IMG/VR virus record: IMGVR_UViG_3300032007_000013 | Direction: 5' to 3' (one strand) | Length of the DNA stretch: 64,000 nt | Source: a virus | Taxonomy: Duplodnaviria; Heunggongvirae; Uroviricota; Caudoviricetes | In this document: piece after piece, positions 1-64,000 of the stretch | Numbering within the stretch: position 1 is the stretch's first letter | Layout: each line of letters opens with the position of its first letter | Notes under the pieces: generated by a model | What the model was told of the DNA's origin: nothing | Seen by the model: the letters and a program-made list of their open reading frames with translations, nothing else | The model's database searches: none | Translations under genes and position numbers: made by a program

Positions 1-1076
1 ATGAGCAAGCTGAATTAAAGGACACAATTGAGAAACTTAATGCTATTCTTAATGATTTAATTGGAGAATTAAAAAGAAGATTATCTGATATCGTTAAAAA
101 GTATGGGGATTCTCGTCGTACTGAGTTAACTCAAATTAATGAATCTAAGAGTAAGGAAGAAAAAGAAATTGCTCTCATTCCACCAGAAAAATGTGTTGTT
201 GTAATGACTGAAAGTGGCAGCTTAAAACGTATTCCAGCAACTTCCTTTAAGACACAACGTAGAGGCGGAAAAGGTGTTAAAACACAAGAAGATATAACAT
301 CTGCGGTTATCCGTACTAATACAGTTGATAGTTTAATGATTTTTTCTAACAAAGGTAAAATGTATCGTTTAGTAGTAAATAATATTCCAGAAGGAACTAA
401 TACTTCAAAAGGAACTCCAGCAAGGGCTTTGGTTGAGATGGAAACTGGTGAAGATGTTGCTACTATTTATTCTATTTATCGTGATACAGATGCTAAATAT
501 GTTTTATTTGTTACTAAAAATGGTCTTGTTAAAAAGACAGCATTAAGTGAGTATATTGGGACTAAAAAATCCAAAGGCATTGGTGCAATAAATATTAAGG
601 AAGGCGATGAATTAGCTGTGGTTACACTGGTTAAAGATGAATCTCTCCTTATTGTTAGCAAAAATGGTTATGTAATTAGATTTAATAGTGCTGAAATCAG
701 TGCTACTGGTAGACTTACTGCTGGGGTTAAGGGTATCAATCTTGGAGAAGATGATTACGTAGTCGCTGCTTTACCAATTCGTCATACTGAAGATGATTTA
801 GCTGTATTTTCTAGCAAAGGCTATGGTAAAAAAGTGAAGTTAAATGATATCCTAACTCAAAAACGTGGCGGCAAAGGTATAATTATTTATAAACCAAATG
901 ATATTTATGGTAATGCTAGTTGTGGTCAATTGATTAGTGATGAAGATATGGTGTTATTAATTGGCAATAAAAATTCTGTATGTCTATCAGCAAAAGATAT
1001 TCCAGAAATGGGAAGAACGGCTTACGGAAATATAATGTTAAAAAATAACTTTATTTTAGATGTGAGTAAAGTATAA
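1..1076 (+). CDS. gyrA: DNA gyrase/type II topoisomerase subunit A, C-terminal part (5' truncated by window)
   Basis: Frame open from nt 3 (EQAELKDTIEKLNAIL...KYGDSRRTELT), then beta-pinwheel repeats with QRRGGKG GyrA-box-like motif; ends TAA 1074-1076. ParC not excluded. Confidence 0.85.
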   Translation, partial: EQAELKDTIEKLNAILNDLIGELKRRLSDIVKKYGDSRRTELTQINESKSKEEKEIALIPPEKCVVVMTESGSLKRIPATSFKTQRRGGKGVKTQEDITSAVIRTNTVDSLMIFSNKGKMYRLVVNNIPEGTNTSKGTPARALVEMETGEDVATIYSIYRDTDAKYVLFVTKNGLVKKTALSEYIGTKKSKGIGAINIKEGDELAVVTLVKDESLLIVSKNGYVIRFNSAEISATGRLTAGVKGINLGEDDYVVAALPIRHTEDDLAVFSSKGYGKKVKLNDILTQKRGGKGIIIYKPNDIYGNASCGQLISDEDMVLLIGNKNSVCLSAKDIPEMGRTAYGNIMLKNNFILDVSKV

Positions 1077-1110
1077 TGGAAATTAAAGAATTTAAATTAG
1101 TAGAAATGAG

Positions 1111-1140
1111 TTCTTATAGCCCTGAATAGGGCTATAAGAA
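1111..1140. terminator. Perfect 13-bp hairpin downstream of gyrA
   Basis: TTCTTATAGCCCT-GAAT-AGGGCTATAAGAA; no clear U-tract, so terminator function is uncertain. Confidence 0.5.
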
Positions 1141-1205
1141 ATGGTATGAATTTCAACCGCAATATAGTGATGAAACAATTTATATTAATTTGGAGAATAT
1201 AAATA

Positions 1206-1556
1206 ATGATAGAACAAAAATATCAAATATTGAATAAAGCTCGTCCGAATGAAGAAGATTTACATTTAATTGAAAATGAATATGGCAGAAGTATCAAAAT
1301 AAGATGCCAATTTCCTAGATCAATTAAAAAAAATACTTAGATTTTAAGTGAATTTGGACCAGTTGCTTTTGATGCTATGCGAGAGTTTATGGCATTGCAT
1401 GCTTTAAAAAAACCTTTAGATATTTGTGCTACAAGTGGTCGTTGGGAGGGAACGCCTTTCCTTTTAATAGCAGAAGATGATTTTGAAATTACAGAAGAAG
1501 ATGAAAAATTTATTGATAATTATAAATCTCATTTAATATTGGAGTATAAAGAATGA
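1206..1556 (+). CDS. Hypothetical protein (116 aa, one TAG=Q)
   Basis: MIEQKYQILNKARPNEED...EYKE*, open with TAG read as Gln. Confidence 0.65.
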
Positions 1557-1570
1557 ATAAACTTGATTAG

Positions 1571-3526
1571 ATGCAAGAATTAATTGATAAATTAAATTAT
1601 TATATTAAAATGTATGATGAAGGAACTCCTGTAATTTCTGATAAGGAATATGATGATTTATATTTTCAATTAGAAGAATTAGAAAATCAGTCTGGTATTT
1701 GTATGGCAAATTCTCCAACTTGTCATGTAGATTATTTTTCATTAAATAAATTAAAAAAAGTAAAACATTCTCATCCAATGTTATCATTAAATAAAACTAA
1801 ATCTATTCAAGATATTTTAGATTTTAAAAATGATAAAGATGTTATTGCTATGCTAAAAATGGATGGATTAACTTGTTCTCTTCGGTACGAGCAAGGAGTA
1901 TTGGTTAGTGCCGAAACTCGTGGCAATGGTGAAATAGGAGAAGATATTACTCATAATATTGTTACAGTTAAATGTGTCCCAATAGAAATTCCATTTAAAG
2001 ATACGTTAGTTGTTGATGGAGAAGTTATTTGTACCTATAAAGATTTTAAACCATTTAGTGATAAATTTGCCAATCCACGTAATTTTGCGGCTGGTAGTAT
2101 TAGATTATTGAATAATGGAGAATGTGCTAATCGACATTTAACATTCATAGTTTGGGATGTCATTCAAGGATTTGAAGATTGTAAAACTTTAACTGAAAAA
2201 TTATATAAAATTGATAGTTTAGGTTTTACTTTTGTCCCACATTTACATTGGTTTCCTGATATGGAAGTTTCAGAGAGTAAATTTGATCATATTTCAAGAC
2301 TTATTACTGATTGGGCTACAGAAGAAGATTTCCAATATCCATATGATGGATTAGTATTTAAGTATAATGATTGTAATTATTATTCTTCTCTTGGAGAAAC
2401 TGGTCATCATCCAAAAGGTGGATTAGCATTTAAGTTTTATGATGAAGAATATGAAACTAGATTATTTAATATTGAATATACTATGGGCAAAACTGGAATT
2501 TTAACTCCAGTAGCAGAATTTGAACCAGTACATACTGATGATAGCACTATTGAGAAAGCTTCACTTCATAATTTAAATATTATGAAATCACTTCTAGGCA
2601 AAAATCCTTATCAAGGTCAGCATATTATTGTAGTTAAAATGAATCAAATTATCCCACAAATAGTTCGAGCAGATACAACTTTTCCACTTGTGCCAGTTGA
2701 ATTTTTTGAATTACCTCAAGTATGCCCAATTTGTGGAGAACCTACTATTATTAAAGATGATTTTCTTTATTGTAGTAATCCTAATTGTGAAGGTAAATTA
2801 ATTAATAAATTAGATCATTTTGTAGGGAAAAAAGGTCTTGACATTAAAGGTTTATCAAAGGCAACACTTCAAAAATTAATTAATTGGGAATGGGTTAATT
2901 CTATTTCTGATATTTTTGGATTATATCAATATCGTGATGAATGGTATAAAAAAGATGGTTTTGGAGTTAAATCTGTTGATAATATTCTTGAAGCTATAGA
3001 AAATAGTAAAGAATGCGAGCTATGGCAATTTATTTCTGCCCTTAGTATTCCATTAATTGGCAGTACATATGCCAAAGATATTGCTAGACATTGTGCTGGG
3101 TGGTTCCAATTTATGGAATGTATTGGCCCTCATATGCTAAATAAAAATGGGTATAATTTCACTCAATGGGATGGTTTTGGCCCAAATATGGATGCTTCAT
3201 TACATAATTTTAATTACGATGAAGCAGATCAAATTGTAAATAAATATTTACACTTAAAGAATACTTTGTTTATAGAACAAAAAGAAAATAATTCTAATAT
3301 AAATGGAATTAATTTTGTAATTACTGGTAAGTTAAAAAAATATAAAAATCGTGATGAATTAGTTAATATTATTGAAAATAATGGTGGAAAAGTATTAAGT
3401 TCTGTTACTAAAAATACTAATTATTTAATTAATAATGATATTAATAGTACATCATCTAAAAATATAAAAGCAAAAAGTCTTGGTATTCCGATTATTACAG
3501 AAGAACAATTTGACGCTTTACTTTGA
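1571..3526 (+). CDS. ligA: NAD-dependent DNA ligase
   Basis: KMDG adenylation motif, TRGNGEIGEDIT, NPRNFAAGS, DGLVFK, OB fold, CPICG..C..C zinc finger, HhH repeats, C-terminal BRCT (FVITGKL). Confidence 0.97.
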   Translation: MQELIDKLNYYIKMYDEGTPVISDKEYDDLYFQLEELENQSGICMANSPTCHVDYFSLNKLKKVKHSHPMLSLNKTKSIQDILDFKNDKDVIAMLKMDGLTCSLRYEQGVLVSAETRGNGEIGEDITHNIVTVKCVPIEIPFKDTLVVDGEVICTYKDFKPFSDKFANPRNFAAGSIRLLNNGECANRHLTFIVWDVIQGFEDCKTLTEKLYKIDSLGFTFVPHLHWFPDMEVSESKFDHISRLITDWATEEDFQYPYDGLVFKYNDCNYYSSLGETGHHPKGGLAFKFYDEEYETRLFNIEYTMGKTGILTPVAEFEPVHTDDSTIEKASLHNLNIMKSLLGKNPYQGQHIIVVKMNQIIPQIVRADTTFPLVPVEFFELPQVCPICGEPTIIKDDFLYCSNPNCEGKLINKLDHFVGKKGLDIKGLSKATLQKLINWEWVNSISDIFGLYQYRDEWYKKDGFGVKSVDNILEAIENSKECELWQFISALSIPLIGSTYAKDIARHCAGWFQFMECIGPHMLNKNGYNFTQWDGFGPNMDASLHNFNYDEADQIVNKYLHLKNTLFIEQKENNSNINGINFVITGKLKKYKNRDELVNIIENNGGKVLSSVTKNTNYLINNDINSTSSKNIKAKSLGIPIITEEQFDALL

Positions 3527-3551
3527 CTTTTCAAAAAAAATTTATTATAAT
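3523..3551 (+). promoter_or_regulatory. Sigma70/SigA-type promoter
   Basis: TTGACT-N17-TATAAT. Confidence 0.8.
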
Positions 3552-3581
3552 ATATTCGTAAATAAGGAAGAAAAAAGTTTT

Positions 3582-3776
3582 ATGAAAAAGAAAGAACTCA
3601 AAAACCTAGCTGAGAAGATTGCTAAATGTGAATATGTAGTAGAAAATAGTAAAGATAAAGCGGCAGTATCTGCCGCGTAGACAGAAATTATGCGACTGAC
3701 CAGCAAGGTTCACGATTTCTAGGACTTAGATCAGTTAGATGAATTAATACAAGATATCCTAAAAAAAATGTCTTGA
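3582..3776 (+). CDS. Small hypothetical protein (64 aa, two TAG=Q)
   Basis: MKKKELKNLAEKIAKCE...AAQTEIMRLTSKVHDFQDLDQLDELIQDILKKMS*; has its own promoter. Confidence 0.7.
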
Positions 3777-3801
3777 CAATTTAAAAATTTTTTCGTATAA
3801 T
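3773..3801 (+). promoter_or_regulatory. Perfect-consensus sigma70/SigA promoter
   Basis: TTGACA-N17-TATAAT. Confidence 0.85.
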
Positions 3802-3854
3802 ATTTACAACAATTAAAAAAATTAATTATTTATTTTAAAGGAGATTTATTTATT

Positions 3855-4121
3855 ATGGCTATGAAAGAAAATTCTAAGAACGTACTTAATTATTTAAAGA
3901 CTGTTAATGGTACTAATGTAACTTCTGCTGATGTGGCTGCTGAGCTTGGTCTTGAGAAGCGTTAGGTAGATGGTATCTTCACTTCTGCTATTCAGCGTAA
4001 GGGTCTTGGCATTCGTGTTCCTGCCGAAATTGAGCTTGATGATGGCACTCATAAGAGTGTAAAGTTCCTCCAACTCACTCCCGCTGGTATGGAGTTCGAT
4101 CCTGACGCAACTGAGGAATAA
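3855..4121 (+). CDS. Small winged-helix DNA-binding protein (88 aa)
   Basis: MAMKENSKNVLNYLK..VTSADVAAELGLEKRQVDGIFTSAIQRKGL..LQLTPAG; HTH plus wing pattern; GGAG RBS. Confidence 0.65.
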
Positions 4122-4141
4122 TTTCTCAGAATAATATAAAC

Positions 4142-4176
4142 AAGGGGTAATAAATATTTTACCCCTTTATTTTTTT
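4142..4176 (+). terminator. Rho-independent terminator
   Basis: AAGGGGTAA-N8-TTACCCCTT followed by T-run. Confidence 0.8.
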
Positions 4177-4180
4177 AATA

Positions 4181-5335
4181 ATGACAATTTCTATTGTTGT
4201 AGTTGGAATTGTTTGTCTTTTACTTGGTTTCTTGATAAGCACATTCATAAAAACTACAAAAATCAAAGAGAAAAACCAAGAGATTGAAAGAGAAGAAAAT
4301 TAGGCTTAGTTACGTATTAAAGATTTAGAGAAAGAATATATCCAAAAACAAGCTGAATTAGATAAATAGTATAATGAAACTATAAATCAATATAAAGCCG
4401 ATTATGAAGAACAAAATTTACGTTTAGAAGAGGCGGCAAATACTGCTTTATCTCAAATAAATTCTGAAAAATAGGCTTGGGAGCAAGAAAAAACAAAAAA
4501 AATTTTAACTTGGGCCCAGCATGAATCTGATTTAAAATCAGAAGTATCGAGTTTGGAACGTTAGATTACTGATAAAAAAAGATTCATTGATGATTTAGAT
4601 GAATAGGCAAAAACTGCTGTAAAATTAGTTGAAGAACAAGTTATTGATAATATGACTAATACAGTAGAGTAGCAAAGTAAAGAATTATATTCAACTTATG
4701 AAAAATTAGAAAGTGAATTAAAAGTACATTATACTGATTTAGCTGATGAATTATATGAGAAATTCCAAGAACATGATGAAAAATTAAGTAATTTAATTCT
4801 TACAAAAGAAAATGAATTAAATGAATTATAGGCAAAAGCAAAAGCTGCTATTGAGACTAATAAACGAATGGAATTAGAAAAATAGCAAAAAGATTTTTAC
4901 AGATTACAACTTTCTGATATAGATTTAGAAGAAATAAAACATATTAGATCTATTGAACATTATTTAAGAAAAAAAGAACCTTTAAATAAAGTTATTTGGA
5001 AAGTATATTATGAAAAGCCGTGTACAGATTTAATAGGTCGTGTTGTTGGATAGGGGAGAAAAACTGGTATTTATAAAATTACTAATATAGATAATGGAAT
5101 GTGCTATATAGGACAAGCGGTAGATATTGCTGAACGATGGAAATAGCATATTAAACGAGGTATAGGGGCAGACCCTCCTACGCAAAATAAATTATATCCT
5201 GCTATGTTATCTATTGGTGTAGAAAATTTTACATTTGAAGTAATTGAAGAATGTGCTGGAAATCTTTTAAATGATAGAGAAGATTATTGGCAAGAATTTT
5301 ATCAAGCAAAGGAATTTGGGTATAGTATAAAATGA
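4181..5335 (+). CDS. Membrane-anchored coiled-coil protein with C-terminal GIY-YIG nuclease domain (384 aa)
   Basis: Hydrophobic N-terminus MTISIVVVGIVCLLLGFLISTFI; long E/K/Q-rich helical region; GIYKITN...CYIGQAVDIAERWKQH...LNDREDYW. Continuous only with TAG=Q. Confidence 0.8.
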
Positions 5336-5604
5336 TTAGAATTATTGATGATAGAAGTACTGGAAAAACCAGTCAACTTATGCTTTGGGCAAAAGAATAT
5401 GATGCTACTTTTGTATGTTCAAATCCAAAAGCTATGGAATATAAAGCATAGAAATATGGCATTGAAGGTATTGAATTTATGTCTTATGAAAAATTTAGTA
5501 CCGTTTTAAACCATGAAAAAAATTATGTAATAGATGAATTGGAAAATTTTATTAAATCTGCTTTTGGAAATTCTTTAATTGGTTATAGCATTAGTAAAGA
5601 ATAA
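5332..5604 (+). CDS. Small hypothetical protein with degenerate P-loop-like N-terminus (90 aa)
   Basis: MIRIIDDRSTGKTSQLMLWAK...YVIDELENF. Confidence 0.6.
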
Positions 5605-5605
5605 T

Positions 5606-5634
5606 TTGATTTTTATAAAAAAAAATGGTATAAT
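5606..5634 (+). promoter_or_regulatory. Sigma70/SigA-type promoter
   Basis: TTGATT-N17-TATAAT. Confidence 0.7.
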
Positions 5635-5666
5635 TATTATAGAAAAAATATGAAAGAGAGTTTTTT

Positions 5667-6032
5667 ATGAAACAAGAATTTCTAAATTTTGTAGAATCTT
5701 TAATGAAAGCAAATCCTGAATTAACAAATCAACTTATGACTGAAGATATTTAGGCATATTTAAATATTCTTCATGATATAAAAGATGAAAAACCAATTTT
5801 AACTGAAAATGGCAAATTAGTCTTAAAATATCTGCAAGAGCATCTTGATGTGAAGGCTTGGAAAGCTAAAGAAATAGCTGAACAAATGGGAATTTCTTCA
5901 CGAGGTGCCTCTGGAGTTATGAGAAAACTTACTAATGATGGTTTTTGTGAAAAATTAAGTCAAGACCCGGTAATTTATTGTTTAACTGAAAAAGGTAAGA
6001 ATTATGTAATTATTGAAGGAGAAAATGAATAA
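5667..6032 (+). CDS. Winged-helix (MarR-like) DNA-binding protein (121 aa)
   Basis: ...KLVLKYLQE..WKAKEIAEQMGISSRGASGVMRKLTNDGFCEK...YCLTEKGKNY. Confidence 0.7.
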
Positions 6033-6973
6033 TGAAAAATACTATGAAAAATACTACTCATATTGAGGGTCTTTTATATCAGTAGGCTTTGTCTTTAAAG
6101 ACAAGTGGTGAAAATTCTAAAAATCCAGGCACTCAATTTATTAATGGTACTATTGATATTGCAACTGATAATGCATTAATAAATATTGTTACTGTTCATT
6201 TTACTTATGTAACAGCAAAAACTAAGAGTGGTTCAGATAATGCTACTTTTACTACTTTATAGAATATTATTAATGGCACTCTTTGTAATGTAACTGATCA
6301 TGGTGCTGATAAGGCAGTAAAATTACGTATTGATTCTGCAATTGGACTTAATGAATTTTATTCTAATAGAAATGGAAAAGAGGAACTTGTTAGTGTAAGA
6401 CGCAATGAAGGTGGATTTGTCCATACTGTACAAACTCTTGCGGCTGACGAAAATACTCGTAATACTTTTGAATGTGATATGTTGATTACAGGAGCAACTC
6501 GTATTGAAGCTGATCCTGAAAAGAATACAAAAGAAGTCGTTAAAGTTAAGGGATTTACATTTGACTTCCGCAAGGCTTTTCTTCCTGTGGAGTTTAGTGC
6601 TTATAATCCCGATGCAATGAATTATTTTGAAAGTCTTGAAGCTTCTCCAAAGAATCCTGTATTTACTAAGGTTTGGGGCCAGCAAGTTTCTCAGGTAATT
6701 ATGGTTAAGACTGTTGAGGAAAGTGCTTTTGGTGGGCAAAAAGTGACTGAGACTCCTCGTTCTAATCGTGATTTTGTAATTACTGGTGCTTCTAGTGAGC
6801 CATATGTTTGGGATGATGAAGGAACTATGACTCAAGCTGAATATGAGCAGGGTCTTGCTGATAGAGAGTTGGCTCTTGCTGATATTAAAAAGCGTCAAGA
6901 TGATTATAATGCTACCAGAGCTCAGACTCAGGCTCCTGCGGCAGCATCTAATGGTACTGGATTTAACTTCTAA
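6032..6973 (+). CDS. Putative single-stranded DNA-binding protein (313 aa)
   Basis: Beta-rich body, low-complexity tail ending in aromatic GFNF*, and position next to a Sak4-like ATPase. Assignment is contextual inference. Confidence 0.55.
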
Positions 6974-6993
6974 TTTGATAGGAGGAAAATCTA

Positions 6994-7992
6994 ATGGCTA
7001 TTAATCTTTTAGGCATTCAGCCTCATAAAGTAAGTAAAGATCTTTCCGGGTATATTACATTTATTTATGGGCCTGCCAAAGTAGGTAAAACTACTTTGGC
7101 GACTCAAATGCCAAGTGCTTTGTTACTTGCATTTGAACGTGGTTATAATGCTATTCCTGGTGTTATGGCACAAGATGTAAATACTTGGGGTGAAATGAAA
7201 TAGATTTATCGTGAGTTAAAGAAACCAGAAGTCCAAGAAGTTTATAAAACTATTGTTGTTGATACTGTTGATATTGCGGCTGATCTTTGCCAAAAGTATA
7301 TTTGTAATCAACTTGGTATTGATAATATGGGCGATGGTGGCTGGGGCACCAATAGTTGGAGCAAGTATAAGAAAGAATTTGAAGAAATTTTCCGTGGTCT
7401 TACAATGATGGGTTATGCTGTTGTATTTATTTCTCACTCTAAGACCGGAACTGATAAAGACCAAACTGGTAAAGAGTATGGTTATACTAAGCCTACTACT
7501 TAGTCTTCTGCTCTTCAGATTATTGAAAATATGGCTGACATTTATTGCTTTGCTCGTATGTATCTTGGTGCTGATGGTGAAGAGAAACGTGTTCTTACTC
7601 TTCGTCCTCCTGCTGGTTCTGGCATTTCTTGTGGTTCTCGTTTCAAATATATTGTTCCTGAAATTCCTCTTAGTTATGACGCTTTGACAAAGGCTATTGG
7701 AGATGCTATTGAAAAAGAAGCTAAGGAACATGATAATAAATTTGTTACGACTGAACGCGAAACTGCCCCTGTTGTTCAAGAATATGATTTTGATGAATTA
7801 ATGGCAAAATTTGAAACAATAGTTGGTAATTTAATGCAAGAAAATCAAGCCTTTTACCAGCCACGTATTACTCAAATTATTGAAAAATATTTAGGTAAAG
7901 GAAAGAAAATGTCTGGTGTAACTCGCGACCAAGCAGAGTTAGTTTATTTAGTAGTTTCAGAAATTGAAGATGATTTAGTAAATAAAAAATAA
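6994..7992 (+). CDS. AAA_24/Sak4-like ATPase (recombinase/annealase) (332 aa)
   Basis: Walker A YGPAKVGKTT, Walker B IVVDTVD, FISH motif; two TAG=Q. Confidence 0.8.
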
Positions 7993-8225
7993 TGAATGTT
8001 ATCTATCCTACTAAAATTCTTTTACCAGGTGAGATAATTCCAGCTGGATATGGGAGACTCAGATGCCCTAATTGCAAAATTTGGGAAGATGGCGAAATTA
8101 ATTATGATCCTAGTATGATTTATCAAATGATAGAACGAAATAAAGTAAATAAAAAAATAGAATTATCATATTGAGTAGATTGTCCGAAATGTCATTATGA
8201 AATCTTACTAAAAAGAATTACTTAA
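7992..8225 (+). pseudogene. Zinc-ribbon protein interrupted by an in-frame TGA (8172-8174)
   Basis: CPNC before the TGA, and in-frame VDCPKCHYEILLKRIT* after it. Confidence 0.45.
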
Positions 8226-8232
8226 TAATAAA

Positions 8233-8261
8233 AACCCTTTGGCAAAAAATGTCAAAGGGTT
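8233..8261 (+). terminator. Terminator-like hairpin overlapping the next promoter
   Basis: AACCCTTTGGC-N7-GTCAAAGGGTT (one G-U pair) followed by GATTTTT. Confidence 0.65.
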
Positions 8262-8288
8262 GATTTTTATTAAAAAATATGTTATAAT
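8260..8288 (+). promoter_or_regulatory. Sigma70/SigA-type promoter for the helicase-primase operon
   Basis: TTGATT-N17-TATAAT. Confidence 0.7.
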
Positions 8289-8324
8289 ATATTTACAAGA
8301 AAAGATAAATAAAGGGGTATGTCA

Positions 8325-9005
8325 ATGGCGACAGTAACCTGTAAATATTGTGGTAAAAAATTTGATAGAGAAAAAGAACCATATGTATAGATTCCATATG
8401 GGCAAAAAGCATTTAGATATGGACATAGTTAGTGTTATTTAAATGCTGTAAACTCTCAAAAAGAAACAGCAAAATATGAAATTTTTGATCCTAAATAGTT
8501 TAAAAATTGTTTTTGGTGTTCATAGGCTATTCTACCAACAGCAGTAGACGTGATAGAGTTACCAAATATGTTTGGACGATATGCTCATAAAAAGTGTGCT
8601 GAGGTTCATCCATCAGATGATAGAGAAAAATTTAAAGTTTATATAATACAATTGTATAAATGTAAAGATGACCATGGATGGCCACGACTTATGTAGCAAG
8701 CAGAAAAAATAGCTAAAAATTATAATTTTACATATTCTGGTATGATGAAAGCCTTAGAGTATTTTCATAAAGTAAAATAGCATCCGGTAGATACTTCAAA
8801 AGGAATAGGTATTATCCCATATGTTTATAAAGATGCTTATAATTATTATTATAGTATATGGTTATCTTAGGAATAGAATAAAAATAAAAAAATAGAAGAT
8901 TATGTGCCAAAAGATATAGTGGTAGTAATACCTCCACCGTAGAAATCACCGCAAAAGCGTAAATTATTTACATTTTTAGAGGAGGATAATGTTGATGCCG
9001 AGTAA
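8325..9005 (+). CDS. Zn-binding protein upstream of DnaB, possible helicase loader/accessory (226 aa)
   Basis: CKYC...H..C and CFWC...HKKC motifs; about eight TAG=Q; overlaps the dnaB start. Confidence 0.65.
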
Positions 9006-10524
9006 ATTTGTTGACACAACTTCTATTGTTCAAGTTATTGGATGTATTTATAAAACTCCATAGCTTTTGGATTATGAAGATAAATATACTATAACAGAAG
9101 AAGATTTTCCTGATTAGTTTCATAAAATTGTTTTTGGAACAATATATAATTTATATAATTTAGGTTCTGAAAAAATAACTTTAAGTAGTATTTTGGACTA
9201 TTTATCAAGTCGTCCAAAAAGTGAAGCAATTTTTATTAAACAAAAAGGAGAAGAATGGTTAATACGAGCAGAAGAAAATGCTCAACCATCTTCATTTGAT
9301 TATTATTATAATCGAATGAAAAAAATGTCATTATTAAGAGCATATGATAATTATGGAGTAGACGTAACAGATTTTTACGATCCAGATAATATTATAGACT
9401 CTAAAAAAAGACAATTATAGGAAGATTAGTTAGATAATTCAACATTAGAACAAATAGCCCAAAGAGTATAGGATAAAATAGATTAGATTCGTTCTCAATA
9501 TGTTGATGATGAATGGGGTGAAGCCTCATAGGCCGGCGATGGTATTTTTGAATTACTTGAAGAGTTAAAGCAAAGACCAGATGTTGGCGTTCCACTTTAT
9601 GGGCCATTAATTAATACAGTAACACGCGGAGCCAGATTAAAGAAATTTTATTTAAGAAGTGCAGCTACTGGTATTGGAAAAACTCGTAGTATGATTGCTG
9701 ATTGTTGTTATATTGGATGTAATAGAATTTATGATGACGTATTTGGTTGGATTAAAAATGGTACATCAGAGCCTTGTTTATATATAGCGACAGAGCAAGA
9801 ATTAGCAGAAGTCCAGACAATGATGTTAGCATTTATTTCCAATGTTAATGAAGAACATATTATGAATGGACGCTATGAAGGTGATGAAGAAGAACGAGTT
9901 TTACAAGCAGCTTCAATTATTAAAGATAGTCCAATTTATGTTGAAGTATTACCTGATTTTTCATTATAGGATGTTGAAGATAAGATAAAAAAGAATATAA
10001 GAGATCATGATGTAAAATATGTTTTCCATGATTATATTCATACAAGTTTAAAAATATTAGAAGAAATTACAAAGCGTTCTGGTGGAGTTAAATTAAGAGA
10101 AGATAATATCTTATTTATGTTATCTACTAGATTAAAAGATATTTGTAATAAATATGGTATTTTTATTATGTCAGCGACTCAGCTAAATGGTGATTATCAA
10201 AATAGTGAAACTCCTGACCAAAATTTACTTCGTGGAGCAAAAGCTATTGCTGATAAAATTGACTGGGGTGGTATTTTATTAGCAACTACAAAAGAAGATT
10301 TAGAAAATCTTGATTAGATTTTAATTAATAATAATTTTGATAAACCTAATATTAAATTGTCTATCTATAAAAATAGACGAGGAAGATATAAAGGTATTTA
10401 TTTATGGTGTAAAGCAGATTTAGGGACTTGTAGAATATAGCCTATGTTTGCTACTACATATACCTATGAAATAGTACAAATTGATAATTTAAAAATTATG
10501 ACAACAGAGCCAAGTGCTTTTTAA
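8995..10524 (+). CDS. dnaB: DnaB-like replicative helicase (509 aa)
   Basis: SAATGIGKT Walker A, IATEQ, VFHDYIH, SATQLNG, LRGAKAIADKID, KNRRG; continuous with TAG=Q. Confidence 0.92.
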
Positions 10525-10536
10525 GGAGAAGATAAA

Positions 10537-10749
10537 ATGAAAAAAAATATTGAAAATGAAAGCGGAACAGTGTGGTCAAAACCTTCTTATGGCGAAATTG
10601 AGTATGAAATGCCAAAAGAATTAGCTAAACAAATTTTAGCTACGAGAAAAGGTACTGAACAAAATATGCACCCACAGGAATTTCTTAAAAAGGTAGTTAA
10701 TGAAGAGTTTGGCTTGAAAGGATATTGTACTCGTGTAACTACGGTATGA
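10537..10749 (+). CDS. Hypothetical protein (70 aa)
   Basis: AAGGAGA RBS; packed between dnaB and primase. Confidence 0.7.
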   Translation: MKKNIENESGTVWSKPSYGEIEYEMPKELAKQILATRKGTEQNMHPQEFLKKVVNEEFGLKGYCTRVTTV

Positions 10750-11840
10750 AAACCTATAATAAAAAAGAAGTCCGTGAGAAGCTCGGTATTGAACAAATAC
10801 ACGAGCTTCTTGTTGAATGGGGCGGAGAACCAGAATATTCTAGTTTTGGGCTAATAGCGGCTACTATATGTCATAATCCGCCAGGAGAAGGAAGTCGTAA
10901 ATTATATTATTACAGTAATACAGATTTGTTCTAGTGTTATACTGGATGCGGCAGTTTTGATATTTTTCAATTAGTAGTAAAAGTAGCTAAAATCCAATGG
11001 GGTAAAGAATATGATTTAAATGATGCTGTTCGATATATTGCTATTAGATTTGGTCTTGCTGGAGAAGTAGAGATTGAAGATGATAGTCTTATTGACTGGA
11101 AAGCATTTAATAATTATGATAGATTAGAAAATATAGATATAAAAGATTATCATACTACTTTAAAAGAATATGATACTAATATCTTAAAAAATTTAAATTA
11201 TAATGTGATAATTGAGCCTTGGTTAAAAGAAGGTATCACTGAATCAGTTATGAAAAGAGCGAATATAGGATATTTCCCGCCAACAGCTCAAATTACAATC
11301 CCACATTATGATATAGATGGACGTTTTATTGGACTTCGAGGACGCTTTTTATGTCAACCAGATATTGATATGTATGGAAAATATAGACCGATGATGATTG
11401 GTAAAAAATAGTTTAATCATCCTCTTGGTATGAATTTATACAATTTAAATAATTGTAAAGATAATATTAGAAAAATTAAAAAAGCTATTATTTTTGAAGG
11501 TGAAAAATCTGCTTTAAAATATATTTCTTATTTTGGAGAAGAAAATGATATAGCAGTTGCTTGTTGTGGTTCTAATATTTCTGCTTATCAAATGTAGTTA
11601 TTATTAGATTGTGGAGTAAAAGAAATCGCAATTGCTTTTGATAGACAATTTCAAGCTATTGATGATGAAGAATTTAAACACTTAACAAATAATTTAACTA
11701 AAATTAATGAAAGATATAAAAATTATGTAGATATATCTTTTGTTTTTGATAAGAAAATGATTACTGGATATAAAGATGCTCCAATTGATAAAGGACCGGA
11801 GGTTTTTATGGAGTTATGGAAAAAAAGAATAAAATTATAA
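10746..11840 (+). CDS. dnaG: DNA primase (Zn finger + TOPRIM) (364 aa)
   Basis: ICHN...QCYTGC zinc domain, TIPHYD..G..IG.RGR, IIFEGEKS, IAFDRQ TOPRIM motifs. Confidence 0.88.
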
Positions 11841-12070
11841 TTTGTCCTAATTGTGGTAATGAATGTTTTTATTTATATGATGAATGGGGCCGTACTCCAT
11901 GGCATTTACATTGTGATACATGTAGAATAAATATTGGTGGAGATAATTTTTAGTTTTGCGAAACTCTATTAAAAGATTACCATCAACCTAATACATATTT
12001 AGAATATTATAATAAAAAAATTCATTTTTTATGGATTGATAAAAAAGAAATTATCCCTTGGGAGGACTAA
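11816..12070 (+). CDS. Small zinc-ribbon protein (84 aa)
   Basis: MEKKNKIIICPNCGNEC...LHCDTCRINIGG. Confidence 0.6.
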
Positions 12071-12071
12071 T

Positions 12072-12359
12072 ATGGTAGGAATAATTTTTTATAAAAATTA
12101 GGCAAATGGGAAATGGCAATTTAAGAAAATAATTGAAAATTATAAACAATTAAATATAGAAGCAGTTAAAATAAAAACTGATGAAGTAGAATTTGAAAAT
12201 GGAGATTCGTGGTACGTAGTTCCATTTTCTCTTAGTATAGTAGGTAGAAGATGCAATATAGCTTATGTTGAATGGAGTATAAGTAAACAAGAGATTTATA
12301 CTATAATTGAACCAATGCTAACTTTAAAACCATATACCGCTATGCATATATTTTATTAA
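12072..12359 (+). CDS. Hypothetical protein (95 aa)
   Basis: GGAGG RBS; MVGIIFYKNQANGKWQF...MHIFY*. Confidence 0.65.
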
Positions 12360-12384
12360 AAAAGAAATGAAGTGAAAATTATAG

Positions 12385-14151
12385 TTGGAATATAAATTAA
12401 TTGCTCCAATGCGAGATAATACTTCGTTATTGGAATAGATATTATATAATAGAGGATTTTAGTCTATTGAAGAAATATAGCATTATTTATCCGTAGATGA
12501 AAATGATTTAATTGACCCATTAATGCTTGATAATATGCGAGATGGCGTTAAAATGTTAATTAAGCATATTGATTATAGTGACGATGCTATTATTTTAATT
12601 GATGCTGATACAGATGGTTATACTAGTGCTGCTATTCTTTTAAATTATTTAAATAGATTATTCCCGTCTTGGGTATAGAGCCATGTGAGTTATTATACTC
12701 ATAATGAAAAATCTCATGGATTATAGGACCAAAATATCAGTAGTTATTTAGAAAAGAATATTAGATTAGTTTTAATCCCCGATGCGGCCAGCAATGATTA
12801 TGAATAGCATCGATGGTTAAAAGAACATGGTATTGATTGTTTAATTTTAGATCATCATGAAGCAGATGACGGTTATTCTCAAAATGCTTGCGTAATTAAT
12901 AATTAGTTATCTACAAATTATTATAATAAATCATTTTGCGGTGCTGGCATTGTTTATAAATTTTGTTGTTATATTGATAAATTAATGGGAACTAATTATG
13001 CTATTGATTATGAAGATTTAGCAGCTCTTGGAAATATTGCTGATATGATGGATACTAAATCTTTTGAAACTCATTTTATTATTAAAGATGGTCTGTAGCG
13101 TATAAGAAATCCATTTTTTATTGAAATGATGAATAGACAAAAATATTAGTTTGAAGGTGGAATAACTCCCATTGGAATTGCATTTTATGTAGTTCCATAT
13201 ATAAATGCCATGACACGATCTGGAACAATTGAAGAAAAAATTTTAATGTTTGAAGCTATGCTTGAATGGAAAAGTAATCTATTAGTTCCTTCAACCAAAA
13301 GAGGATGTAAAGGATAGGTTGAACCTATTCATGAGTAGGCTGGACGAACTTGTGTTAATGTTAAAAGTAGATAGAAACGCAGTCAAGATGCTAGTTTAGC
13401 ATATGTAGAAAATTTAATTCAAGAATAGAATTTATTAGAACATAAAATTTTAATTGTTAGAGTGCCAGAAGAAATGGTTGATAAAAATCTTGCCGGATTA
13501 ATAGCAAACTAGTTAGCATCAAAGTATGCCCGACCGGCATTGGTATTACGGATTTTAGATGATGGAGATGGCGGATATACCTATGCTGGTTCAGGTCGTA
13601 ATTTTGGTAAATCAAGACTTGAAAATTTACGAGATTTCTGTAATCAAACTGGTTATATTATTTATGCTTAGGGGCATCCATCGGCATTTGGTATCGCTAT
13701 TAAAGATAAATGGTTTAATGAATTTGTTGAAAAAACAGATGAATTATTAAAAGATTTTGACCCTTCTCCTTGTTATTCAGTTGACTTAGAAGTTACAGTT
13801 GAGCAACTTACTGATTTAGAAGTATTTGCTATTGGTTCAAATGCTGATTTATGGGGGTAGGGCATGGATGAACCATTGATCGCCATCACAAATATTAAAA
13901 TTGATAGTGATGGTGTAAATTATATGGGTTCAAATAAAGATACATTAAAATTAACATTCCCAGGCAGAAAAACAAGTATGATTAAATTTCATATTAAAGA
14001 AGAGGATAAAGAATTATTAGACACCAAAGGTGGAACATTAACTCTTACTGCTATTGGGAAATGTGCTTTAAATCATTATAATGGTAACGTAACTCCATAG
14101 ATTTTATTAGAAGACTTTGAAATAACAAAAAGGACACAATGGGATTTTTAA
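12385..14151 (+). CDS. recJ: RecJ-like single-stranded DNA exonuclease, DHH family (588 aa, TTG start)
   Basis: DADTDGYTS, LIPDAAS, ILDHHE, LGNIADMMD, GSGR and QGHPSAFG motifs; many TAG=Q. Confidence 0.9.
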
Positions 14152-14154
14152 GAT

Positions 14155-14640
14155 ATGAAAGAAAATGATTTTTATACTAGTGAAGAGGTTCCTGTATTTT
14201 AGATATTTATAAATATTAATAATATTTCTAATTTAAAATGTTGTAAACCATATAATATAATTTATAATTTAGACGCTGGGATTATTGAATGTTCCACTAA
14301 ACATTCAATCTCTTCAGATCGAAAAACTAATAAAGAAGTTAGTACTTACACTTTAAAAATGGCTTATCTTCCAGAGCATTTTATTGAAGATGTATCATTC
14401 TTTGGAATATGGGATGAAATTTTAATTAAAGAATATCACAAGACTTTTAAACATGCAATAAATAAATTAGAAGAGGAAGATAAATTTTATGATATTATTT
14501 TTCCTACAATAGAGATAGAAGAATATTACAATAGGTCTGGTGACACAGAATATAAAATTATTATTACTGGCAGAAAAGAGATAAGTAATAAAACTTCATT
14601 TATTAAGGATATAAATTCTTTAATCTGCTCGGGGCGCTGA
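14155..14640 (+). CDS. Hypothetical protein, paralog of 25868-26242 (161 aa)
   Basis: Shares KTNK...K(M/V)A.LPE, IKE.H and YKIIITGR with the 25868 ORF. Confidence 0.7.
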
Positions 14641-14694
14641 TGGTGGCTTCATTCGACATCTGAAATTAAAATTGCTTTTAGAAATTTTTTATGT

Positions 14695-14759
14695 AAATAA
14701 CGGTTACTATAATTTTTCAGTAAAAATGATAAAATGGAAAATTTTGGTAGCCGTTATTT
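14695..14759. repeat. 15-bp imperfect inverted repeat
   Basis: AAATAACGGTTACTA ... TGGTAGCCGTTATTT (two G-U positions), 35-nt spacer. Confidence 0.65.
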
Positions 14760-14763
14760 TTAT

Positions 14764-14792
14764 TTGACAATATTAAATTATTATGATAAAAT
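14764..14792 (+). promoter_or_regulatory. Sigma70/SigA promoter with extended -10
   Basis: TTGACA-N17-TAAAAT with TG at the extended -10 position. Confidence 0.7.
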
Positions 14793-14913
14793 ATATATGA
14801 GAAAATAATAAGGTGATGAAAAATGGTAAATAATATAAAATTTGCTTTAACATTTGATGCTACAAAAGCTATAGGCTAGATTTTAGCAATATTAAGAGAG
14901 TTGAGAAAATATA

Positions 14914-15240
14914 ATGACAAATAATGATTACGAAAAAGCGATAGAAATAACAGAACAATTATTAGATATGATTTAGGTAGACAATTGGCTTTTACCTAAT
15001 TATCATAAAAAAGATATTCATGATATTATGTAGGATATTGAAGATGATATAGAAATTATCAGAGATGTCTATGAAATAAAAAATTTTATGGATAAACATA
15101 ATGATATTTTTGAAGGAATGATTTTTAATTGGATGGGTTCTGATGAATTTTTACAATATTGTCAAAAACGTTATCCTCAAATCAAATGGCGTACAGAAAT
15201 TATTGAGCGAACTTATATTGTAAGTGTAGGAGAGGACTGA
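14914..15240 (+). CDS. Hypothetical protein (108 aa)
   Basis: MTNNDYEKAIEITEQLLDMIQVDNW...VSVGED*. Confidence 0.65.
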
Positions 15241-15286
15241 CAATTTATTGTTGGCTAAAATTTTTGGACATATCTAACAATTTTAA

Positions 15287-15323
15287 TTTATAGTATTTTT
15301 ATATAATATGAAAATACTATAAA
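15287..15323 (+). promoter_or_regulatory. 13-bp hairpin abutting the RBS of the HNH gene
   Basis: TTTATAGTATTTT-N11-AAAATACTATAAA directly joined to AAAGGAGA. Confidence 0.65.
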
Positions 15324-15336
15324 GGAGATAATAAAA

Positions 15337-15837
15337 ATGATTAAATAGTGTGTAGTATGTGGGAAAGAGTTCGAGTGTAAAAGATCTACCGCAAAATATT
15401 GTTGTCGTCAATGCGAAAATCAAGCAAGAGCTAAAAGAATTAGAGAGAAACAATAGTTAAATGAAATTGATAAATATTGTTTAATTTGTGGTAAACCATT
15501 TCGTCCAAAATCTGGTGCTGCTAATCAAAGAACCTGCTGCTATGATTGTATGCCAGATGGAGTACAGTTAGGTAGAAGTGGATTTTTAGATTTATTACGA
15601 AAAGCACGAGGAGGACAATGTTAGCGATGTGGTTATAATAATTATTTAGGAGCATTAGATTTCCATCATATAAATCCAACAGAAAAAGATTTTACAATAG
15701 GAAATAGAGATTATAAATTAAAAGAATGTGTAGAAGAAACAAAAAAATGTGTGTTATTATGTTCCAATTGTCATCGTGAGATTCATGCTGGTCTATGGGA
15801 TATAAAAGAAATTTTAAATAAAAAGGAAAAAAAATAA
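15337..15837 (+). CDS. Free-standing HNH homing endonuclease with zinc-finger N-terminus (166 aa)
   Basis: CVVCGKEF..C...C and CLICGKPF repeats; CQRCGYNNYLGALDFHHINP...LLCSNCHREIH. Confidence 0.88.
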
Positions 15838-15840
15838 ATT

Positions 15841-17119
15841 ATGGAAAATATTACATTAACAAATAAACAAGAGGAGGCGTTAAAATTAGCAGTAGCCAGA
15901 TACCAACTAGGGATGCCCTATACGGTAATTTCTGGCTACGCTTAACGCAGGTAGCGGAAAATCAACTTTAGTTAAATTTATTATTTCTGCTTTAAATCTT
16001 CCTCCAGAAAAAGTAGCATATGTAGCGTATACAGGGAAGGCGGCTAATGTTTTAAAAAATAAAGGATGTCAAAATGCTACTACTGCTCATAAATTATTAT
16101 ATTATGCTACAAAAAATAAAGAAGGAAAATTTATTTTTAAGCCAAAAGAACGATTAGATGCTGATTATGAATTAATTGTAGTAGATGAAGTTTCTATGTT
16201 ACCTGAAGAATTGTGGTATTAGTTATTATCACATGGAATTTATGTATTAGCAATGGGAGATCCTGGATAGTTACCTCCAGTAAAATCTAATGCGGCTCCA
16301 ATACTTGAAAAACCACATATATTCCTTGATGAAATAATGCGACAAGCACAAGAAAGTGCTATTATTCGTTTATCTATGCATATTCGAGAAGGAAAAGATT
16401 TCGCTTCATTCCCGATTGTCAGTGGAGAAGTTCGTATTATTCCTCATAGATATTTATTTAATGATGAAGATATAACTCTCCTACAAGCATCACAAGTAAT
16501 TTGTGGAACAAATAAAGAGCGTAATAGACTTAATAATCGTATTCGATTTTTACAAGGCCGAAGTGAAGTTCCAGAAGTTGGTGATAAATTAATAGGGCTT
16601 GATAATCATTGGGATTGTATCAGCGTGGCCGGTAATGCCTTAACTAATGGTGCTATTGGAACAACTCCTGGTTATATTTTAAAAGAATAGACTTATAATA
16701 AAAATAATATTAAATTTAAAGATTTTCCAGATTCTACTACATTAATGTGGACTAAATTTTATACAGAAGATGGAGATAATTTTGAAACAGAAATTCCTAT
16801 TGATTATAATTGTTTAATAACAGGAGATCCGTCATTAGATTCTAAACAAGAAGCAACATTATCTATTTATCAAAAGAATTTAATTAGTAGAAGTATGAAA
16901 AATTTAAGTTTTGATCCATTTCTTTATTGGAAAGAAATTCCATATCATTTTAATTATGGTTATGCTATTACTTGTTGGAAAGCATAGGGTAGCGAGTATC
17001 CTTATGTATTAGGGTATGACTGTAGTTGGTTAAAGAAAAAAGATCCTGAACAATATAAAAAATATATGTATACTCTTTGCACCCGCGCTTCAGAAGCCGT
17101 AATTTTAGTAGGAGATTAA
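15841..17119 (+). CDS. Dda/RecD-like SF1B helicase with a 7-nt insertion in Walker A
   Basis: MENITLTNKQ...ISGYA[TAACGCA]GSGKST; AYTGKAA, VVDEVSM, GDPGQLPPV, YGYAITCWKAQGSEY, YTLCTRAS. Confidence 0.88.
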
Positions 17120-17120
17120 A

Positions 17121-17300
17121 ATGACTAATTTTACAGAAGATTTTAACAATATTTTTAATGGATTATAGTCTCTTCGAAATCATCTTGAAGTTGAATTAAA
17201 TAATTTAAATTAGCGTATAAGTTATTTAGAATATAAACAAAATCAAGATGATGAATTTTATAAAGATTTAGAACTTTTAATTCAAAAGAGGAATAAATAA
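17121..17300 (+). CDS. Small coiled-coil hypothetical protein (59 aa)
   Basis: GGAG RBS; open with TAG=Q. Confidence 0.55.
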
Positions 17301-17301
17301 A

Positions 17302-17484
17302 ATGGGGATTGAAATTACTCAAGAATTATTAGATGAAATAAATATATTTTTAAATACAAGGGCAGTTTAGGTTTTAAATGATGATGCTGAATTAAGCTTT
17401 TCTGCTATGGCTTTTGTTTTACAAAGTATAGTGTCTGCTGTTGATGAAGCGCAGGAAGAACTTGACAAAAAAGAAAAAATGTGA
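17302..17484 (+). CDS. Small hypothetical protein (60 aa)
   Basis: GAGG RBS; MGIEITQELLDEIN...LDKKEKM*. Confidence 0.55.
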
Positions 17485-17490
17485 TACAAT
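17462..17490 (+). promoter_or_regulatory. Sigma70/SigA promoter
   Basis: TTGACA-N17-TACAAT with TG at the extended -10 position. Confidence 0.75.
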
Positions 17491-17492
17491 AT

Positions 17493-17555
17493 ACATAGAG
17501 ATTATAATAATATAAGAAAAAAATTTTTGGACGAATACTATTATAATCTCTATGT
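17493..17555. repeat. Perfect 17-bp inverted repeat upstream of the endonuclease gene
   Basis: ACATAGAGATTATAATA ... TATTATAATCTCTATGT; the spacer contains AAATTTTTGGAC. Confidence 0.8.
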
Positions 17556-17591
17556 GATTTTTCAAATCTTTATGAAGGAGTGAATAATATA

Positions 17592-18503
17592 ATGAAAATG
17601 ATAGATTTAACTAATTAGAGATTTGGAAAATTATTAGTATTAGAAAGAGATTATAATTATCCACATAAAGGAACATATTGGAAATGTAAATGTGATTGTG
17701 GTAATTATATTACTGTTAGAAAAGATTAGTTAACTAAAACAAATCCAAAAACCAGTTGTGGTTGTGATTTAAGTGAAAAAAATTCAAAGGCTCATTTAAA
17801 AAATGAAGTAGGGAATAAATATGGATACTTAACTGTTTTAAAACGAGTACCAGATTTACGGAAAGGAGAAGCAAGATGGTTATGTCAATGTGATTGTGGC
17901 AATACTTGTGAGGTATCTGGATTACATTTACGGAATGGTACAGTCTAGTCTTGTGGATGTAAGAAATTTGAAAGTAAAAATAGTATTGAAGAAATACCTG
18001 GTACTAAATATGGAAATTTAACAGTTATGTATAAAAGTAATTTTAAAAAAAATGGCAAAATATATTGGCATTGTAAATGTGATTGCGGCAATGAGTGTGA
18101 TGTTTTAGGAACATATTTAAGAAATGGAATTAGTTCTCATTGCGGATGTAAAAAAAGTGCTGGTGAAATAAAAATTATGAAACTATTAGTAGATGCTAAT
18201 ATAAGTTTTAAAAGAGAATATACCTTCCCTGATTTAATAGGTGATGGTGGAAATAGATTAAGATTTGATTTTGGAATTTTTGATGATAATGATAATTTAT
18301 CTTATTTAATTGAATATAATGGAAAACAACATTATGATTAGGAGTGTTTTGATTAGACTAATGAATAGTTTACATTATTACAAAAATATGATAAAATGAA
18401 AAAAGAATATTGTAAATAGAGAAATATTCCATTAATTATTTTAGATTATACTCAATTAACTAAAATAACATTAAAAGATTTAATCTATAAAGAGGGTGAT
18501 TAA
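17592..18503 (+). CDS. Free-standing homing-type endonuclease: three CxCDCG...CGC repeats + PD-(D/E)XK/Vsr-like domain (303 aa)
   Basis: RFGKLLV..WKCKCDCG..SCGC repeated three times; C-terminal LRFDF...IEYNGKQHY...DKMKKEYC..RNIPLI. Confidence 0.82.
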
Positions 18504-21500
18504 TATAAATACTCAGATTTCGACTTATTTTGATTGTCATGCTCACACTGAGTATTCTTAAATTTAATATAAGATTAATTGACTGTATCAATCATCCAAA
18601 AGACTTAATTAATAGAGCGATTGAAATAGGGCTTAGTGGATGTAGTATAACTGACCACGAGGCTCTATGTTCGCATATGATTGTTAATAAGTATGCTAAG
18701 GAAATAAAAGAAAAATATCCTGACTTTACAATCGCATTAGGTAATGAAATTTATCTTACAGATACGAGAGATAAAGGACAAAAATATTATCACTTTATTT
18801 TATTGGCAAAGGATAGATTAGGATATAAAGGTCTTTGTGAATTAAGTTCAACTGCTTGGTATAATGTTTATGTTGATAGACGACTTGAAAGAGTACCAAC
18901 ATTAAAAAATGAACTTAAAGAAATTATGAAAAAATATAAAGGTCATATAATTGCGACAACTGCTTGTATGGGCGGCGAATTATCTACAAATTTATATGGC
19001 TTAGCATTAGCAAGAAAAAATCAAGATAAAACAATGGAAATGGCATACTATAATAGTGCTGTTGAATTTATAAATTTTTGTATTGACGTTTTTGGAAAAG
19101 AAGATTTTTATATTGAGTGTGCCCCAAGTACAAAGCCAGATTAGGTAATTGTAAATAAACAATTATTAAATGTTGCTCATGCATTTGAATTAAAAATGGT
19201 TGTAGGGACAGATGCTCATTATCTCAAAAAAGAAGATAGATATGTTCATAAATCATATTTGAATTCAAAGCAAGAAGAACGTGAAGTTGATGATTTTTAT
19301 GAATATGCTTATATGCAATCACCAGAAGAGGTAAGAGAACATTTAAGTGCCTCAATGAGCGATAGAGATATTGATTGGATATTTGAAAATTCATTAGAAG
19401 TCAAAAATAAAATAGATTTTTATAGTCTTGAAAAACATCAGCATATTCCAGAAGTAAGAGTAAAAGAATACAGTAAAGATTGTTGGAAATATATCCATAT
19501 TAACTTTAATGAATATCCAATTTTAAAACAATTATTTATAAGTGATAATGTTCAAGAACGATATTGGGTTAATGAATGTATTGATGCTCTAATTTTAAAA
19601 GGATTAATAGATGATAAAAGATATTTAGATAGACTTGAAGAGGAAGCACGAGTAAAAAGAGTCATTGGAGAAAAACTTGAAACTTGTATGTTCGCATATC
19701 CAAATACTCTTCAACATTATATTGATTTGTTTTGGCGATGTGGCAGTACAGTTGGAGCAGGTCGTGGCTCAGCATGTTCGGGTCTAAACCATTATCTTTT
19801 AGGAGTAACTCAACTAGATCCAATTAAGTGGAATTTACCATTCTGGCGTTATCTTAATGATGAACGTGTTGAATTAGGTGATATTGACTTAGACCTAGCT
19901 CCAAGTAAACTTCCAAAAATTTTTGAAGAAATTCGCAAAGAACGTGGGGAATTAGGTATTGTTCAAGTTTGTACTTTTGGTACAGAAGCAACTAAATCTG
20001 CGGTTTTAACTGCGTGCCGTGGTTATAGAAGTGAAGAATACCCAGATGGTATCGACGTTGATGATGCTCAGTATATTTCATCATTAGTACCACAAGAGCG
20101 TGGATTTTTGTGGGATTTACATGATATGATTGAAGGTAACCCTGATAAAGGCAGATTACCGCAAAGACAATTTATTAATACAGTAAATCAATATCCAGGT
20201 CTTTTGGATATTATGAAAGGTATTGAAGGACTAGTATCTCGTCGAGGAATTCATGCCTCTGGTGTTATTTTATTTGATGAAGATATATTTAGTGAAGCAG
20301 CTATTATGCGAGCGAGGAATGGAAATTTAACGACTCAATGGGACTTACATGACCAAGAATCTGCTGGTAGTGTTAAGTATGACTTTCTTTTAACCGCAGT
20401 TCAAGATATTATTATTGAAACAATAGATTTACTTCAAGCAGATGAAGTAATAGATCCAACTTTATCTTTAAGACAAGTATATAATAAATATTTACACCCA
20501 AATGTAATTCCGCAAGATGATCCAAAAATATGGGACGCATTAGCAAAAGGTAGTGTGTTAGGAGTATTTTAGTTTGAAGGTTCTGTTGGAGCACAGGCGG
20601 CTAAAAAAATTAAACCATAGAATCCGTTGGAAATGGCTGATGCAAATGGATTAATGCGACTTATGGCAAGTGAACCAGGGGCAGAAATGCCACTTGATAA
20701 ATATGTTCGTTATAAAAATGATATTAATCAGTGGTATATGGAAATGGACAGATGTGGATTAACAAAAGAAGAGCAAAAAGCAATTGAACCACATTTTAAA
20801 TCTTCATATGGTGTCCCACCAAGTCAAGAGCAGTTAATGCGAATGTTAATGGATGAAAATATTTGTGGTTTTACATTGGCAGAAGCAAATGCGGCTCGTA
20901 AAATTGTTGGTAAAAAACAAATGTCTAAAATTCCCGGATTAAAAGAAAAAGTATTAACATCTGCGAAATCTCCAAAATTAGGTGCTTATATTTGGAAATA
21001 TGGGGCCGGCCCGCAGATGGGTTATTCATTCTCGATTATTCATGCCTTGGCTTATTCATTTATTGGTATGCAAACCTTATATCTTGGAGTTTATTATCCA
21101 GTATATTGGAATACCGCATATTTAATTGTTAATAGTGGAGCATTAGGCGGTGATGAAGATGATGATGGAGATAAACAAGATGGGACAGATTATAAAAAAA
21201 TCGCAAAAGCAATTGGACAAATTAGAGCGGCTGGCATTCAAGTAAGTTTAGCAGACATTAATCGTTCTGAATTTGGATTTGTCCCAGACCCAGAAAATAA
21301 TCAAATTCTTTTTGGGATGAAAGGTATGTTAAATGTTGGTGATGATATTATTGAAGAAATTATTTCACATCGACCTTACGTATCTCCAAGAGATTTTATT
21401 AATAAAGTAAAACCAAATAAACAAGTTATGATTTCTTTAATTAAAGGTGGAGCTTTTGATAACTTAATGGATCGAAAAGAATGTATGGCTTGGTATTTAT

Positions 21501-22417
21501 GGGAAAATTGTGATAGGAAAAAAAGAATTACTTTATAGAATATGGCTGGATTAATGAAGTATCAATTAGTTCCAGAAGATACTGATGAAAGAATAATGGC
21601 TCGTAGGGTATATGAATTTAATAGATATTTAAAAGCTATTACAATTCCTGCTAATAAATTAAAACCATATTATGTATTAGACGAACGAGCATTAGCATTT
21701 TTATTAAATACTGGAAAAGAAGAATTAATTTGTCAAAATGGTGATTGGTACTGTTTATTAAAGGCTGATTGGGATAAAATCTACCAAACATAGATGGATG
21801 TATTTCGTAAATGGATTGCAGAAAATCATGATTAGATATTAGCTACTTTAAATAAACTAATATTTATGGATGAATGGAATAAGTATGCGAAAGGAACTAT
21901 TTCTGCTTGGGAAATGGAAGCTTTATGTTTTTATTATCATGACCATGAATTAGCAAATATTAATAATTCAAGATATGGTTTTGTAGATTTTAATAAATTG
22001 CCAACTGAACCTGAAATAGATAGAACATTTACAAAAGGTGGTCGCACAATTAATTTATATAAATTGTATAAAATATGCGGGACTTGTATAGCAAAAAATA
22101 AAAATAAAAGCACCGTAACTTTATTAACAACTACTGGTGTAGTAGATGTTAAATTTAAAAAAGAATATTTTGCTTTATTTGATAAACGTATTTCTGCTAA
22201 AGGTGAAGATGGGAAAAAACATATTATTGAAAAGTCTTGGTTTGATCGTGGAAGTATGATTATCGTATAGGGCATTAGATTAGATGATATGTTTGTATCA
22301 AAAAAATATGCTTCTTCTGGCGGGCATCAATTATATAAAATTGATGAAGTAGTCGATGATGAAATTAAAATCAGAACTACTCGTGCCCAAGGTGATGAAG
22401 AAGATGACGATGATTAA
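18496..22417 (+). CDS. dnaE: DNA polymerase III alpha subunit (DnaE) with a 7-nt insertion after the PHP HxH motif (~1300 aa)
   Basis: YFDCHAHTEYS[TAAATTT]NIRLIDC; ITDHE, GTDAHY, GAGRGSA, DIDLD, GIHASG, KYDFL, GVFQFE, YSFSIIHALAYS. Start is GTG 18496 or a nearby ATT/ATA behind GAGGGTG. Confidence 0.93.
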
Positions 22418-22444
22418 TTGAAATGTTTATTAGGAGAAAAATAT

Positions 22445-23026
22445 ATGTCAGAAAAATATACTATAATTGCTTTGATGGGGAAAGCTGGTTCTGGTAAAGA
22501 CACTATAATGCGGGCATTATTAAAATAGCCCGCATTTAAGGATGCTGTCCCTATTATCAGTTGTACTACTCGTCCTAGACGAGAAAAAGAACAAAATGGA
22601 GTAGATTACCATTTTTTAACAAATGAAGAATTTACTAATAAAATTCTTTCTGGTGATATGTTAGAAGCTACTGTTTTTAATGATTGGTGCTATGGAACAT
22701 CATTAGAAAATTTATCAAAAGATAAAGTTAATATTGGAGTTTTTAATCCAGAAGGAGTAGGATTATTAAGAGGAAATTCTAATATTAATTTAAAACTTAT
22801 TTATATTGAAGCTAATGATAAAGATAGATTGTTAAGATAGTTAAATAGAGAAAAAAACCCAGACGTACATGAAATTATTCGTCGTTATTCTGCGGATGAA
22901 ATGGATTTTACAGAAGAAGAAATTTAGTATCTTGAACCAGATTGCTTTATTACTAATAATGATGGCGGCAGCGTGAATCATATTGCCAAAGCTATCGCGG
23001 GTGCCTATGCCTCAGGGCAATTATAA
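22445..23026 (+). CDS. gmk: Guanylate kinase-like protein (193 aa)
   Basis: GKAGSGKDT, SCTTRPRREKEQNGVDYHF, WCYGTS. Confidence 0.88.
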
Positions 23027-23056
23027 TTAAAGAAATAGAAAGAAAAACTAAATATA
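23015..23056 (+). promoter_or_regulatory. GG(A/G)C-N33-ATATA motif upstream of nrdD
   Basis: GGGCAATTAT...AAATATAG; same spacing as the copies at 43366-43407 and 53732-53773. Confidence 0.4.
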
Positions 23057-23104
23057 GTGATAAACGAAAATTTTATACTACATTTAGTGGAGGAATATAT
23101 AGAT

Positions 23105-25390
23105 ATGGTTATTAAACGTGATAACTCAAAAGTTGCCTTTGATGGCAAGAAAATTATAGATGCTATTAATAAAGCATTTATTGAAGTAGATGGTCAGTTA
23201 TATGAAAATGATACTGCTACTGATATTGCCATTGAAATAGGTAAAAAATATATTAATGATGATGTTGATGTTGAAACAATTCAAAATGAAGTAGAAGATT
23301 ATTTAATGCGATCAGAACGCAAAGATGTAGCCCGTGCTTATATTCGTTATAGATATAAAAAAGAAGTAGCTCGAAAAGTTAAAGATGATTTTATTGCTCC
23401 TATCAAGGATAAACTTGAAGCAGCTAATGTATAGAATCAAAACGCTAATGTCGATGAACATTCATTCGGTGGCCGCATGGGTGAAGCTGCTAGCTATATG
23501 ACTAAAAAATATGCTCTTGATTATCTTATTTCTGATATGGCAAGATATAATCATTTAAATAATAGAATTTATATCCATGATTTAGACCATTATGCTCTTG
23601 GTGACCATAATTGTTTAAGTGTACCATTTGATGAATTATTAGCAAATGGTTTCAATACTCGTCAATCTGATGTACGTCCTGCTGGGTCTGTAAATACAGC
23701 TTGCCAATTAGTAGCTGTTATTTTCCAACTTCAATCATTACAATAGTTCGGCGGAGTAAGTGCTACACATATTGACTGGACAATGGTTCCATATATTCGT
23801 AAAAGTTTTACTAAACATATTGAAGATGGATTAGTTTATATAGAACATTTATCTTAGTATAAATAGAAACGTTTTACTAAATGGTTAAAAAATGATCCAG
23901 AACATCCAGATGGAACTATCCACTTTGATGATGCTGATTTTTAGAAGAAGCATCCAGAAGTATTTGAATATGCTATGGATATGACTGAAAAAGAAGTTCA
24001 TCAAGCTGTCGAAGGTCTTTATCATAATTTAAATACATTACAAAGTCGTTCTGGTAATCAATTGCCATTTACTTCTATTAATTATGGTACTTGCACTTTA
24101 CCAGAAGGAAGAATGTTTACTCGTGCTTTACTAGAAGTTAGTATTGAAGGACTTGGAAAATTACATAAAACTTCTATTTTTCCATGCGGTATTTTTTAGT
24201 GTATGAATGGCGTTAATCGTAAATATGGTGATCCAAATTATGATTTATACATTTTAGCATTAGAAAGTACTTCTAAACGTCTTTATCCAAATTATGCTAA
24301 TGTAGATTGGTCTGGTAATGCTGGATATGATAAAAATGATCCAACTACTTATTTCAGCACCATGGGATGTAGAACTGTCAATGGAGCTGATATTAATGCA
24401 GAACCAGGCGTAAATCCTCAACGCAAAGATGGCCGTGGTAATATTTGTCCAGTAACAATTATTATGCCGACTTTGGCTATGGAGGCATGGGAAAAGTTGG
24501 ATAATTAGCCATGGGAAACCGATGGAGATGGTACTCAATATAAAGGCGGAAATGTAGTAGATACTTTTATGGAATTATTAGATAAAGCAATTTTTGATGC
24601 CAGAGACATGCTTTTAGAGCGTTTTGAGTGGATTTGTTCACAAGACCCATCTAGTGCTAAGTTTATGTATGAAAATAATACCATGAGTGGTTATCATCCA
24701 AGAGAAGGAATTATTAGTGCCCTTAAGCATGGTACATTAGTTATTGGACAGCTTGGTTTGGCTGAAACTCTTCAAATTCTTATCCATCAAGATCATACAA
24801 CTGCTACTGGTATGGAAGTTGCTAAACGTATTGAACAATTATTTAAAGATAGATGTGCTCAATTCAAACAAGAAGAGCATTTAAATTTTGGTGTTTATTA
24901 TACTCCTGCGGAGAATCTTTGTTATACAGCTCTTAAAAAATTCCGTGAAAAATATGGGGTTATTAAAAATATTAGCGATAAGGATTTCTTTACAAATTCT
25001 ATTCATGTACCTGTTTGGAAAAATATGAGTCCATTCGATAAAATTGATATTGAAAGTCAATTAACTGGATATAGTAATGCTGGATGCATTACTTATGTAG
25101 AATTAGATGCTTCTGTTGTTCATAATATTGAAGCATTAGAATAGATTGTTAATTATGCTATGGATCATGATATCCCATATTTTGCTATTAATGTTCCTTC
25201 TGATACTTGTTTAGATTGTGGTTTTTAGGGAGAAATAAATGATAAGTGTCCTATGTGTGGAAGTACTCATATTCAACAATTGCGTCGTGTAACTGGTTAT
25301 TTAACTGGTAATTATAAAACTGCTTTTAATCTTGGCAAACAAGATGAAGTCCATTATCGAGTAAAACATGTTGGAGAAATGACACAATGA
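23105..25390 (+). CDS. nrdD: Anaerobic ribonucleoside-triphosphate reductase with ATP cone (761 aa)
   Basis: VIKRD ATP cone, YIHDLD, QSLQQFGG, TLQSRSGNQLPFTSINYG, TMGCRT, TPAENL, FFTNS, CLDCG..CPMCG, RRVTGYL glycyl-radical motif. Confidence 0.96.
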
Positions 25391-25866
25391 AATATGCAGG
25401 GATAATTAAAAATGATGTTGCTGCTGGGAAAGGCGTTTGCGTTACATTCTTTGTTCAAGGATGTGACGCACATTGCCCTGGATGCCATAATCCAGAAACC
25501 TGGGATTTTGATGGTGGATATGAATTTACACAAGACACAATTAATTCAATTATTAATGCTTTAAATGCTAATGGAGTTTAGCGTAATTTATGTATTATGG
25601 GTGGAGAACCATTACATGAACGTAATTAGTTTTTAGTATAGTTATTAATACAAGAAGTAAAAAAAGTATATCCAGATATAAAGATATATTTATGGACAGG
25701 ATACCTTTATGAAGATTTAATTGAAAAACACGAAAAAATATTGTAGAATATATTATAGGAAATAGATGTATTAATTGATGGACCTTTTATTAAAGAATAG
25801 AGAGATATTACTCTTGCTATGAGAGGTTCTAGGAATCAACGAATTATAAATTTAAAGGAAAAATAA
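25387..25866 (+). CDS. nrdG: Anaerobic RNR activating radical SAM protein (159 aa)
   Basis: FVQGCDAHCPGCHNPETWDF, MGGEP, LIDGPF, RGSRNQR; directly follows nrdD. Confidence 0.95.
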
Positions 25867-25867
25867 A

Positions 25868-26242
25868 ATGGAAGAAAAATCATACGGACAAAGAGATATT
25901 CCAGATATTATTATTAATTTTTAGGGACATAGTTATAATTTAAAATCTTATTATTAGAAATTTACTTGTATCCACAAAACAAATAAACGTAGTAAATGGA
26001 TTATAAAAGTGGCCGTTTTACCCGAATATTTAAGAGAATCTCTTTTTGAAAGATATGTAGATGTAACAATTAAAGAGATTCATAGGATGGTAGAGACTAA
26101 TGAAGATATTGAATATACCTATAATTTATATAAACCTAAAATTAAAATAATAGAATATCAAGATTGTACTATTGATGAACCGGTATCTTATAAAATTATT
26201 ATTACTGGTCGTATTTTAGAAAAAAAGGAGATACAAATATGA
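25868..26242 (+). CDS. Hypothetical protein, paralog of 14155-14640 (124 aa)
   Basis: KTNKRSKWIIKVAVLPEY...IKEIHR...YKIIITGR. Confidence 0.7.
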
Positions 26243-26601
26243 TTATTACACTTTGCGGAAGTACTAAATTTAAAAATGAATTTGAAGAAGTTGCTAAGAA
26301 TCTTGCCCTTGAAGGACATGCTGTTCTTAGTGTGAATATGTTCCATCACGCAGATAATCTTGAACTTACTACTGAATAGAAGATTCGTCTTGATAATGCT
26401 CATAAGGAAAAGATTAATGCTAGTGATGCTATCTTTGTTATTAATAAAGATGGATATATTGGAGAAAGCACTTTTAGTGAAATTGACTGGGCTCAACGTA
26501 TGAAGAAGGAAATTTATTTTCTTGAAAATCCAAATCCAGAAGAAGAGAAAACTGAGGAAAATAAAGATAACACTACTGAAATTAAAGAAAATAATAACTA
26601 A
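26239..26601 (+). CDS. NDT-fold (nucleoside deoxyribosyltransferase-like) small protein (120 aa)
   Basis: MIITLCGSTKF...AHKEKINASDAIFVINKDGYIGESTFSEIDWA. Confidence 0.65.
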
Positions 26602-27263
26602 TGTCTATTAAAGAAAATACTATTCAATTAAAAAATGATGTAATAAAAATAGCTGAATAGTATCTTAATTCATTAAGTCCTATATTAATTTAGTATTATA
26701 ATAATTTAAATAACAATAAAATTGATGATATTGATTTAATAGATATAAACGAATTATATTCTTCATTTTCTAATTTTATAATTGAACAAATGGAAGATAT
26801 GCTTGGCGATGTTTATCAAGCTGTTGTAAAATTTATAAAAAATACTTATGGAAATACTGATTACCCTATTAGTGAAATAGAATTTTATCATAAAGATAAT
26901 TTAACAATTCAAGATAGATTATTTAAATGGTTTAATCCTACAAGCAATAATTTTATAAATGATAAAATTACTGCTATTTATTATTTATCAAGAATATTAA
27001 AATCTGAATGTCGTAATACTGAAGAAAAAACAAAACATGATAAACTTTGGGAACTTTGTGATTATTTCATAATTGATAATGAAGATGAAGATTTTTGTAA
27101 TACAGTTCCAGAATGTCAATTAAATTAGGGACGTCATTATAAAAATGAAAATATTAAATTGCCATTATATCATCCAGAATGTGAATGTTTTATTGAATAT
27201 TATGGCAAAAATTTAGGATTAATTGGCGTTGAAGATTATGATGAATTAAAGGAGAATAATTAA
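26601..27263 (+). CDS. Hypothetical protein with C-terminal MuF-like P.YHP.C.C motif (220 aa)
   Basis: ...FCNTVPECQLNQG...KLPLYHPECECFIEY. Confidence 0.55.
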
Positions 27264-27778
27264 TGAATATATATTTAGCTGGACCAATCTTCTTTTATGG
27301 AGATTATTTAAGAAATATTGAATGGGCTAATAAAATTAGATAGGCATTTCCAGATGCCTATCTATATAGTCCAGTAGAGAATACAGATATAAATGGTGTA
27401 GAGGGCAAGAAAAAATTCGCCGGCTCACAAGAAATCGCCAATGGAGATAATATTCGTCTTGATAATACTGATGTATTGATTGCCTGTATTGATGGTGATG
27501 TGCTTCCTTCTGGTACTTGTGCTGAAATTGGCAAGTTTCATGAAAAAATTATGCGTGGCGATAATAAATATATTATTGGTATTTGTACCGATACTCGTCA
27601 ATGTTATAATACTCATAGTGAAGCAAAAGATGCTGGTGGGGCTGCTAGTTTAGGAGAGCAACAATATAGTTATCAAAATCTTTATGTTACAGGTTTAATT
27701 AAGCAAGCTGGAACATTAGTTTATACTATCGACGAAGTTATTGATGTTTTAAAAAAGGTTGCTGATAAATATGAATAA
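27263..27778 (+). CDS. Nucleoside 2-deoxyribosyltransferase / nucleotide N-glycosidase family protein (171 aa)
   Basis: MNIYLAGPIF...YSPVEN...DNIRLDNTDVLIACIDG...SGTCAEIG...YQNLYVTG. Confidence 0.8.
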
Positions 27779-28574
27779 ATGTTTTGACGTTCCATTTAAT
27801 TTTGATGAATCTTTTATTTACGCAATTGAAAATATAAGATTCTAGAAGTATAAAATTAATTCTTATTATATTTATCCTTTTTCAGAAGACTATGAAATGA
27901 CAGATTTAACTAGTACAATTACAATGCCTTCAACAAGAGAAGAATATGAGCATTGGCTAATTGAATATTTTAAAGCTAATGTTGATTTAAATTTATTTAA
28001 AATGCAATTAATATTAGAAAATCCTAATACAGTTATGGACAAGAATACATTAAAATATTATTTAAATTTTGGTTTTTCTCAATTTAGTTGTTCTAGTATT
28101 GAACAAGCTCAAATTATTAAAGAAGTATATCCAGAAGCTGAAATTATTGGATCTATATTTATGAATATTTCTTCTGAAAAGTTAGAACAACATCCTGAAT
28201 ATCAAGATTATTTTAATAAATTTGTTTTACCTTTTTCTTATAATAGAAATATAGATGCTATTAAATTATTACCAGATACTTATGAATATATTATTATACC
28301 GAATGCTAATCTTCAAATAAATGATAATTTAACTAAAGAAAATTTTACTTCATTACAAGATTTAAGCTAGTTAGTAAATAAAGAAACATATTTAAATTCA
28401 GCAAAAATAAGACCAGTTGATATAATGTATTTTAGTAAATATGTTCATTAGTTTAGATTATAGCATCCTGACTGGACAACTACTTGGATTTTATAGGAGC
28501 TAATTGGTTATTCATATTTATATGAAAATTATCCTAATATAGAATATAATAAAGCGATATATGGAGAGACATAA
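27771..28574 (+). CDS. U32-family-like protein, Cys-degenerate paralog (267 aa)
   Basis: Aligns by eye with 35806-36636 (FD.P(F/Y)NFD, Q.....S..QA..IKE..P..EI.GSI.M, FVL.F.YNRNI) but lacks its Cys cluster. Confidence 0.6.
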
Positions 28575-28579
28575 TATAA

Positions 28580-29839
28580 ATGATTAATAAAAATATTGAT
28601 TATAAAGAAGATTATTTATATCCGGTAAATATTCATTTAAATCTTACTGATGACTGTAATTTACGTTGTAAATATTGTTTTGTTCATCATAAGCCTAATT
28701 ATATGCCACTAGAAGTTGCTTTAAAAGCTGTAGATTGGCTTTATGAAAATTATCTTTATCATAAAGAACATAATACTTTGTTAACATATACAAATAATGG
28801 AAAATGTAATATTTAGTTTTTTGGTGGAGAACCAATGTTGTGCTATGAAAGTGTCATTAAACCAGTTGTAAAATATTGTAATGAAAAATATCCTTTTGCT
28901 TTTCATTATGGTATTACAACTAATGGAACTTTATTGAATAAAGAGAGAATAGATTTTTTAAAAGAAAATAATTTTTCTATTCTATATTCAATTGATGGGC
29001 CTCCAGAAGTATAGAATTATAGTAGACCTTGTAAAGATCCTAATATAAAAAGTTTTGATTTAATGGCTAAAAATTTACCATATTTATTAAAGTAGTTTCC
29101 ATATTTGCCTTTCAGACAAACAATAAATATTGATACTGTAGATCATTTATATGATGGATATAAATATGCTGAATAGCTTGGATTTAAATATTGGGTATAC
29201 GTTATAGATAAAATTCACCCACAAGGTTGGACAGATGAGAAAAAAGAAATTCTAAGAGACCAAATTAACCACATATATTACCATAGAATTATTTAGTTAT
29301 AGAATAATGTTTTACCTATGCAAACTCCTAGAATGGATTTAAGTTTATGGAATGTAATATAGACTTTATTGGCCGCGGCAGATGAAACAGGAGAGTATGA
29401 GAGTTCTTTAACTCCAAGGATATGCGGAGTTGGATTAATGGCAGAATCTGTTGCTCATAATGGAGATATCTTTACATGCCAAGAATAGGTTACTTGGGAT
29501 AATAATAATATTTTTAAAGTAGGAAATATCTTTGAAAATAAAATTGAAATATAGAAATAGAAGAATATTTTTGAAAGATTTATTAAAGAATTAAAAGAGA
29601 TAGATTTAAGTGGTAATAAGTAGTGCCAAAATTGCCCACTTAGATTATTTTGTGAAGGTAGTGTTTATTGTCCATCAACGTCTTATATGTTGCATGGAAA
29701 ATTAGCTTATCCACCAGAAGATATAGATTGTTTTGAAAAATAGGTTCATTATCAAAATATTATGCTTATGCTATAGTTATTATTAGGTTAGGATAATGAA
29801 GCTATACATAAATTTTTAACAAATTAGTAGATATTTTAA
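28580..29839 (+). CDS. Radical SAM/SPASM peptide maturase-like protein 1 (419 aa)
   Basis: CNLRCKYC, FFGGEP, TTNGTLL, SIDGP; SPASM CGVG...GDIFTCQE...CQNCPLRLFCEGSVYCP; about 16 TAG=Q by manual count. Confidence 0.9.
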
Positions 29840-29868
29840 TATCTATAGAAAGGAGAGGCAGTTATATA

Positions 29869-30369
29869 ATGGCAACTTTTTGTAGTAGTAATCAATTAGC
29901 TATAAATTATATTAGTTCTAGCGATACTAATGTTTAGTCTTTGATTACAAAAATTAAAAATGGAACTGCTTTAGTAAGTGCCGGTACCGCAGCCGATGAT
30001 GCTTTATATAATCGTTTAATTACAATTTTAAATTTAATATATAATTATGGAAAATATGGTACTAGAACGAATAATCCTGGTTCAATTCCCGCCACAGTTA
30101 GTGCTGGTACTACTATGAGTTATACTAAATATAATCAAATGTTAGCTTCTTTAAGTACTCCTTCTGGAACTAATACTAGCAGAACTGGTTCTAATATTAG
30201 TGCTGGAACGGCAATGACAGCTACTCAAATTAATAACCTAGGAAGTTATTTAAAAGCTTATAAATTTTATAAAAATAGATGTAATAGTTGTAATACTGCC
30301 CAAGGATGTGGAGATAGTGGTGGTGGCGGTTATGATTCTTGCTATGGTGGTACTGGCGGCCGTTGTTAA
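29869..30369 (+). CDS. Long-leader Cys/Gly-rich precursor-like protein 1 (166 aa)
   Basis: T/S/G/A-rich body; C-terminal core RCNSCNTAQGCGDSGGGGYDSCYGGTGGRC*; GAAAGGAG RBS; directly after rSAM1. Confidence 0.75.
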
Positions 30370-30371
30370 TT

Positions 30372-31643
30372 ATGATTAATACAATTTGTATAGTGCTAAA
30401 TAGTAAATGTAATTTAAATTGTAAATATTGTTCTGCCAATAAAGATATTGTTACTTTAAATTTTAATCAAATTATTCAGAATGCCTGGAAAGATAATACC
30501 TATTTAAATACTGTTAAATAGGTATTATTTAAATTAAATATTCCATTAACTAATATTACTCATATTTATTTATGGGGCGGTGAACCTTTATTAGATTTAT
30601 CTTATTTTAATTCTTCAATAAGAGATTTATTTCAAATTTTTCCAAATATTAATTCTTTTTGGACTTCTACTAATTTTAATATTAATATAGAAAAATTAAT
30701 TGAATTATTTTAGAATATAGAATTATATGCTAATCAAAATATTAAGTTTGATTTATAGATTTCTATGGATGGCATTTATAATGAAAATGGCCATAATTTA
30801 CCAGTATCTTTATATTAGAAAAATTTAGAATTATTAATTAATAAATTAAATTTATTTAAAATGTCTAAACTGTATTTAAATTTAAATTTTAGATCTACAT
30901 TATTAGAAGAAGATTTTTTAAATAATTTAAATACAGAAGAAAATATAAATAATTATTTTCTTCAATAGAAAGAATTATTGAATTTTGTAAATAATTTAAT
31001 AATAAATGGTCATATAATATTTTCTAATATTTTAATTCCAAGACTTGCTACTCCAAGTTACTCTACTTCAAGTAGTGGCATTGAATTATATAAAAATATT
31101 TAGTTATGGGATAAAATTGCTAATAATTATGAATAGATAATTTTAAATTTACCATTAAAATTTTTTGCTAATAATTATGAATGTCCTAATTATACTTCTA
31201 GTTTAATTATTTTACCAGATGGCGGTATTAGTTATTGTGTTTACAGCTATTTAACAGCTATTGAAAATTATGAAAGAAGTAAAATAGAAAATAGTTATTT
31301 TTTTAATCCATTAATAATGCCAGAAGAAAAATGTAAAAGATAGTACAGTTATTTAGTTAATGGAGTTAAAAATAATATATCTACACATAGAACTATTGCT
31401 TTTAATTTATGTAAAGATTTATTGCATAGTAATCAAATTTCATAGATTTATGAAAATGATGATATATTATTAAAACATTTAATTTTAATGGAAAGTCTTA
31501 CTGATTGTATGTTTAATGCTGTCCATGAAACAACTGTCCCATATGCGAATTCTCCATCTTATTTTAGGAGATATTTTAATGGAATTGCTGAATACATATA
31601 TAATAAAAAAATGTCGTTATTAAAAAAGGAATTATAGTTATGA
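30372..31643 (+). CDS. Radical SAM protein 2, divergent auxiliary-cluster domain (423 aa)
   Basis: CNLNCKYC, LWGGEP, STN, ISMDG; twitch-like CPNYTSSLIILPDGGISYC. Confidence 0.82.
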
Positions 31644-32959
31644 AAACTTATTTAGATGAAGATAATGAAGTATTTAATACTATTTTAGAACAAGAATATT
31701 TTACCGAGTTTAAATTAGGAAATAAAAGTATTGAATTAGAATTATCTGGCTTATGTTCAGCAAATTGCCAATATTGTTATTTAAAAAAATATTAGAAAGA
31801 TTTATTTCCAAAAGAATTATATAATGAAAAAAATATTATTGATAATATAAATTTATTATTACAATGGTATATAAAAAATAATTTTACTTGTAGAATTAGT
31901 TTATTTTCTGGTGAATGGTTAACTACTTCTCTTATGGAACCAGTATTTAATTCTATTTATAATAATTTTAAAGATGCCCAAGAATATTAGAAACCAATTG
32001 ATATTTTAATTCCAGATAATATGAATTTTATACATAGTACAGAACTTACTGATAAAATTTAGTATTATATAGATTTGTTATAGTCTATTCATATTCCAAT
32101 AATAATTAGTGCTAGTATTGATGGAAAGTATTGTGATTTTGGAAGAGTAGAATAGTCAGATGAATTTTATCAAAAATGTTTTGAATTTTGTGATAAAAAT
32201 AATTTTTTCTGTCATCCTATGATTTCTCCATAGAATATAAAGAATTGGAAAGAAAATTATTTATGGTGGCTCACTAATGCCCCACAAAAAATTGTAGAGA
32301 ATTTAGTAATGCTTGAAACAAAAAATGAAAATTGGGATAATGATTCTATTTTAGCTTTATTAGATTTTTGTAATTTTTTAATTGAAAGTAAATTAATAAA
32401 ATATAATAATGATTTATTAAAATTTGCTAATTCAATTTTTTATCCAAAAGGGTATACCATAGAATAGTCAAAAATCCGTTTATATAATTCTAAAAAGTCC
32501 AAAGGTATTACTTGTACAATGTCTAAAGAATTATCTATTCGAGTTGCTGATTTATCTTTAATATTATGTCATAGATTATCTTATGAAGAATTATTACTTG
32601 GTAAATTCATTATAGAAGATAATTAGATTACAAAAATATAGGCTAATAAAAACAAAGTACCTCTTTTATCTATAAAAGCTCATTTTAATAGAAGTTGTGC
32701 CCCATTATGTGAAAAATGTATTTTTGAACCAATATGTCCAGGATTCTGTTGCGGTTTGGCTTATGAGACTTTTAATAATATTTTAGTACCAACGCCAAAC
32801 ATGTGTAATATGTATAAAACAAAATATATTTTTTTAATTAAAAAATATAATGATATGGGCATTTTTGATTTAATAGAAAATAATATTTTTCAATTTAAAT
32901 TAGAAGAAGAAAAACATTATATTCTTAGTTTAAGAGATACTATATTAAATGAGGTATAA
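31640..32959 (+). CDS. Radical SAM/SPASM protein 3 (439 aa)
   Basis: CSANCQYC, LFSGE, SASIDG; CTMS...LCHRL...CAPLCEKCIFEPICPGFCCG...C. Confidence 0.87.
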
Positions 32960-32962
32960 TAT

Positions 32963-33226
32963 ATGGATAATTTATTTTATAAAATGACATTTGAATGTTC
33001 TAATAATTTTTCTATTACTGATGCTTATTATTATTTAGAAAAAATATATAATAATTTACAATATCTAGAAAATGGTTATGAAATTATAGATTACCAAAAA
33101 TTAATTTATATAGATTTTTATTATGGATATGATAATGATATTTAGTTTTATTTAACAAAAATAAAAGAGATTATAGCAAATTTTTGGATAAATGAATAGA
33201 AAATTATTATTAGAGTAAAAAATTAA
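32963..33226 (+). CDS. Small hypothetical protein in the rSAM cluster (87 aa)
   Basis: GAGG RBS; MDNLFYKMTFECSNN...KIIIRVKN*. Confidence 0.6.
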
Positions 33227-33310
33227 AAAAAATATAAATTTTATAAAACTTATATTTTTTTAATTTATATTTATAAATTATTTATAATAAAGATATATAT
33301 GAATAGTAAT

Positions 33311-33340
33311 AGGATAAGTTAATACTTATCCTCTTATTTT
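33311..33340 (+). terminator. Terminator ending rSAM module 1
   Basis: AGGATAAGT-TAAT-ACTTATCCT followed by CTTATTTT. Confidence 0.7.
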
Positions 33341-33368
33341 TGACTTTTGAAAAAAAATATGCTATAAT
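33340..33368 (+). promoter_or_regulatory. Sigma70/SigA promoter for rSAM module 2
   Basis: TTGACT-N17-TATAAT with extended -10 TG. Confidence 0.8.
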
Positions 33369-33415
33369 TTTTTAATAGATAAAAGAAAAATATTTTGAAA
33401 GGATTATATTTTATA

Positions 33416-34711
33416 ATGGAAAGTTTTGTATATGAAGAAAGTTTTTTACATCCTACTAATATATTATTAAATGTTACAGATGCATGTAATTTAAAATGTC
33501 GATACTGTTTTGTTGAATAGCATCCTCATTATATGAATTTTTCAACCGCAAAAACTGCTGTAGATTGGGTAGTATCTAATTATTATTGGAAATTAGAAAG
33601 AAATATAATTAAAGAAGACAAGCATATTACTATTTATTTTTTTGGTGGAGAGCCTACTTTATAGTGGGATATAATTATTCAACCATTATGTAAATATTGC
33701 AAATCACAATATCCTAATTTAATATTTAAATTTGGAATGACTACAAATGGAACGCTCCTTAATGAAGAACGGATTCAATTTTGTAAAGAGTATGATTTTC
33801 ATATATTATTATCTTGCGATGGTGATCAAGTTACATAGAATTATAATAGACCTTGTCATAATGAACAAATAGATAGTTTTAATTTAATAAAACCAAATTT
33901 ATATTTAATTAAAAAATATTTCCCAACAACAACTTTTAGGTCTACAATAATTCCAGAAACAGTACATAATTTATATAATGATTATTGTTTTGCTGAATCA
34001 TTAGGGTTTACTTGGTATTATTCAATGCCAAATTGCCGCTAGCATTGGCCAGAAGACAAAATAAATATTTTAAAAGAACAAATGTAGAAAATTTTTATAA
34101 GAAGAACAAATCAATATATTTTAGGAATTGAGCCTATGCATTTTTCTCTAATAAATGAATTTTATAATTTTATTTTATCTAGAGATATATCATTTGCTAC
34201 AAATGATGATTATTTTATTAATAAAAAGAATCCTTCTAAGAAAGTAAATAGATGTGGTTTAGGAATTAATCAATGTGCAATAGCTTATGATGGAAATATT
34301 TATGGTTGCCAAGAACAACCTAGTCAAGGAAGAAAAAGTTTTTTTTATATTGGTAATTTATTTATAGACCAAGGAATAAATAAAAAAGAACATAATAGGT
34401 TATTAACTGCTTATGTAAATAGACAAAATTTAATTTGTGAAAATAAAATTTTATGTTAGAAAGAGAATTGCCCTTTATGGAACATTTGTTATGTAAAAGA
34501 TTGTCCTTCTACCTCGTATGATTTATTTCAAAATTTAAATACATAGAGTGAAATAAAATGTATATGGAAATCAATTATTTTAAATAATTGTATAACACAA
34601 ATGAAAATTTTAATAGATAAAAATTGTGAATATTTTATTAATTATTTAAATCGTTTACCAAGTTTTATTGAAATTACATAGCAATTAAGGTTAATAGAGC
34701 AATAGGAGTGA
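33416..34711 (+). CDS. Radical SAM/SPASM peptide maturase-like protein 4, paralog of rSAM1 (431 aa)
   Basis: LNVTDACNLKCRYCFVEQHPHYM, FFGGEP, TTNGTLL, SCDG, RCGLG...DGNIYGCQEQ...CPLWNIC...CPSTSY. Confidence 0.9.
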
Positions 34712-34716
34712 AAAAT

Positions 34717-35265
34717 ATGTCAACATAGTATATTCGTAATTTTTATTGTAATACTGATTAGACCCAAAAAGGGAATAGAATTACAAATAATTTAAGTACA
34801 CAAACTCAAAAACATTAGATAATAACTCCAAAAGATTATAATGAAATGATTAATGTACTTAAAAAAGTTCATGATTTTGGAGAAAGTGATACTACTACTA
34901 GAAAACCAAAATTATCTAGTATTACAATTAAAGTTAATGGTATTGATGTTCTTTTAAAGAAAGAATAGTTTGATCTTATTGAACCAGACTTCTATAATAA
35001 TATTTTAATTTCATTAGAATAGACACGTAGAGAAGCTAAGTTTAATATTATCTATGGAAGTTATTTTGATGATTTGTTAGAAAAAGTTAAAAATTATAAA
35101 ATTCCTTCTACAAGATATTATACAACAACTACAACATGTTGTGATTGTTATGGAGATTGTTGTGATAATGATTGTTGCGATAGTGATTCAGGAGGATGTG
35201 CTGATACGGATTATTGTAATTGTATTAGTTGTGATGATTATCATTGTGGTTTTGATTATGTCTAA
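34717..35265 (+). CDS. Long-leader Cys/Asp-rich precursor-like protein 2 (182 aa)
   Basis: C-terminal core CCDCYGDCCDNDCCDSDSGGCADTDYCNCISCDDYHCGFDYV* (12 Cys, 11 Asp in 42 aa); directly after rSAM4. Confidence 0.78.
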
Positions 35266-35294
35266 TATATTATAATAAAGAAAGGTGAAGTTTT

Positions 35295-35819
35295 TTGAAT
35301 ATCGAAGAAATTAAACAAATTTTAAATGCTTATGATAGTACTATTTAGCAAGAAGCTTCAGAAGGATTTAAAACTTTCTATGATATAGAAAATGTATTAA
35401 TATTTATTTTAGATGAATTAGATGATATTGAACATAAAATATCTAATAAAATTATTAAATTAAATGATTATAATTATTTTATTTGCAACGATGAGCGTGG
35501 AGTAGAAGAATTTGATGAAAATTATTTAGTAAAATTTTTATATCAAAATTTTATAAAAGGATAGAATATTATTCTTTATGATGCATTATATAAAACTTAT
35601 TATTATATTAATAGTGTTTATAAAGAAAAAGATGATTATATTATGAATTCATTTTGTGTCCGTTTAGTTTATTATGATAATAAATATAATCAAATGATAA
35701 CTTTTTTTTCATTACGTTATAATGAAAAAGATGATAAAACTTATAAATATACTTATAATATAAATTTACCTATGTTAATAGAAAGAATTAAAAAAGAAAA
35801 AAACGATGAAACCATTTGA
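35295..35819 (+). CDS. Hypothetical protein in the rSAM cluster (174 aa, TTG start)
   Basis: AAGGTGA RBS; open with TAG=Q. Confidence 0.6.
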
Positions 35820-36636
35820 TCTTCCTTATAATTTTGATATTAATTTAATAAATTTTTATGATATTTATTTCAATGAAAATATAAATAGGCAAATACATTC
35901 TATATATTTGCCTCCTTATTTAAACGATTATATTACTGCTAAAAATAATCAAAAAATGCACACTATATATAATACATTAAAAATAAAAAATATTATTCCA
36001 ACTGATGAACAAGAGTATCAAGAACATATTTCATATATCAATAAGTTATTGCCAGATACATTAATGCTATTATTATAGTAGAATGAACTATTAATGCCAT
36101 ATAATATATTAGAAAAATATTTAAAGTTAAATATTAAACAATTTTGCGTTGGATCACTTAATCAAGCTAAAATGATAAAAGAGATAGATCCGAGTATTGA
36201 AATTACTGGTTCTATTACTATGAAAATGATGCCAGATGATTTAATAAAATAGAATAATATTTTAAATCAATATTTTGATAATTTTGTTTTATGGTTCCCA
36301 TATAATAGAAATATTAAAATGATTCAGTAGTTACCACCAAATTTTAATTATATTTTATTACTCAATTGTACTTGTAGCATTAATTGTTAGGGTACTTTTC
36401 ATTGGTTTGCCGCTGAAAATGATATTATAAAATGTCCTGCGGTATAGGAAAAAAATATTTAGAAACAAATGATAATTCCAAGAGATTTCCTTTATTTATT
36501 TAATGATTATATTAATATTTATAAACTTTAGGGACGAGAGTTTCCTACAAAATTAATCATTGAACAAATTATTTATTATAATACAACAACTCCAAAAAGT
36601 TTTTCTTTGTTAAAAGAATCTGATTTTCAAAAATAA
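35806..36636 (+). CDS. U32 family protein with Cys motif (276 aa)
   Basis: TIM-barrel-like pattern, LLNCTCSINCQGTFH...KCP, YKLQGRE (equivalent to the U32 KIEGR motif). Confidence 0.7.
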
Positions 36637-36642
36637 TAAAAT

Positions 36643-36692
36643 AAAAAAAAAGACTTTAATAATATTTAAATATTATTAAAGTCTTTTTTTTT
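36643..36692. terminator. Bidirectional terminator (perfect 50-nt palindrome) between convergent modules
   Basis: AAAAAAAAAGACTTTAATAATATTT|AAATATTATTAAAGTCTTTTTTTTT. Confidence 0.85.
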
Positions 36693-39663
36693 ATTTTATT
36701 TTAATCCAAATTCTATTATTTACTTCAACATTATCTGTTCCCCATACCTTATACTAAGGAATTTCACTAACAATACCAATAATACAATCTGGATATTCTT
36801 TGATTTCTTCTCTTGTCATAATATCAACTGTTCCATCTGGAGCAGAGCATACTGCCATTCCAGCATGATAATTATTTTTATCCTAATAAGTATAAACTAA
36901 TACTCGTCCAGCCACTGCTAATGGAGTTTTACATTTTTCTGTATATCCCATTGAATGACCAAAAGTATCAGAAATGACCTAAGCCCCTGACTATAAACGT
37001 TTTGAAGCACAAGATAAAGAACCATCATCATTATCAATCACAACTCGACCTGGCTCTAAATTAATAGTAGTTCTGTATTCAGCATAATCATTAAAAACAG
37101 CATTAAATACTCTTGCTCCATAAACATTTTTAGTAAAATAAGCTCCTCCTTTAGAATATAAAGAGGAGTCTGTAGTAGGAATAACTCCATCGGTAATTCC
37201 ACTAGTATTATTAATAGTTAATTTTCCAGTAATTGTAGCAGTTCCACCAACAGATAAATTACTATTAGTTCCACTTAATGTAAAACTACCAGTTAAAGTA
37301 TTGCTCCAACCTGGTTTTCCATTTTTGGTATTTCCACCACGCCAAAATTGAGCAGTAGTGCCACCATTAGTGACCTCATATAGTGGATCTGCACTAATCT
37401 CATTTCCATTTATATATAAAGTATTAAAATATCCTTTATCGGCACTTACATAACTATTGGCTGGGCCGCCTTTGTTTCCTTCTTCTATGGTGTTATATTC
37501 CATAATATAAGCATGATCAATATATTTATCACTATCTCCTAAATTAACAGCATGCACAAAATTCCAACGATAATTTTTTGTTCCTAAATTCCCAGTCCCA
37601 TCGGCAAAAGGACGAACATTACTCGCCCCAGCTTCTTCATTACCAAATATCGCTGCTTTAGCATATAAAATGTTCCACTATTTAGTAGAAGACCCTAAAT
37701 TTTTTCCGACAGTACCATTAGCATTTGGGTCTGGGATCATATGATTAATAATATTACTCTTTGGATTAAAAGTTCCATTAACAACAACATTTCCATCTAA
37801 GGTAATAGCCTATAAAGTAGTTTCATTTTTAGCAGTAATGGTAGTATTTCCTTCACTTGTGATTCCTATTGTGCTACTAGTAGATATATTAATAGGTTGG
37901 TTACTTTTATTATCGAAACCCTTTATTGGTATTTCATATAATTTACCATTAATCTATATTCTAAAAGTACCAGATTTCTAATCCTCTTTAGGGGCTGTAG
38001 GCTATGTAGCATTATCATTGGCAGTCATTGTTTTAATAAAGAAAGTATGGTTTTCTCCATTATCATCAATATTATAATCAAAATTATCGGACCATTTAAT
38101 ATTATTACCAAGTTTTACATATTTATATCCATAAAGAACATTTGCTCCAGCCTAATTTAAAATTTCGGCTTCCATAGCTTTAATAGCATCTTCAATTGCT
38201 GTTATTTCTTCTCCTAAATCCTTTATTCTATTTCCAATAGAATTATAATCAGCTTTTAAACGTTCCAAATTTTTAGCAATAATACCATCTTCTGGATTTC
38301 CTATAGTATTAATAATATTTTCAAAGCCATCATAAAAAATAGTTTTCATAGTATAAAAATCAGGAGATGATTCTTCGTCCCATTTCCATAATTCATCTTC
38401 TTGTATTAACTATTGAATAATGGCGCGCAAACCCTAAACATTAACAGGAGTAGAATATTTAACTTCTTGATTATTATCATCAAGACCAGTATAAGATAAA
38501 TTCATCCATTCCTAAGTGCTATGAAGATTTCTAATTCTATCAATTTGTTCCTAAGAAAAACCAATAGTAGCTAATTCTTGTAAAAAAGTTAAATAATTAT
38601 AAGCAATAATAAAATCAGCAAAACTAGCAATAAACTGTTGTTCATCAATACTAAAAATATTTACTAATGTATTATTCTAATTTATAGTACTATTTTTTAA
38701 ATTAGTTAACTCAGAATATAAATGAATTCTATCATCAAATTTTAAATTTGTATAAATAAAAGATAGTTTTCCTTCATCATTTATACTTGCATACATCTTT
38801 TCATTATTACAAAGTGTAACCCATTCATCTGGAGTCGTATAAGTAAATCTCTAATATTCATTATTGTCATCTAAATAATAATAAATTTTATTTTCATCAT
38901 ATGATGCTCCAGAAGTAACTTTTTCAAATGAATCTAATTTTACATCTGTATAATATAAACTAATTTTAGATAATGTTAATGGAGATAAATTTCCGTATGA
39001 AACTCCATTATAAACATAAATTTCTCCTCTAGAAACTTTATTATCCCAATCTACGTCTCCATCAGTATAAATAGTATAAACGTTTTCATCATTAAGATAA
39101 TAATAAGTAACATTAGCATTATATTCAGTTCCTGGCTTTAAAGTTTCAAATTCATCTATAGGACCTAATGAATCAATTGTTGTATACCTATCAGAAAATG
39201 GAAAATTTAAAATAGACAAACCTGCTTTTAAAAATTCTTCTTTAGAATTTGCAATTTTATCCCAAATACTTTTTATTCTTTGGGCTTCTAATTCTTTATC
39301 TTCCTAAATCTCTTTATTCTAAGCAAATGCTGTAAGTACTTTCTGAGATATATATTCTGCATTATGTAATTCTATTTTTTTATTTCTTAATTCTTCTTTT
39401 TTTCGTTCAATTTCTTCTTGAAGTTCTTCAGCAAAAATAATATTTCCTTTTAAACTTCTATCATCGCCATAAGTAATTTTTAAACATGGTGTATCATCAG
39501 TATAAGCATGCCAAATTTTATTATCATGTAAAGCATCTTTTTTATTTTCATTTGATACATAATCAATATCTATAATTGGATAATTTTTTATTTGTGTTAA
39601 AAGATTCTAAAAAGCATCACGTTTTAAAACGATATTATCTTCATATCTCTTATCATAAATCAT
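36691..39663 (-). CDS. Tail fibre/spike protein with C-terminal intramolecular-chaperone-like domain (990 aa)
   Basis: Four track ORFs join in one frame with TAG=Q; NLG....W repeats; AVFNDYAEY...SDTFGHSMG...AVAGRV (peptidase G2-like autocleavage domain); GAAAGGAG RBS. Confidence 0.72.
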
Positions 39664-39752
39664 AGAAGTATGTTCTCCTTTCTCACTAAAATGAAGAATA
39701 TTTCTATATAAGAACAAAATTTATCAAAAAAAATTAATTATATTAGTCCAAA

Positions 39753-39785
39753 AAAAAAGAGTGGGCAAAATACCCACTCTTTTTT
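39753..39785. terminator. Terminator with flanking A/T tracts
   Basis: AAAAAGAGTGGG-CAAAATA-CCCACTCTTTTTT. Confidence 0.8.
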
Positions 39786-40473
39786 ATACATCAAGCCAAA
39801 AAACATTAAATTTTTTATCAGCTTCAAAAATCTATTGTATTTTAGACCAAATACTATAACCAGTAATTTTCATTATTGGCTATCCATTACTATCTAACTT
39901 TACATTTCCCTCTTCATCCAATTCTGGTTCAAGTTCAGCGTCAGTTAGAATCTAATCTACTGTAAACTAACTATAATTATGATTGGCTCCATTTTTAGTA
40001 GCCCATCCAACTAAAACTTTAGTTTTACAAACTAATGTATTTAATTCATATAATAATTCTCCAGAGGTTTTATCAATCTTAAAGAATTTAAAAGAAAACT
40101 ATACAACTCCACCATATTTAGTTACTGGACTTTGTATATTCCAGCCAAAAATAATTTTACCAGGAGAACTAATAATATCATATGCTGGAATAACGTAAAT
40201 ATATTCTTCATTTTTGGCATTTTTAAATTGAATAGCTCCAACGCACTAGGCTAAATCAATATTATCATAATATCTATCCATTTTAAAATATACTAATTCA
40301 GCCTCATGGTCAGATTCAACTCCTAAAAATTTAGGAGGAGTTATAATTCTTGAATCTAAATCAACATCATAAACTTTTTCGTTGACAGGAATTCTTAATA
40401 AGATATTAGGAGGATTATATGAATTAGCTAAAGTGGCTAAATAAGCTTTATATTCTTGACTGCCTGTAATCAT
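39784..40473 (-). CDS. BppU-like baseplate upper protein (229 aa)
   Basis: VYDVDLDSRII..P..LGVESDHEAELVYFKMDRYYDNIDL...IIFGWNIQSPVTKYGGVVQFSFKF...LNT. Confidence 0.7.
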
Positions 40474-40500
40474 ATTTATTACCTCCTATAAGAATTATTA

Positions 40501-43290
40501 TTAATAGTTGCTAACAGTAAAGATATCGGTGTAAGTAATATGAGTAGTACCATGATATTTAGTAACTACTTTAATGCGGTAAGCACCAAAATCATTAGTA
40601 ATTTCAAATGTTAAAGCACCTTCGCGATTTACGATTTCACGCAAATCAGCTTCTCCAGAATCTTCATAAGGTCTTTCACCTTCGTTAAGAGGAATACGTG
40701 GAGTTACTTCTCCAGTGTCTTCATTATATTCAACTTCTTCGATATAATAACTAGTTACGATATCATCAAGTTTATATTTTTCTCCATCTATAGTACTATT
40801 ATTAATAACATTAAAAGTATAACGAGGATGTAAACGGCTAATCTTTAAATCCTATAATACACCATCAGGTCTTACGCCATCTACAAGAACATTTTTAAAC
40901 CCAGTTTCTGGACGAACAACGTCTTCACCTTCGTCCCAAACGGCACCAGAAACAGTAATTTTAGTCTGTCCAGGAGCAACAAAAGAAGTACGAATCTTTT
41001 CTGTCTTTGCTGGATCAGAAACACTATAAGTACCATTACGACGATTGATTACACGTACAAGATATTCGCCTTCTTCGATAGCATCAGGCTCAAATCTAAA
41101 CTATTTATCGTCTGGAAGAGCAGCAAAATGATATTTGTCTCTAAGGATACCATCTTCAATAGCCTCTTTAGTCAATTCAGCAGCATCACTCTTAACTAAT
41201 TCAGCAACAAAAGCACCTTTTTCATCACGAATATCTTCACTTGGGATCTTTACAGTAGCAAGTACTACTGGAAGTTGAGTATCATCAATATAAATATAAT
41301 CCTCACCCTCATAATCCTCATCTTTCATAACATCATCACTAAAGATATATTCAGAACCCATACTTAAAGTAACTTCTGGCTATACAGCAGGTGGGATAGT
41401 TAATACTGAGCTTTCTACAACATCACTATTGCGAGAAGCACTGACTAATACACATAATTTAGCTCCATCTTGTTGAGCCTGTAAAGCGGCTTCATTCATT
41501 AATGGATTTAAAGTATCAACTTCGCCATTTTCATTTTTTCTATAATAATAAGTACCAACTTTTAATTCTGCTCCATCTAATACATCTTCATACTTTTCTC
41601 CAGCACTAATACGAGCTTGGGCGCAAACTTGATAATTACCAGCATGAAGAGCACGGAAAGAAGTACCACGAACTACTAATGTTACATCTTTTGTTTCATT
41701 AATAATTTCTACTGTATTATCAACACTAGTATCAAGATCAGCATCAACTCCAGTATATTGTACTACAAAAGGAGTATCACGATATCCATCAGCTGCTAAA
41801 ATAATATTTCTAGCAACAGCTTGGAGATCTTCTGCTTTTGCCCAAAATACGATATGGCCGCCTGGGAGACCCACAGAACTAGATTCAAGAACATCCGCAC
41901 TAGATAAATCATATCCATTCCATTTAACGCCAATGATAGAATTTAATCCAGTATCAATATCAAATCCAATCCACTTACCAGAACCTTGTGCTTCATTAGT
42001 AGAAGCAAAAGAATTTAATAACTCTTTGCTTTTTACGATAACAATATTGCCAGAAGAGGTAAGAACTACATTATCTTGATTCTCTTGGCAGACAATTTCA
42101 TTATCATCTTCTGGAGCAGTAGCTAACTTTTTAACCTTAACAGAAAGATAAGGTTGAGCACTTTCTTGACTTTCAATTAATGCTTTTGCATCAGCATAAG
42201 TCAATGGAGTAGAATCTATTTGCCCAAGAACATTTTTAGCATAATAAATTTCTCCAGTATCTGAACTAGGAAGTTCTACATCTAAATAATCAGCAGCGAG
42301 ATTTAATGTATTGAAAGATCTTCCCATATCTACAGTTCCATCTACTGGGTTTGCAGTCCACTTATAAGTTATATTTGCAGTATTAGGATTGACAGTAGCA
42401 TATGCCTTTAAAAGAACACCATTTTCATAACTATTTTCAATATCTTCTTGAGATGAGAAATAAGCAACTTTCTCTAAACCAGTATAAGAACCATCAACTA
42501 AACTACCAGATTTCCAAATTGGATTTCCAACAGGAGAGATAGTATTGTCTTGATATACACTATTTACAAAACGACCAAGGTAGTTTTCCATATAATGTTC
42601 ATCATTTAATTGACGAGAAATAATACTTGGATCTTCAAGAGTTAAAGTATCATTAATAGCTACACTAGCAGTTAAAGTGTTGAAACTATATGTGATAACA
42701 TTACTATCAGTAGTATAGAAAGTAACAGAAAATGTTAAAGTGCCCTTAGCTGGGGTCATATTTTTGTCAATGATAAAACCAAATGTAACTTTTTCTGGAT
42801 TTAAATCACAGTTAGGAGCAAATGCTGGAACTGCTTGAGTCTCTGCAAATCTAGGACCTCTTTCTCCATTAGCAGTAAAATTCCAGTTTATTGCTATATT
42901 AGTATTTAATAAATCTTGATTATCAAAATATCTATCAATATCTAATACGAGCATTTCGGCATTATGGTCACCATAAACGCCTACACCATTTTTCTTTACT
43001 TTATTAGGAATAGAAATAGCACGGGTATTTGCATCAATAGAAAAAATTTCTTCATCAGCTGGCATTAAAAGTAAATACCCACCTGGGATGCCACCTGTCA
43101 CTTCATGAGTTACAGGATCTTCGCGTCTATTAACTAATAAAGGAATAATTTCATCGGTAAGAACATTAAAATATTCTTCTACAGAATGAATTTGTGTAGT
43201 GCTACCGGCAGCCTTTAAAGCCTAATTAATTAATTCAAACGCTGGAGCATAATAAAGTCCAGAGTTTTCAGCAGTTAATTTAGTAATCAT
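40501..43290 (-). CDS. Large structural protein with BppU-like domain (929 aa)
   Basis: IFSIDANTRAISIP...GVYGDHNAEML...DRYFDNQDL...GTLTFSVTF...FNTL, followed by beta-rich domains. Confidence 0.72.
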
Positions 43291-43330
43291 AGACTTTTAT
43301 TCTTCCTTTCTATTAAAATATCAATATACA

Positions 43331-43371
43331 TATATAAAGAGAGAAGATAAATTTTCTTCTCTCTTTATATA
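43331..43371 (-). terminator. 17-bp hairpin between structural genes
   Basis: TATATAAAGAGAGAAGA-N7-TCTTCTCTCTTTATATA. Confidence 0.7.
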
Positions 43372-43407
43372 TTAAAAATTATTGAATTAAATCAATCTTA
43401 ATTGTCC
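43366..43407 (-). promoter_or_regulatory. GGAC-N33-ATATA motif
   Basis: GGACAATTAAG...TTTTTAATATATA on the minus strand. Confidence 0.45.
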
Positions 43408-43601
43408 AGAACTTCTTTCCAAATATCAACTTCTTCTTCTGGAACTTTGATAGAGCGAACTTTTCTAGTTCCATCAGTTAAAATTTTTCCTTTATCAGCA
43501 GTAAGGGCAATTACTCTTACATAATAAATATCTTCTAAATGGACAGGAGATTCAATAACTCCATTAGTTCCAAGGTATTTATAAAAAACTTGTCTAGTCA
43601 T
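43398..43601 (-). CDS. Small structural-module protein (67 aa)
   Basis: AAGGAGG RBS; MTRQVFYKYLGTNGVIESPVHL..L.ADKGKILTDG. Confidence 0.75.
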   Translation of the reverse strand: MTRQVFYKYLGTNGVIESPVHLEDIYYVRVIALTADKGKILTDGTRKVRSIKVPEEEVDIWKEVLDN

Positions 43602-43624
43602 ATTATTGTAAACCTCCTTATATA

Positions 43625-46600
43625 TTAATGAACAATATGAGTTTCAGTGCTTTCACCTAATTTATTTTCTAACTCCTATTTTACCTAATTATCTAATGAA
43701 CTATCAGCATTACTAAAATAAGTTACTTTTGTTGGAGTTGTATTAACAAAACCGCCACTTGCTGTTGTTCCAGATAAAATTCCATTCCAACTACCACGAC
43801 CTGGAGTCCAATTACCCTAATCTAATTCAGTATTTTCTTGACTACCAAATACTATATTACTGATAACACTTTCCGCAAATGTAGTGTCTTCTACTTTTAA
43901 TATATTTGGTAAATTAATTGTTTTATCGCCTAAATTAGTATTTCCTTTTTCATTATAATCACTAGTACTCATTGAAAGGAAACAAGATAATTTTAAAATA
44001 GTAATTTTATCAAAAAATTCATCCATAACTGTTTGATTTATATCTTTGAAAAGATTAGTAGTATGTTCAAATGCTTCTTTTGAAATTCTAGTATTATAAT
44101 TAGGTAATTCAAAATATCTTAATCCTTGCCAATAGAAGCAGGCATATTCACCAACAAGAGCTAATTCACTACCTCTTTCCCAGAAAATATGAGTAATATT
44201 ATCAGGACGATGCTCTGAAAATTGAGTATTATTAGAATATGTAGCGAAAGTACGATTATTAAAGCCAGTAATTATTTTTCCATTTACCTTATTAGGTAAA
44301 GTAATTTTTCCTTGTAAACTATTAGCTTTATCAGTTAGATATAAAATATTATAAGAAACATTATCAATAGTACGAGTTTCTACTCCATAATAACTATTAT
44401 CCATTAAAACATTATCATAAACTTCTGCGATACTAAATACTGTATAAATTGTAATATCTTTATTAATATAATCAGGTACTGGAGAAGTTATTGTAGTATT
44501 ATCTGTTTCAGAAGATGAATAGCCAACAAAATGATATGTTTTATCAAATTCTAGTGAACTATCATCTTTATAAGGAATATAATCATACAAAACAGAAGAA
44601 TCAATGCGTCCATCGACATATTTATAAATCTGAGAAGGTGCTTTAAAAGCAGAACCAGTATCAATTAAATAACCGCCGATAGTTTCTTCTCCTTGCTTTA
44701 TAGTAATTAGATTCTAATGAATTCGATACTAAGCATATAAAGTTAAAACAGAATTATTATTATCAAAACTAAAAGCGTTCATTGAATTTTCAATATCAAC
44801 ATAACTACCATTTCCAGTATTTACATCAATTTGATATTTTAAGAACATCTGGTTTCCTTGAACATCTTTAGACCAACCTAAGAAATCATATCCTGCTTTC
44901 GTAGGAATATTTTTAGTAGGAGGTAACGGATGAATATCATCTGAACGTAAGGCTTCAATTGTTTCAACAATACCAGTATCTTCATAAACACGAACATATT
45001 TAGTTACATTAGATTCTTTTACATATTTAGCAGAAATCTATAAATATGGGAAGTACTATGTATAAATTGAAGTTAAATCTGTCTCTTTAATTTTATGATC
45101 GCTATCATTGCTTACATATAAAGAACCAGTTATTGTTGGAATTGTAGCATCTGTTGTATTAACTAAATTAGAGAACTAACTAGTAGTTAAAGCTTCTTTA
45201 GCTAATTCATACTAAGCAATTAAATCATCAAATAATTGTAATGAAGTAATTGTCTTTTCGGCCTCTGTTCCAACATATTTTTCATTATATGTATATATTA
45301 GATTATTATTTAAATTATCTATCCAAGTAGCATTATCAACATAACTATAATCTTCAAAAGAGCTATGGTCATTTAATAAATAATAATGCTCATTAGTATC
45401 ATAAGGAGTACCTTTCTCAACAGCTACATAAGGAGTCCATTCAACATCAGTAAGGCCAATACTTAAAGTATTCTTTGAAGTGGCTTTTTCTTTTAAATCA
45501 TATAAATTTTTAAGAATAATATATGAATTATAACCTAATCCACCGCCCTACACCTCATAAGTACTTAAATTATGACCAAGATTTGCTTTACTAGGAGTAT
45601 AATCAGTAACTCCTTCAATATATAAACCTCTATAAGTAGAAGGATCTTGATAATTATATTTGCCAGGAGTGTTCTCATCTTCTTTTACAACTACTGGCAT
45701 AGAAGTGAGAATATCAGTTAAATCTTGATGCTAAATTAAACTTAATGTAGTCATAGTCTATGGCAAATGTACTGTATGTAATGGAGCACCTGGAGCAAAG
45801 TTAATACGTTCAATAATTGAACCTAAAGCACGGAACTCTTGTAATTTAGAACTACCTGTTAGATTAAGTTCTTTACTAAAGCTCTCTAACTTACTAATAT
45901 TAACACTCTTTAATAATGGCATTGTAGCTAAACTCCAGTCTGAACTAGAATTAATTAATGGATTTGAATAACCTGGAATATCAGAACCAAGTTTAAAATC
46001 TAACATTCTTTGTCCATGGAAAATCTATAAAGAGTTAGGATACATCAAACTAATATCTCCAAGAGAAGAGATGTAATCTCCACCTGGGATATATGTAATT
46101 TGCTAAGTTAAATCAGGGGTGCTCTTAAAGGCAACTAATTTTGCATTATCTACATTAGTCCAAACGCCATCTTCTTGACCAGAACTACCATCATATTTAA
46201 CTGGAACTGATGGCTAGCTATCCATAAAGTATGATACATATTGATGTAAGAAAGGTTTTATTTTTGCTCCTGGACGAGCATCGAAATAATCCTATGGATA
46301 CTTTTTCAATACATATCCCTAACTTCTCTAATCTGCGGTTAAACTACTAACAGTATCACTGTCAAGGATTAAGTCAGAAGTATCATGCTAGTTAGCATTA
46401 GCTCTAATAAAAATCTAATTTTCAACAACACCAGCACGATAATCTCCGCCTAACCACCAAGAATCAATATAATTTAAACGGTTACGAAGTAATAATTCTG
46501 TAGTAAGTTTTTTATCTCCCTAAGCACAATAAGCATAAGTAATTTCATCCTAATACTAATGGGTCCCTGAAGTATCATAATAACCAGCGTATAATTTCCC

Positions 46601-49600
46601 ATTAGCATAATCTGTTGGAGTTAATGCTGGAGCTAAGAATTTATAGTATTCATCAAGTCCCATGGCTATAATTGGTCTAACGCCTCGCATAGCATAAGAC
46701 TAAAATACATCTGGATTACATTCATAAGCACCAACAATATTCTAATAAGTTAATGAGCCATTAATATTTAAATCAGTGCTTGAAGGATTAGAAATACCTC
46801 TTAATACACGATATTTATTTACAATATCATCATAAAATAAATCGTAAAGATTATTCCATAAAGCACTTGTAGGAGTAGAGAAAATATTGTCTTTAGTAAC
46901 ATCGGCATCATAATCCCATAAGTAAGCACCAGAGTTATTAAGGCCTAATTGAGTATCAATATCATAAAAGATAGGATACCAAATATAATTTCCACCTGCA
47001 TGCTGTGGGCCGAAAGTAGCTAACATACAGTTTTTACCACGAGAGTCATAACAAAGTAAAAGTTCAGTAAGAACATAGTATGTTAAACAATATTCTAAAT
47101 CAAGCCATTCACTAAATTCAGCTTTAAATTTTTGACGACGATATTCTTTTGTATCCTTAGTGAATGTAGCATTCCATAATCCAGTAGAAACAGCCTGATA
47201 AGTAATACTATTGTCATCAGAGACAGTAGAAGATACACTATAAGTCTTAGGCTCACTTAAAGTCTAGTTTGTAGCGGCTTCTGGATTAGTTGAATCAACC
47301 CAGTTAAATAATTTTTCTAAATTGCTATGTTTTTCATAAATATAGTTATTAATCTAACCATTATTACTATAAGTTACTTGGGTATCTGGATCAGTGAATC
47401 CTTTATATTCATAAGCAGCATCTAGTTGATCTCCATAATAACTATAACGATATTCATAGTGATTAAGAATTTCTAATTTTGCCCCATCTCCACTAGTACC
47501 TTCTTGCAAAGTCATAAATCCTGTTTCTCTAGCGGCTTGATCTGGATACTTAAATGAACACCAAGTACCTTGGTTATCTTTCAATTCCCAACATTCAGCT
47601 ATTTCTGCTATTGTTGGCTAATATTCAACATCTTCATATAAATTAGTTGTTTCATTTTTTACTTTCTTGATACGAGTTGGAACGTATGGTTGCTCTATTT
47701 CTTCTTCAAAACCATAATATTCATTAGAGCCTTTGTCTAAATTCATATTATAACGTCCAATATATTCATATTTACCATTCGCATATTTATGGAATGTTAA
47801 AACAGGGAATCCGTAGACGGAAGTTCTCATATCTTTTGTGTCAATACCAAGATTATAATCCTCTAATGGATGCTTAGTATAAAGAGGATGAACTAAATTG
47901 CCCATCAAATTAGCAAACCCAGTATTATACATGCCAGAAGATTCCATGAAGTCAATTTTCCAAGTAAATTTATTAGTACCAAAACTTTCAGTATCCATAT
48001 GATATTTCTTAGCTAATTTTTTCATAGTGTCTTTATTAAACTAAGCTTTATCTGTCATAGGAGATACTTTAGTTTCTCCAGTAGTTTCATCTACAGTTTC
48101 TACAGTTACTAATTCTCCATTATTATAAAAATAATAATCTTTAGTTACTGACTTGCCGGCCAAAGGTCCATAAGTGTATTTCCAAACTGGAGGAAGTTTT
48201 TTAGGATCATATCCTTTAAATTTTAATTTATAATTACGTCTTGGATATTTCTAAGAAGAAGTGCCCTATACATTATGATCTATATGCTCAGCGTAGAAAC
48301 TTGGACAATGAGTGTAATAATAGAAAGGAGTAATTTCTCCATTTTCTAAAGCCTAATCTAAGGATGGATTAACAAATTCAATTGTCATTGGTCTATTATT
48401 ACCTTTTTTATAAGATAATCTTTCATCATTAGTATCTTCAATGAGCCAAGTAGCATAAGGCATTGTTAAATTTTCAGGATGTTCTTTATTATATTTAACT
48501 AATAACTCATAAGATAAAGCAGTATCATCTAATGGATCAGTTAACTGATTTTCATCATAAAGAACTATACTGTGCATATCAGATAAATAATTATGAATGA
48601 CCTATGGCATTGATAGACCCAATTCATAAATTCTAAATCTGAATAAATCAAAGTCGCAGAATTCAGAATTAAATACAAATGGTTGATTAACAGTAAATGA
48701 AGCTCCAGTACCAGTAGGAAGATCAACAGCACCTGATAAAATACCATTCAAATAAATATAGCAGACTTTATCAGTATGAGATACGACCATTGCAATATTA
48801 ATTACTTGATCTTCGCAATATCTTACATTTGCAACTCCGGATGGAGTCTTAAAGAAAGCTTCTTGTGTACCAATACAGAATCCATAATTATCATTATTTA
48901 ACCATTTAAGTACAACACCTTTTTCAGTCTCAACTGTTTTAAAGCTGTTCTGTTCATCCATTAATAAGTTACCATATTGATCTACACCGATTTTATAACC
49001 AGCAGCTTCAATTTCTTCTTCAAACAAAGAAGGTCCAGAATATTGTTCATCACCATCATTATTTATAAATGAAGAATAAGTAGGAACCCATTTTCCTTCC
49101 TCATCCTCTGAAGGTATCATATAGAAATATTTTGGAATAGTTCTTACTAAAGTAGAATATTCTTGAACATTGCTAATTCTAAAACGAAGTTCAAAAGTAT
49201 AATCTTTAGAACCATTTAAAATTAGTCCATTGCCTGCTCTAGTAATTGAAACACTGGCTCCATTCGCAATAGATAAATAAGCACCGCTATCAACACCATC
49301 AGCTCCAACGCTAGTACTATCTTTCCAACCATTATTTTGCCAGTTGAAATTTCTTAATTCTGTTGTAATACTGCTAGTATTAACAGTACTTTCAAATTTA
49401 TTTCTATTTCTCTTAATTTCACTACTAGAACGTCCAGCGGTTGTCATATTAAGAATTAAATTACTTGGAGCAACTAATCCTAATTCTCTAGAACCTTCTG
49501 TCGTAATGTCAACAGGAATATTCACACGAGTACCGCCACAAACAATAGCAAAATTATTTCTAGTAATAGTTTGATTTTCATTAACAGTATAAATATTTGA

Positions 49601-50881
49601 AATATCCCAAACTAACCAATTGTCATCACTATAATTAGCATCAATTTGAGAAACCTCAATACCATCTTTATAAAGATGTACTTCTGCAGGCATACCATTT
49701 GCATAATTTACAGGGTCAAATACCATATAACGGATATAAGAGTTTTCATAATTAGTAACAACTTTATCATATCCGCCGATCCAAATAATTGGAGTTTCAT
49801 CTCCTGGAGAAGCCCAAGCCCCTTCATATTCAATATAATTAGAATATACTGTGTTATTATTAATTGTTGTGCTCATTCTAAATTTAATAGAATGAACTCC
49901 ATGAGATTGTCTCTCAACAGTTACTGGAACAATCTAATTTAAGTAAGAAGCAGGAATAGCTACTCCATTATTTATTTCTTCATCATCAATATAAGTATGT
50001 AAAACAAAAGATAAAGAGCTATCTCCAACTGGACGATACCTTAAAGTTAAAATACCAGATAAATCATCGCTTTTTACTAATGCTTGGTAAGCTCCAGTTG
50101 ATGGTTTTTCTAATTCCATACGTACTACTCGTAAACTTGTTATGTTACGCTAATAACCTAAGCCATGATTATACTAAGAGTTATCAGAGGTTACAATAAC
50201 TTGAAGAGAAATATTAGAACTTTCTGGTAAAATAGATGTATCAAATTCTAGTCTTGCTCCATTTTCTACATTATTTTCAACAATAGTATTTGTAGTCCCA
50301 TTTTCTTTATCATTAATAATAAAAGTTACATTACAAGTAGTATCACCAACAGCAGTTGTTGTCGGAATAAATATAGCATTATAATTTTGTTTATAAATAA
50401 AAATACGACCAGTAGATATTGTATCAGTATCCCAAGTAATATCAACATCACGAGATGATACAATAGGTCCTTCTCCGCCGCCACCACCTGTGCCGCCGCC
50501 TGTCCCACTAACAGCAAGTAAAGTTACAGTAATTGTTTTTGTAGCTTCATCAATAGATAAAACTCTAAAGAATCTACCATCAGTGTTTAATATTAAACTA
50601 TTTGGCTAAGGAAGTGAGTTAGGATTTTCTAAAGCAGATGTATTCATTAAATAAATTGTGCTAGCGTCATCTTCTGGATCTGCTTTAACAATACTAGTAT
50701 TATTGCCATTAGTATAGATAATACCAGTTGAATTGCTACCCATTTGATAACGAGCTCCATTTTTATCTATATAGATATTGCCAGTATCATAAGCAAAATA
50801 AAGATAGCCTTCATGAATATCTGAATATTTAGTTTTAATGGCTTCTTCTGTGCCTCTTACTGGTTGAAAAATTTCTGCCAT
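43625..50881 (-). CDS. Giant virion-associated protein with CotH-kinase-like domain, LamG-like region, LRRs and Flg_new-like repeat (2418 aa)
   Basis: Nine track ORFs share one frame with TAG=Q; VQGTSSQKYPRRNYKLKF, DFMESSG..NTG, YDSRGKN, WYPIFYDIDTQLGLNNSG; LRR (LNLTGSSKLQEF; EYACFYWQGLRYFELP); GYDFLGWSKD. Confidence 0.8.
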
Positions 50882-50917
50882 TTTTCGTGCTCCTTTCTCC
50901 ATAAAAATATAATAAAA

Positions 50918-50945
50918 ATAAGGGGGAAAGAATTTTCCCCCTTAT
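50918..50945 (-). terminator. Terminator-like hairpin
   Basis: ATAAGGGGGAA-N6-TTCCCCCTTAT, T-rich downstream on the minus strand. Confidence 0.65.
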
Positions 50946-51008
50946 AGAATATTCCTTCAATGGAATATGAAAATTATATCTCTTATCTTAAATAAGTTTG
51001 TCCTTTAA

Positions 51009-52637
51009 TTAAAAGCTGCCCCATTCAAGATTTGCTTTAAGACCATCCTTATTGGCTAATTTTGTAATAGTTAAATTATCAGAAGTTAATTTAAAAGCTA
51101 CGCTTTGTCCGGCTCCGGCTTCACCGCTTAAAGTAAGACCAATATTATAAATACCAACATTGCTTTCAGCATCAACATGTAAAGTAGGTTTATTAAGAGT
51201 AGCATGAGTATCAGTTAACTCATAATTAACAGTTGAAATATTAGCAATATGGCCATGTTCATCAATAGAAATAGCTGAAACAGTTGGAATTGTTAATGTT
51301 GTTCCAGTCTATTGAACTCTAGTCCCAGTAGCAGCAGTATAAGTCTAAGCAGTCCCAGTACCTGCTGCACCGTGTTTGATCTAGAACTTCATTTGATTAT
51401 TATTAGTGCCAGAACCAGTAGCAATAATATTAATCTTTGAAGCAGTAGCAGAATCATCTTCTAAGAAACGAATTTGGCCTACTGTGCTATTACTATCAAA
51501 TTTATCTTTAAGTGTTAAAGATTTCCCACTAGTTGATCCTTCAATTTCAATAAATTGATCATTACCAGATGGTACTACTTCCCAAACGATATCATCATCA
51601 GATCCACTAGCAATAATTAAATCACCAGTTTTTGCCTCCACTTTCGGAGAAGCTAAAGTAATATTTTCACTAGCTTTAAAAGTATCACCAACACTACGAT
51701 TTTCATTAGTTAAAGCAGCCTAAGCGCCATCCTAATCTAATGTTCCTAAGTAGGACATAGCATCAAGAGTTCTCTTCTAAGCTTCTAATAAATCATCAAT
51801 CTAACCTGCTGTATAGATATCTAATGCAGCTGTACCATTAGCAAAAACAGCAGTTGAAGGAGTATCCCCCTTACCATAAGAAATAGTAGGAGTTATAGGA
51901 GCAGAATCCTTAGCTTTACCAACACTCGGAGTTACATGAGTAACAAAAGCACCCTTTTCATCAAAAGCATTAGCAACACTACTAATAGGATTAGAGCCAC
52001 TAATATTTACATTGCCATTAGCATCTGATGAAACAATAATACCATCGCTACCATTAATACTAATATCTTGATTTGCATTTGTTAAATTATCAGTTACACG
52101 AATTGTCCCGCCAGCATTATTGGCGACAGTGCCAATAGTATAAGTAGTATTTGTTTTATCAGTAGTAGCACTAATAACAATTTCGCCGTTTTGGTTTACA
52201 GTAACATTAACATCACTGCTACCTCTAATTTTAAAATTACCAGAAACAGTATTTCCTTTAGAATCAGCAAAACTTGTGCTTACCTGAGCTAAATTTGCTT
52301 GAGCCTCAGCATTAACAGAAAAAGCCTAGTCTACTTTTGGAACTAATGTTGTATCTGGATTAATCTGAATCCAATTACCATCTTTATAAATTGCTAAAAC
52401 ATTAGAAGCCTCAAGATAATAAAAATCACCCTCTTCTAAAATTTCTCCTGTTTTAGCAGAAGGCAATCCTTCTCCTTTATGAATTTTAATAAATTGGTTT
52501 AATTCAACTAAATTATTTGCGCTCTAAGCAAAATACAAACGATTAGTATCATCAGTTAAATAAAATGCACCTTCTGTAAAAGTAGTTAATGCTTTTAACG
52601 CAGCCTGATGGCCTCTCTTAAAATATACACTAGCCAT
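51009..52637 (-). CDS. Tail fibre-like structural protein (542 aa)
   Basis: MASVYFKRGHQAAL...EGAFYLTDDTNRLYF N-terminus; T/G/A-rich; ends LEWGSF*. Confidence 0.7.
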
Positions 52638-52659
52638 TATTTTTATCTCCTTTCAAATA

Positions 52660-53694
52660 TTATGGATCTAACTCAGTCCATTGGAGTCTTTCATTTAATT
52701 CAATGATTTCATCTACAAGAGTAGTAGATTCTTTCTCAACAGCAGCAGCTAAAGTAGCTAAATTACCAACTTCAGCATTATAAGTTGTTTTTAAAACATA
52801 ATCATTGAATTTATTATCAACTGCTGTAATAGAACTATTTAGATTTCCAACAGCAGAATTTAAATCTTGAGTTGTAACGTATCCTTCTAATGTAGGTAAT
52901 CCAATAGTATTCATTTTTTCATATGAGCCATTAATAACCATATACTCGTCATATAGATTATCGCCAGACTCATTAGAATTTCTTACTAAAATAATTGAAT
53001 TACTTAAATTTCCTACATTACTATCAGTAATAACAGGTAAACTATCTTGAATCTAATAAGTTAAATGATTAGCATTAGAGATAGCATCAGCAATTTTTCC
53101 ATCAACTGCTGTTAAACCATCCTGTAAATCAGAAATATTATTTTCAATTGATGAAACTTTATTTTCTAAAGTTGTTACTCTATCATCTAAATCTGTACCA
53201 ACTAATTTTTGCCAACTAGTTCCATTAAAAATATATGGAATATTGTTTACAAATACAATATCCCCTTCAGTTGGTGACTAATTTACCTTAGCTAATGCCC
53301 CAGATAAACTCTCTGAGTCTGTTTTAGTAGTCGAATCAACATGGATACCTGCTTGAGTGCTGCCTCCACCTATTGATATACCAGCATTTTCTAAAGCATC
53401 AGTTAAATCAATAGGCTCCCAGACTTGAGATAATCCATTATAATGAAGTATCATCCCATCTGACAAATTTTTAATTTTTGCAGAATCTATATCTGTTAAT
53501 TCGCTTAATTTAGTGGCACCGGCTAAACCAGTGCCACCTATTAAAACTTTACCTAAGTATAAAAGTCCACCATCTTCGGGGTTATTTTTATCATAAATAA
53601 AATATAAAGCATCAGATTCAAGTCGATTTGCTTGTTTTAAATTTTCATAACTTTGTGCTGAACCACGTGAAAACTTAACAAAATTTAACGCCAT
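52660..53694 (-). CDS. Tail fibre-like structural protein (344 aa)
   Basis: MALNFVKFSRGSAQSY...DALYFIYD...LYLG; ends LQWTELDP*. Confidence 0.7.
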
Positions 53695-53731
53695 TTTTTA
53701 TTTACGCTCCCCTCTTATTTAACTTTTTCAT

Positions 53732-53773
53732 TATATTTAAAAAAAAGAACAAATAAATTATACATTGATGTCC
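53732..53773 (-). promoter_or_regulatory. GGAC-N33-ATATA motif
   Basis: GGACATCAATG...TTTTTTTTAAATATA on the minus strand. Confidence 0.45.
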
Positions 53774-53775
53774 TT

Positions 53776-55812
53776 TCAGCTTGTAATTATTGAAATTTCT
53801 TCAGCACTAGCTCTACTTTTTAACTGCCAAGTATCGAAATCCATTTCATAATGACCACCAGTAAATTCATCTGAAATAATTGTATCTATATAATGATGCT
53901 AATTAACTGTTGCTCCACCACTCCTTTTTGCTGGGGTAGCCTCAGTGTCCCGGCCATCTAATAAAAATAAATCTTCTTTACGAGAAGCAAAAGTTTCCAA
54001 ATAACCGCCAACAGTATAAGGTTTATTCAAAATTGTTGGAATATTAGTTTTTCCATTAGAAGTTGTTGTCCAATCATTATATAAATAATAACGTGTTGTC
54101 CCTGTAATAGGATCTCTTTCCCCAAATAAATTAGATAAAATTCCAGCTAAACCAGTACCATTGATCTATACTAATTTTTTTAATTCAGGAGCCATATTAG
54201 CTAAAATACTGAAATTTGGATCATCATCATCCCCAGTAGGAACATGCATAGTAAATTTATAAATATTATCTTTAGTTAAATTAGTAGTTCCACCTTGAAT
54301 ATTTGCTAATACATATACTAAATTAGTTTCATCTTCTGGTCGTTGCTTTGGTAACTCTTTTAATACAATTGGCTCTTGAGTCTTATCATAATATCGAGCA
54401 GCTATAAGACCTTCTGGCTATATATCTTTATTATATAAGCTATTATAATCAAAAGTTGGGATTCTTGTTGTTACATGCCATTCTCCATTTTCATCCTATT
54501 TTTCTAATGTATCAGTAATAGGAATTTTTTTGCCATCTATTGTAATATCATGAATTTCTTGAGTAAGAGCATCTCTAACTGTAGCATAAAGAGTAAATTT
54601 AAAATCTCTTAAAAACTATCTAAAATAAGGACGTAATACGCCATGTTTATATTCTTCTTCTGTAGCATCTGGAAAACCATATAAAAGATCATAAATTGTA
54701 TTCATAGCATTACCAAAACTTGGCATGTTCATATATAGTAATTTTCCATCTACATCAGTTTTTTTATTTAAAGTTGCTAAAGGAATCTAATTTGCATCTT
54801 TAATAGGCTCTCCTGTTAATTTATCTTTTACAATTTCATAATCAGTCAATCCTTTTGGAATTAAAGAAATTGTTGAAGGTCCTTCTTTTTCTCCATAGCT
54901 ATATGCCATATTAAAACCATTTTTATGAAAATCAACAGTATTATTACCAGCTTCTACCTAAATGACACGAGGTTGATGTAATAAATATCTTAATTCAGTA
55001 TCTACAGTAGTATCAAAATATGATTTATTATAAGTTTCAATAGCATTAGTTAATTTAACAATTTCAAAATTTCCATATTCATCTTTTTTTCCTGCAACAA
55101 TCTATTCATCATTGGGAATCTATGTTGTAGTAGTATTTTCTCCTTCTGCTGTTCCAGTAGGAGTATATGTTAAAGGAGACTTTTCTTCAACGTCTAATTT
55201 AGGAGCCATCGCATTAAGTTCAGCCACCATGACATATCTATCTTGATTCTAAATATAAATTTTCTACCAAACAGTTGAATCATAAATAGCTCCATAATTC
55301 TATAAATCTAATTTTTCACTATTTAGAAATTCATCACGTTCAATAACCTATGTTTTTGCTCCTGTATCAGGATCTATTCTTAAATATATATTAGGCTATC
55401 CAAGATATTCAATAACACTAGCCGGTAAATCACTAGTTACAGTTTCTAACCTATTATTTAAATCTTGTAACAATTGAGTTAAATATTTTTCTTGAGTGCT
55501 ATATGGAGCAATCATAAAATCAGCCTATAACTGTGGATCAGTTAAACCAATATGTTTATAATTTTGGAAAAATTCTGTCCAATTTTCAGAAGTCATTGAA
55601 TTTTGATGATGACTTAAATAGTCTAATGCATTATGCACTTCTTGAGTAATAGGAAGATTTTCAAAACGTTCTCCATATTCAACTAAAACATAACGGCCAG
55701 CATAAACCCCATCTTTTGCCGCTGCTAAGTCCATTTCAGTTCTTGAATGATAAACTCTATCAAATTGGAATGAGGCAGCTCCAATCTTTTTTATATTACC
55801 ATATAAACTCAT
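53776..55812 (-). CDS. Structural protein of unknown function (678 aa)
   Basis: MSLYGNIKK...FQFDRVY..R.EMD....DGVYAGRYVLVEYG; open with TAG=Q to TGA 53776-53778. Confidence 0.72.
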
Positions 55813-56156
55813 ACGTCAACCTCCTTTTGCTCTTCATAGACAATATCAATAATAATATATCCATTCTATAAATCTCGAATTAATTTCATACTTTCTTGAT
55901 CTACTCGAAAATTATTAATAGTAGCAGAAGTATTTGCTACATCTAATTCAAAAATTCCAGAATTACCAATAATAATAGGAGTAATACTACCATTTAAATA
56001 AATTTTTGTTCCAGGAAGAGTCTGGACTCCAATTGCTGTCATAGGAGAATATTTTTTAAAACTATTAGCAGTACAGTATAACTGCCATTTCCAATTTGGA
56101 TTATTATTTTCATTACCTTCATCATAATATCGGAACTAAAGCATACGTGTTGCCAT
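55809..56156 (-). CDS. Small structural protein (115 aa), tandem paralog
   Basis: MATRMLQFRYY...GVQTLPGTKIYLNG...IIIGNSGIFELD. Confidence 0.72.
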
Positions 56157-56606
56157 TTAAGTGCCCTCCTTACCTACATTTTTTGTACTCTAATCTTCTA
56201 CTTCATAAGCAATAGTAATAATTAAGTATCCGTCTTCTAAAGTATTAATTGTTTCTTTACTCTAAGCATCAAGAGCAAAACCCGTAACCATTAAAGAATT
56301 ATCGAAATTAGGGTCTTGTTTTTCAGCTTCAGTAATTCTTTTCCTAACAGAAATTTCTAAAATTCCTGTATTTCCTACGACAAAAGGAGAACCGCCATTC
56401 CAAAGACTTCTATTTAAGTAAATTCTAGTTCCTGGCACTGTCTAAATTTTTATATAATTTATATTACCATATTTTTCAAAAGTATAAGCTTCTGGCCATA
56501 AAACTAGTCTTTCTTTTCCCTCTCTTTCAACTACACGAGGATAATTATTTTTCTAATTTGGATGATTTATTCCATAATATCTAAATTGTACTAATCTCAT
56601 TGCCAT
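56157..56606 (-). CDS. Small structural protein (149 aa), tandem paralog
   Basis: MAMRLVQFRYYG...IQTVPGTRIYLN...FVVGNTGILEIS. Confidence 0.72.
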
Positions 56607-56626
56607 AATAATTTCCCCCTTTGTTG

Positions 56627-59224
56627 TTAATAAGTCCGTTCAGGCACTTTAATGGCAGTGATTTTCATTAATCCTTTATACGCTAAAGGCAATGTAATTT
56701 TATTTATAATATAATAACCATTAACCGCACGCTCTCCGTCACGAGCAGAGATTATTGTATTTGGTTCAAGATAATAAATTGGAACCGTCTATAAACTTAT
56801 TGTTTCATTGCTATAAGCATTTTTATAAACTAAATCATCAATTACTTCTTGAGCTGTAATACTTCTAGTGCTAATTCTAATTCTTCCATCAGATAAATAT
56901 GTTTTTAATGCTGCCCTATTAGATAAATCTACATTTAAATAAGCATAATTATCTAATAATCGTCCACTATCTTCATATTTTTGTTTATCTTCTTCATTTA
57001 TTAAAATAACGTTTGGGACAGCTTTATAATAAATAGCTCTTACGCTATCATTATTATCAATTTTTTGTCTGTCCCCAATCGCTGGAACAGAAAATTGCCC
57101 TAGCCCTAATGAATCTGCATCAAAAAAGTCAAACCAAAATAATAAGGCTGCTGGATTTTCAATAATATTTTTATTCCAAGGACCAACATATTCTTTTTTC
57201 AAAACTCCATCATCTAAAGTAATTTTTTTATAAAAATCATTTTTATTTATTAATTGAATATTACTTGAATCAGTAATTTTAATAGTTTCCATTTCTTCTA
57301 ATGGCAAATATAAAGTTCGCCAAAATCCTTCAATATCATGATAATATTGCTCATATCCAGTTTTTCCACGTTCATATGGTCTCATTTCTATTGGTAAATT
57401 AGTATTAATATTTGTAAAAATTTTATAATTGTTCTATTGAATTTTTACTTCAAAATCGTCATCATGACAATATTTTAAATAATCAAGAGCCATCTAATAA
57501 ATGATTTCACGCCAATCAACAATTTCATATTTCTCATCATTTAATATTACATGCTATTCATCTAATAAAGAATACACTAATTTTCTTTTAACTGTATAAT
57601 TAAAGAAATCTTCACTTATATATCCTTTTCCATCTTTATAAGTATAATCTTTATTTCCTTCGCTATCTTCAGTAATACGAGGATAAGACCAATAAAATTC
57701 TGGTTTTTTATCAATAGCATATCTCATATGAATTGGAATTTCTTCTCCAGAAGATAGTTTCTTTTTACCCCAAACAGTAAAATCATTCTTAATCTTCCCC
57801 ATTTGAGGATTATTTGAATAAGAAGTAATTAATCGTCCACTATCAAAACTATATTTAACTATTTTAGCAACTTTTTCTGGTAAAATCAAATTTTCATTTT
57901 CTCCATCAATTGGCTCGATATTATTCCAAGCAGTATTCACATAAGTTTTTTTTGCTTGAAAAACAAACTATCCTTCTAAATTATAAAAATATTCATAAGC
58001 TCCAAAAGTTTTTACTATTTTATCTAAAATAGAAGTTACAGTTTCTCCGGCGGCCGCTATTAAATCTTCTGGATAATAAGTTTCTACTAATTCATATCCA
58101 ATATCTTCTCCATCTTCAATTTTTATAACAACAAACTACTTTGTATGTTCTTTATTTATTAAAATAGTTGGATCTTTATTAATATCAATTAATGCTCGGT
58201 TATCTTCACCAGAAGTAGTCTAGAAAACAAAATTACTACGTAAATGATTAAAATTAACAGTCAAATCTGGTAATTCTTCATAATAATAATCTATAGCAGG
58301 TAATAATGTGGTCCCATTTGATATATCTACTACTTCTTCAGTATGCATATCTTGTATTAGATATAATTTCTGTCCAGTATTATTTGCTAACATTTTTAAA
58401 GACAAGTTATCAATATCTTTTATTACAATATTATGAAAATTTTCTTGGCCATAATAATGTATCATTTCACGAATTATATAAGAAATAGGTTTTTTAATGT
58501 CAATAAACCCGCCATCTTTCTGCTAAGTGCGTTCAGCGTCTAATTGAGTTTCAGCATTAAAAGTACCACTTATGTCTCCATTAAGCAAACACATTTTATC
58601 TTTTCCAGTAATTTTAATACTATATTGATTTACTTTAGCAGTAGGTTTAAAGTCAGTTAAAATAAAAATTCCCTATGGGAACCATATAATATCAGGATAT
58701 TTTTTTAAACCAAAATTAATTCCATTAAATGCTGTTAAAAATTTATTATATGATTCATTATATTCATCTATTGTAATTTTCTATTTATTATAAGCAATTT
58801 GAGCTTCTAAATATTGAAAATATACCTAACGAATAATATTAAACTATGAAGTAGTAATCTATCCATCTATATAACTTTGCTATATTTTATCAAACAATGT
58901 ATTATTATCATCTTTTATATTTTTAGTAGAAACTCGGTATTGAGATAAATTATTCTCAATACCGATTTCTACTTTAATTCGAGTTGTTAAAGCCCAATAA
59001 ATATTATTTATATTTAAATCATTTGTTGTAATAGTTAGAGAACATACTCTACGAACAGCTGAATTACCATCAATATTAATATTTCCAGCAGTGACAATAC
59101 CTTCAATCTATTCACAAGGATAGTTTTCTGAAGTTAAAGATGTAATACGAGCATAAGTAGTTCGATTTCTGTATAAATCTAACTAATATAAAAAATCAAA
59201 ATCTAATAAAGGGTTCTATGCCAT
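56627..59224 (-). CDS. Putative baseplate hub / tail-associated protein (865 aa)
   Basis: YARITSL...IEGIVTAGNINIDGNSAVRRVCSLT; IWFPQGIYVI; IKNDFTVWG; VPIYYLEPNTII...I.KITLPL...M.ITA C-terminus. Function inferred from context. Confidence 0.6.
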
Positions 59225-62200
59225 TATATCACACCATAATTCCTTTCTACTTCAGTAATATATTTTACTGTTAATATTCTTAAAAATTCTGCTAATTTAA
59301 GATTTATATCTTTAATAAGAGGTTTTACATCAATAGTAATTTCATTTAATCTTACTAATAAATCTTGTTTGTCCTATAAATCTTTTAAATATTTTTCTCT
59401 TAAAAGATATAATTCTTCTACTGTCATAGAGTCTCCTCTAATTTGTGCTAATAAATTACGTATTAATTCAAATGTTCCATCATAAATTTCTTTAATATCT
59501 TTTAAATACTAATTCTCATCATTATTTTTCCCAGAAAGATATAATAATATTTTTTTTAATCCACCATTCCCTTTAATAAATAAAGTATTTTTTAAAATAT
59601 TAAAATCCTATTCATTTGCTACAGTTTGTAAAATATAGTTATTACCTTCTTTAATATAATATTCATTGTCTTTATTATAAGTAATTAATTCTGTAACTGG
59701 ATAATAATCAATATAATTTACAAAAGCGGTTAAATAAGGATATTTAGTACAATACACTTTATTTTCAATTACATCATTTGTAAATTGTTGTTCACTTAAA
59801 TATAAATAAGGAATAAATTTATCTTCATTTTTTACAAAATATAATTTAGTGTTATTATATATTATATTCTCTTCTGAATACAGTAATGGTAAATTAATAT
59901 TTAAATATTCTTCAAATTTACTAGCCTAATTAATAACCTCTTTAAAATTTATAATACCACGCTACTCAATCATATATTTCCTAATTCTTTCTAAAGCATA
60001 AGCTATCCCAAAATTATAAACATTACTAATATGGCCATCAATATTAGTTAAATCTTTATTATTCATAATATCTTTATCAAGAAGAATTCCATATGGGATA
60101 TTATTAAATAATAAATTTAAATAATGATCAATTTTACGTTTATAAATATCATAATGAAAATTAAAATCATCTTCATTTAACATTAATTTTTCTTTTAAAT
60201 TAGCTAAAGTTTTTTCTTTATAATCATACTCTTGTAATGATGGATCAGTTACCAAATCAGCAATAATATTTTGTTCTGAAATAATAAGTTTATCATAATC
60301 TCTAATTTTTTTTATAGCAGTCTATAATAAATTTTCAAGCTATAATCTTTTTGGATCTGTAAGAGGCATTTTATTAATATTATATTCCTCTAATACTAAT
60401 TCACAATGCGTTCTAATTCTTATCCATTCATTCTATTCCTATTTATAATCCTATATTAATTTTTGATGATGTCTTAGCTAAGATAAATCTTCTTTAAATA
60501 CTTCTAATTCAAATTCTTTAAAAGTATTAAAATATTCTGCTATTAACGCGAATTTTTCAATATCAAGTTCTAATAATTTAAAATAACTGCCATATTCATC
60601 TCCATTTTTATCAATATCATGAACTATTAAACCAATATAATCATCAAAAATTGTTTTATAAATAGATGGTTTAATTAAATATCGAGTTCCGTCTATACTA
60701 TCAGTATTTAACATAAATGTAGAAGGATTTATATTATATAGGTATGAATGTAACTAAGTTGTATAGGTAAAAGGTAATCTGGTAGTAAACCAAACAGCCC
60801 CACCTTCATTTTTGACTATTTCATTAAAATTAAGATCTGAAGCTTGATGAATTATTCTTCTATCATAAAAAGTACTAGTTATATCATAATAAAGTCCTTC
60901 ATTATTATAAATACATGGAAAATAATTCTAATCAGAATCTAAAACTACTGGAATACTTTTACAACTACTTTCATCATTACTTCGTAATAATTCATATTTA
61001 GAAGAATTATCATAAATAATACAATAATGGCCATTATTTAAATTAGAAACAATAGATGAATTTTCTCCTAATGAAATTACTACTGGATAATATTCTTCTG
61101 CCTAAGTATAATAAATTTGTATTTTATTTAAATATGGTAAATCTAAATCTTTACTACTTCTAGAAATTATTCCATTATATAAAGTATTATAATGAGTTAA
61201 AATAAATAATGGTTTCATGCTTTGAATATGAGCAATTAATTGAGACTATAAATTCTCCCATGCTGAACTATTAATATCCTAAATTTTATTACGTTCATTT
61301 AAAATATTATAATATTCATTTAATTTCTCTTGTAAAACTTCACTCCATCTTTGTATTTTAACGAGTCTGTAACTACGCTTAACTTTTTCTTCTCCAAGTT
61401 CTATACTTGGAATAAGTCGAATTACACCGAATGTTGTTTCTACATTTCCCTTAGTAGCTTCTTTTCCTTTAAATAATTCAGATAAATAAAGTTTTAATTC
61501 CATATAAGTCTCTAATCGAGATTCTTCAGTTGTAGAACTTCCTTCTCCAGCTTTTATTCGATTAAGGAATTCTTCAGCTTTCTATGGATCAAAATTTTTA
61601 GCTACAATATAAAGAATATCTTGATAGACAGAAAAATCATAATTTCTTAAATCATACATATATCGTTCAAGTCCAGGAGATAAGCCAGGATCATCATCTT
61701 CTTTATCAAAACCATATCCTAAATCTTGAATAATAGAATTATATTTATGTAAAAAAGCAAATGCTTCTTCTTCATAAGCATCAATATATTTTTTTAAGAA
61801 TAATCCATATTCATCACCAGTAGTAATATTTCCATATATCTAGCCAGCTTGCTATAACAATCCTTTTTGCTATAAAGAAATCCAATCTAAATATTTATTA
61901 ATTATTGCAGCATCATAACATAAATTTTTATTTTTTATAATAATATTTTCAAAAAATTCAGGAGATTCTAATACATCTTTAGACTCTTCTGCAATTCTTA
62001 ACTATTTTTTAGCTTCATCCAATAAAGTTTCCTATTCTTTTCTTTTAGCTTCAATCTATTCCTTTACAACTCTAATATTTGTAATTTCTGTTTCTATTTC
62101 TGCTATTGCTTCATTATAAGAAGTTACTAAATTATCTAAAGTTTTTATACGTTTAGCATATATAGCATCTTTAGCTTTTATTTGCTGAACTAATTTATTA

Positions 62201-64000
62201 GCTTCTACTGTTAAATCATTGTCTGCTGGATAATAATCATTTAATAAACGTTTAATATTAGTAGCCTAAGATTCATTGACTTTATCAGTAAATAAGTCTA
62301 AAATAGCAAAAGCTCGATCATTAAGTTCTACATCTTTTGTAATAAAAACTAAATTTTGTAAATTATATTGATTAGCATTTAGCCAAGAATGGATATTCGC
62401 TTCTGCCTAATCAACATAATCATCTCTAGTTTCCTTAGTGGCATTATTAAAAGTATCTAATACTTGCTAATCTTTAAAATATAAATCAACATTATAATCT
62501 TGCCCTTCAACTCCAGGATGATTTTTAATAGACTCTAATAAAGTCACTTCTCTCTATAAAGCACTAATATTCTTCTATAAATCTCCGCCATATAAATCAA
62601 ATGCTTTAATATAAGCAGCAATATCAGGCTCATTTTCTAATAAATATCCTTTTATTTTATTGCTATTAGTATTACGATTAACCATAGTAGCAAAATCTAC
62701 TAATTTATTTGCTCCTCCTGCTAAAGTTATATATATCTTACTATCTGATGGGTCATTATTTCCATCTGTTGGTAAAGGAACAATTGTTCCTAAAAGAATA
62801 CCTAAAATATCTTTTTTTCGATTTTCTTCTAATTCTGCGTTAGTATGTAATTTATTAATTTCAAATAAATCATTAACACAAAGTTCTTTTATACTATCTA
62901 ATTTTTTATTTTTATCTTCAATATATTTATTTAATAAAGTAATTAGATGAATAGCATTATCTTTTAAATATTTACCAGTCAAACCCTATATATCTTCTAA
63001 AATATGTGCTGTATCAGCAATACCAATCTGTAATAATCTATTAACATAATCTGCTTTTTCTTTATTAATTCTTAGTAACTCTTCTGAATATTTATTATCT
63101 AATTGATTAATTAAAAATAGATAATAAAGAATAGTATTTTCTGGTGGAGGATTTAATTCATCAAAATCTTCTATATGATCTAAATCTCCTCCCTATAGTT
63201 CTCCTATCTAAGCCTCTAATTCAAGAATCTATTCATTATACTCTGCTATTGTTGCTTCACTTTTTTCTTTCTAATTAGTATAAAAATCAATATCTATATA
63301 TTTAAATTCATCTATAAAATCATAAGATTTTTTTTCTACAGTGGCAGAACTATCACTCTTATTTAAAAGTTGCACTCCACCCCGATTAGATTCAGAAAAT
63401 AAATCATCTTCTGAAATTTCTCCAGTTTGAATATTTAAAATTTTTTCGTTTAAAAAATCAATATATTCTTTAACTATTCCATCAGCCTAATCTTCTGTAA
63501 TAGCATTATTTAAAGTATAATCTTTAATAATAGAAATGCCTTCTTCATCATCAGTATCTATTTCTTTATAAATTTTCATTTCTTGTAAATATTTTAAAAT
63601 TTCTTTTATCTATTCAAATCTATCAGACCACATAGCCTATTTCTATTCTATTATACGTTCTTCTGCTACCTATTTTACTACTTCATATGAAGAAGTATTT
63701 GCTGCTGAAGTAAGTTGGTCTTCTATAGCAATAAGCTTTTTTTCTAAAGTTTCGCATTCACTGCGTAATACTTGTGGATCACCAATATCAACTTTTGCTG
63801 AATCTAATGCTATTGCATATTCTTCTTTTGCTTTTAAATAAGCATTTTTAGCTTCACGAACTTCTAAATTTGAAGTTTCAATGTCATAATCAACAATTCG
63901 CATCTAAGGAGTAACTTCTGCTATAACACCATTCCCTAAGTTAATTTGCTTTATTCTCCCTAAATTATATAATGTAATTTCTTCAATTTCATCTAAAAAG
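59224..64000 (-). CDS. Very large structural-module protein (>1590 aa, 5' end beyond window)
   Basis: Five track ORFs in one frame joined by TAG=Q; helical/coiled-coil rich; stop TAA 59224-59226. Confidence 0.7.

Follow-up and report, generated by a model that had tools for sequence, protein, structure and literature searches.

How a phage could make an intact helicase from a gene whose Walker A coding sequence is interrupted by a stop codon and a change of frame is the question raised by this locus. In the window, i.e., the whole 64,000-nucleotide stretch of rumen phage DNA analysed, positions 15934-15961 read GGC TAC GCT TAA C GCA GGT AGC GGA AAA TCA. Frame 1 runs from the ATG at 15841 through ...PYTVISGYA into TAA (15943-15945), and frame 2 (AGSGKST...) is open to 17119 when TAG is read as Gln; all four internal stops of frame 2 are TAG and fall at conserved Gln positions, e.g., in GDPGQLPPV and KAQGSE. 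A first-pass annotation of this DNA had claimed a 7-nt insert starting with TAA in the Walker A motif at 15940-15952, whose removal gives GYAGSGKS and leaves the rest of the helicase intact in the other frame, with no usable downstream start. The sequence bears out each of these points; frame 2 has no usable start of its own because its first ATG/GTG/TTG, at 16196, lies beyond Walker A. The elements of the gene are as follows.

15841-15942, plus strand: helicase 5' segment in frame 1, from the ATG to the take-off codon, 34 codons, ending ...AVARYQLGMPYTVISGYA
15940-15942, plus strand: putative take-off codon GCT (Ala of GYA), GCN in all relatives
15943-15949, plus strand: 7-nt coding gap TAACGCA, consisting of the stop TAA (15943-15945), a spacer C and the putative landing codon GCA (15947-15949)
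15950-17119, plus strand: helicase body in frame 2, GSGKS ... VGD, with four TAG = Gln codons and the stop TAA at 17117-17119

The gene encodes an SF1 helicase of the Dda/RecD-like type (PHROG 325; Pfam AAA_30 and UvrD_C_2). Motifs I, II (DEVSM) and III (GDPxQLPPV) and the C-terminal KAQGSE are all found, motif I being whole only when the 7 nt are bypassed or shifted past. A DnaB-like helicase is also encoded in the window (8989-10524).

Support for the insert comes from contigs of other samples, for which neither depth nor uncovered parts are informative. Contigs from an independent study (X3) cover 15300-15947 and 15918-16155 without gaps, and a sheep-gut strain (X9) covers 15607-15979, also gap-free, with 19 substitutions, none of them listed inside the insert. 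A sequencing or assembly error, which would make the interruption an artefact, is refuted by these independent contigs and retains practically no probability: the insert is identical in the independent study, is kept in a diverged strain, and has homologs in dozens of contigs from many samples.

Conservation of the insert among related phages

Among 80 related phage helicase genes, 24 carry an insert of 5, 6, 7 or 8 nt at exactly this codon, always with TAA or TGA first. A wider scan added ~20 further insert variants, for a total of ~45 related phage contigs with gaps of 4-8 nt (at the loci beyond the first 24, the insert site alone was read). Of the conserved form expected by the first-pass annotation in orthologs (NCT-TAA-N-NCN), the stop-first insert at the same codon does recur, whereas its length (5-8 nt in the first set), its stop (TAA or TGA) and its end (GCN, GTN, ACN or TCC) vary. 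Throughout the unbiased set, insert-bearing loci have TAA or TGA directly 3' of the take-off codon; L211 has no stop, its gap opening with CGG, the rarest Arg codon, and it has its own hairpin.

The codon preceding the point of resumption resembles the take-off codon, the helicase genes pairing GCN with GCN, GUN, ACN or UCC. The two codons often differ at the third or first position, and differences at the middle position are C to U only, which would be tolerable because a G-U pair with the anticodon is kept. Part of this likeness could date back to a duplication at the junction of the insertion. One class of relatives has in-frame 6-nt gaps (TAAGCT, TAAGCA, TAAGTT, TGAGTT and TAAACT), which share clade and cassette with 5-nt gaps. 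The insert is scattered over the helicase tree, such that at least 7-11 changes are needed to explain its distribution, and all 55 insert-free genes have G-[YF]-A-G at the matching positions.

A non-functional scar left by the insertion of a cassette, in a helicase that is dead or dispensable, would fit the position of the insert at a recombination border (see below), and phages carry several helicases, here including the DnaB-like one. We consider this very improbable. The downstream frames (356-390 codons) are open in 24/24 insert-bearing relatives of the first set, with dN/dS of 0.02-0.27 between insert-bearing pairs, and in one such pair the stop has switched between TGA and TAA at a dS of 0.29 and a dN/dS of 0.019. 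Stop identity, hairpin and landing codon are kept across gap classes, and the same device is found in DnaE, the replicative polymerase. The null allele that the first-pass annotation listed as an alternative, and the prospect that the insert is unique to this genome and followed by a decaying frame, are both contradicted by the 24 relatives with full-length frames under such constraint. On these comparisons, we regard the helicase insert as a recoding site maintained by selection rather than a dead allele.

Removal or alteration of the 7 nt in RNA before translation, by a micro-intron or by editing, would likewise restore the motif, and we found no direct support for it. The only RNA-library contig (X7, 151 nt) is identical to the window over 15808-15958 and keeps the 7-nt insert, which counts weakly against removal since the contig is possibly carried-over DNA. 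Variable gap lengths with a conserved stop suit a ribosomal event better, and we know of no bacterial or phage splicing of 4-8 nt, so that we give this explanation hardly any credence.

The upstream hairpin and the nuclease cassettes

All insert-bearing genes have a strong 5' RNA hairpin, missing from the insert-free genes, whose 3' arm terminates at the codon preceding the take-off Ala codon.

15892-15939, plus strand: conserved 5' RNA hairpin, GTAGCCAGA (15892-15900) pairing with TCTGGCTAC (15931-15939), with inner stem TACC/GGTA

The window hairpin folds at -23.6 kcal/mol (z -4.75), and 0/200 shuffles were equally stable. In a 14-pair model, 12.8/14 positions are paired in 20 distinct insert-bearing sequences vs. 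7.5/14 in 41 insert-free ones, mean folding energies being -18.8 and -8.5 kcal/mol respectively; 91% of cells are paired, vs. 20-52% when the partners are slid. Compensatory stems are seen in L015 (GTAGCCCGCTATA/TATAGCGGGCTAC), L071 (ATAGCC../..GGCTAT) and L202 (GTAACCAGA/TCTGGTTAC). Covariation within the insert-bearing set amounts to three compensatory pairs (9/500 shuffles scored as high), a modest signal because the outer stem is near-invariant among these sequences. Stem formation costs a conserved Glu, which becomes Ala (AVERY to AVARY); this peptide change overlaps the 5' arm, so that RNA effects are confounded with those of the nascent peptide, a signal needed for take-off in T4 gene 60. 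The first-pass annotation had proposed a different, local hairpin (GCTAC/GTAGC) with the TAA in its loop. Although that stem can fold in the window, its stability is low (-7.7 kcal/mol, z -1.25) and it is unconserved; a search of all insert-bearing relatives for a common stem-loop enclosing the stop gave scattered weak stems only. We take the hairpin relevant to decoding to be the conserved one abutting the take-off codon.

Upstream of the helicase gene is a free-standing nuclease gene, which together with the helicase 5' end forms a putative cassette.

15253-15269, plus strand: left cassette border, GGCTA followed by the AAATTTTTGGAC motif
15337-15837, plus strand: free-standing HNH homing-type endonuclease gene, 166 aa, with three TAG = Gln codons

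The product of the 15337-15837 ORF matches the PHROG 2255 HNH endonuclease (E 4e-24) and, weakly, Pfam HNH_2, and the ORF lies 103 nt upstream of the gap. Homologs of this gene, found by an alignment search (a single-sequence search gave 4 loci only), are located 91-113 nt upstream of the Walker A site at 21 loci, all of which bear the insert, and at 0/55 insert-free loci; a remnant of the gene is present in L043. Among the insert-bearing loci without the HNH gene, a Pfam search of the ORFs preceding the helicase gave a nuclease in L012 alone. When a phage collection was searched at the DNA level with this region, the HNH part alone was matched (in Lak, Yersinia and other phages), with no close relative of the helicase. 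The helicase insert is real, conserved and under selection, and is linked both to the hairpin and to the nuclease cassette.

The GGCTA at the left border looks like a remnant of the Gly-Tyr codon pair of an older helicase. A GGNTA|AAATTTTTGAC or similar junction is also present in L027, L028, L030 and L200, preceded in L027 and L028 by the truncated 5' end of an older helicase; such an old 5' end is retained upstream of the HNH gene in L201 and L202 as well. Sharp borders at the target are also seen between relatives: L043 and L045 are 70% identical over the 5' 90 nt and 99% over the next 300 nt, and the identity of L027 and L044 is 94% on one side of the border vs. 60-65% on the other. Patchy spread on the tree combined with such mosaic flanks is as expected of intronless homing. 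These patterns indicate that the helicase 5' segment transfers horizontally as a module in the relatives, and that the 7 nt mark the 3' border of a mobile cassette of HNH endonuclease gene and replacement helicase 5' end, which would be the reason that the insert exists.

A second site with a similar arrangement was found in the DnaE (Pol III alpha) gene.

17580-18503, plus strand: second free-standing nuclease gene, 307 aa, directly upstream of DnaE (PHROGs 374, 559, 9084 and 7140)
18509-18565, plus strand: second putative recoding site in the DnaE PHP motif, with hairpin arms ATACTCAG (18509-18516) and CTGAGTAT (18548-18555)
18556-18565, plus strand: take-off TCT (18556-18558), gap TAAATTT (18559-18565) and resumption at AAT (18566)
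18566-22417, plus strand: DnaE body after the second gap

The second nuclease has several FGxLxVL...CxC modules and ends in a DUF2726-like part, and its four PHROGs are annotated as HNH, homing or intron-encoded nucleases. A homolog (34% identity, E 2e-42) is located upstream of the insert-bearing helicase of L012; counting against a strict link, homologs in L065 and L066 adjoin an uninterrupted DnaE 5' end. DnaE genes of insert-free relatives read ...EYS NIR LIDC in a single frame. Gaps occur at three DnaE codons, AAT[TAAC]CAT, CAT[TAAAT]ACT and TCT[TAAATTT]AAT, each with a stem of at least 8 bp ending at the take-off codon, and the corresponding take-off and landing codons are AAU and AAC, CAU and AAU, and UCU and UUU. 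Taken alone, the DnaE hairpin of the window is weak (-8.8 kcal/mol, z -1.3).

Across the window, which is AT-rich, a blind scan for stems that end ahead of a TAA or TGA had no discriminating power (128 and 94 matches vs. ~107 in shuffles), and an ORF-offset scan found no further split gene. The sole GC-rich coding-strand stem examined besides those of the helicase and DnaE sites, at 10814, is out of frame within an ORF, and the ORF at 35289-35819, which has no ATG for 118 codons, was rejected as a recoding site, as it follows a gap and a TTG. The window contains no tRNA genes, so no special tRNA can be linked to the site.

Decoding of the gap

The reading that best accounts for these data, and the one we think probable, is a short translational hop over the gap at the cassette border, which would shield the genome of the nuclease from being cut by its own product. 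The minimal stop-hop suggested by the first-pass annotation, with GCT as take-off codon, TAA as stop and GCA as landing codon, is likewise the best fit to the comparative data. From these comparisons we infer the hop, the pulling role of the hairpin and the protection from cutting. Besides the HNH homing-type endonuclease gene, the cassette would comprise a promoter-like motif and a new 5' end that replaces that of the Dda-like helicase gene. The HNH nuclease would cut competing phages within the part of their helicase genes that codes for the conserved Walker A motif, as suggested by the junctions at the GYA codons and by the linkage of the HNH gene to the insert, and the insert, by splitting this target, would leave the carrier genome uncut. 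During translation, the ribosome would hold GCU (Ala) in the P site with a slowly decoded UAA in the A site, while the 5' hairpin, whose 3' arm lies right behind the P-site codon, may re-zip as it leaves the ribosome and drag the mRNA forward. Peptidyl-tRNA(Ala) would then release GCU and re-pair at GCA 7 nt on, and decoding would restart at GGU to yield the normal motif GYAGSGKS. In T4 gene 60 bypassing, a 5' stem-loop acts as a motor pulling the mRNA, and forward shifts may be stimulated by structure on the 5' side (PMC5009743; 10.1101/2024.12.09.627546). Protection from self-cleavage by MobA comes from the gap in gene 60, and hungry codons have been reported for gaps of this type too (10.1101/2022.08.31.505936).

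Alternatively, the site could be decoded by a programmed +1 frameshift with no distant re-pairing, in which AAC GCA GGU are read to give GYA-NA-GSGKS, and other gap lengths are handled by -1 or +2 shifts or by readthrough. The resulting A-N-A-G-S-G-K-S fits the pattern [AG]xxxxGK[ST], minimal shifts would give a two-residue insertion x-[A/V/T/S] at every gap length, and the Ala, Val, Thr or Ser of the landing codon could be tolerated residues. 5' structures are reportedly able to stimulate +1 shifts (PMC5009743), and a classical +1 site, CUU UGA C, is present in DnaE of 9 relatives, with a 1-nt insert and no abutting hairpin, where +1 re-pairing is possible. We nevertheless rate a frameshift as unlikely at the helicase site. 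It requires four different mechanisms for one conserved signal, and the 6-nt gaps, being in frame, could not be decoded by any frameshift and would need readthrough of UAA or UGA, the two codons at which these genes ordinarily end. A +1 re-pairing is poor for GCU to CUU, UCU to CUU and AAU to AUU, yet a good match lies 4-8 nt on. Val, Thr and Ser would be unusual in the +1 product, given the invariant G-[YF]-A-G of the insert-free genes, and a +1 shift in DnaE would add K-F and leave the likeness of TTT to TCT unexplained.

A partial skip, in which the ribosome slides past the stop only (4 nt here) and a new aminoacyl-tRNA decodes the landing codon to give GYA-A-GSGKS, offers one rule for all gap lengths without P-site re-pairing, and the landing codons do specify small residues. 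Its product Y-A-A-G-S-G-K-S, however, loses the first Gly/Ala of the Walker A pattern, the C to U-only changes at the middle position go unexplained, and we know of no way in which the frame could be set without P-site pairing; we consider this distinctly improbable.

Returning to the hop with re-pairing, we lean slightly towards the more general proposal that the device is a portable module, in which a hairpin abutting any sense codon, a stop or very rare codon, and at most 8 further bases ending in a look-alike codon would suffice for bacterial ribosomes to slide and resume, and which unrelated homing nucleases (HNH and DUF2726-like) would use to disrupt their own targets within the best-conserved motifs of essential phage genes. 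If so, it would be the first family of short stop-hops known in nature and would show that zippering of the exiting mRNA alone can drive bypassing. Programmed bypassing in phages is known essentially from a single cassette, that of T4 gene 60. A 2022 preprint terms that cassette unique (10.1101/2022.08.31.505936), and our literature search found no description of such cassettes of a nuclease with a short gap. A second, apparently unrelated and far simpler family would provide a minimal system for ribosome release and sliding. Its natural variants, which number in the dozens, differ in hairpin, stop codon, gap length and landing codon. It also suggests how selfish nucleases may, as a general strategy, settle in the best-conserved motifs of essential genes and yet leave those genes working. 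Helicase and polymerase genes of this kind will look broken to gene callers, which affects phage annotations and pseudogene counts.

Comparison with known systems

The closest parallel drawn here is with T4 gene 60 and MobA (Manning and Atkins, 10.1101/2022.08.31.505936; Wills et al., 10.1101/2024.12.09.627546; PMC5009743). In both, a homing-type endonuclease cassette occupies a conserved motif of an essential DNA-metabolism gene, the endonuclease gene is physically linked to a non-coding gap, a stop or hungry codon directly follows the take-off codon, take-off and landing codons are similar, and a 5' stem-loop lies upstream of the take-off. The gap also outlasts the nuclease gene in both, insertions are patchy and recent, and other nuclease families can substitute. 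The two differ in that the gene 60 gap is 50 nt, compared with 7 nt here and 4-8 nt in relatives, too short for an internal Shine-Dalgarno element; the matched codons are Gly GGA there and Ala GCN (GCT/GCA) here; and the hairpin has a 9-nt spacer there and abuts the take-off codon here. Unlike gene 60, this site has no conserved stop-containing (A-site) stem-loop. The host genes are a topoisomerase large subunit in T4 and, here, a Dda-like helicase (Walker A) and DnaE (PHP motif), and instead of splitting the gene product into two proteins, the present cassette supplies a replacement 5' end. An informal look at the helicase and gene 60 cassettes revealed no likeness between them.

The synthetic stop-hops of Weiss et al. 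(1987) in E. coli occurred at low levels in artificial constructs that lacked stimulators, and a 2016 review knew of no natural in-frame stop-hop (both as described in PMC5009743). There, as proposed here, the peptidyl-tRNA re-pairs at a matching codon a few bases past a stop, and the 6-nt class GCT TAA GCT has exactly this layout; the natural sites differ in having a dedicated hairpin, and essential genes would rely on the event. In the programmed +1 frameshift of prfB (RF2), CUU UGA C is combined with an upstream Shine-Dalgarno helix. It shares with our site a slow step at an A-site stop codon and a helix just behind the P site that would favor forward motion, and the CTT TGA C of the 9 DnaE relatives is the only place in our set where P-site re-pairing of this kind fits. 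At the helicase site, by contrast, GCU to CUU gives no tRNA(Ala) match, the TTTCTGGCTAC preceding the take-off codon forms the 3' arm of the mRNA hairpin and not a purine-rich Shine-Dalgarno sequence, the pairing is within the mRNA rather than between mRNA and rRNA, and a 7-nt shift is needed.

The terminase gene of Streptomyces phage phiHau3 is a candidate for short bypass, with a proposed 5' stem-loop, a rare UUA hungry codon and a proposed regulatory role (PMC10732093). The likeness lies in the short distance, the phage gene, the 5' stem-loop stimulator and the slow A-site codon; phiHau3 differs in its UUA hungry codon, the absence of a homing endonuclease cassette, and its unrelated genes and hosts. 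The seg and mob homing endonucleases of T-even phages resemble our cassettes in other respects, i.e., an intergenic nuclease beside a conserved target gene, co-conversion of flanks, patchiness and decay of the nuclease. Immunity to these T-even free-standing enzymes usually comes from substitutions, whereas here it would apparently come from a frame-breaking insert that is compensated by translation.

Interrupted helicase gene and its relatives

The window, an AT-rich piece of phage DNA (28% G+C), occurs in runs from cattle and sheep gut metagenomes and reads TAG as glutamine: in the helicase frame, each of the four internal stops is a TAG at a conserved Gln position (e.g., GDPGQLPPV and KAQGSE). 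With this code, the plus strand up to ~36.6 kb encodes a replication module of DnaB-like helicase, RecJ-like nuclease, Dda-like helicase, DnaE, and NrdD. Exactly at the junction of the plus-strand and minus-strand gene blocks (36637-36698), a 29-bp inverted repeat without mismatches flanks a 4-nt loop and is probably a two-way terminator. Separately, a 177-codon open frame at 35289-35819 has no ATG in its first 118 codons (TTG at 35295); because no overlapping frame precedes it, it probably starts unusually and does not mark a site of recoding. The features discussed here, all on the plus strand, are:

15337-15837: HNH nuclease gene, ending 4 nt upstream of the helicase ATG
15841-17119: interrupted Dda/RecD-like helicase gene
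15892-15900 and 15931-15939: arms of the upstream hairpin
15943-15949: 7-nt insert
17580-18503: second free-standing nuclease gene
18495-18566: recoding site in the PHP motif of DnaE, directly behind the second nuclease gene

The helicase gene runs from ATG 15841 through ...PYTVISGYA to a TAA at 15943, and AGSGKST with the remainder of the 390-residue protein follows in a second frame to 17119; the junction (15934-15961) reads GGC TAC GCT TAA C GCA GGT AGC GGA AAA TCA. The TAA-starting insert in Walker A described in the first-pass annotation is thus borne out, as is the lack of a usable downstream start, since the second frame has no ATG, GTG, or TTG upstream of 16196, where the first occurs. 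Contigs of another study span the site gap-free, and the insert is retained in a strain from sheep gut that differs by 19 substitutions over 373 nt, which excludes an assembly error. A contig from an RNA library, which may itself be DNA, also carries it.

A helicase search of IMG/VR yielded 80 loci. Besides the window, 24 of these have the frame broken at the same place, directly 3' of the Ala codon of G-Y-A, and the insert starts with TAA or TGA without exception. The expectation of a conserved NCT-TAA-N-NCN insert in related phages therefore held for its position, whereas its length varies from 5 to 8 nt and TGA also occurs. Scanning for the pattern and searching via the nuclease brought in ~20 further variants.

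Inserts in the helicase genes (number of loci) and in DnaE of relatives
Helicase, 5 nt: TAACT, TAACC, TGACC, TGACT (16)
Helicase, 6 nt: TAAGCT, TAAGCA, TAAGTT (3)
Helicase, 7 nt: TAACGCA, TAACGCC, TAAAGCA, TAAGGCA (5, including the window)
Helicase, 8 nt: TAAGAGTA (1)
DnaE: AAT[TAAC]CAT; stem ATGAAGAT/GTCTTCAT
DnaE: CAT[TAAAT]ACT; 10-bp stem
DnaE: CTT[T]GAC, giving CUU UGA C; no abutting stem (9)

The downstream frames of insert-bearing loci are all full length (356-390 codons), and dN/dS between insert-bearing pairs is 0.02-0.27; even a TGA and a TAA variant (L044 and L047) show dN/dS of 0.019 at dS of 0.29. Together with the recurrence of the inserts, these sequence comparisons indicate that the insert-bearing helicases are expressed genes dependent on a recoding event. 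One helicase behind an HNH homologue (L211:3106-3130) contains a 5-nt insert without a stop, CGGTG. Its gap starts with CGG, the least used Arg codon (60 of 29,691 codons), and a separate hairpin of -18 kcal/mol accompanies it; here a hungry codon takes the place of the stop in what is otherwise the same device.

Association with mobile nucleases

HNH homologues lie directly upstream of the insert-bearing helicase in L027, L028, and L030, with a remnant in L043, and none precedes the helicase in the 55 insert-free loci. An alignment-based search found full-length homologues in 21 loci (3 on contigs already seen), and each is followed 91-113 nt downstream by an insert-bearing Walker A. The helicase tree requires at least 7-11 gains or losses of the insert, with L027 and L028 nested among nearly identical insert-free genes. 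Identity changes abruptly at the insert: L043 and L045 share 70% over the 5' 90 nt and 99% over the next 300 nt, and L027 and L044 drop from 94% to 60-65%. Old helicase 5' ends are also retained. In L027/L028, a truncated ORF (...CIAG*) comes first, then AAATTTTTGAC, and after the HNH gene a new 5' end that starts independently; the old copy extends through GYA in L201/L202; window positions 15253-15269 have GGCTA, which looks like such a remnant, directly followed by AAATTTTTGGAC; and in L012 the first nine codons of the old copy precede a gene homologous to the second nuclease of the window. Linkage, identity jumps, and retained ends all identify the insert as the right-hand edge of a mobile cassette entering at the GYA/G codons. 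The nuclease would cleave at this site, and the insert would render its carrier immune. That the site is under selection for recoding and linked to a mobile nuclease cassette is well supported and very likely; the original observation is confirmed.

For the second nuclease family, a homologue lies between helicase and DnaE in L065 (4070-4942) and L066, where the DnaE 5' end is uninterrupted (at least 720 codons), so either the nuclease-insert link is not absolute in this family or the target is elsewhere.

Over 160-185 nt, part of the HNH gene (15609-15823) is ~74% identical in DNA to HNH genes in Prevotella Lak megaphages and Yersinia phage fHe-Yen9-04, an unusually close match between phages so distant and one consistent with a widely travelling nuclease gene. 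Inverted repeats precede both nuclease genes, at 15273-15310 (11-bp stem, TATAGTATTTT/AAAATACTATA) and at 17499-17551 (13-bp stem, AGAGATTATAATA/TATTATAATCTCT, enclosing the AAATTTTTGGAC motif), and may be cassette promoter or regulatory structures.

Upstream hairpin and DnaE sites

GGCTAY precedes the Ala codon in every insert-bearing gene but one, which has GGTTAC; all of them encode A-R-Y, versus E/Q/S/K/N/D-R-Y in insert-free genes, and an RNA hairpin explains both features. In the window, GTAGCCAGA pairs with TCTGGCTAC, with an inner TACC/GGTA stem (-23.6 kcal/mol, z -4.75; 0 of 200 shuffles as stable), and the codon preceding the take-off codon GCT forms the exact end of the 3' arm. The hairpin initially proposed around the TAA is instead weak (z -1.25) and is not conserved in relatives. 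Folding energies of the 63 nt upstream lie between -15 and -27 kcal/mol in every insert-bearing locus and between -1 and -17 in insert-free ones, and 12.8 versus 7.5 positions of a 14-pair model are paired. Within the insert-bearing set, 91% of cells are paired (20-52% in slid controls), and stems of different letters occur (a perfect 13-bp stem in L015, ATAGCC/GGCTAT in L071, GTAACCAGA/TCTGGTTAC in L202). As the outer stem is nearly constant, covariation in this set is modest (three compensatory pairs); stronger arguments come from the comparison with insert-free genes and from the independent DnaE sites.

The window's DnaE reads ...HAHTEYS (TCT at 18556-18558), TAA A TTT, then AAT ATA AGA, where insert-free relatives encode EYS-NIR-LIDC in a single frame; L001 and L002 carry both window inserts. 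Its stem, ATACTCAG (18509-18516) with CTGAGTAT (18548-18555), ends at the take-off codon and is weak alone (z -1.3). Other DnaE inserts of relatives fall within the same 12 codons. The 1-nt class (L013 at 4215-4235, L016, L019, L020, L021, L023, L026, L027, and L035) forms CUU UGA C, the classical RF2 (prfB) +1 frameshift heptamer; a homologue of the second nuclease lies upstream in L016, with remnants in L020, L023, and L026. Since stems of at least 8 bp ending exactly before a stop-flanked codon accompany only ~2-3% of stops in this DNA, a stem at 4 of 4 multi-base-gap sites is unlikely by chance.

Decoding mechanism and known systems

At all sites the codon just before resumption resembles the take-off codon (GCN to GCN, GUN, ACN, or UCC; UCU to UUU; CAU to AAU; AAU to AAC). 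Middle positions change only from C to U, keeping a G-U pair with the anticodon, and mismatches at the first position mostly involve the stop codon's A in the shortest gaps. If the +1 codon allows re-pairing (CUU to UUU), one base is inserted and there is no hairpin; if it does not, a look-alike codon stands 4-8 nt further along, together with a hairpin. If each gap length were instead read by the smallest frame change, a uniform two-residue insertion compatible with [AG]xxxxGK[ST] would result, which makes this reading the main rival, but four mechanisms would be needed, and the in-frame 6-nt gaps are not decodable by any frameshift. As these adjoin 5-nt gaps within one cassette lineage, gap length can change without disabling the mechanism. 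If the peptidyl-tRNA slides a short way and then re-pairs, this one mechanism would serve all gap classes and restore the canonical motif in each. The hairpin may re-zip behind the ribosome and pull the mRNA, as modelled for the gene 60 5' stem-loop (PMC5009743; 10.1101/2024.12.09.627546), and we suggest that the hop of 4-8 nt reflects the spacer needed between helix and P site. Gap classes, landing-codon likeness, and hairpin agree in favouring the stop-hop from GCT to GCA advanced at first reading, and a 7-nt hop driven by the upstream hairpin is, judging from sequence, the best and a reasonably probable mechanism.

In the literature searched, we found no description of gaps that are this short, begin with a stop, and have a hairpin abutting them; a candidate short bypass in Streptomyces phage phiHau3 comes nearest (PMC10732093). 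In the T4 MobA element, the gap prevents self-cleavage and outlasts the nuclease (10.1101/2022.08.31.505936). The helicase element similarly combines a nuclease cassette with a coding gap, and by analogy the gap may be protective here. An informal comparison showed no likeness to the gene 60 cassette itself. The element would work like the gene 60/MobA cassette but differs in gap length, codons, target gene, and stop-holding stem-loop, and, lacking these defining features, therefore represents a new family within a known type of element.

Follow-up and report, generated by a model that had tools for sequence, protein, structure and literature searches.

Genes and Features of the Locus

The window analyzed here is a 64,000-nt stretch of rumen phage DNA (Caudoviricetes; IMG/VR record IMGVR_UViG_3300032007_000013). 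Two of its replication genes, one encoding a RecD/UvrD-like helicase and the other the DNA polymerase DnaE, each follow a homing-endonuclease gene and are each interrupted within a conserved motif by 7 nt that begin with a stop codon (Table 1). TAG is read as Gln in this genome; seven in-frame TAG codons occur in the main dnaE frame, one of them in the GVFQFE motif at 20570, and seven more in the nuclease gene upstream.

Table 1. Features of the helicase and dnaE region of the window
Feature	Position	Strand	Remarks
HNH homing-endonuclease gene upstream of helicase	15337..15837	+	phrog_2255, E 4e-24
Helicase leader	15842..15942	+	34 codons, ends ...TVISGYA
Helicase gap TAACGCA	15943..15949	+	In Walker A; stop TAA, C, candidate cognate landing codon GCA
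Main RecD/UvrD-like helicase frame	15950..17119	+	Starts GSGKST
Promoter-like site	17462..17490	+	TTGACA, 17 nt, TG-n-TACAAT; 11/12 matches, TG extension
16-nt inverted repeat, cassette left end	17494-17509 / 17539-17554	+	
P0002, free-standing homing-endonuclease gene	17580..18503	+	307 aa, 7 TAG=Gln; alternative start ATG 17592
Cassette-borne dnaE start (leader)	18496..18558	+	21 codons, MININTQISTYFDCHAHTEYS; GTG 18496, 8-nt overlap with nuclease ORF
RNA hairpin AUGCUCA-CAC-UGAGUAU	18539..18555	+	7 bp; ends directly before candidate take-off codon
Candidate take-off codon TCT (Ser)	18556..18558	+	
dnaE coding gap TAAATTT	18559..18565	+	Stop TAA, one base, candidate near-cognate landing triplet TTT 18563-18565
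Main dnaE frame	18566..22417	+	1283 codons + stop; PHP, Pol III alpha, finger, HhH domains

The Insert in dnaE

Positions 18538–18558 read CAT GCT CAC ACT GAG TAT TCT; TAAATTT comes next, and AAT ATA AGA TTA ATT GAC begins at 18566. An earlier, sequence-only reading of the window had proposed that in the DnaE PHP motif a TAA-first insert of 7 nt separates the codon for Ser from that for Asn, and that its removal would join HAHTEYS to NIRLIDC. Ortholog comparison bears this out: about 70 related phage loci read HxHTxYS-NxRLxDC uninterrupted, with HAHTEYS-NIRLIDC continuous in L001, L002, L005, and some 65 more. As these relatives have nothing between S and N, the insert is exactly 7 nt long and lies exactly at the S-N junction. 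The downstream frame, put at about 1,280 codons in that reading, runs for 1,283 codons to the TAA at 22415, and the TTG at 18530 and ATG at 18539 listed as possible starts are indeed in the DnaE frame.

The same reading held random error to be an unlikely source of the insert, and TAAATTT does recur in L003 and L004, IMG/VR contigs of two further samples, in a gap-free contig of the independent DNA run X3 (spanning 17658–18833), and in RNA-library contigs of X10 (18464–18775, identical) and X20 (17458–18595); all sequencing runs were compared as Logan contigs, and the RNA libraries may include DNA. The same dnaE gap is present in at least five independent samples. That the 7 nt are a sequencing or assembly artefact, or are removed at the RNA level, has in our view a negligible chance of being true: we found nothing in its support, the insert does not differ between independent contigs from DNA and from RNA libraries, none of which lacks it, no Rfam intron was detected in 14500–23000, and the window has no upstream exon. 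A group I intron carrying a homing endonuclease was also considered and rejected. There is no ribozyme core (Rfam gave no match in 14500–23000 of the window at E up to 0.1, and nothing in L001, L007, and L011), no dnaE exon precedes the nuclease gene, and the RNA-library contigs retain the 7 nt. None of the splice-site readings of the L006 layout, made by hand, restored the frame.

A Homing-Endonuclease Cassette at dnaE

The sequence-only reading was right in treating the stop-first inserts as real and nonrandom but did not recognize what they belong to. Comparison with relatives indicates that a mobile homing-endonuclease cassette of about 1.07 kb extends from about 17494 to 18565 and has the 7 nt as its right end, and both inserts would exist because each is the right end of such a cassette. 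Identity to the nuclease-free locus L001 is lost at approximately 17493 and is regained at exactly 18566, the first 135 nt past the gap being 100% identical. The cassette starts directly after a promoter-like site that also precedes dnaE in L001, L005, and L003, and the inverted repeat at its left end is present in L003 and absent from the nuclease-free L001 and L005. It continues with the nuclease gene, a new DnaE start overlapping the nuclease stop, the 7-bp hairpin, the candidate take-off codon, and the stop-led gap.

The nuclease, P0002, combines repeated CxCxCG DNA-binding modules with a PD-(D/E)XK-like C-terminal domain and matches phrog_374 (E 1e-49), phrog_559, and phrog_9084 ("homing endonuclease"); its only other domain match, to DUF2726, is weak. 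It is absent from L001 and L005 (DnaE identity 88–99%). Both alleles occur in one rumen sample, in which run X20 has the joint 17493 to 18566, and in L006 the displaced native dnaE start still lies upstream of the nuclease gene. Such a presence/absence polymorphism, with a sharp boundary and a diverged flank, characterizes free-standing homing endonucleases (intronless homing).

The cassette appears to have replaced the native ribosome-binding site and the first 15 codons of dnaE. Compared with the nuclease-free allele, the leader shows synonymous-site differences and a six-codon extension, and as in homR it constitutes an insert-borne, diverged copy of the target coding sequence placed before the gap. 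Differences among cassette copies are mostly synonymous in the leader frame, and the GTG start of the window is ATG in L006 and L040. An exact-pattern search of IMG/VR for the leader returned three contigs only; the other ORF overlaps of the window (3480, 5287, 11816–12359) have no gap-like junction.

A Second Cassette in the Helicase Gene

The helicase insert is as the sequence-only reading had described it, stop-first and 7 nt long, and lies between GCT 15940–15942 and GGT 15950. The HNH gene upstream, like P0002, is absent from L001 and L005. Within the leader, a hairpin at 15888–15942 (dG −34.1 kcal/mol, z −4.0) includes the candidate take-off codon in its base. The main frame contains no ATG, GTG, or TTG before the P-loop.

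Gaps and Hairpins in Related Loci

Gaps are found at the same two junctions in related phages. Those at the dnaE S-N junction read TAGCTCT, TAGTGCT, TAGGTAAGTCC, TGATGTCT, and TGAAGTCT and are 7, 8, or 11 nt long; those at the helicase A-G junction, in Walker A, read TAACGC(A/G/C), T(A/G)AAAGCA, TAAAAAGGCT, TGAC(T/C), TAAGGTA, and CGGTG and are 5, 7, 8, or 10 nt long. None of the lengths (5, 7, 8, 10, and 11 nt) is a multiple of 3, and among about 90 loci no in-frame gap was found. A stop codon (TAA, TAG, or TGA) stands first in 16 of 17 distinct gaps, the exception (L092) opening with the rare CGG. The codon before the gap is always NCY; for dnaE it is TCT or TCC in all gapped relatives versus 5 of 52 uninterrupted ones. 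Of 16 distinct gaps, 9 end in a triplet whose first two bases are those of the pre-stop codon (p = 1e-7, with a chance of 1/16 for each gap); counted by lineage, 5 of 9 do (p = 1e-4). Candidate landing codons are cognate in L040, L046, L095, L105, and the window helicase (GCU/GCA). In the window dnaE the pair is UCU/UUU, with two of three bases the same and G·U pairing possible; the pairing would be weak because UUU is not a Ser codon. The landing triplet of the sister variant L006 is GCU.

The gaps are associated with nuclease genes. A nuclease gene lies directly upstream of 10 of 12 interrupted dnaE loci versus 3 of 63 uninterrupted ones (Fisher p = 2e-8), and nuclease homologues lie upstream of 7 of 13 gapped helicases versus 0 of 43 ungapped ones (p = 7e-6), locus counts that overstate independence because many cassettes share ancestry. 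The gap has been kept after loss of the nuclease gene in L012, L013, L030, L045, L046, and L083. A scan of 45 loci with P0002-like nucleases for the leader/stop/cognate-landing layout revealed one new true case, in dnaE (L105). Four other hits were false positives, ordinary genes with their own starts, two of which look like ligases. The gapped layout is seen here in dnaE and the helicase only.

The dnaE hairpin arises from synonymous differences relative to the nuclease-free allele (GCA>GCT, ACA>ACT, and GAA>GAG) and is retained in L003, L006, and L040. Hairpins were compared by folding energy, the L092 hairpin being in another register, so that no common pair table applies. Among 54 helicase leaders ranked by folding stability, gapped ones take the first 8 places (Mann-Whitney p = 4e-4). 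In DnaE leaders, hairpin and gap are likewise associated (p = 0.0025), and hairpins occur at the same dnaE position in some uninterrupted loci too.

How the Gap May Be Read

Since a conserved metal-binding motif is interrupted, the break would have to be removed at translation. On a narrow balance, we think it probable that the cassette ends in a stop-led gap that is skipped by a short ribosomal hop. The ribosome would pause with peptidyl-tRNA-Ser on UCU (18556–18558) and its A site over UAA; the tRNA would detach, the mRNA would slide 7 nt forward, and re-pairing would take place on UUU (18563–18565) through A-U, G·U, and G·U pairs. Decoding would restart at AAU 18566, yielding ...HAHTEYS-NIRLIDC..., the same product as in the uninterrupted relatives, with HTEYSNIR as the expected junction peptide. 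The forward slip may be powered by the hairpin closing again directly behind the ribosome. On the model of T4 mobA/gene 60, the gap may also disrupt the nuclease target sequence, so that the carrier genome would remain uncut and the cassette would confer self-immunity. A hop was already the candidate of the sequence-only reading, and the comparative data, from which we infer both the hop and whatever efficiency it may have, favor it; the landing triplet that reading had named, UUU, is only near-cognate. Stop-hops in E. coli are reportedly inefficient, which counts against a hop here.

The principal alternative for rejoining the frames, which we consider unlikely, is a +1 frameshift at UCU-UAA-A, with AAA read in the +1 frame and tRNA-Ser slipping to CUU or not. 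Its product would be HTEYS-KF-NIRLIDC, with two extra residues and the junction peptide HTEYSKFNIR. A 7-nt insert does amount to +1, and all three 7-nt dnaE variants are compatible with such a shift, but the 5-, 8-, and 11-nt gaps found at the dnaE and helicase junctions call for +2 or −1, and reading the 8- and 10-nt helicase gaps by +1 or −1 would give products in which the Walker A spacing is disrupted. The gap lengths need differing frame changes, and no single frameshift therefore explains them all; a single mechanism, the short hop, fits every length. The local context has elements of a shift site: the A site holds the stop, the landing triplet UUU required by a hop is non-cognate, and 3 nt ahead of UCU, at the Shine-Dalgarno spacing of the RF2 site, stands a GAG that the cassette gained by a GAA>GAG change. 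Re-pairing from UCU to CUU is nevertheless poor (one mismatch, two wobbles). A classical +1 site, CUU-UGA-C, five codons downstream in L010, L066, L067, L074, L082, and L083 suggests that frameshifting is used in dnaE. As for the product, the S-to-D loop is already three residues longer than in Thermus Pol III alpha, the phage family having NIR as extra residues exactly after Ser, so two more might be tolerated. The gap-encoded dipeptides, however, are KF, SA, or SS, which indicates no protein-level constraint, and were two extra residues tolerated, a plain in-frame insert would suffice, yet the loci compared have none.

Termination at TAA 18559 followed by reinitiation is less probable still. 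The gene would then be split, the leader becoming a 21-residue peptide and translation restarting at ATG 18539 or TTG 18530 to give a DnaE that begins with MLTLSILKFNIR and lacks HxH, with the peptide bound to it or not. Both codons lie in the DnaE frame, yet neither is preceded by a Shine-Dalgarno sequence, whereas genes in the region have strong ones, and the ATG is dictated by the His-Ala codons, so that its conservation is uninformative. TGATG within the L095 gap and TTGA within those of L012 and L013 do form typical stop/start overlaps, but these are not conserved (CTG in L030 and L045). T4 and Aeh1 tolerate nuclease-split genes; here, the window helicase frame is without a start before the P-loop and therefore could not be rescued by reinitiation. 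Seven PHP metal ligands in the downstream frame are invariant (D6, H31, E61, H76, C134, D216, and H218), and alignment to 2HPI places the remaining two, those of HxH, in the leader only. All nine are thus retained, and this, like the mostly synonymous change in the leader, argues against a discarded leader.

It is very improbable that the gene is simply broken, the cassette having inactivated dnaE and the helicase in a phage that uses other polymerases or is defective. The stop after 21 codons speaks for this reading, but the 1,283-codon frame has stayed open in an AT-rich genome and the gap recurs across independent samples. Relative to other gapped copies, dN/dS is 0.08–0.23 for the main dnaE frame and 0.08–0.26 for the downstream ORFs overall at full length, values that speak against decay but are no proof of post-gap selection because cassettes move between backgrounds. 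Gaps also outlast loss of the nuclease gene, and helicases that are 50–71% identical are still intact.

Comparison with Known Systems

The closest precedent for the cassette logic is T4 mobA/gene 60, a homing endonuclease associated with a 50-nt translational bypass (Bonocora et al. 2011, as cited in PMC5009743; Manning and Atkins, bioRxiv 10.1101/2022.08.31.505936). In both systems the nuclease gene lies directly upstream of its target, the new target start lies out of frame within the end of the nuclease ORF (overlap of 8 nt here, 8–32 nt there), and the insert carries its own diverged copy of target coding sequence. In both, too, a noncoding gap follows the take-off codon (here a candidate) with a stop or rare codon first and the landing codon (likewise a candidate here) last, the nuclease type can be swapped (here HNH versus PD-(D/E)XK-like), the gap outlives the nuclease gene, and it is a conserved motif, binding metal or nucleotide, that is interrupted. 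The differences are equally clear. The T4 gap is 50 nt (the shortest reported is 20 nt) versus 5–11 nt here, and gene 60 has a take-off stem-loop and a mini-Shine-Dalgarno in the gap, whereas the window gap has neither and its hairpin, which stops at the candidate take-off codon, lies wholly upstream. Here the genes invaded are dnaE and one for a RecD-like helicase rather than a topoisomerase, and the nuclease domain architecture differs as well. With the cassette at its 5′ end, dnaE is not divided into two subunits as its T4 counterpart is. Landing would often be near-cognate here, unlike in gene 60, and bypass in these phages is a prediction from sequence; precedent for latitude in landing pairing comes from the same sources.

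Artificial stop-hops have been constructed in E. coli (Weiss et al. 1987, as discussed in PMC5009743). There, as proposed here, peptidyl-tRNA leaves the pre-stop codon and pairs again with a matching codon a few nucleotides further on; a hop in the window would differ in occurring naturally, in essential genes, across a change of frame, and with help from a hairpin. Natural use of stop-hops is stated to be unknown in PMC5009743, and our literature search found no paper on natural short hops. The Byp elements of Magnusiomyces capitatus mitochondria, as cited in PMC5009743, are likewise numerous short mobile inserts (27–55 nt) that are bypassed between matched or near-matched take-off and landing codons; they are mitochondrial and longer and, in that account, have no homing-endonuclease link and no such upstream hairpin.

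The RF2 (prfB) site CUU UGA C resembles the dnaE junction in that its P-site codon ends in a pyrimidine and a stop occupies the A site, and exact CUU-UGA-C occurs in dnaE of L010 and L066, again behind a nuclease gene. We nonetheless rejected an RF2-type site for the window: UCU cannot re-pair in the +1 frame as CUU does on UUU, the only Shine-Dalgarno-like element is the 3-nt GAG 3 nt upstream, and UCU-UAA-A has no autoregulatory logic.

Implications

Knowledge of programmed translational bypassing has so far come, in effect, from T4 gene 60 with its homologues, a single phage system, and from the yeast mitochondrial byps. The hop proposed for the window would be a miniature natural counterpart of the gene 60 bypass. 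We judge the chances about even that hops of 5–11 nt, launched at NCY plus a stop and driven by hairpins, are a natural and widespread recoding class that would give several nuclease families a portable self-immunity inside conserved motifs of essential phage genes, here the PHP site of DnaE and the helicase P-loop. Some 17 natural gap variants in two genes, 5–11 nt long, with cognate or near-cognate landings and with and without hairpins, amount to a ready-made set of mutants with which to study what causes a ribosome to detach and to land. For annotation, such genes in recoded gut and rumen phages should be neither labeled pseudogenes nor given truncated starts. The locus illustrates how selfish nucleases can enter catalytic motifs without an intron or an intein.

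The dnaE Insertion in Relatives and Independent Runs

The phage has a low GC content (about 28% in the window) and reads TAG as glutamine; seven in-frame TAG codons occur in the main dnaE frame, one of them within the GVFQFE motif. This frame encodes PHP, Pol III alpha, finger, and HhH domains and is preceded by a leader that starts at GTG 18496 and encodes MININTQISTYFDCHAHTEYS. Approximately 90 related dnaE loci were collected from IMG/VR and public metagenomes. Because about 70 of these join HxHTxYS directly to NxRLxDC, with nothing between, the 7-nt insertion that the sequence-only reading had placed in the PHP motif is confirmed by ortholog alignment as exactly 7 nt, exactly at the Ser-Asn junction.

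Two IMG/VR contigs of different sample origin, L003 and L004, also contain TAAATTT. Among public runs, the independent DNA run X3 has a contig that spans the site unbroken, and the site is also spanned by contigs from two RNA libraries, which may also contain DNA: X10, identical to the window, and X20, from an L003-like strain. The sequences derive from cattle, goats, and sheep (rumen or gut). Among the public-run contigs compared with the window none lacked the 7 nt; an empty allele, joining 17493 to 18566, is also present in X20. A sequencing or assembly artefact, a concern raised earlier for checking by read mapping, is effectively ruled out by the recurrence of the same 7 nt in L003, L004, and the contigs of X3, X10, and X20. 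Removal of the 7 nt at the RNA level is unsupported, as the RNA-library contigs retain them.

Coordinates of the main features at and around the two cassettes in the window
Feature	Coordinates	Strand	Comment
HNH gene	15337-15837	+	PHROG match
Helicase leader	15842-15942	+	34 codons, ends ...TVISGYA
Helicase gap TAACGCA	15943-15949	+	inside Walker A, then GSGKST
Promoter	TTGACA 17462, TACAAT 17490	+	shared with L001/L005
P0002 nuclease ORF	17580-18503	+	directly upstream of dnaE leader
dnaE upstream frame, last seven codons	18538-18558	+	CAT GCT CAC ACT GAG TAT TCT
dnaE gap TAAATTT	18559-18565	+	directly after TCT
Main dnaE frame	AAT 18566 to TAA 22415	+	1283 codons

A Nuclease Cassette at the Start of dnaE

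P0002, which ends 5 nt past the leader GTG, hits PHROG families labelled HNH or homing endonuclease (E 1e-49 to 1e-21). Set against the relatives L001 and L005, both nuclease-free, the window shows identity up to about 17493, just beyond the common promoter, none across 17494-18565, and 100% identity over 135 nt from exactly 18566 on. By these limits, 17494-18565 is a cassette of inverted repeat, nuclease gene, replacement dnaE start, and gap. The repeat is a perfect 16-nt one (CATAGAGATTATAATA / TATTATAATCTCTATG, 17494-17554) between promoter and nuclease gene. L003 has it and nuclease-free loci lack it; possible roles are attenuation and RNA processing.

L006 and L040 carry a different nuclease, which shares N-terminal CxCxCG modules with P0002 and has an HNH-type C-terminus, followed by the same leader (with ATG in place of GTG 18496) and by different 7-nt gaps. 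The displaced native dnaE start (MVQTFFDCHAHTEY...) persists upstream of the L006 nuclease gene, surviving at L006:2140-2200 as SD, TTG, and VQTFFDCHAHTEY; this places the cassette's left insertion point between the Tyr and Ser codons.

A nuclease gene lies upstream in 10/12 interrupted and 3/63 uninterrupted dnaE copies (Fisher p 2e-8), the corresponding figures for the helicase being 7/13 and 0/43 (p 7e-6). Six gapped loci are nuclease-free (L012, L013, L030, L045, L046, and L083); they look like cases of nuclease loss, and L083 retains the final codons of the nuclease ORF. Since a P0002-like gene directly precedes an uninterrupted dnaE in L043 (1542-2500), L057, and L060, a gap is not the sole way to live with such a nuclease; target-site substitutions may be another. 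Elsewhere in the window, an ORF at 4181-5335 contains 11 TAG codons; its C-terminus carries a GIY-YIG homing-endonuclease domain, its N-terminus gives weak holin/spanin-like hits, and the sequence that follows shows no gap-like junction.

A Second Cassette at the Helicase Gene

The second cassette and its helicase occupy 15337-17119, and both HNH gene and gap are missing from L001 and L005. The two cassettes are mutually independent: L040 combines a gapped dnaE with an intact helicase, and the L007/L013 contig shows the reverse. The earlier claim of two independent, stop-first 7-nt insertions holds. Helicase DNA (15865-17121) is only about 77% identical to L001/L005, with flanking genes at 92-100%. 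This difference suggests that the entire helicase gene entered together with the HNH cassette, in a long co-conversion tract.

Form of the Gaps

Gap sequences at the two junctions
Junction	Take-off codon	Gap	Length (nt)	Loci or remark
dnaE Ser-Asn	TCT	TAAATTT	7	window, L003, L004
dnaE Ser-Asn	TCT	TAGTGCT	7	L006
dnaE Ser-Asn	TCT	TAGCTCT	7	L040
dnaE Ser-Asn	TCC	TAGGTAAGTCC	11	L046
dnaE Ser-Asn	TCC	TGATGTCT	8	L095
dnaE Ser-Asn	TCT	TGAAGTCT	8	L105
helicase Ala-Gly	GCT	TAACGC(A/G/C)	7	
helicase Ala-Gly	GCC	T(A/G)AAAGCA	8	
helicase Ala-Gly	GCT	TAAAAAGGCT	10	
helicase Ala-Gly	GC(T/C)	TGAC(T/C)	5	
helicase Ala-Gly	GCC	TAAGGTA	7	
helicase Ala-Gly	GCC	CGGTG	5	rare CGG, no stop

Gap lengths are 5, 7, 8, 10, or 11 nt and at neither junction a multiple of three, so that different gaps require different frame changes. 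A common layout applies to nearly all gaps: take-off codon, stop, 0-5 bases, a triplet like the take-off codon, and the conserved next codon. Take-off codon and last gap triplet have their first two bases in common in 9/16 distinct gaps (chance 1/16; p 1e-7), or 5/9 counted by rough lineage (p 1e-4). The take-off codon is NCY in every gapped case; only 5/52 uninterrupted dnaE copies have TCY. The CGGTG gap (L092, about 495-500) is preceded by an HNH gene and by a hairpin unlike the others.

A dnaE hairpin, AUGCUCA-CAC-UGAGUAU (18539-18555), stops directly before UCU and depends entirely on three synonymous differences that set the leader apart from its nuclease-free counterpart; L046, L095, and L105 have other stems with the same end point. 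The helicase hairpin (15888-15942; dG -34 kcal/mol, z -4.0) holds the take-off codon in its base. The eight most stable of 54 distinct helicase leaders are all gapped (p 4e-4), with inner stems of differing sequence and, in L092, another register. The dnaE stability shift is weaker (p 0.0025), and hairpins also occur at some ungapped loci.

Decoding of the Gapped Genes

We somewhat favor a ribosomal hop as the explanation of the dnaE gap. The ribosome would move from the codon before the stop onto the triplet ending the gap, restoring the conserved motifs exactly; it is the only single mechanism to fit all lengths. The landing triplet is cognate in the window's helicase (GCU to GCA); in its dnaE, UUU is only near-cognate for tRNA-Ser. 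A hairpin with its 3' arm inside the ribosome at take-off could drive forward movement, as has been suggested for gene 60, where the driver would be pairing of the mRNA behind the ribosome.

A +1 shift at UCU-UAR in dnaE is unlikely. It is compatible with all three 7-nt variants, and in the window's dnaE family Ser is already followed by three extra residues relative to Thermus. A true +1 site also exists behind a nuclease gene five codons further on: in L010 (2985-3010), L066, L067, L074, L082, and L083, a 1-nt insertion in the same PHP motif, about 15 nt past the Ser-Asn junction and between Leu and Asp codons, creates CUU UGA C, an RF2-type site. The upstream gene there is of the HNH homing-endonuclease type, with only its tail in L083. 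Reinitiation at ATG 18539 is a still more doubtful account of dnaE, and for the window's helicase it is impossible.

That gapped dnaE is a dead gene is very improbable: gapped copies keep full-length downstream frames with dN/dS of 0.08-0.26 between them, and nuclease-free lineages retain the 5-nt helicase gap even though they have diverged to 50-71% identity. Seven PHP metal ligands, all invariant, lie in the main dnaE frame and the remaining HxH pair falls in the leader (alignment to Thermus Pol III alpha, 2HPI), where cassette differences are mostly synonymous or give residues found in natural N-termini.

L095 has an in-frame TGA at dnaE codon 526 (about 4079), and its alignment to the window protein runs on to residue 1209; the TGA could be either a further recoding site or a fault of assembly. 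Inserts of ~1 kb after dnaE residues 428 and 819 (L001:4002-5016, L011:4273-5293, and L007:5494-6680), absent from the window, each have a GIY-YIG ORF and U...G boundaries, and their removal restores the frame. By these features they look like group I introns; none had an Rfam match at the gathering threshold.

Comparison with Known Bypass Elements

A full-text literature search, gene 60 work included, found no description of 5-11-nt gaps in dnaE or helicase genes. The shortest gap in a metagenomic survey in the gene 60 literature is 20 nt, and a natural stop-hop was reviewed as not known (PMC5009743). In T4 mobA/gene 60, the gap shields its carrier from cleavage, gaps begin with stop or hungry codons, landing codons match take-off codons with a degree of freedom, and the nuclease can be replaced by another type or lost (PMC5009743; Manning and Atkins, bioRxiv 10.1101/2022.08.31.505936). 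The rare CGG that leads the L092 gap in place of a stop recalls the hungry-codon variants of gene 60. As in T4 mobA/gene 60, nuclease, insert-borne copy of the target, and bypass gap would together constitute one mobile element.

Follow-up and report, generated by a model that had tools for sequence, protein, structure and literature searches.

A TAG-recoded phage locus of two exchangeable cassettes that pair radical SAM/SPASM enzymes with Cys-tailed proteins

Reading TAG as Gln between positions 27771 and 36636 of a 64,000-nucleotide stretch of rumen phage DNA (the window) gives ten close-packed genes on the plus strand. They encode two distant U32-fold proteins, four radical SAM enzymes, two Cys-tailed proteins and two small ORFs (Table 1), and form two modules, both of which are exchanged as cassettes between phages that are ~90% identical. 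The explanation we favour, with a probability of roughly 0.55, is that the locus is a phage post-translational modification system of two exchangeable cassettes, which would staple a phage protein enzymatically through thioethers. A preliminary description had set out the two modules, their gene content and the recoding, and as a whole this holds. Its interpretation, a modification system acting on the phage's own proteins, is supported by family ranking and by co-occurrence. The cluster is not a one-off: a large phage family exists, of which it is an elaborate example. Pairing of radical SAM genes with Cys-tailed proteins is widespread in large gut phages. No description of this pairing was found in the literature that could be searched.

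Table 1. Features of the locus and of the adjoining convergent gene
Feature	Position	Strand	Product or size	Remark
U32a	27771..28574	+	267-271 aa, U32b paralog	ORF open only with TAG as Gln
rSAM1	28580..29839	+	419-aa radical SAM/SPASM maturase	16 in-frame TAG codons
Precursor 1 (substrate protein 1)	29869..30369	+	predicted substrate, 166 aa	family HMM E 2e-41
rSAM2	30372..31643	+	divergent radical SAM enzyme (CNLNCKYC)	Fer4_12 E 1e-5, Radical_SAM E 2e-4
rSAM3	31640..32959	+	divergent radical SAM enzyme, SPASM-like Cys cluster	weak PapB and SPASM matches
87-aa ORF	32963..33226	+	87 aa	homologs after the first module in L002-L004 (85% identity) and after an rSAM3-like gene in L005
Terminator-like hairpin	33311-33332	+		between the two modules
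Promoter-like site	33340-33368	+		between the two modules
rSAM4	33416..34711	+	radical SAM/SPASM maturase, rSAM1 paralog	Radical_SAM and PapB matches
Precursor 2 (substrate protein 2)	34717..35265	+	predicted substrate, 182-185 aa	family HMM E 3e-45
174-aa ORF	35295..35819	+	174 aa	conserved with module 2; 94% identity in L002-L004
U32b	35806..36636	+	276-aa TIM-barrel, U32-like predicted fold	AF2 and structure comparison
Inverted repeat	36646..36690	.	long, A/T-flanked	between the convergent U32b and 1008-aa genes
Putative tail fibre	36691..39717	-	1008 aa	context gene, convergent with the cluster

Recoding and cassette structure

Under table 11 the region is fragmented into ORFs of 50-157 aa, as had been predicted for a code-11 annotation; with TAG as Gln the ORFs are contiguous on the plus strand, and lie where they had first been placed. 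TAG ends none of the 44 long ORFs of the window (all 44 stop at TAA or TGA). Q145 and Q303 of rSAM1, both TAG-encoded, occupy invariant or nearly invariant Gln columns in an alignment of 64 family sequences. Among the Gln-type codons, the share of TAG is 5-70% in nearly every gene of the window.

The terminator and promoter described earlier between the modules are both present in recognisable form. The promoter-like site (TTGACT-17-TATAAT, 11 of 12, with the upstream TG of an extended -10) is the top sigma-70-like site of the region. The rSAM4 ORF that follows is open from a TTG at 33395, with the ATG at 33416 as its likely start. DNA collinearity shows that module 1 (27753-33085) is replaced in locus L002 between flanks of ~90% identity; the right breakpoint falls in the 3' half of the 87-aa ORF, and collinearity with L002 is back at 33085. 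Module 2 (33368-36686) is replaced in the contig of a related phage, which diverges exactly at 33368, the end of the promoter-like site, and matches again from 36686. This right breakpoint lies at the inverted repeat, which is probably a bidirectional terminator. The 174-aa ORF of module 2 has no match in Pfam, NCBIfam or PHROG.

Maturases and Cys-tailed proteins

The translations of all four radical SAM proteins contain CxxxCxxC, and rSAM1 and rSAM4 are clear paralogs (37% identity, E 5e-80), both as previously reported. The two match Radical_SAM (E 3.7e-12 for rSAM1, 1.9e-14 for rSAM4), and rSAM1 also matches SPASM (E 8e-4). CX3CX2C and seven downstream Cys of the SPASM region are invariant in 64 rSAM1 homologs; rSAM4 is 96% identical to its L002 counterpart. 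The top NCBIfam match for both is PapB (NF047865), at E 1.3e-42 and 146 bits for rSAM1 and E 4e-45 and 154.5 bits for rSAM4, well under that family's cutoff of 340 bits, and all curated family cutoffs are far above the scores of the two. Nif11, CcpM and SCIFF maturases rank next, and anaerobic sulfatase maturase scores 93 bits (rSAM1) and 53 bits (rSAM4). The nearest solved structure for rSAM1 is the thioether-forming CteB (5wgg, E 6e-22), in an alignment that begins at CteB residue 100; an N-terminal RRE is absent from rSAM1 and rSAM4. Judged by family scores and the closest structure, the two enzymes group with peptide maturases, which rank higher, and not with sulfatase or cofactor maturases. 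For rSAM3 the matches are PapB (E 1.6e-7), the ScmE C-terminal region (E 1.3e-6) and SPASM TIGR04085 (E 5e-3), and it shares 32% identity with its ortholog in L005 (E 2e-65). In rSAM2 the radical SAM core is the only match in Pfam and NCBIfam, with SPASM not detected; its L005 ortholog is directly 3' of the gene for a 166-aa protein whose tail reads (YSQ)n.

The two proteins that had been called Cys-rich precursors do have Cys tails, and a family profile unites them, although BLASTP finds no similarity of one to the other. Precursor 1 consists of an N-domain of ~137 aa and a Gly/Ser-rich tail of 29 aa with 5 Cys, all in columns conserved among 10 close homologs; the pLDDT of its AF2 model is ~90 at residues 10-140 and <50 at residues 146-166. 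Precursor 2 (93% identical to its L002 counterpart) has an N-domain of the same family and a 42-aa tail with 12 Cys and 11 Asp, in which CX3D motifs are not above chance (4 observed vs 2.9 expected from composition, P = 0.31). The N-domain profile retrieves at least 125 family clusters at 50% identity. AF2 predicts an N-domain of ~135 residues, folded with high confidence and globular rather than fibrous, for which no structural match was found, followed by a disordered tail. At least 5 Cys occur within the last 50 residues in 121 of the 129 full-length members; Cys makes up 18% of these residues (median 9) vs 3.7% of the remainder. No NCBIfam model matched the substrates, and the family, which has no established name, was found only on phage-like contigs in this analysis.

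Outside the window, a family member adjoins a radical SAM/SPASM gene in all nine distinct loci examined (L001, L002, L007, L008, L009, L011, L012, L173 and further IMG/VR loci), directly downstream in eight and with one small ORF between in L008. Of the 11 IMG/VR radical SAM loci that are closest, 9 have a Cys-tailed ORF of 170-260 aa directly downstream. Among 80 bacterial loci, none has such an ORF in that position and none contains a family member, and no bacterial ortholog of the window system was found. The L008 member joins this N-domain to a tail of CX3C repeats, and the enzyme there is a true CXXX-repeat maturase (TIGR04115, 356.8 bits; cutoff 350), so that tail type changes together with enzyme type.

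It is conceivable that the genes are adjacent with no substrate-enzyme relationship, the tails binding Zn or Fe-S and the enzymes modifying nucleic acid, cofactor or glycan. C-x2-C-x3-C patterns can bind metals, rSAM2 has no more than a generic radical SAM core, and the substrates hydroxylated by U32 proteins of established function are tRNA, rRNA or ubiquinone rather than proteins (PMC10990095). However, the gene pair stays adjacent in very divergent phages, maturase clade and tail type switch together, and the families that rSAM1 and rSAM4 match best all consist of peptide maturases, which makes this explanation very improbable.

Proposed stapling and known systems

Under thioether stapling, the PapB/CteB-like rSAM1 or rSAM4 of each cassette would act on the protein encoded immediately downstream. 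SAM would be cleaved reductively to a 5'-deoxyadenosyl radical, which would remove a hydrogen from the side chain of an Asp, Asn, Thr or Gln serving as acceptor in the tail; the sulfur of a Cys at an auxiliary Fe-S cluster would then form the thioether, with a multiply stapled knot as the result. Further modifications would probably come from rSAM2 and rSAM3 of module 1 and from the U32-fold Fe-S proteins, in the latter case possibly an O2-independent hydroxylation. If this is correct, a thioether knot can form even where an anaerobic, reducing cytoplasm prevents disulfides. Counting against stapling are the maturase scores, far under the cutoffs, and the lack of the RRE that PapB and CteB use for leader binding. 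So do the CX3[DE] count of the precursor 2 tail, no higher than composition would give, and the lack of sequence-level similarity to U32.

QhpD is a radical SAM/SPASM enzyme that makes several Cys-to-Asp/Glu thioethers in QhpC, the quinohemoprotein amine dehydrogenase gamma subunit, which is a retained assembly subunit and not a released peptide. rSAM1 and rSAM4 match its family (TIGR03906, E 7e-26 and 5e-24), but at 85-91 bits vs a cutoff of 453; there are no dehydrogenase genes here, and the substrate family is unrelated. CteB/CteA (SCIFF, thermocellin) supplies the nearest structure, and the spacing C-x2-C-x3-C-x3-C at the substrate-family junction presumably resembles that of SCIFF Cys, whereas rSAM1 lacks the RRE, TIGR03974 gives 107 bits vs a cutoff of 425, and the substrates are without an NCBIfam match. 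In the CXXX-repeat system, too, a Cys-repeat protein neighbours a radical SAM/SPASM enzyme, and in L008 its true enzyme is paired with the N-domain family found here; the window maturases, in contrast, score 83 and 68 bits against the TIGR04115 cutoff, and their tails are not CXXX repeats. PapB/PapA (freyrasin), the top-scoring family, shares the radical SAM core with SPASM auxiliary-cluster Cys, a maturase gene adjoining the substrate gene, and a Cys/Asp-rich substrate tail like that of precursor 2. PapB forms Cys-to-Asp/Glu thioethers at spacings of i+1 to i+7 (PMC12373016). Besides the sub-cutoff scores (146-154 bits) and missing N-terminal RRE, the window system differs in its 166-185-aa substrates with a folded N-domain, where PapA has a short leader, and in being phage-encoded, TAG-recoded and equipped with extra radical SAM and U32-fold genes.

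RiPP loci, too, combine a maturase with a neighbouring protein whose N-part is conserved and whose Cys-rich C-part varies. The N-domain might then be a large structured leader, and the stapled tail might be cleaved, by a host protease or by a U32-type protein as peptidase (the U32 member PrtC bears a collagenase name), and released on lysis to act like a bacteriocin or as a signal. The motif xYKxNxDRCNxCNT at the junction, present in 115 of the 140 family members, could be the leader-core boundary, and proteusins are known for long, structured leaders (PMC10858898). We nevertheless consider a released peptide unlikely. The window had been described as having no transporter or leader peptidase, and in Pfam, NCBIfam and PHROG searches neither these nor an immunity gene could be recognised there or in related loci. 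The same N-domain occurs with two maturase clades, a finding easier to reconcile with a functional domain than with a leader specific to one enzyme, a fusion described below puts a fibre-folding chaperone after the tail, and a bacterial counterpart with such a precursor was not found.

Tail association and the U32-fold proteins

We tentatively suggest as the likeliest role, at a little under even odds, that the stapled protein would be a tail-associated virion component, with a variable tip touching the host; exchange of the cassettes would in that case parallel the swapping of receptor-binding modules. In one family member, P0172, N-domain and Cys tail are followed by Peptidase_S74, the intramolecular chaperone domain of tail fibres, and its gene follows a radical SAM gene. 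The earlier suggestion of a virion appendage gains independent support because of this fusion, a single case among ~140 family members. The N-domain profile also weakly matches repeats of the minor tail protein P0222. In the phage group of the window, the cluster adjoins a putative tail fibre gene. The reported abutment on a tail-fibre gene stands as far as the convergent 1008-aa gene is concerned, but its tail-fibre identity is one that we infer, the protein having no sequence match in Pfam, PHROG or PDB. Its conserved C-terminal ~70 residues are shared with proteins flanking homologous clusters in L002, L005, L007 and L008. Against a tail role count the globular N-domain, the fusion being single, the strand of the cluster, which in the window is that of the replication and nucleotide-metabolism genes and opposite to the structural genes, and the neighbourhoods in Phass-1, L009 and L012, where genes for gyrase, PhoH and dUTPase, and not tail genes, surround the pair.

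Such early or nucleotide-metabolism surroundings would suit an intracellular effector, a stapled or metal-binding Cys-tailed protein that works in the infected cell (e.g. in anti-defence or takeover) and is not packaged. In the window, too, genes for NrdD, NrdG and a nucleoside deoxyribosyltransferase precede the cluster on its own strand, and counter-defence loci are likewise typically exchanged as cassettes by near-identical phages. An effector is made less likely by the S74 fusion, by the tail-fibre genes that neighbour the cluster in the phage group of the window, and by the lack of likeness to known anti-defence families in Pfam or PHROGs, and we rate it as distinctly improbable.

U32 proteins had been proposed for both ends of the cluster. 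This is upheld by predicted fold but not by sequence, as a Pfam search of U32a and U32b gives no U32 match even at E 10, and none of the at least 93 U32b homologs has a Pfam domain; membership would thus apply at the fold level only. The top match of the U32b model (pLDDT 89) is the U32 peptidase 5d88 (Foldseek E 6e-6), with Z 15.7 in the VIA comparison vs 12.4 for the next TIM barrels, and the top structural matches in AFDB/Swiss-Prot are MJ1657, TrhP1, TrhP, UbiU, PrtC and UbiV. The predicted barrel of U32b is therefore closest to members of the Peptidase U32 family (UbiU/UbiV, TrhP, RlhA, PrtC; PF01136), and like them U32b has a conserved Cys cluster; its conserved residues are C114, C188, C190, C194, C210 and His199. 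The Cys pattern, NCxCSIxCxGTxH...CP, differs from the U32 signature, however, and the context here suggests protein modification where known members act in quinone or RNA hydroxylation. U32a belongs to the same family (32% identity to U32b, E 5e-28; family HMM 1e-80) and lacks the Cys cluster, the alignment placing IIPNANLQINDN at the position of NCxCSIxCxGTxH. By loose analogy with the UbiU-UbiV heterodimer, U32a and U32b, one without the cluster and one with it, may work as a pair.

Radical SAM maturases and their Cys-tailed partners

The radical SAM enzyme of each pair probably staples the substrate protein encoded beside it (a probability of about 0.7), and the chemistry proposed, a thioether from Cys sulfur to an acceptor carbon, is held at slightly better than even odds. 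All four radical SAM enzymes of the cluster (rSAM1 to rSAM4) carry CxxxCxxC in their translations, as the preliminary description stated. The motif reads CNLRCKYC in rSAM1 and CNLKCRYC in rSAM4, with its Cys residues invariant across 64 homologs, and these two enzymes, which adjoin precursors 1 and 2, are indeed paralogs (37% identity, E 5e-80), both with Radical_SAM and Fer4_12 domains. Among NCBIfam models they match best the ranthipeptide maturase PapB, NF047865 (E 1e-42 and 4e-45), covered end to end (positions 5-328 of 330); Nif11, CcpM, SCIFF and lachnocin maturases rank next. A SPASM domain with Cys residues for two auxiliary 4Fe-4S clusters, in line with the SPASM-type Cys clusters reported earlier, is borne out by the full-length PapB alignment and by a Pfam SPASM match in rSAM1 (E 8e-4), in which C282, C300, C349, C352, C358, C364 and C384 are invariant in the 64 homologs. 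rSAM3 gives weak PapB and SPASM matches, and rSAM2 a generic radical SAM core alone.

That these enzymes mature sulfatases is not favoured: peptide maturases rank first and the anaerobic sulfatase maturase model TIGR03942 clearly lower, at 93.1 bits (rSAM1) and 52.9 bits (rSAM4) against a cutoff of 349, and the C/S-x-P/A-x-R sulfatase target motif is absent from both neighbouring proteins. The nearest systems by mechanism are PapB/freyrasin and CteB/SCIFF, with QhpD/QhpC for a protein substrate, yet the maturases of the window stay below the membership thresholds of all of them. For rSAM1 and rSAM4, respectively, the scores are 146.2 and 154.5 bits against the PapB equivalog cutoff of 340, and 107.4 and 87.8 bits against 425 for the SCIFF maturase (TIGR03974). 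The linkage of Cys sulfur to the C-beta or C-gamma of an acceptor in the substrate is a feature of the PapB family, and the SCIFF peptide is short (~45 aa, six Cys), whereas the substrates here have 166-185 aa. The CXXX-repeat maturase model (TIGR04115) scores 82.6 and 68.3 bits in the window enzymes against a cutoff of 350, which is exceeded by the enzyme of a related locus, L008 (356.8 bits), whose partner has CX3C repeats.

The alignment to the nearest solved structure, that of the thioether-forming CteB, starts at CteB residue 100, so that the N-terminal RiPP recognition element (RRE) of CteB and PapB appears to be without counterpart here; just ~18-25 residues lie ahead of the radical SAM core in the window maturases. 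In PapB-family maturases this N-terminal element binds the leader (PMC12373016), and the 87-aa or the 174-aa ORF of the cluster may be a stand-alone RRE. Complex prediction with near-identical database copies (proteins P0239 and P0103, alignments A7 and A8) scored 0.02, which counts neither for nor against.

The two neighbours are members of a large protein family. Precursors 1 and 2 show no similarity by BLASTP, but a multi-phage alignment brings out a common N-terminal domain (N-domain) and Cys-rich tails, and the tails of the precursors and of their relatives from other phages are mutually unrelated. A profile of the N-domain with tails removed, searched against 1.8 billion representatives, recovers at least 125 clusters at 50% identity, mostly of 150-260 aa. 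Five or more Cys occur in the final 50 residues of 121 of 129 full-length members (median 9), and Cys makes up 18% of the tail versus 3.7% of the remainder. At the junction, 115 of 140 members have a motif of the form xYKxNxDR-C-x2-C-N-T, and 68 of 140 have an N-terminal motif C..Q.[FYW]C. Within a subfamily all Cys columns are kept, and divergence is only a little greater in the tails than in the N-domains; tails of different subfamilies are unrelated. In the AF2 prediction (72 sequences) the N-domain is well folded (pLDDT ~90 for residues 10-140) and the tail disordered. Foldseek with the N-domain returned nothing at E <= 1e-3 in PDB, BFVD or AFDB clusters, and a wide VIA search gave no structural match (best Z 4.7). 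No NCBIfam model matches the substrates at E <= 1 besides a spurious VanXY match to precursor 2 (E 0.04), and relaxed HMM searches found no further N-domain members among the other proteins of the window.

Enrichment of CX3[DE] in the precursor 2 tail was considered and rejected, its four CX3D motifs being not above shuffled controls or composition. PapB tolerates spacings from Cys to acceptor of i+1 to i+7 (PMC12373016), and a Cys- and Asp-rich tail is therefore still a plausible substrate.

Co-occurrence of Cys-tailed protein and maturase extends to homologous loci, where a radical SAM/SPASM gene adjoins every member with examined context. The N-domain member lies directly 3' of the maturase in all contexts but one (L008, with one small ORF between). 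Both pairs occur in the window and in the related loci L002-L004, and one each in Phass-1, L007, L008, L009, L011, L012 and L173. From the enzyme side, 11 IMG/VR loci have an enzyme that reaches 420 bits or more with the family HMM; in 9 of them the ORF directly downstream has 170-260 aa, and its last 50 residues hold at least 7 Cys. All pair contexts are large phage-like contigs of 20-290 kb, most of them TAG-recoded. The nearest enzymes in species-representative bacterial genomes are 24-33% identical, and none of 80 bacterial loci has an N-domain, a U32-like protein or a long Cys-tailed neighbour; short Cys peptides occur in 4 of the 80.

Two-enzyme modules recur beyond the phage group of the window: in several phages, among them Phass-1 and L011, a second and shorter radical SAM gene, of 343-370 aa, lies directly 5' of the maturase-substrate pair. 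A separate sub-module consists of rSAM2, rSAM3 and the 87-aa ORF; in L005 it follows a 166-aa (YSQ/YNQ)n-tailed protein with no Cys tail. In this locus, from a 247-kb code-15 phage, the long C-terminal repeat also includes YSE, as (YSQ/YNQ/YSE)n, and is followed by rSAM2-like and rSAM3-like genes, a homolog of the 87-aa ORF, and U32-like genes (three in tandem, plus two more distant paralogs). The system may exist here in a variant that targets Tyr. Two database proteins, P0228 and P0163, have Tyr/Ser repeat tails similar to that of the L005 protein.

U32-fold proteins

The assignment of the flanking proteins, U32a and U32b, to U32 stands by predicted fold and fails by sequence. PF01136 gives nothing at E <= 10 against either protein and touches 1 of 38 members of the U32-like family (E 0.01), while a family profile run against PDB sequences yielded chance RadA matches only and no U32 chain. 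The two proteins are paralogs (32% identity, E 5e-28), and U32b has at least 93 unnamed homologs. The AF2 model of U32b, built with a homolog alignment, is a confident TIM barrel (pLDDT 89) whose top solved match is the U32 peptidase Mk0906 (5d88; Foldseek E 5.8e-6). VIA gives this match Z 15.7 (rmsd 3.1 over 205 residues) and puts no other TIM barrel above Z 12.4; the top Swiss-Prot models are MJ1657, TrhP1, TrhP, UbiU, MJ0090, PrtC and UbiV. Conservation in the U32b family is 90% or higher at C114, C188, C190, C194, C210 and H199, residues that U32a has lost. Four Cys bind a 4Fe-4S cluster in UbiU and UbiV. The U32 proteins characterised so far act as anaerobic hydroxylases, Fe-S enzymes that depend on prephenate (PMC10990095). 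The U32-like family is confined to the phage group of the window (L002-L008), always adjoining radical SAM genes, with one to three (possibly five) tandem copies per locus.

Code 15 and cassette exchange

As had been claimed, the cluster is masked by TAG recoding. Translation table 11 gives just 50-157-aa fragments at 27.7-36.7 kb, and reading TAG as Gln yields ten densely packed plus-strand ORFs there. With this reading the window has 44 long ORFs, none of which terminates at TAG, and TAG makes up 5-70% of Gln-type codons in nearly all genes. Residues Q145 and Q303 of rSAM1 are TAG codons in columns of invariant or nearly invariant Gln in the 64-member alignment, some of whose database homologs may be TAG-coded there themselves. 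All three marks of code 15 are present, namely in-frame TAG in conserved genes, no TAG stops, and TAG at conserved Gln. No tRNA of any kind, and hence no suppressor tRNA(CUA), was detected within the 64-kb window. The closest named phage relative, Phass-1, belongs to the "Caudoviricetes code 15 clade" and has two tRNA-Sup-CTA genes; its paper is silent on the radical SAM genes of Phass-1 (PMC10607447). Since code-11 annotation destroys such recoded genes, they are systematically missed. TAG density was dropped as a marker of late genes, TAG being used window-wide with no clear early/late contrast.

Gut metagenomes of cattle and sheep contain DNA near-identical to the window. In IMG/VR, a pattern scan with the single protein rSAM1 gave 0 relatives, and megablast of the cluster region against GenBank phages gave no match.

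The terminator hairpin and strong promoter-like site described between the two modules are present, and an inverted repeat lies between U32b and the convergent 1008-aa gene, a putative tail fibre. The window and L002 share ~90% DNA identity on both flanks of a segment with U32a, rSAM1, precursor 1, rSAM2 and rSAM3, which is replaced in L002 by 2.3 kb with a different maturase and a different, 194-aa member of the N-domain family. A contig from another bovine sample matches the window through module 1 (U32a to the 87-aa ORF) as far as the promoter and rejoins it beyond module 2 (rSAM4 to U32b), with 3.6 kb of unrelated sequence between. Module 2 is thus exchangeable too, with breakpoints at regulatory elements. 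In L008 an N-domain member with a CX3C-repeat tail stands one small ORF from a genuine TIGR04115 maturase. By these three comparisons, one N-domain is joined to different matched pairs of tail and enzyme.

Contigs of a bovine gut metatranscriptome (run X4) match U32a, rSAM1, rSAM3, rSAM4, precursor 2 and U32b at 100% identity with no mismatch, which is compatible with transcription, DNA carry-over being possible.

The GC content of the cluster genes is 0.15-0.26 versus mostly 0.27-0.35 elsewhere in the window, consistent with an exchangeable accessory region. The anaerobic ribonucleotide reductase gene nrdD is intact in the window (777 aa) and split into parts of 428 and 303 aa in the ~92%-identical L002 by a gene for a GIY-YIG endonuclease, apparently an insertion polymorphism of the homing-endonuclease or intron type.

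Coordinates of features in the window and in related loci
Feature	Sequence	Coordinates	Strand
Radical SAM/U32-fold cluster	window	27771-36636	+
1008-aa gene (putative tail fibre)	window	36691-39717	-
3' part of 1008-aa gene	window	36691-38092	-
Part of 1008-aa gene replaced in close relatives	window	37111-38092	-
Segment replaced in L002	window	27753-33085	
Promoter, left junction of bovine contig	window	33368	
Right junction of bovine contig	window	36686	
Extent of run X4 contig matches	window	26899-36616	
Cluster genes of low GC	window	30000-36000	
Region used in megablast	window	27000-37000	
nrdD, intact	window	23057-25390	
nrdD, split	L002	108-3272	
Second radical SAM gene	L001 (Phass-1)	10941-11972	
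Second radical SAM gene	L011	4739-5851	
Tyr-repeat protein and following genes	L005	2738-10543	

Possible role of the putative stapled product

Three observations point to the tail apparatus. Database protein P0172, encoded directly 3' of a radical SAM gene, consists of N-domain, Cys tail and then a Peptidase_S74 intramolecular chaperone domain, which is otherwise found at the ends of tail fibres and tailspikes. Within the phage group of the window, the neighbour of the cluster is in every case a large protein with a common C-terminus, among tail-collar-like genes, and four repeats of P0222, a minor tail protein, give weak matches to the N-domain profile. Against a tail role, the S74 fusion is one case, Phass-like phages place the pair among gyrase, PhoH and dUTPase genes, the window cluster shares its strand with nucleotide-metabolism genes, and the N-domain looks globular in the AF2 model. 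Searches of Pfam, PHROGs and PDB sequences gave nothing for the 1008-aa neighbour and almost nothing for the other structural genes of the window. Weighing the tail-pointing evidence against the counter-evidence leaves stapling the firmest element and thioether chemistry the next, while the assignment of the substrate as a tail-associated virion component is tentative, somewhat short of an even chance.

The product may instead be released as a stapled peptide, or act as an intracellular effector. A transporter and a recognisable leader peptidase are absent, as claimed earlier, and so is an immunity gene, from the window and the related loci alike. If released, such products would make up a large and so far untapped stock of stapled peptides.

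Thioether formation by radical SAM/SPASM enzymes has precedents in small bacterial peptides and in one dehydrogenase subunit; no paper was found that describes it as a routine phage tool, and literature searches on phage ranthipeptides and on U32 proteins in RiPP clusters turned up nothing of relevance. A wider reading that adds tail-tip placement, cassette exchange and hydroxylation to thioether stapling is unlikely to hold in every part. In it, large phages of the anoxic gut would install radical SAM thioethers as staples at the distal tip of a protein associated with the tail, the staples being an oxygen-independent, cytoplasm-compatible stand-in for disulfide knots. Cassettes of tail and maturase would be swapped while the N-terminal anchoring domain stays common to all, altering host specificity, and the U32-fold, putative Fe-S proteins would give the anaerobic hydroxylase family its first members that act on proteins. 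A virion-borne product would imply an enzymatic covalent-stapling step in phage assembly and open a new way to address host range in viromes of the rumen and gut.

New elements are the substrate family of at least 125 clusters, whose folded N-domain is without match in the structure libraries searched, a phage-restricted maturase clade with hundreds of members, an unnamed U32-fold family, and the evidence for cassette shuffling of these parts beside the putative tail-fibre gene.

The metagenomic P0222 (1039 aa; phrog_346, E 1e-68) has a C-terminal Gly_rich_2 domain and is built of about ten repeats, 'TTGNYNTLLTALFGSTTVG...VPTGIPQANISGL', to which the weak N-domain profile matches fall. Divergent phages share the final ~140 codons of the 1008-aa gene in conserved form (82% DNA identity to L008; also L005 and L007), and ~1 kb just upstream of this conserved end is replaced in close relatives. 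This would suit a receptor-binding part that varies, followed by a conserved, chaperone-like domain at the C-terminus.

What the first reader, a model, noticed from the sequence alone, without database searches (positions are those of the whole stretch)
34717..35265. Precursor 2 core has four Cys-X3-Asp motifs, the known PapB/freyrasin thioether pattern
Seen: the 42-aa core CCDCYGDCCDNDCCDSDSGGCADTDYCNCISCDDYHCGFDYV has 12 Cys and 11 Asp, with C-X3-D at core positions 8/12, 13/17, 21/25 and 29/33, preceded by a Thr run (YYTTTTT). Established: the rSAM PapB links Cys sulfur to the Asp beta-carbon in CX3D motifs. Inference: rSAM4 makes a multiply crosslinked acidic core. A metallothionein-like metal-binding role is the alternative.
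Basis: partly seen in the sequence, partly recalled or inferred. Interest (0 to 1): 0.7.

Follow-up and report, generated by a model that had tools for sequence, protein, structure and literature searches.

The report
Phage Cys-rich protein paired with rSAM enzyme
A stop-codon-recoded rumen phage encodes a 182-residue protein with a folded front domain and a cysteine/aspartate-rich tail, placed right after a radical-SAM enzyme that probably cross-links that tail, but the "four Cys-X3-Asp" pattern said to mark known PapB chemistry is no more than chance and is not conserved in relatives.

Summary
The sequence facts hold. With TAG read as Gln, 34717-35265 encodes a 182-aa protein. Its last 42 residues have 12 Cys and 11 Asp, with C-X3-D at core positions 8, 13, 21 and 29.

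The CX3D count is what that composition gives by chance (expected 2.9, P=0.31). CX3D is absent from 24 of 43 relatives' tails, and Asp at Cys+4 is not enriched family-wide (29 observed, 29.4 expected).

The protein belongs to an uncatalogued family (47 representatives). Members have a conserved, confidently folded ~140-aa N-domain with no recognised fold, and a hypervariable Cys-rich tail that gains and loses short repeats. Precursor 1 in the same cluster is a paralog.

The partner enzyme rSAM4 is nearest to PapB by HMM (154 bits, cutoff 340). It has a full SPASM motif but no RRE, as does its whole clade of several hundred unnamed metagenomic enzymes. Enzyme and substrate are adjacent, translationally coupled and co-diverge as a cassette.

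Best reading: rSAM4 cross-links the tail's Cys, probably as thioethers, with Asp/Glu plausible acceptors in this subclade only. This is a new variant of rSAM-modified Cys-rich peptides and not a freyrasin-type member. The chemistry is untested.

The parts
33311..33368 (+). Terminator-like hairpin (33311-33332) followed by the best sigma-70-like promoter match (33340-33368) ahead of rSAM4. Marks the start of the second module.
   Evidence: promoter match 11 of 12 with an extended TG; 4 terminator-like sites found against 0.4 expected. Consensus matches only.
33395..34711 (+). rSAM4: 438-aa radical SAM/SPASM enzyme with no N-terminal RRE. Probable maturase of the downstream protein.
   Evidence: Pfam Radical_SAM E=1.9e-14. 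Best NCBIfam match is the PapB family, 154.5 bits against a cutoff of 340. Best solved structure is CteB 5wgg, aligned from CteB residue 99. CX3CX2C at residue 31 and a full 7-Cys SPASM pattern.
34703..34707 (+). AGGAG ribosome-binding site of precursor 2, lying inside the end of rSAM4 (suggesting translational coupling).
   Evidence: Read directly from the sequence. The rSAM4 stop is at 34709-34711 and the ATG at 34717.
34717..35136 (+). Precursor 2 N-domain (residues 1-140): conserved, folded alpha/beta domain with five TAG=Gln codons. Carries the nearly invariant Cys11, HDFGESD..TRKP, IIYGSYF and NYKIPSTRYY motifs. The Thr run is part of its last beta-strand.
   Evidence: Alignments. AF2 with 46 sequences: pLDDT 74-94 over most of residues 1-140, pTM 0.67. 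No structural relative: PDB Foldseek E>=2.4, VIA best Z 4.0, BFVD E>=0.12. No Pfam, NCBIfam or PHROG hit.
35137..35265 (+). Precursor 2 Cys/Asp-rich tail (residues 141-182, plus the stop codon): invariant head CCDC.G.C, two CCDxD repeat units, a variable middle, and a conserved C.CI.SCDD..C end.
   Evidence: Modelled as disordered, pLDDT below 50.
35295..35819 (+). 174-aa ORF of unknown function that travels and diverges together with rSAM4 and precursor 2.
   Evidence: Present in the same position in L002. 53% identity to the L002 copy, while upstream genes are 95-100% identical. No family hit.
28580..29839 (+). rSAM1: paralog of rSAM4 (38% identity), PapB-like SPASM enzyme without an RRE.
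29869..30369 (+). Precursor 1: a 166-aa paralog from the same family, with a Gly/Ser-rich tail holding 5 Cys and the RCNSCN junction.
   Evidence: Family HMM E=6.9e-19; N-domain-only HMM E=3.4e-15.
30339..32959 (+). rSAM2 (30339-31643; twitch-like, lacks the CX2CX5CX3C cluster) and rSAM3 (31640-32959; SPASM-type Cys cluster). Further radical SAM enzymes of the cluster, roles unknown.
32963..33226 (+). 87-aa ORF of unknown function, 100% identical in L002.
27759..28574 (+). 271-aa ORF, paralog of 35806-36636. It brackets the cluster on the upstream side.
   Evidence: BLASTP 32% identity, E=5e-28. No Pfam hit at E<=5 other than one chance-level match.
35806..36636 (+). 276-aa ORF, paralog of 27759-28574. 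It brackets the cluster on the downstream side.

Best explanation
Precursor 2 is the dedicated protein substrate of the adjacent radical SAM/SPASM enzyme rSAM4, in a cassette carried by a TAG-recoded rumen jumbo phage.

The substrate is not a short leader-plus-core peptide. It is a folded ~140-aa domain whose last beta-strand (RYYTTTTT) leads into a flexible Cys-rich tail.

Inferred steps:
1. rSAM4 has no RRE, so it docks on the folded N-domain.
2. It uses its SAM cluster and two auxiliary clusters to abstract hydrogen from tail residues, and joins Cys sulfur to side-chain or backbone carbons. This gives several intramolecular thioether links.
3. The anchor points are the conserved Cys framework (C141, C142, C144, C148, C169, C172).
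4. In this Asp-rich subclade, Asp (or Glu in relatives) following a Cys at short, variable spacing is the most plausible acceptor, as in PapB and QhpD. The acceptor set is lineage-specific and changes together with the enzyme. CX3D as such is not the determinant.

Shown: the sequence features, family membership, pairing, co-divergence, and the enzyme's class and motifs.
Inferred: substrate docking, thioether chemistry, acceptor identity and biological role.
For: Pairing:
- An rSAM of this clade directly precedes a family member in the window twice (rSAM1/precursor 1 and rSAM4/precursor 2), in L002, and probably in Phage Phass-1 (weak HMM support).
- Five further enzyme/precursor pairs share contig lengths of 2-6.5 kb.
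- The RBS of precursor 2 lies inside the end of rSAM4.

Co-divergence:
- Window versus L002: rSAM2 95%, rSAM3 97%, ORF87 100%, but rSAM4 59%, precursor 2 71%, ORF174 53%.
- Enzyme and N-domain identities track each other across small-contig pairs: 94/93, 58/53, 52/46, 50/46, 44/40.

Enzyme class:
- Top NCBIfam matches are thioether-forming SPASM maturases: PapB 154 bits, then nif11-type, CcpM, SCIFF and QhpD.
- The closest solved structure is CteB.
- CX3CX2C plus the 7-Cys SPASM pattern are present.

Substrate:
- Conserved domain plus hypervariable Cys-rich tail, which is the usual RiPP logic.
- Cys positions are invariant while other tail residues vary.
- The acidic fifth position of the CCxx[D/E] units is retained across a D-to-E change.

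An RNA-library contig identical to the window spans the whole gene.
Against: - No biochemical data exist for this family or this enzyme clade.
- rSAM4 scores far below every curated cutoff, so its chemistry cannot be transferred by homology.
- No protease, exporter or RRE protein was detected in the cluster, which is unlike most RiPP clusters.
- Tails with almost no Asp or Glu exist (P0016, P0025, P0048), so Asp cannot be the general acceptor.
- The tail could also bind metals or form disulfides.
- Four rSAM enzymes serve two substrates, so assigning rSAM4 to thioether formation rests on adjacency.
- The RNA-library contig may be carried-over DNA.
Confidence: 0.55

Rival explanations
1. rSAM4 is a PapB-type enzyme that makes four S-C(beta) Cys-to-Asp links, exactly at the four CX3D motifs (8-12, 13-17, 21-25, 29-33), giving a freyrasin-like product.
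For: - The PapB family is the best HMM match.
- The four motifs exist and are unchanged in all variants at 90% identity or more.
- When alternatives compete, PapB prefers CX3D over CX0D and CX6D (PMC9413430).
- The CCxx[D/E] units keep an acidic residue at +4 in P0002 and P0004.
Against: - The count equals the chance expectation (P=0.31).
- Sites 8-12, 13-17 and 21-25 are lost in P0003, P0005, P0006 and P0007. Only 29-33 persists, and only to about 45% identity.
- There is no enrichment family-wide.
- The enzyme lacks PapB's RRE and scores less than half the cutoff.
- With 12 Cys and 11 Asp, many other Cys-Xn-Asp pairings are equally available.
Confidence: 0.1
2. The tail is a metal-binding, Fe-S-binding or disulfide-knotted module (metallothionein-like) that works without radical SAM cross-linking. 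The neighbouring rSAM enzymes act on something else.
For: - The tails are 23% Cys with CC, CxC and Cx3C patterns enriched in Gly, Ser and Asp.
- Four Cys are nearly invariant across the family, including Cys11 in the N-domain, which could form one metal site.
- Tails change by repeat gain and loss, like low-complexity metal-binding proteins.
Against: - Pairing and co-divergence with a peptide-maturase-type SPASM enzyme are conserved.
- Translational coupling.
- Aromatic residues are common in the tails (Tyr 6.4%, His 2.2%, Trp 1.3%), which from general knowledge is unusual for classical metallothioneins.
- No metallothionein family was hit.
Confidence: 0.15
3. rSAM4 does modify the tail, but by other radical SAM chemistry. 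Candidates are alpha-carbon (sactionine) links, aromatic C-C cyclophane links at the conserved C[YH]G motif, Cys-to-formylglycine oxidation, or epimerisation.
For: - Cyclophane-forming (YhhB, XyeB, GrrM), sactipeptide (RumMC) and anSME models also hit, at 40-90 bits.
- The invariant head is CCDC[Y/H]G.C.
- P0006 and P0007 carry up to five x-C-[YH]-G-x-C repeats.
- Family-wide enrichment is for C-N, C-D and C-x-S/T, not for a single acceptor.
Against: - Thioether-forming families score highest, and the cyclophane hits cover only the N-terminal half of the enzyme.
- The aromatic position is Asp in P0003.
- Cys, the thioether donor, is the only consistently conserved tail residue.
Confidence: 0.2

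Closest known systems
Freyrasin system PapA/PapB (ranthipeptide, Paenibacillus polymyxa)
   Same: - Radical SAM/SPASM enzyme next to a Cys- and Asp-rich substrate.
- PapB is the best curated HMM match for rSAM4 and rSAM1.
- Two auxiliary-cluster motifs are present.
- Acidic residues follow Cys in repeated units.
   Different: - The score is 154 bits against a cutoff of 340.
- There is no N-terminal RRE; PapB residues 1-86 form one (PMC12715619).
- The substrate is a 182-aa protein with a folded 140-aa domain, not a short leader peptide.
- CX3D is neither enriched nor conserved.
- The system is phage-encoded and TAG-recoded.
SCIFF / thermocellin system CteA/CteB (ScfA/ScfB)
   Same: - CteB is the closest solved structure.
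- Cys-rich core.
- The family-wide C-x-[S/T]-x-C pattern of the type-B tails resembles the SCIFF core seen.
   Different: - The ScfB model scores 88 bits against a cutoff of 425.
- No member matches any NCBIfam precursor model.
- CteB residues 1-98 (the RRE) have no counterpart.
- The substrate is about four times longer than a SCIFF peptide, and its tail is hypervariable rather than highly conserved.
QhpC/QhpD (quinohemoprotein amine dehydrogenase gamma subunit and its rSAM maturase)
   Same: - From general knowledge, a SPASM enzyme makes Cys-to-Asp/Glu thioethers inside a protein that stays a protein.
- The QhpD model is among the hits (85-91 bits).
   Different: - The score is far below the cutoff of 453.
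- There are no dehydrogenase subunits nearby.
- The tail here is hypervariable.
- The context is a phage.
Long-leader RiPP precursor families (Nif11-type and NHLP-type), and the uncharacterised Cys-repeat systems named in NCBIfam (CXXX-repeat, Cys-every-fifth CefB, CcpM)
   Same: - A conserved N-terminal part with a hypervariable C-terminal core.
- The corresponding rSAM maturase models are hit (nif11-type 109-121 bits, CcpM 98-110, CXXX-repeat 68-83, CefB 66).
- Short Cys-containing repeat units vary in copy number.
   Different: - All scores are below cutoff.
- The N-domain is about twice as long as those leaders (general knowledge), is confidently folded, and has no recognised fold.
- It has no sequence match to any Pfam or NCBIfam leader family.

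Membership tests
PapB family ranthipeptide maturase (NCBIfam NF047865), tested on rSAM4 | Whole-protein score at or above the curated equivalog cutoff (340 bits) | tested here: not met
   154.5 bits for rSAM4 and 146.2 for rSAM1. It is the best hit, but at less than half the cutoff.
PapB family ranthipeptide maturase (NCBIfam NF047865), tested on rSAM4 | N-terminal RiPP recognition element (PapB residues 1-86, PMC12715619) | tested here: not met
   CX3CX2C starts at residue 31. The alignment to CteB starts at CteB residue 99. All 120 closest homologs have the motif at residues 17-36. No stand-alone PqqD/RRE-like ORF was detected in the cluster.
PapB family ranthipeptide maturase (NCBIfam NF047865), tested on rSAM4 | Radical SAM CX3CX2C motif plus a SPASM domain with Cys ligands for two auxiliary clusters | tested here: met
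   Cys 31/35/38, plus 287/305 (CX12GX4C type), 348-370 and 389. Tested at motif level only.
PapB family ranthipeptide maturase (NCBIfam NF047865), tested on rSAM4 | Arg372-equivalent residue needed for activity (PMC9413430) | not tested
Freyrasin-type precursor (PapA-like) | [quoted passage not shown] | tested here: not met
   Four are present, but that equals chance (P=0.31). Three of the four are lost in homologs at 45-55% identity. 24 of 43 family tails have none, and pooled z is -0.1. A CCxx[D/E] unit is kept only in the nearest subclade.
Freyrasin-type precursor (PapA-like) | Short precursor with a linear leader peptide | tested here: not met
   182 aa, with residues 1-145 predicted as a folded alpha/beta domain (pLDDT mostly 74-94).
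Ranthipeptide / sactipeptide class (rSAM-made thioether RiPPs) | Cys-rich substrate gene adjacent to a radical SAM/SPASM maturase gene | tested here: met
   Found in the window twice, in L002 and in Phass-1. Shared small contigs add further pairs.
Ranthipeptide / sactipeptide class (rSAM-made thioether RiPPs) | Cys sulfur-to-carbon thioether links in the mature product | not testable with these tools
   Needs mass spectrometry or NMR of the modified protein.
SCIFF system (ScfA TIGR03973 / ScfB TIGR03974) | Precursor and maturase reach the curated model cutoffs | tested here: not met
   No NCBIfam precursor model is hit by any of 46 members. The ScfB model scores 87.8 bits against a cutoff of 425.
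Metallothionein-like metal-binding protein | Match to a metallothionein family, and metal binding | tested here: inconclusive
   No Pfam hit even at E<=5, but metallothioneins are diverse and short. Metal binding cannot be tested here.

The most novel reading that the evidence does not exclude
This is a widespread, undescribed class of phage-borne protein-scale RiPP-like systems.

A folded carrier domain with no recognised fold presents a hypervariable Cys-rich tail to a co-evolving RRE-less radical SAM/SPASM enzyme. The enzyme/substrate/ORF174 cassette is swapped or diversified between otherwise near-identical jumbo phages, which suggests it acts in phage-host or phage-phage conflict.

Recognition would go through a folded substrate domain instead of a leader/RRE pair, and the cross-link chemistry may differ between lineages.
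Probability: 0.35. Interest if true: 0.8.

Novelty: new variant of a known kind. Interest (0 to 1): 0.6.

Why it matters
If the pairing works as inferred, it adds three things:

- **A substrate-recognition mode for radical SAM peptide maturases.** The substrate has a folded domain and the enzyme has no RRE.
- **A large pool of natural enzyme/substrate pairs.** There are several hundred unnamed enzyme clusters and dozens of tail designs, which could be mined for new thioether or other cross-link chemistry.
- **Multi-enzyme RiPP-like machinery in recoded jumbo phages of the rumen and gut.** Standard gene calling hides it. In Phage Phass-1, for example, the substrate ORF is unannotated and the enzyme is annotated as two CDS at the TAG.

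For the specific claim, the lesson is cautionary. In a peptide that is 55% Cys plus Asp, a CX3D count carries no information, and conservation has to be checked before known chemistry is assigned.

Tried and rejected
**Searches that found nothing**
- The search for related loci in viral contigs with precursor 2, the family alignment and rSAM4 found no relatives.
- Degenerate-DNA scans for the junction motifs gave only chance matches: L003 is an RNA-virus polyprotein, and L004-L008 hold no family member under any code.
- tblastn of both precursors against 50,697 phage records found no match.

**Leads rejected**
- The gut-virome contigs that matched rSAM4 (MT83xxxx) are ordinary SCIFF/ScfB loci, not this family.
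- The first AF2 model, from 8 sequences, was unusable at pLDDT 37.
- Fold searches of the good model found nothing significant. This does not show that the fold is new.
- No RRE, protease, transporter or U32 signal was found in the accessory ORFs.

**Tools unavailable**
- No whole genome is held for this window.
Co-location is inferred only from equal contig lengths.
- The primary PapB and ranthipeptide papers (PMC7362900, PMC6622460) are not held. PapB's features are taken from PMC9413430, PMC12373016 and PMC12715619.

**Limits of the read evidence**
- The X3 RNA-library contig is only a weak hint of transcription.
- Parts of the stretch without cover in X3 or X4 mean nothing.

Full report
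**1. The observation**

The window is 28% G+C and is TAG-recoded. Reading TAG as sense raises coverage by ORFs of at least 100 aa from 0.49 to 1.07 of the window's length, and the longest ORF to 2438 aa. Under table 11 the stated interval breaks into pieces at five in-frame TAGs. With TAG=Gln it is one ORF of 182 aa starting at the ATG at 34717.

An AGGAG lies at 34703-34707, inside the last codons of the upstream gene, whose stop is at 34709-34711. All full-length homologs begin MST/MSV.

The core has no TAG, so it does not depend on the code chosen.

**2. Is the CX3D pattern more than chance?**

It is not. In 20,000 shuffles of the 42 residues the mean number of CX3D is 2.9, and P(>=4) is 0.31. 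C-X0-D, C-X1-D, C-X2-D and C-X5-D occur 4-5 times each. What is non-random is the composition, not the spacing.

**3. Relatives**

A word-indexed search found seven homologs at 42-91% identity. A profile search of 1.84 billion representatives found 47 proteins at E<=1e-3, of which 20 are at E<=1e-10. None carries a name. None matches Pfam, NCBIfam or PHROGs.

All have the same plan: a conserved N-terminal part of about 130-140 residues, followed by a hypervariable Cys-rich tail. The conserved motifs are a nearly invariant Cys near residue 11, YN..I..LK.I..[YF]G, TR.P, YN.I and G.YF..L....NYK. Two junction types occur:
- P.TRYY....CC.C, the precursor-2 type.
- RCN.CN..C, which is what precursor 1 of this window has.

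A family HMM built locally scores precursor 1 at E=6.9e-19, and at 3.4e-15 with the N-domain alone. So the two "precursors" of the cluster are paralogs.

**4. Conservation of the motif**

In the eight-sequence alignment the invariant tail positions are C141, C142, D143, C144, G146, C148, C169 and C172. None is a CX3D acceptor. The sites fare as follows:
- Sites 8-12, 13-17 and 21-25 survive only in the closest relatives (P0001, P0002).
- In P0003, P0005, P0006 and P0007 the Asp is replaced or the segment is absent.
- Site 29-33, inside C.CI.SCDD, persists down to about 45% identity and is then lost.

Across the 43 tails with a recognisable junction, 24 have no CX3D, and Asp content ranges from 0 to 11. 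Pooled over 42 tails and compared with within-tail shuffles, Asp at Cys+4 is 29 observed against 29.4 expected (z=-0.1). The real signals are C-N (+9.9, largely from the RCN.CN junction), C-D (+5.0), C-x-S/T (+4.3/+5.1) and C-x3-C (+3.7).

In the nearest subclade the middle of the tail is a 5-residue repeat:
- Window: CCDND CCDSD.
- P0002: CCDHD CCDSD CCDSD.
- P0004: CCVSQ CCVSE CCVSE CCVYS.

The fifth position is acidic in 7 of 9 units, although the third-position Asp is lost in P0004. Unit number changes even among proteins at 90% identity or more: CCVSE is present twice in P0004 and once in P0059/P0061 (four CCxxx units against three). A (CD)n run likewise changes length in the P0033 cluster. 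Within the window's own 90% cluster, all Cys and the four acceptor Asp are unchanged, while core positions 11, 19, 31, 35, 40 and 41 vary.

**5. The N-terminal part is a domain, not a leader**

With the 46-sequence alignment, AlphaFold2 gives mean pLDDT 73.8 and pTM 0.67. Residues 1-145 are confident (blocks at 71-94). The elements are strand 2-9, helix 38-53, a hairpin at 70-79, helices 90-99 and 114-125, and a final strand 133-141 that contains the Thr run. The tail, 146-182, is below pLDDT 50.

No significant structural relative was found: PDB Foldseek E>=2.4, VIA-align over 48,161 chains best Z 4.0, BFVD best E 0.12. This does not prove a new fold, but none was recognised.

**6. The enzyme**

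rSAM4 (33395-34711, 438 aa) has a Radical_SAM domain. Its best NCBIfam matches, with their cutoffs, are:

| Model | Bits | Cutoff |
|---|---|---|
| PapB family | 154.5 | 340 |
| nif11-type maturase | 108.9 | 518.7 |
| CcpM | 98.3 | 500 |
| SCIFF maturase (ScfB) | 87.8 | 425 |
| QhpD | 84.9 | 453 |

All are below cutoff, so this is class-level similarity only.

The closest solved structure is CteB (5wgg). The alignment starts at CteB residue 99, so the RRE has no counterpart. CX3CX2C sits at residue 31 and a full 7-Cys SPASM pattern is present. rSAM1 (38% identical) and the Phass-1 enzyme have the same build.

The enzyme clade is large and unnamed: 530 clusters at E<=1e-10, and the 120 best listed are mostly about 400-430 aa. 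All 120 have CX3CX2C at residues 17-36, so the whole clade lacks a fused RRE.

From the literature:
- PapB has an RRE at residues 1-86 (PMC12715619).
- It makes six links at CX3D/E motifs, to the Asp beta- or Glu gamma-carbon.
- It tolerates n=0-6 in vitro but prefers CX3D when alternatives compete.
- It needs Arg372 (PMC9413430; PMC12373016).

**7. Pairing and co-divergence**

A clade enzyme directly precedes a family protein in four places:
- Twice in the window.
- In metagenome contig L002.
- In Phage Phass-1, a human-gut "code 15 clade" phage. There the 174-aa ORF at L001 10153-10677 is unannotated. It is only a weak family hit (E=3.8e-5 for the full HMM, 1.1e-3 for the N-domain), but it is the only other hit among 508 ORFs.

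For the 2082-bp contig it implies adjacency.

Between the window and L002 the identities are:

| Protein | Identity |
|---|---|
| rSAM2 | 95% |
| rSAM3 | 97% |
| ORF87 | 100% |
| rSAM4 | 59% |
| precursor 2 | 71% |
| ORF174 | 53% |

The break coincides with a terminator-like hairpin and the best promoter-like site at 33311-33368. Across the small-contig pairs, enzyme and N-domain identities to the window fall together: 94/93, 58/53, 52/46, 50/46, 44/40. The second module therefore behaves as an exchanged or fast-evolving cassette.

**8. Habitat and expression**

The stretch occurs in bovine and sheep gut metagenomes from many studies. A family member whose last 75 residues are identical to the window's lies on a 241-kb contig, which is consistent with a jumbo phage.

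A contig from a bovine metatranscriptomic library covers 34487-35355 with no differences. That spans the whole gene, but DNA carry-over is not excluded.

**9. Interpretation**

The best-supported reading is an enzyme/substrate cassette. An RRE-less SPASM enzyme recognises a folded substrate domain and cross-links the Cys of its flexible tail, most likely as thioethers.

In this Asp-rich subclade Asp/Glu are plausible acceptors, and the CCxx[D/E] units are the best candidates. The acceptor set is lineage-specific and is not defined by CX3D.

The rivals are the strict PapB/four-CX3D model, a metal or disulfide module without cross-linking, and other radical SAM chemistry such as cyclophane formation at the conserved C[YH]G. 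Nothing here tests the chemistry.

**10. Novelty**

The kind of system, an rSAM/SPASM enzyme acting on a Cys-rich ribosomal substrate, is known. What I found no description of, in the libraries and papers searched, is the following combination:
- This substrate family, with its folded carrier domain.
- The RRE-less enzyme clade.
- The cassette behaviour.
- The setting in TAG-recoded rumen and gut phages.

I rate it a new variant of a known kind. The specific claim of a known PapB/freyrasin pattern is overstated.

Noticed in passing
window 33227-35819 versus L002 2744-5304: There is a sharp break in divergence between two otherwise near-identical phages. Genes upstream of about 33300 are 95-100% identical at protein level. 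rSAM4, precursor 2 and ORF174 are only 53-71% identical. This looks like a swapped or fast-evolving cassette that starts at a terminator/promoter pair.
   Followed up: partly
L001 10153-10677 (OQ749652.1 about 67828-68352, minus strand): Phage Phass-1 has an unannotated 174-aa ORF right after its PapB-like rSAM, with a Cys-rich tail (CNTCNVGCDIQCRTCITCNSCKDRSC). The rSAM itself is annotated as two CDS (WIC39641.1 and WIC39640.1) that flank an in-frame TAG. A second rSAM (L001 7941-8972) lies upstream.
   Followed up: partly
P0006 and P0007 (family members from metagenomes): Their tails consist of up to five hexapeptide repeats x-C-[YH]-G-x-C and hold almost no Asp. The aromatic-Gly-x unit recalls the motifs used by three-residue cyclophane-forming rSAM enzymes, which is a lead for alternative chemistry.
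   Followed up: no
window 34747-34749 (Cys11 of precursor 2) and the equivalent column in all family members: A Cys near the N-terminus ([FY]C in precursor-2-type members, Q[TS]FC in type B) is nearly invariant across the family. In the model it lies two residues after beta-strand 2-9. The other terminal strand (133-141) leads into the tail.
   Followed up: no
window 27759-28574 and 35806-36636: The two ORFs that bracket the cluster are paralogs (32% identity, E=5e-28). Neither gives a Peptidase_U32 or any other meaningful Pfam hit, even at E<=5.
   Followed up: partly
window 30339-31643 (rSAM2): rSAM2 has CX3CX2C and a CX12GX4C pair but lacks the CX2CX5CX3C cluster. It looks twitch-like, with one auxiliary cluster at most, rather than SPASM.
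   Followed up: no
L009-L012 (MT837264.1, MT836452.1, MT835472.1, MT836133.1): Records deposited as 'Bacteriophage sp.' from human faecal viromes carry ordinary SCIFF peptide plus ScfB maturase loci at 41-49% G+C. They may be bacterial DNA in the virome, or prophage-borne SCIFF systems.
   Followed up: no
BFVD entry A0A8S5UTL8 (rank 35): A 200-aa protein of 'Myoviridae sp. ctYA416' is named 'Six-cysteine peptide SCIFF' in UniProt. It is a weak structural match (E 4.1, TM 0.22). It may be a family member whose tail triggered a SCIFF annotation.
   Followed up: no
window 23057-25866: Anaerobic ribonucleotide reductase NrdD and its activase NrdG lie just upstream of the cluster, and the Phass-1 locus has the same pair near its rSAM genes. 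The phage thus carries several oxygen-sensitive radical enzymes, which fits an anaerobic host.
   Followed up: no
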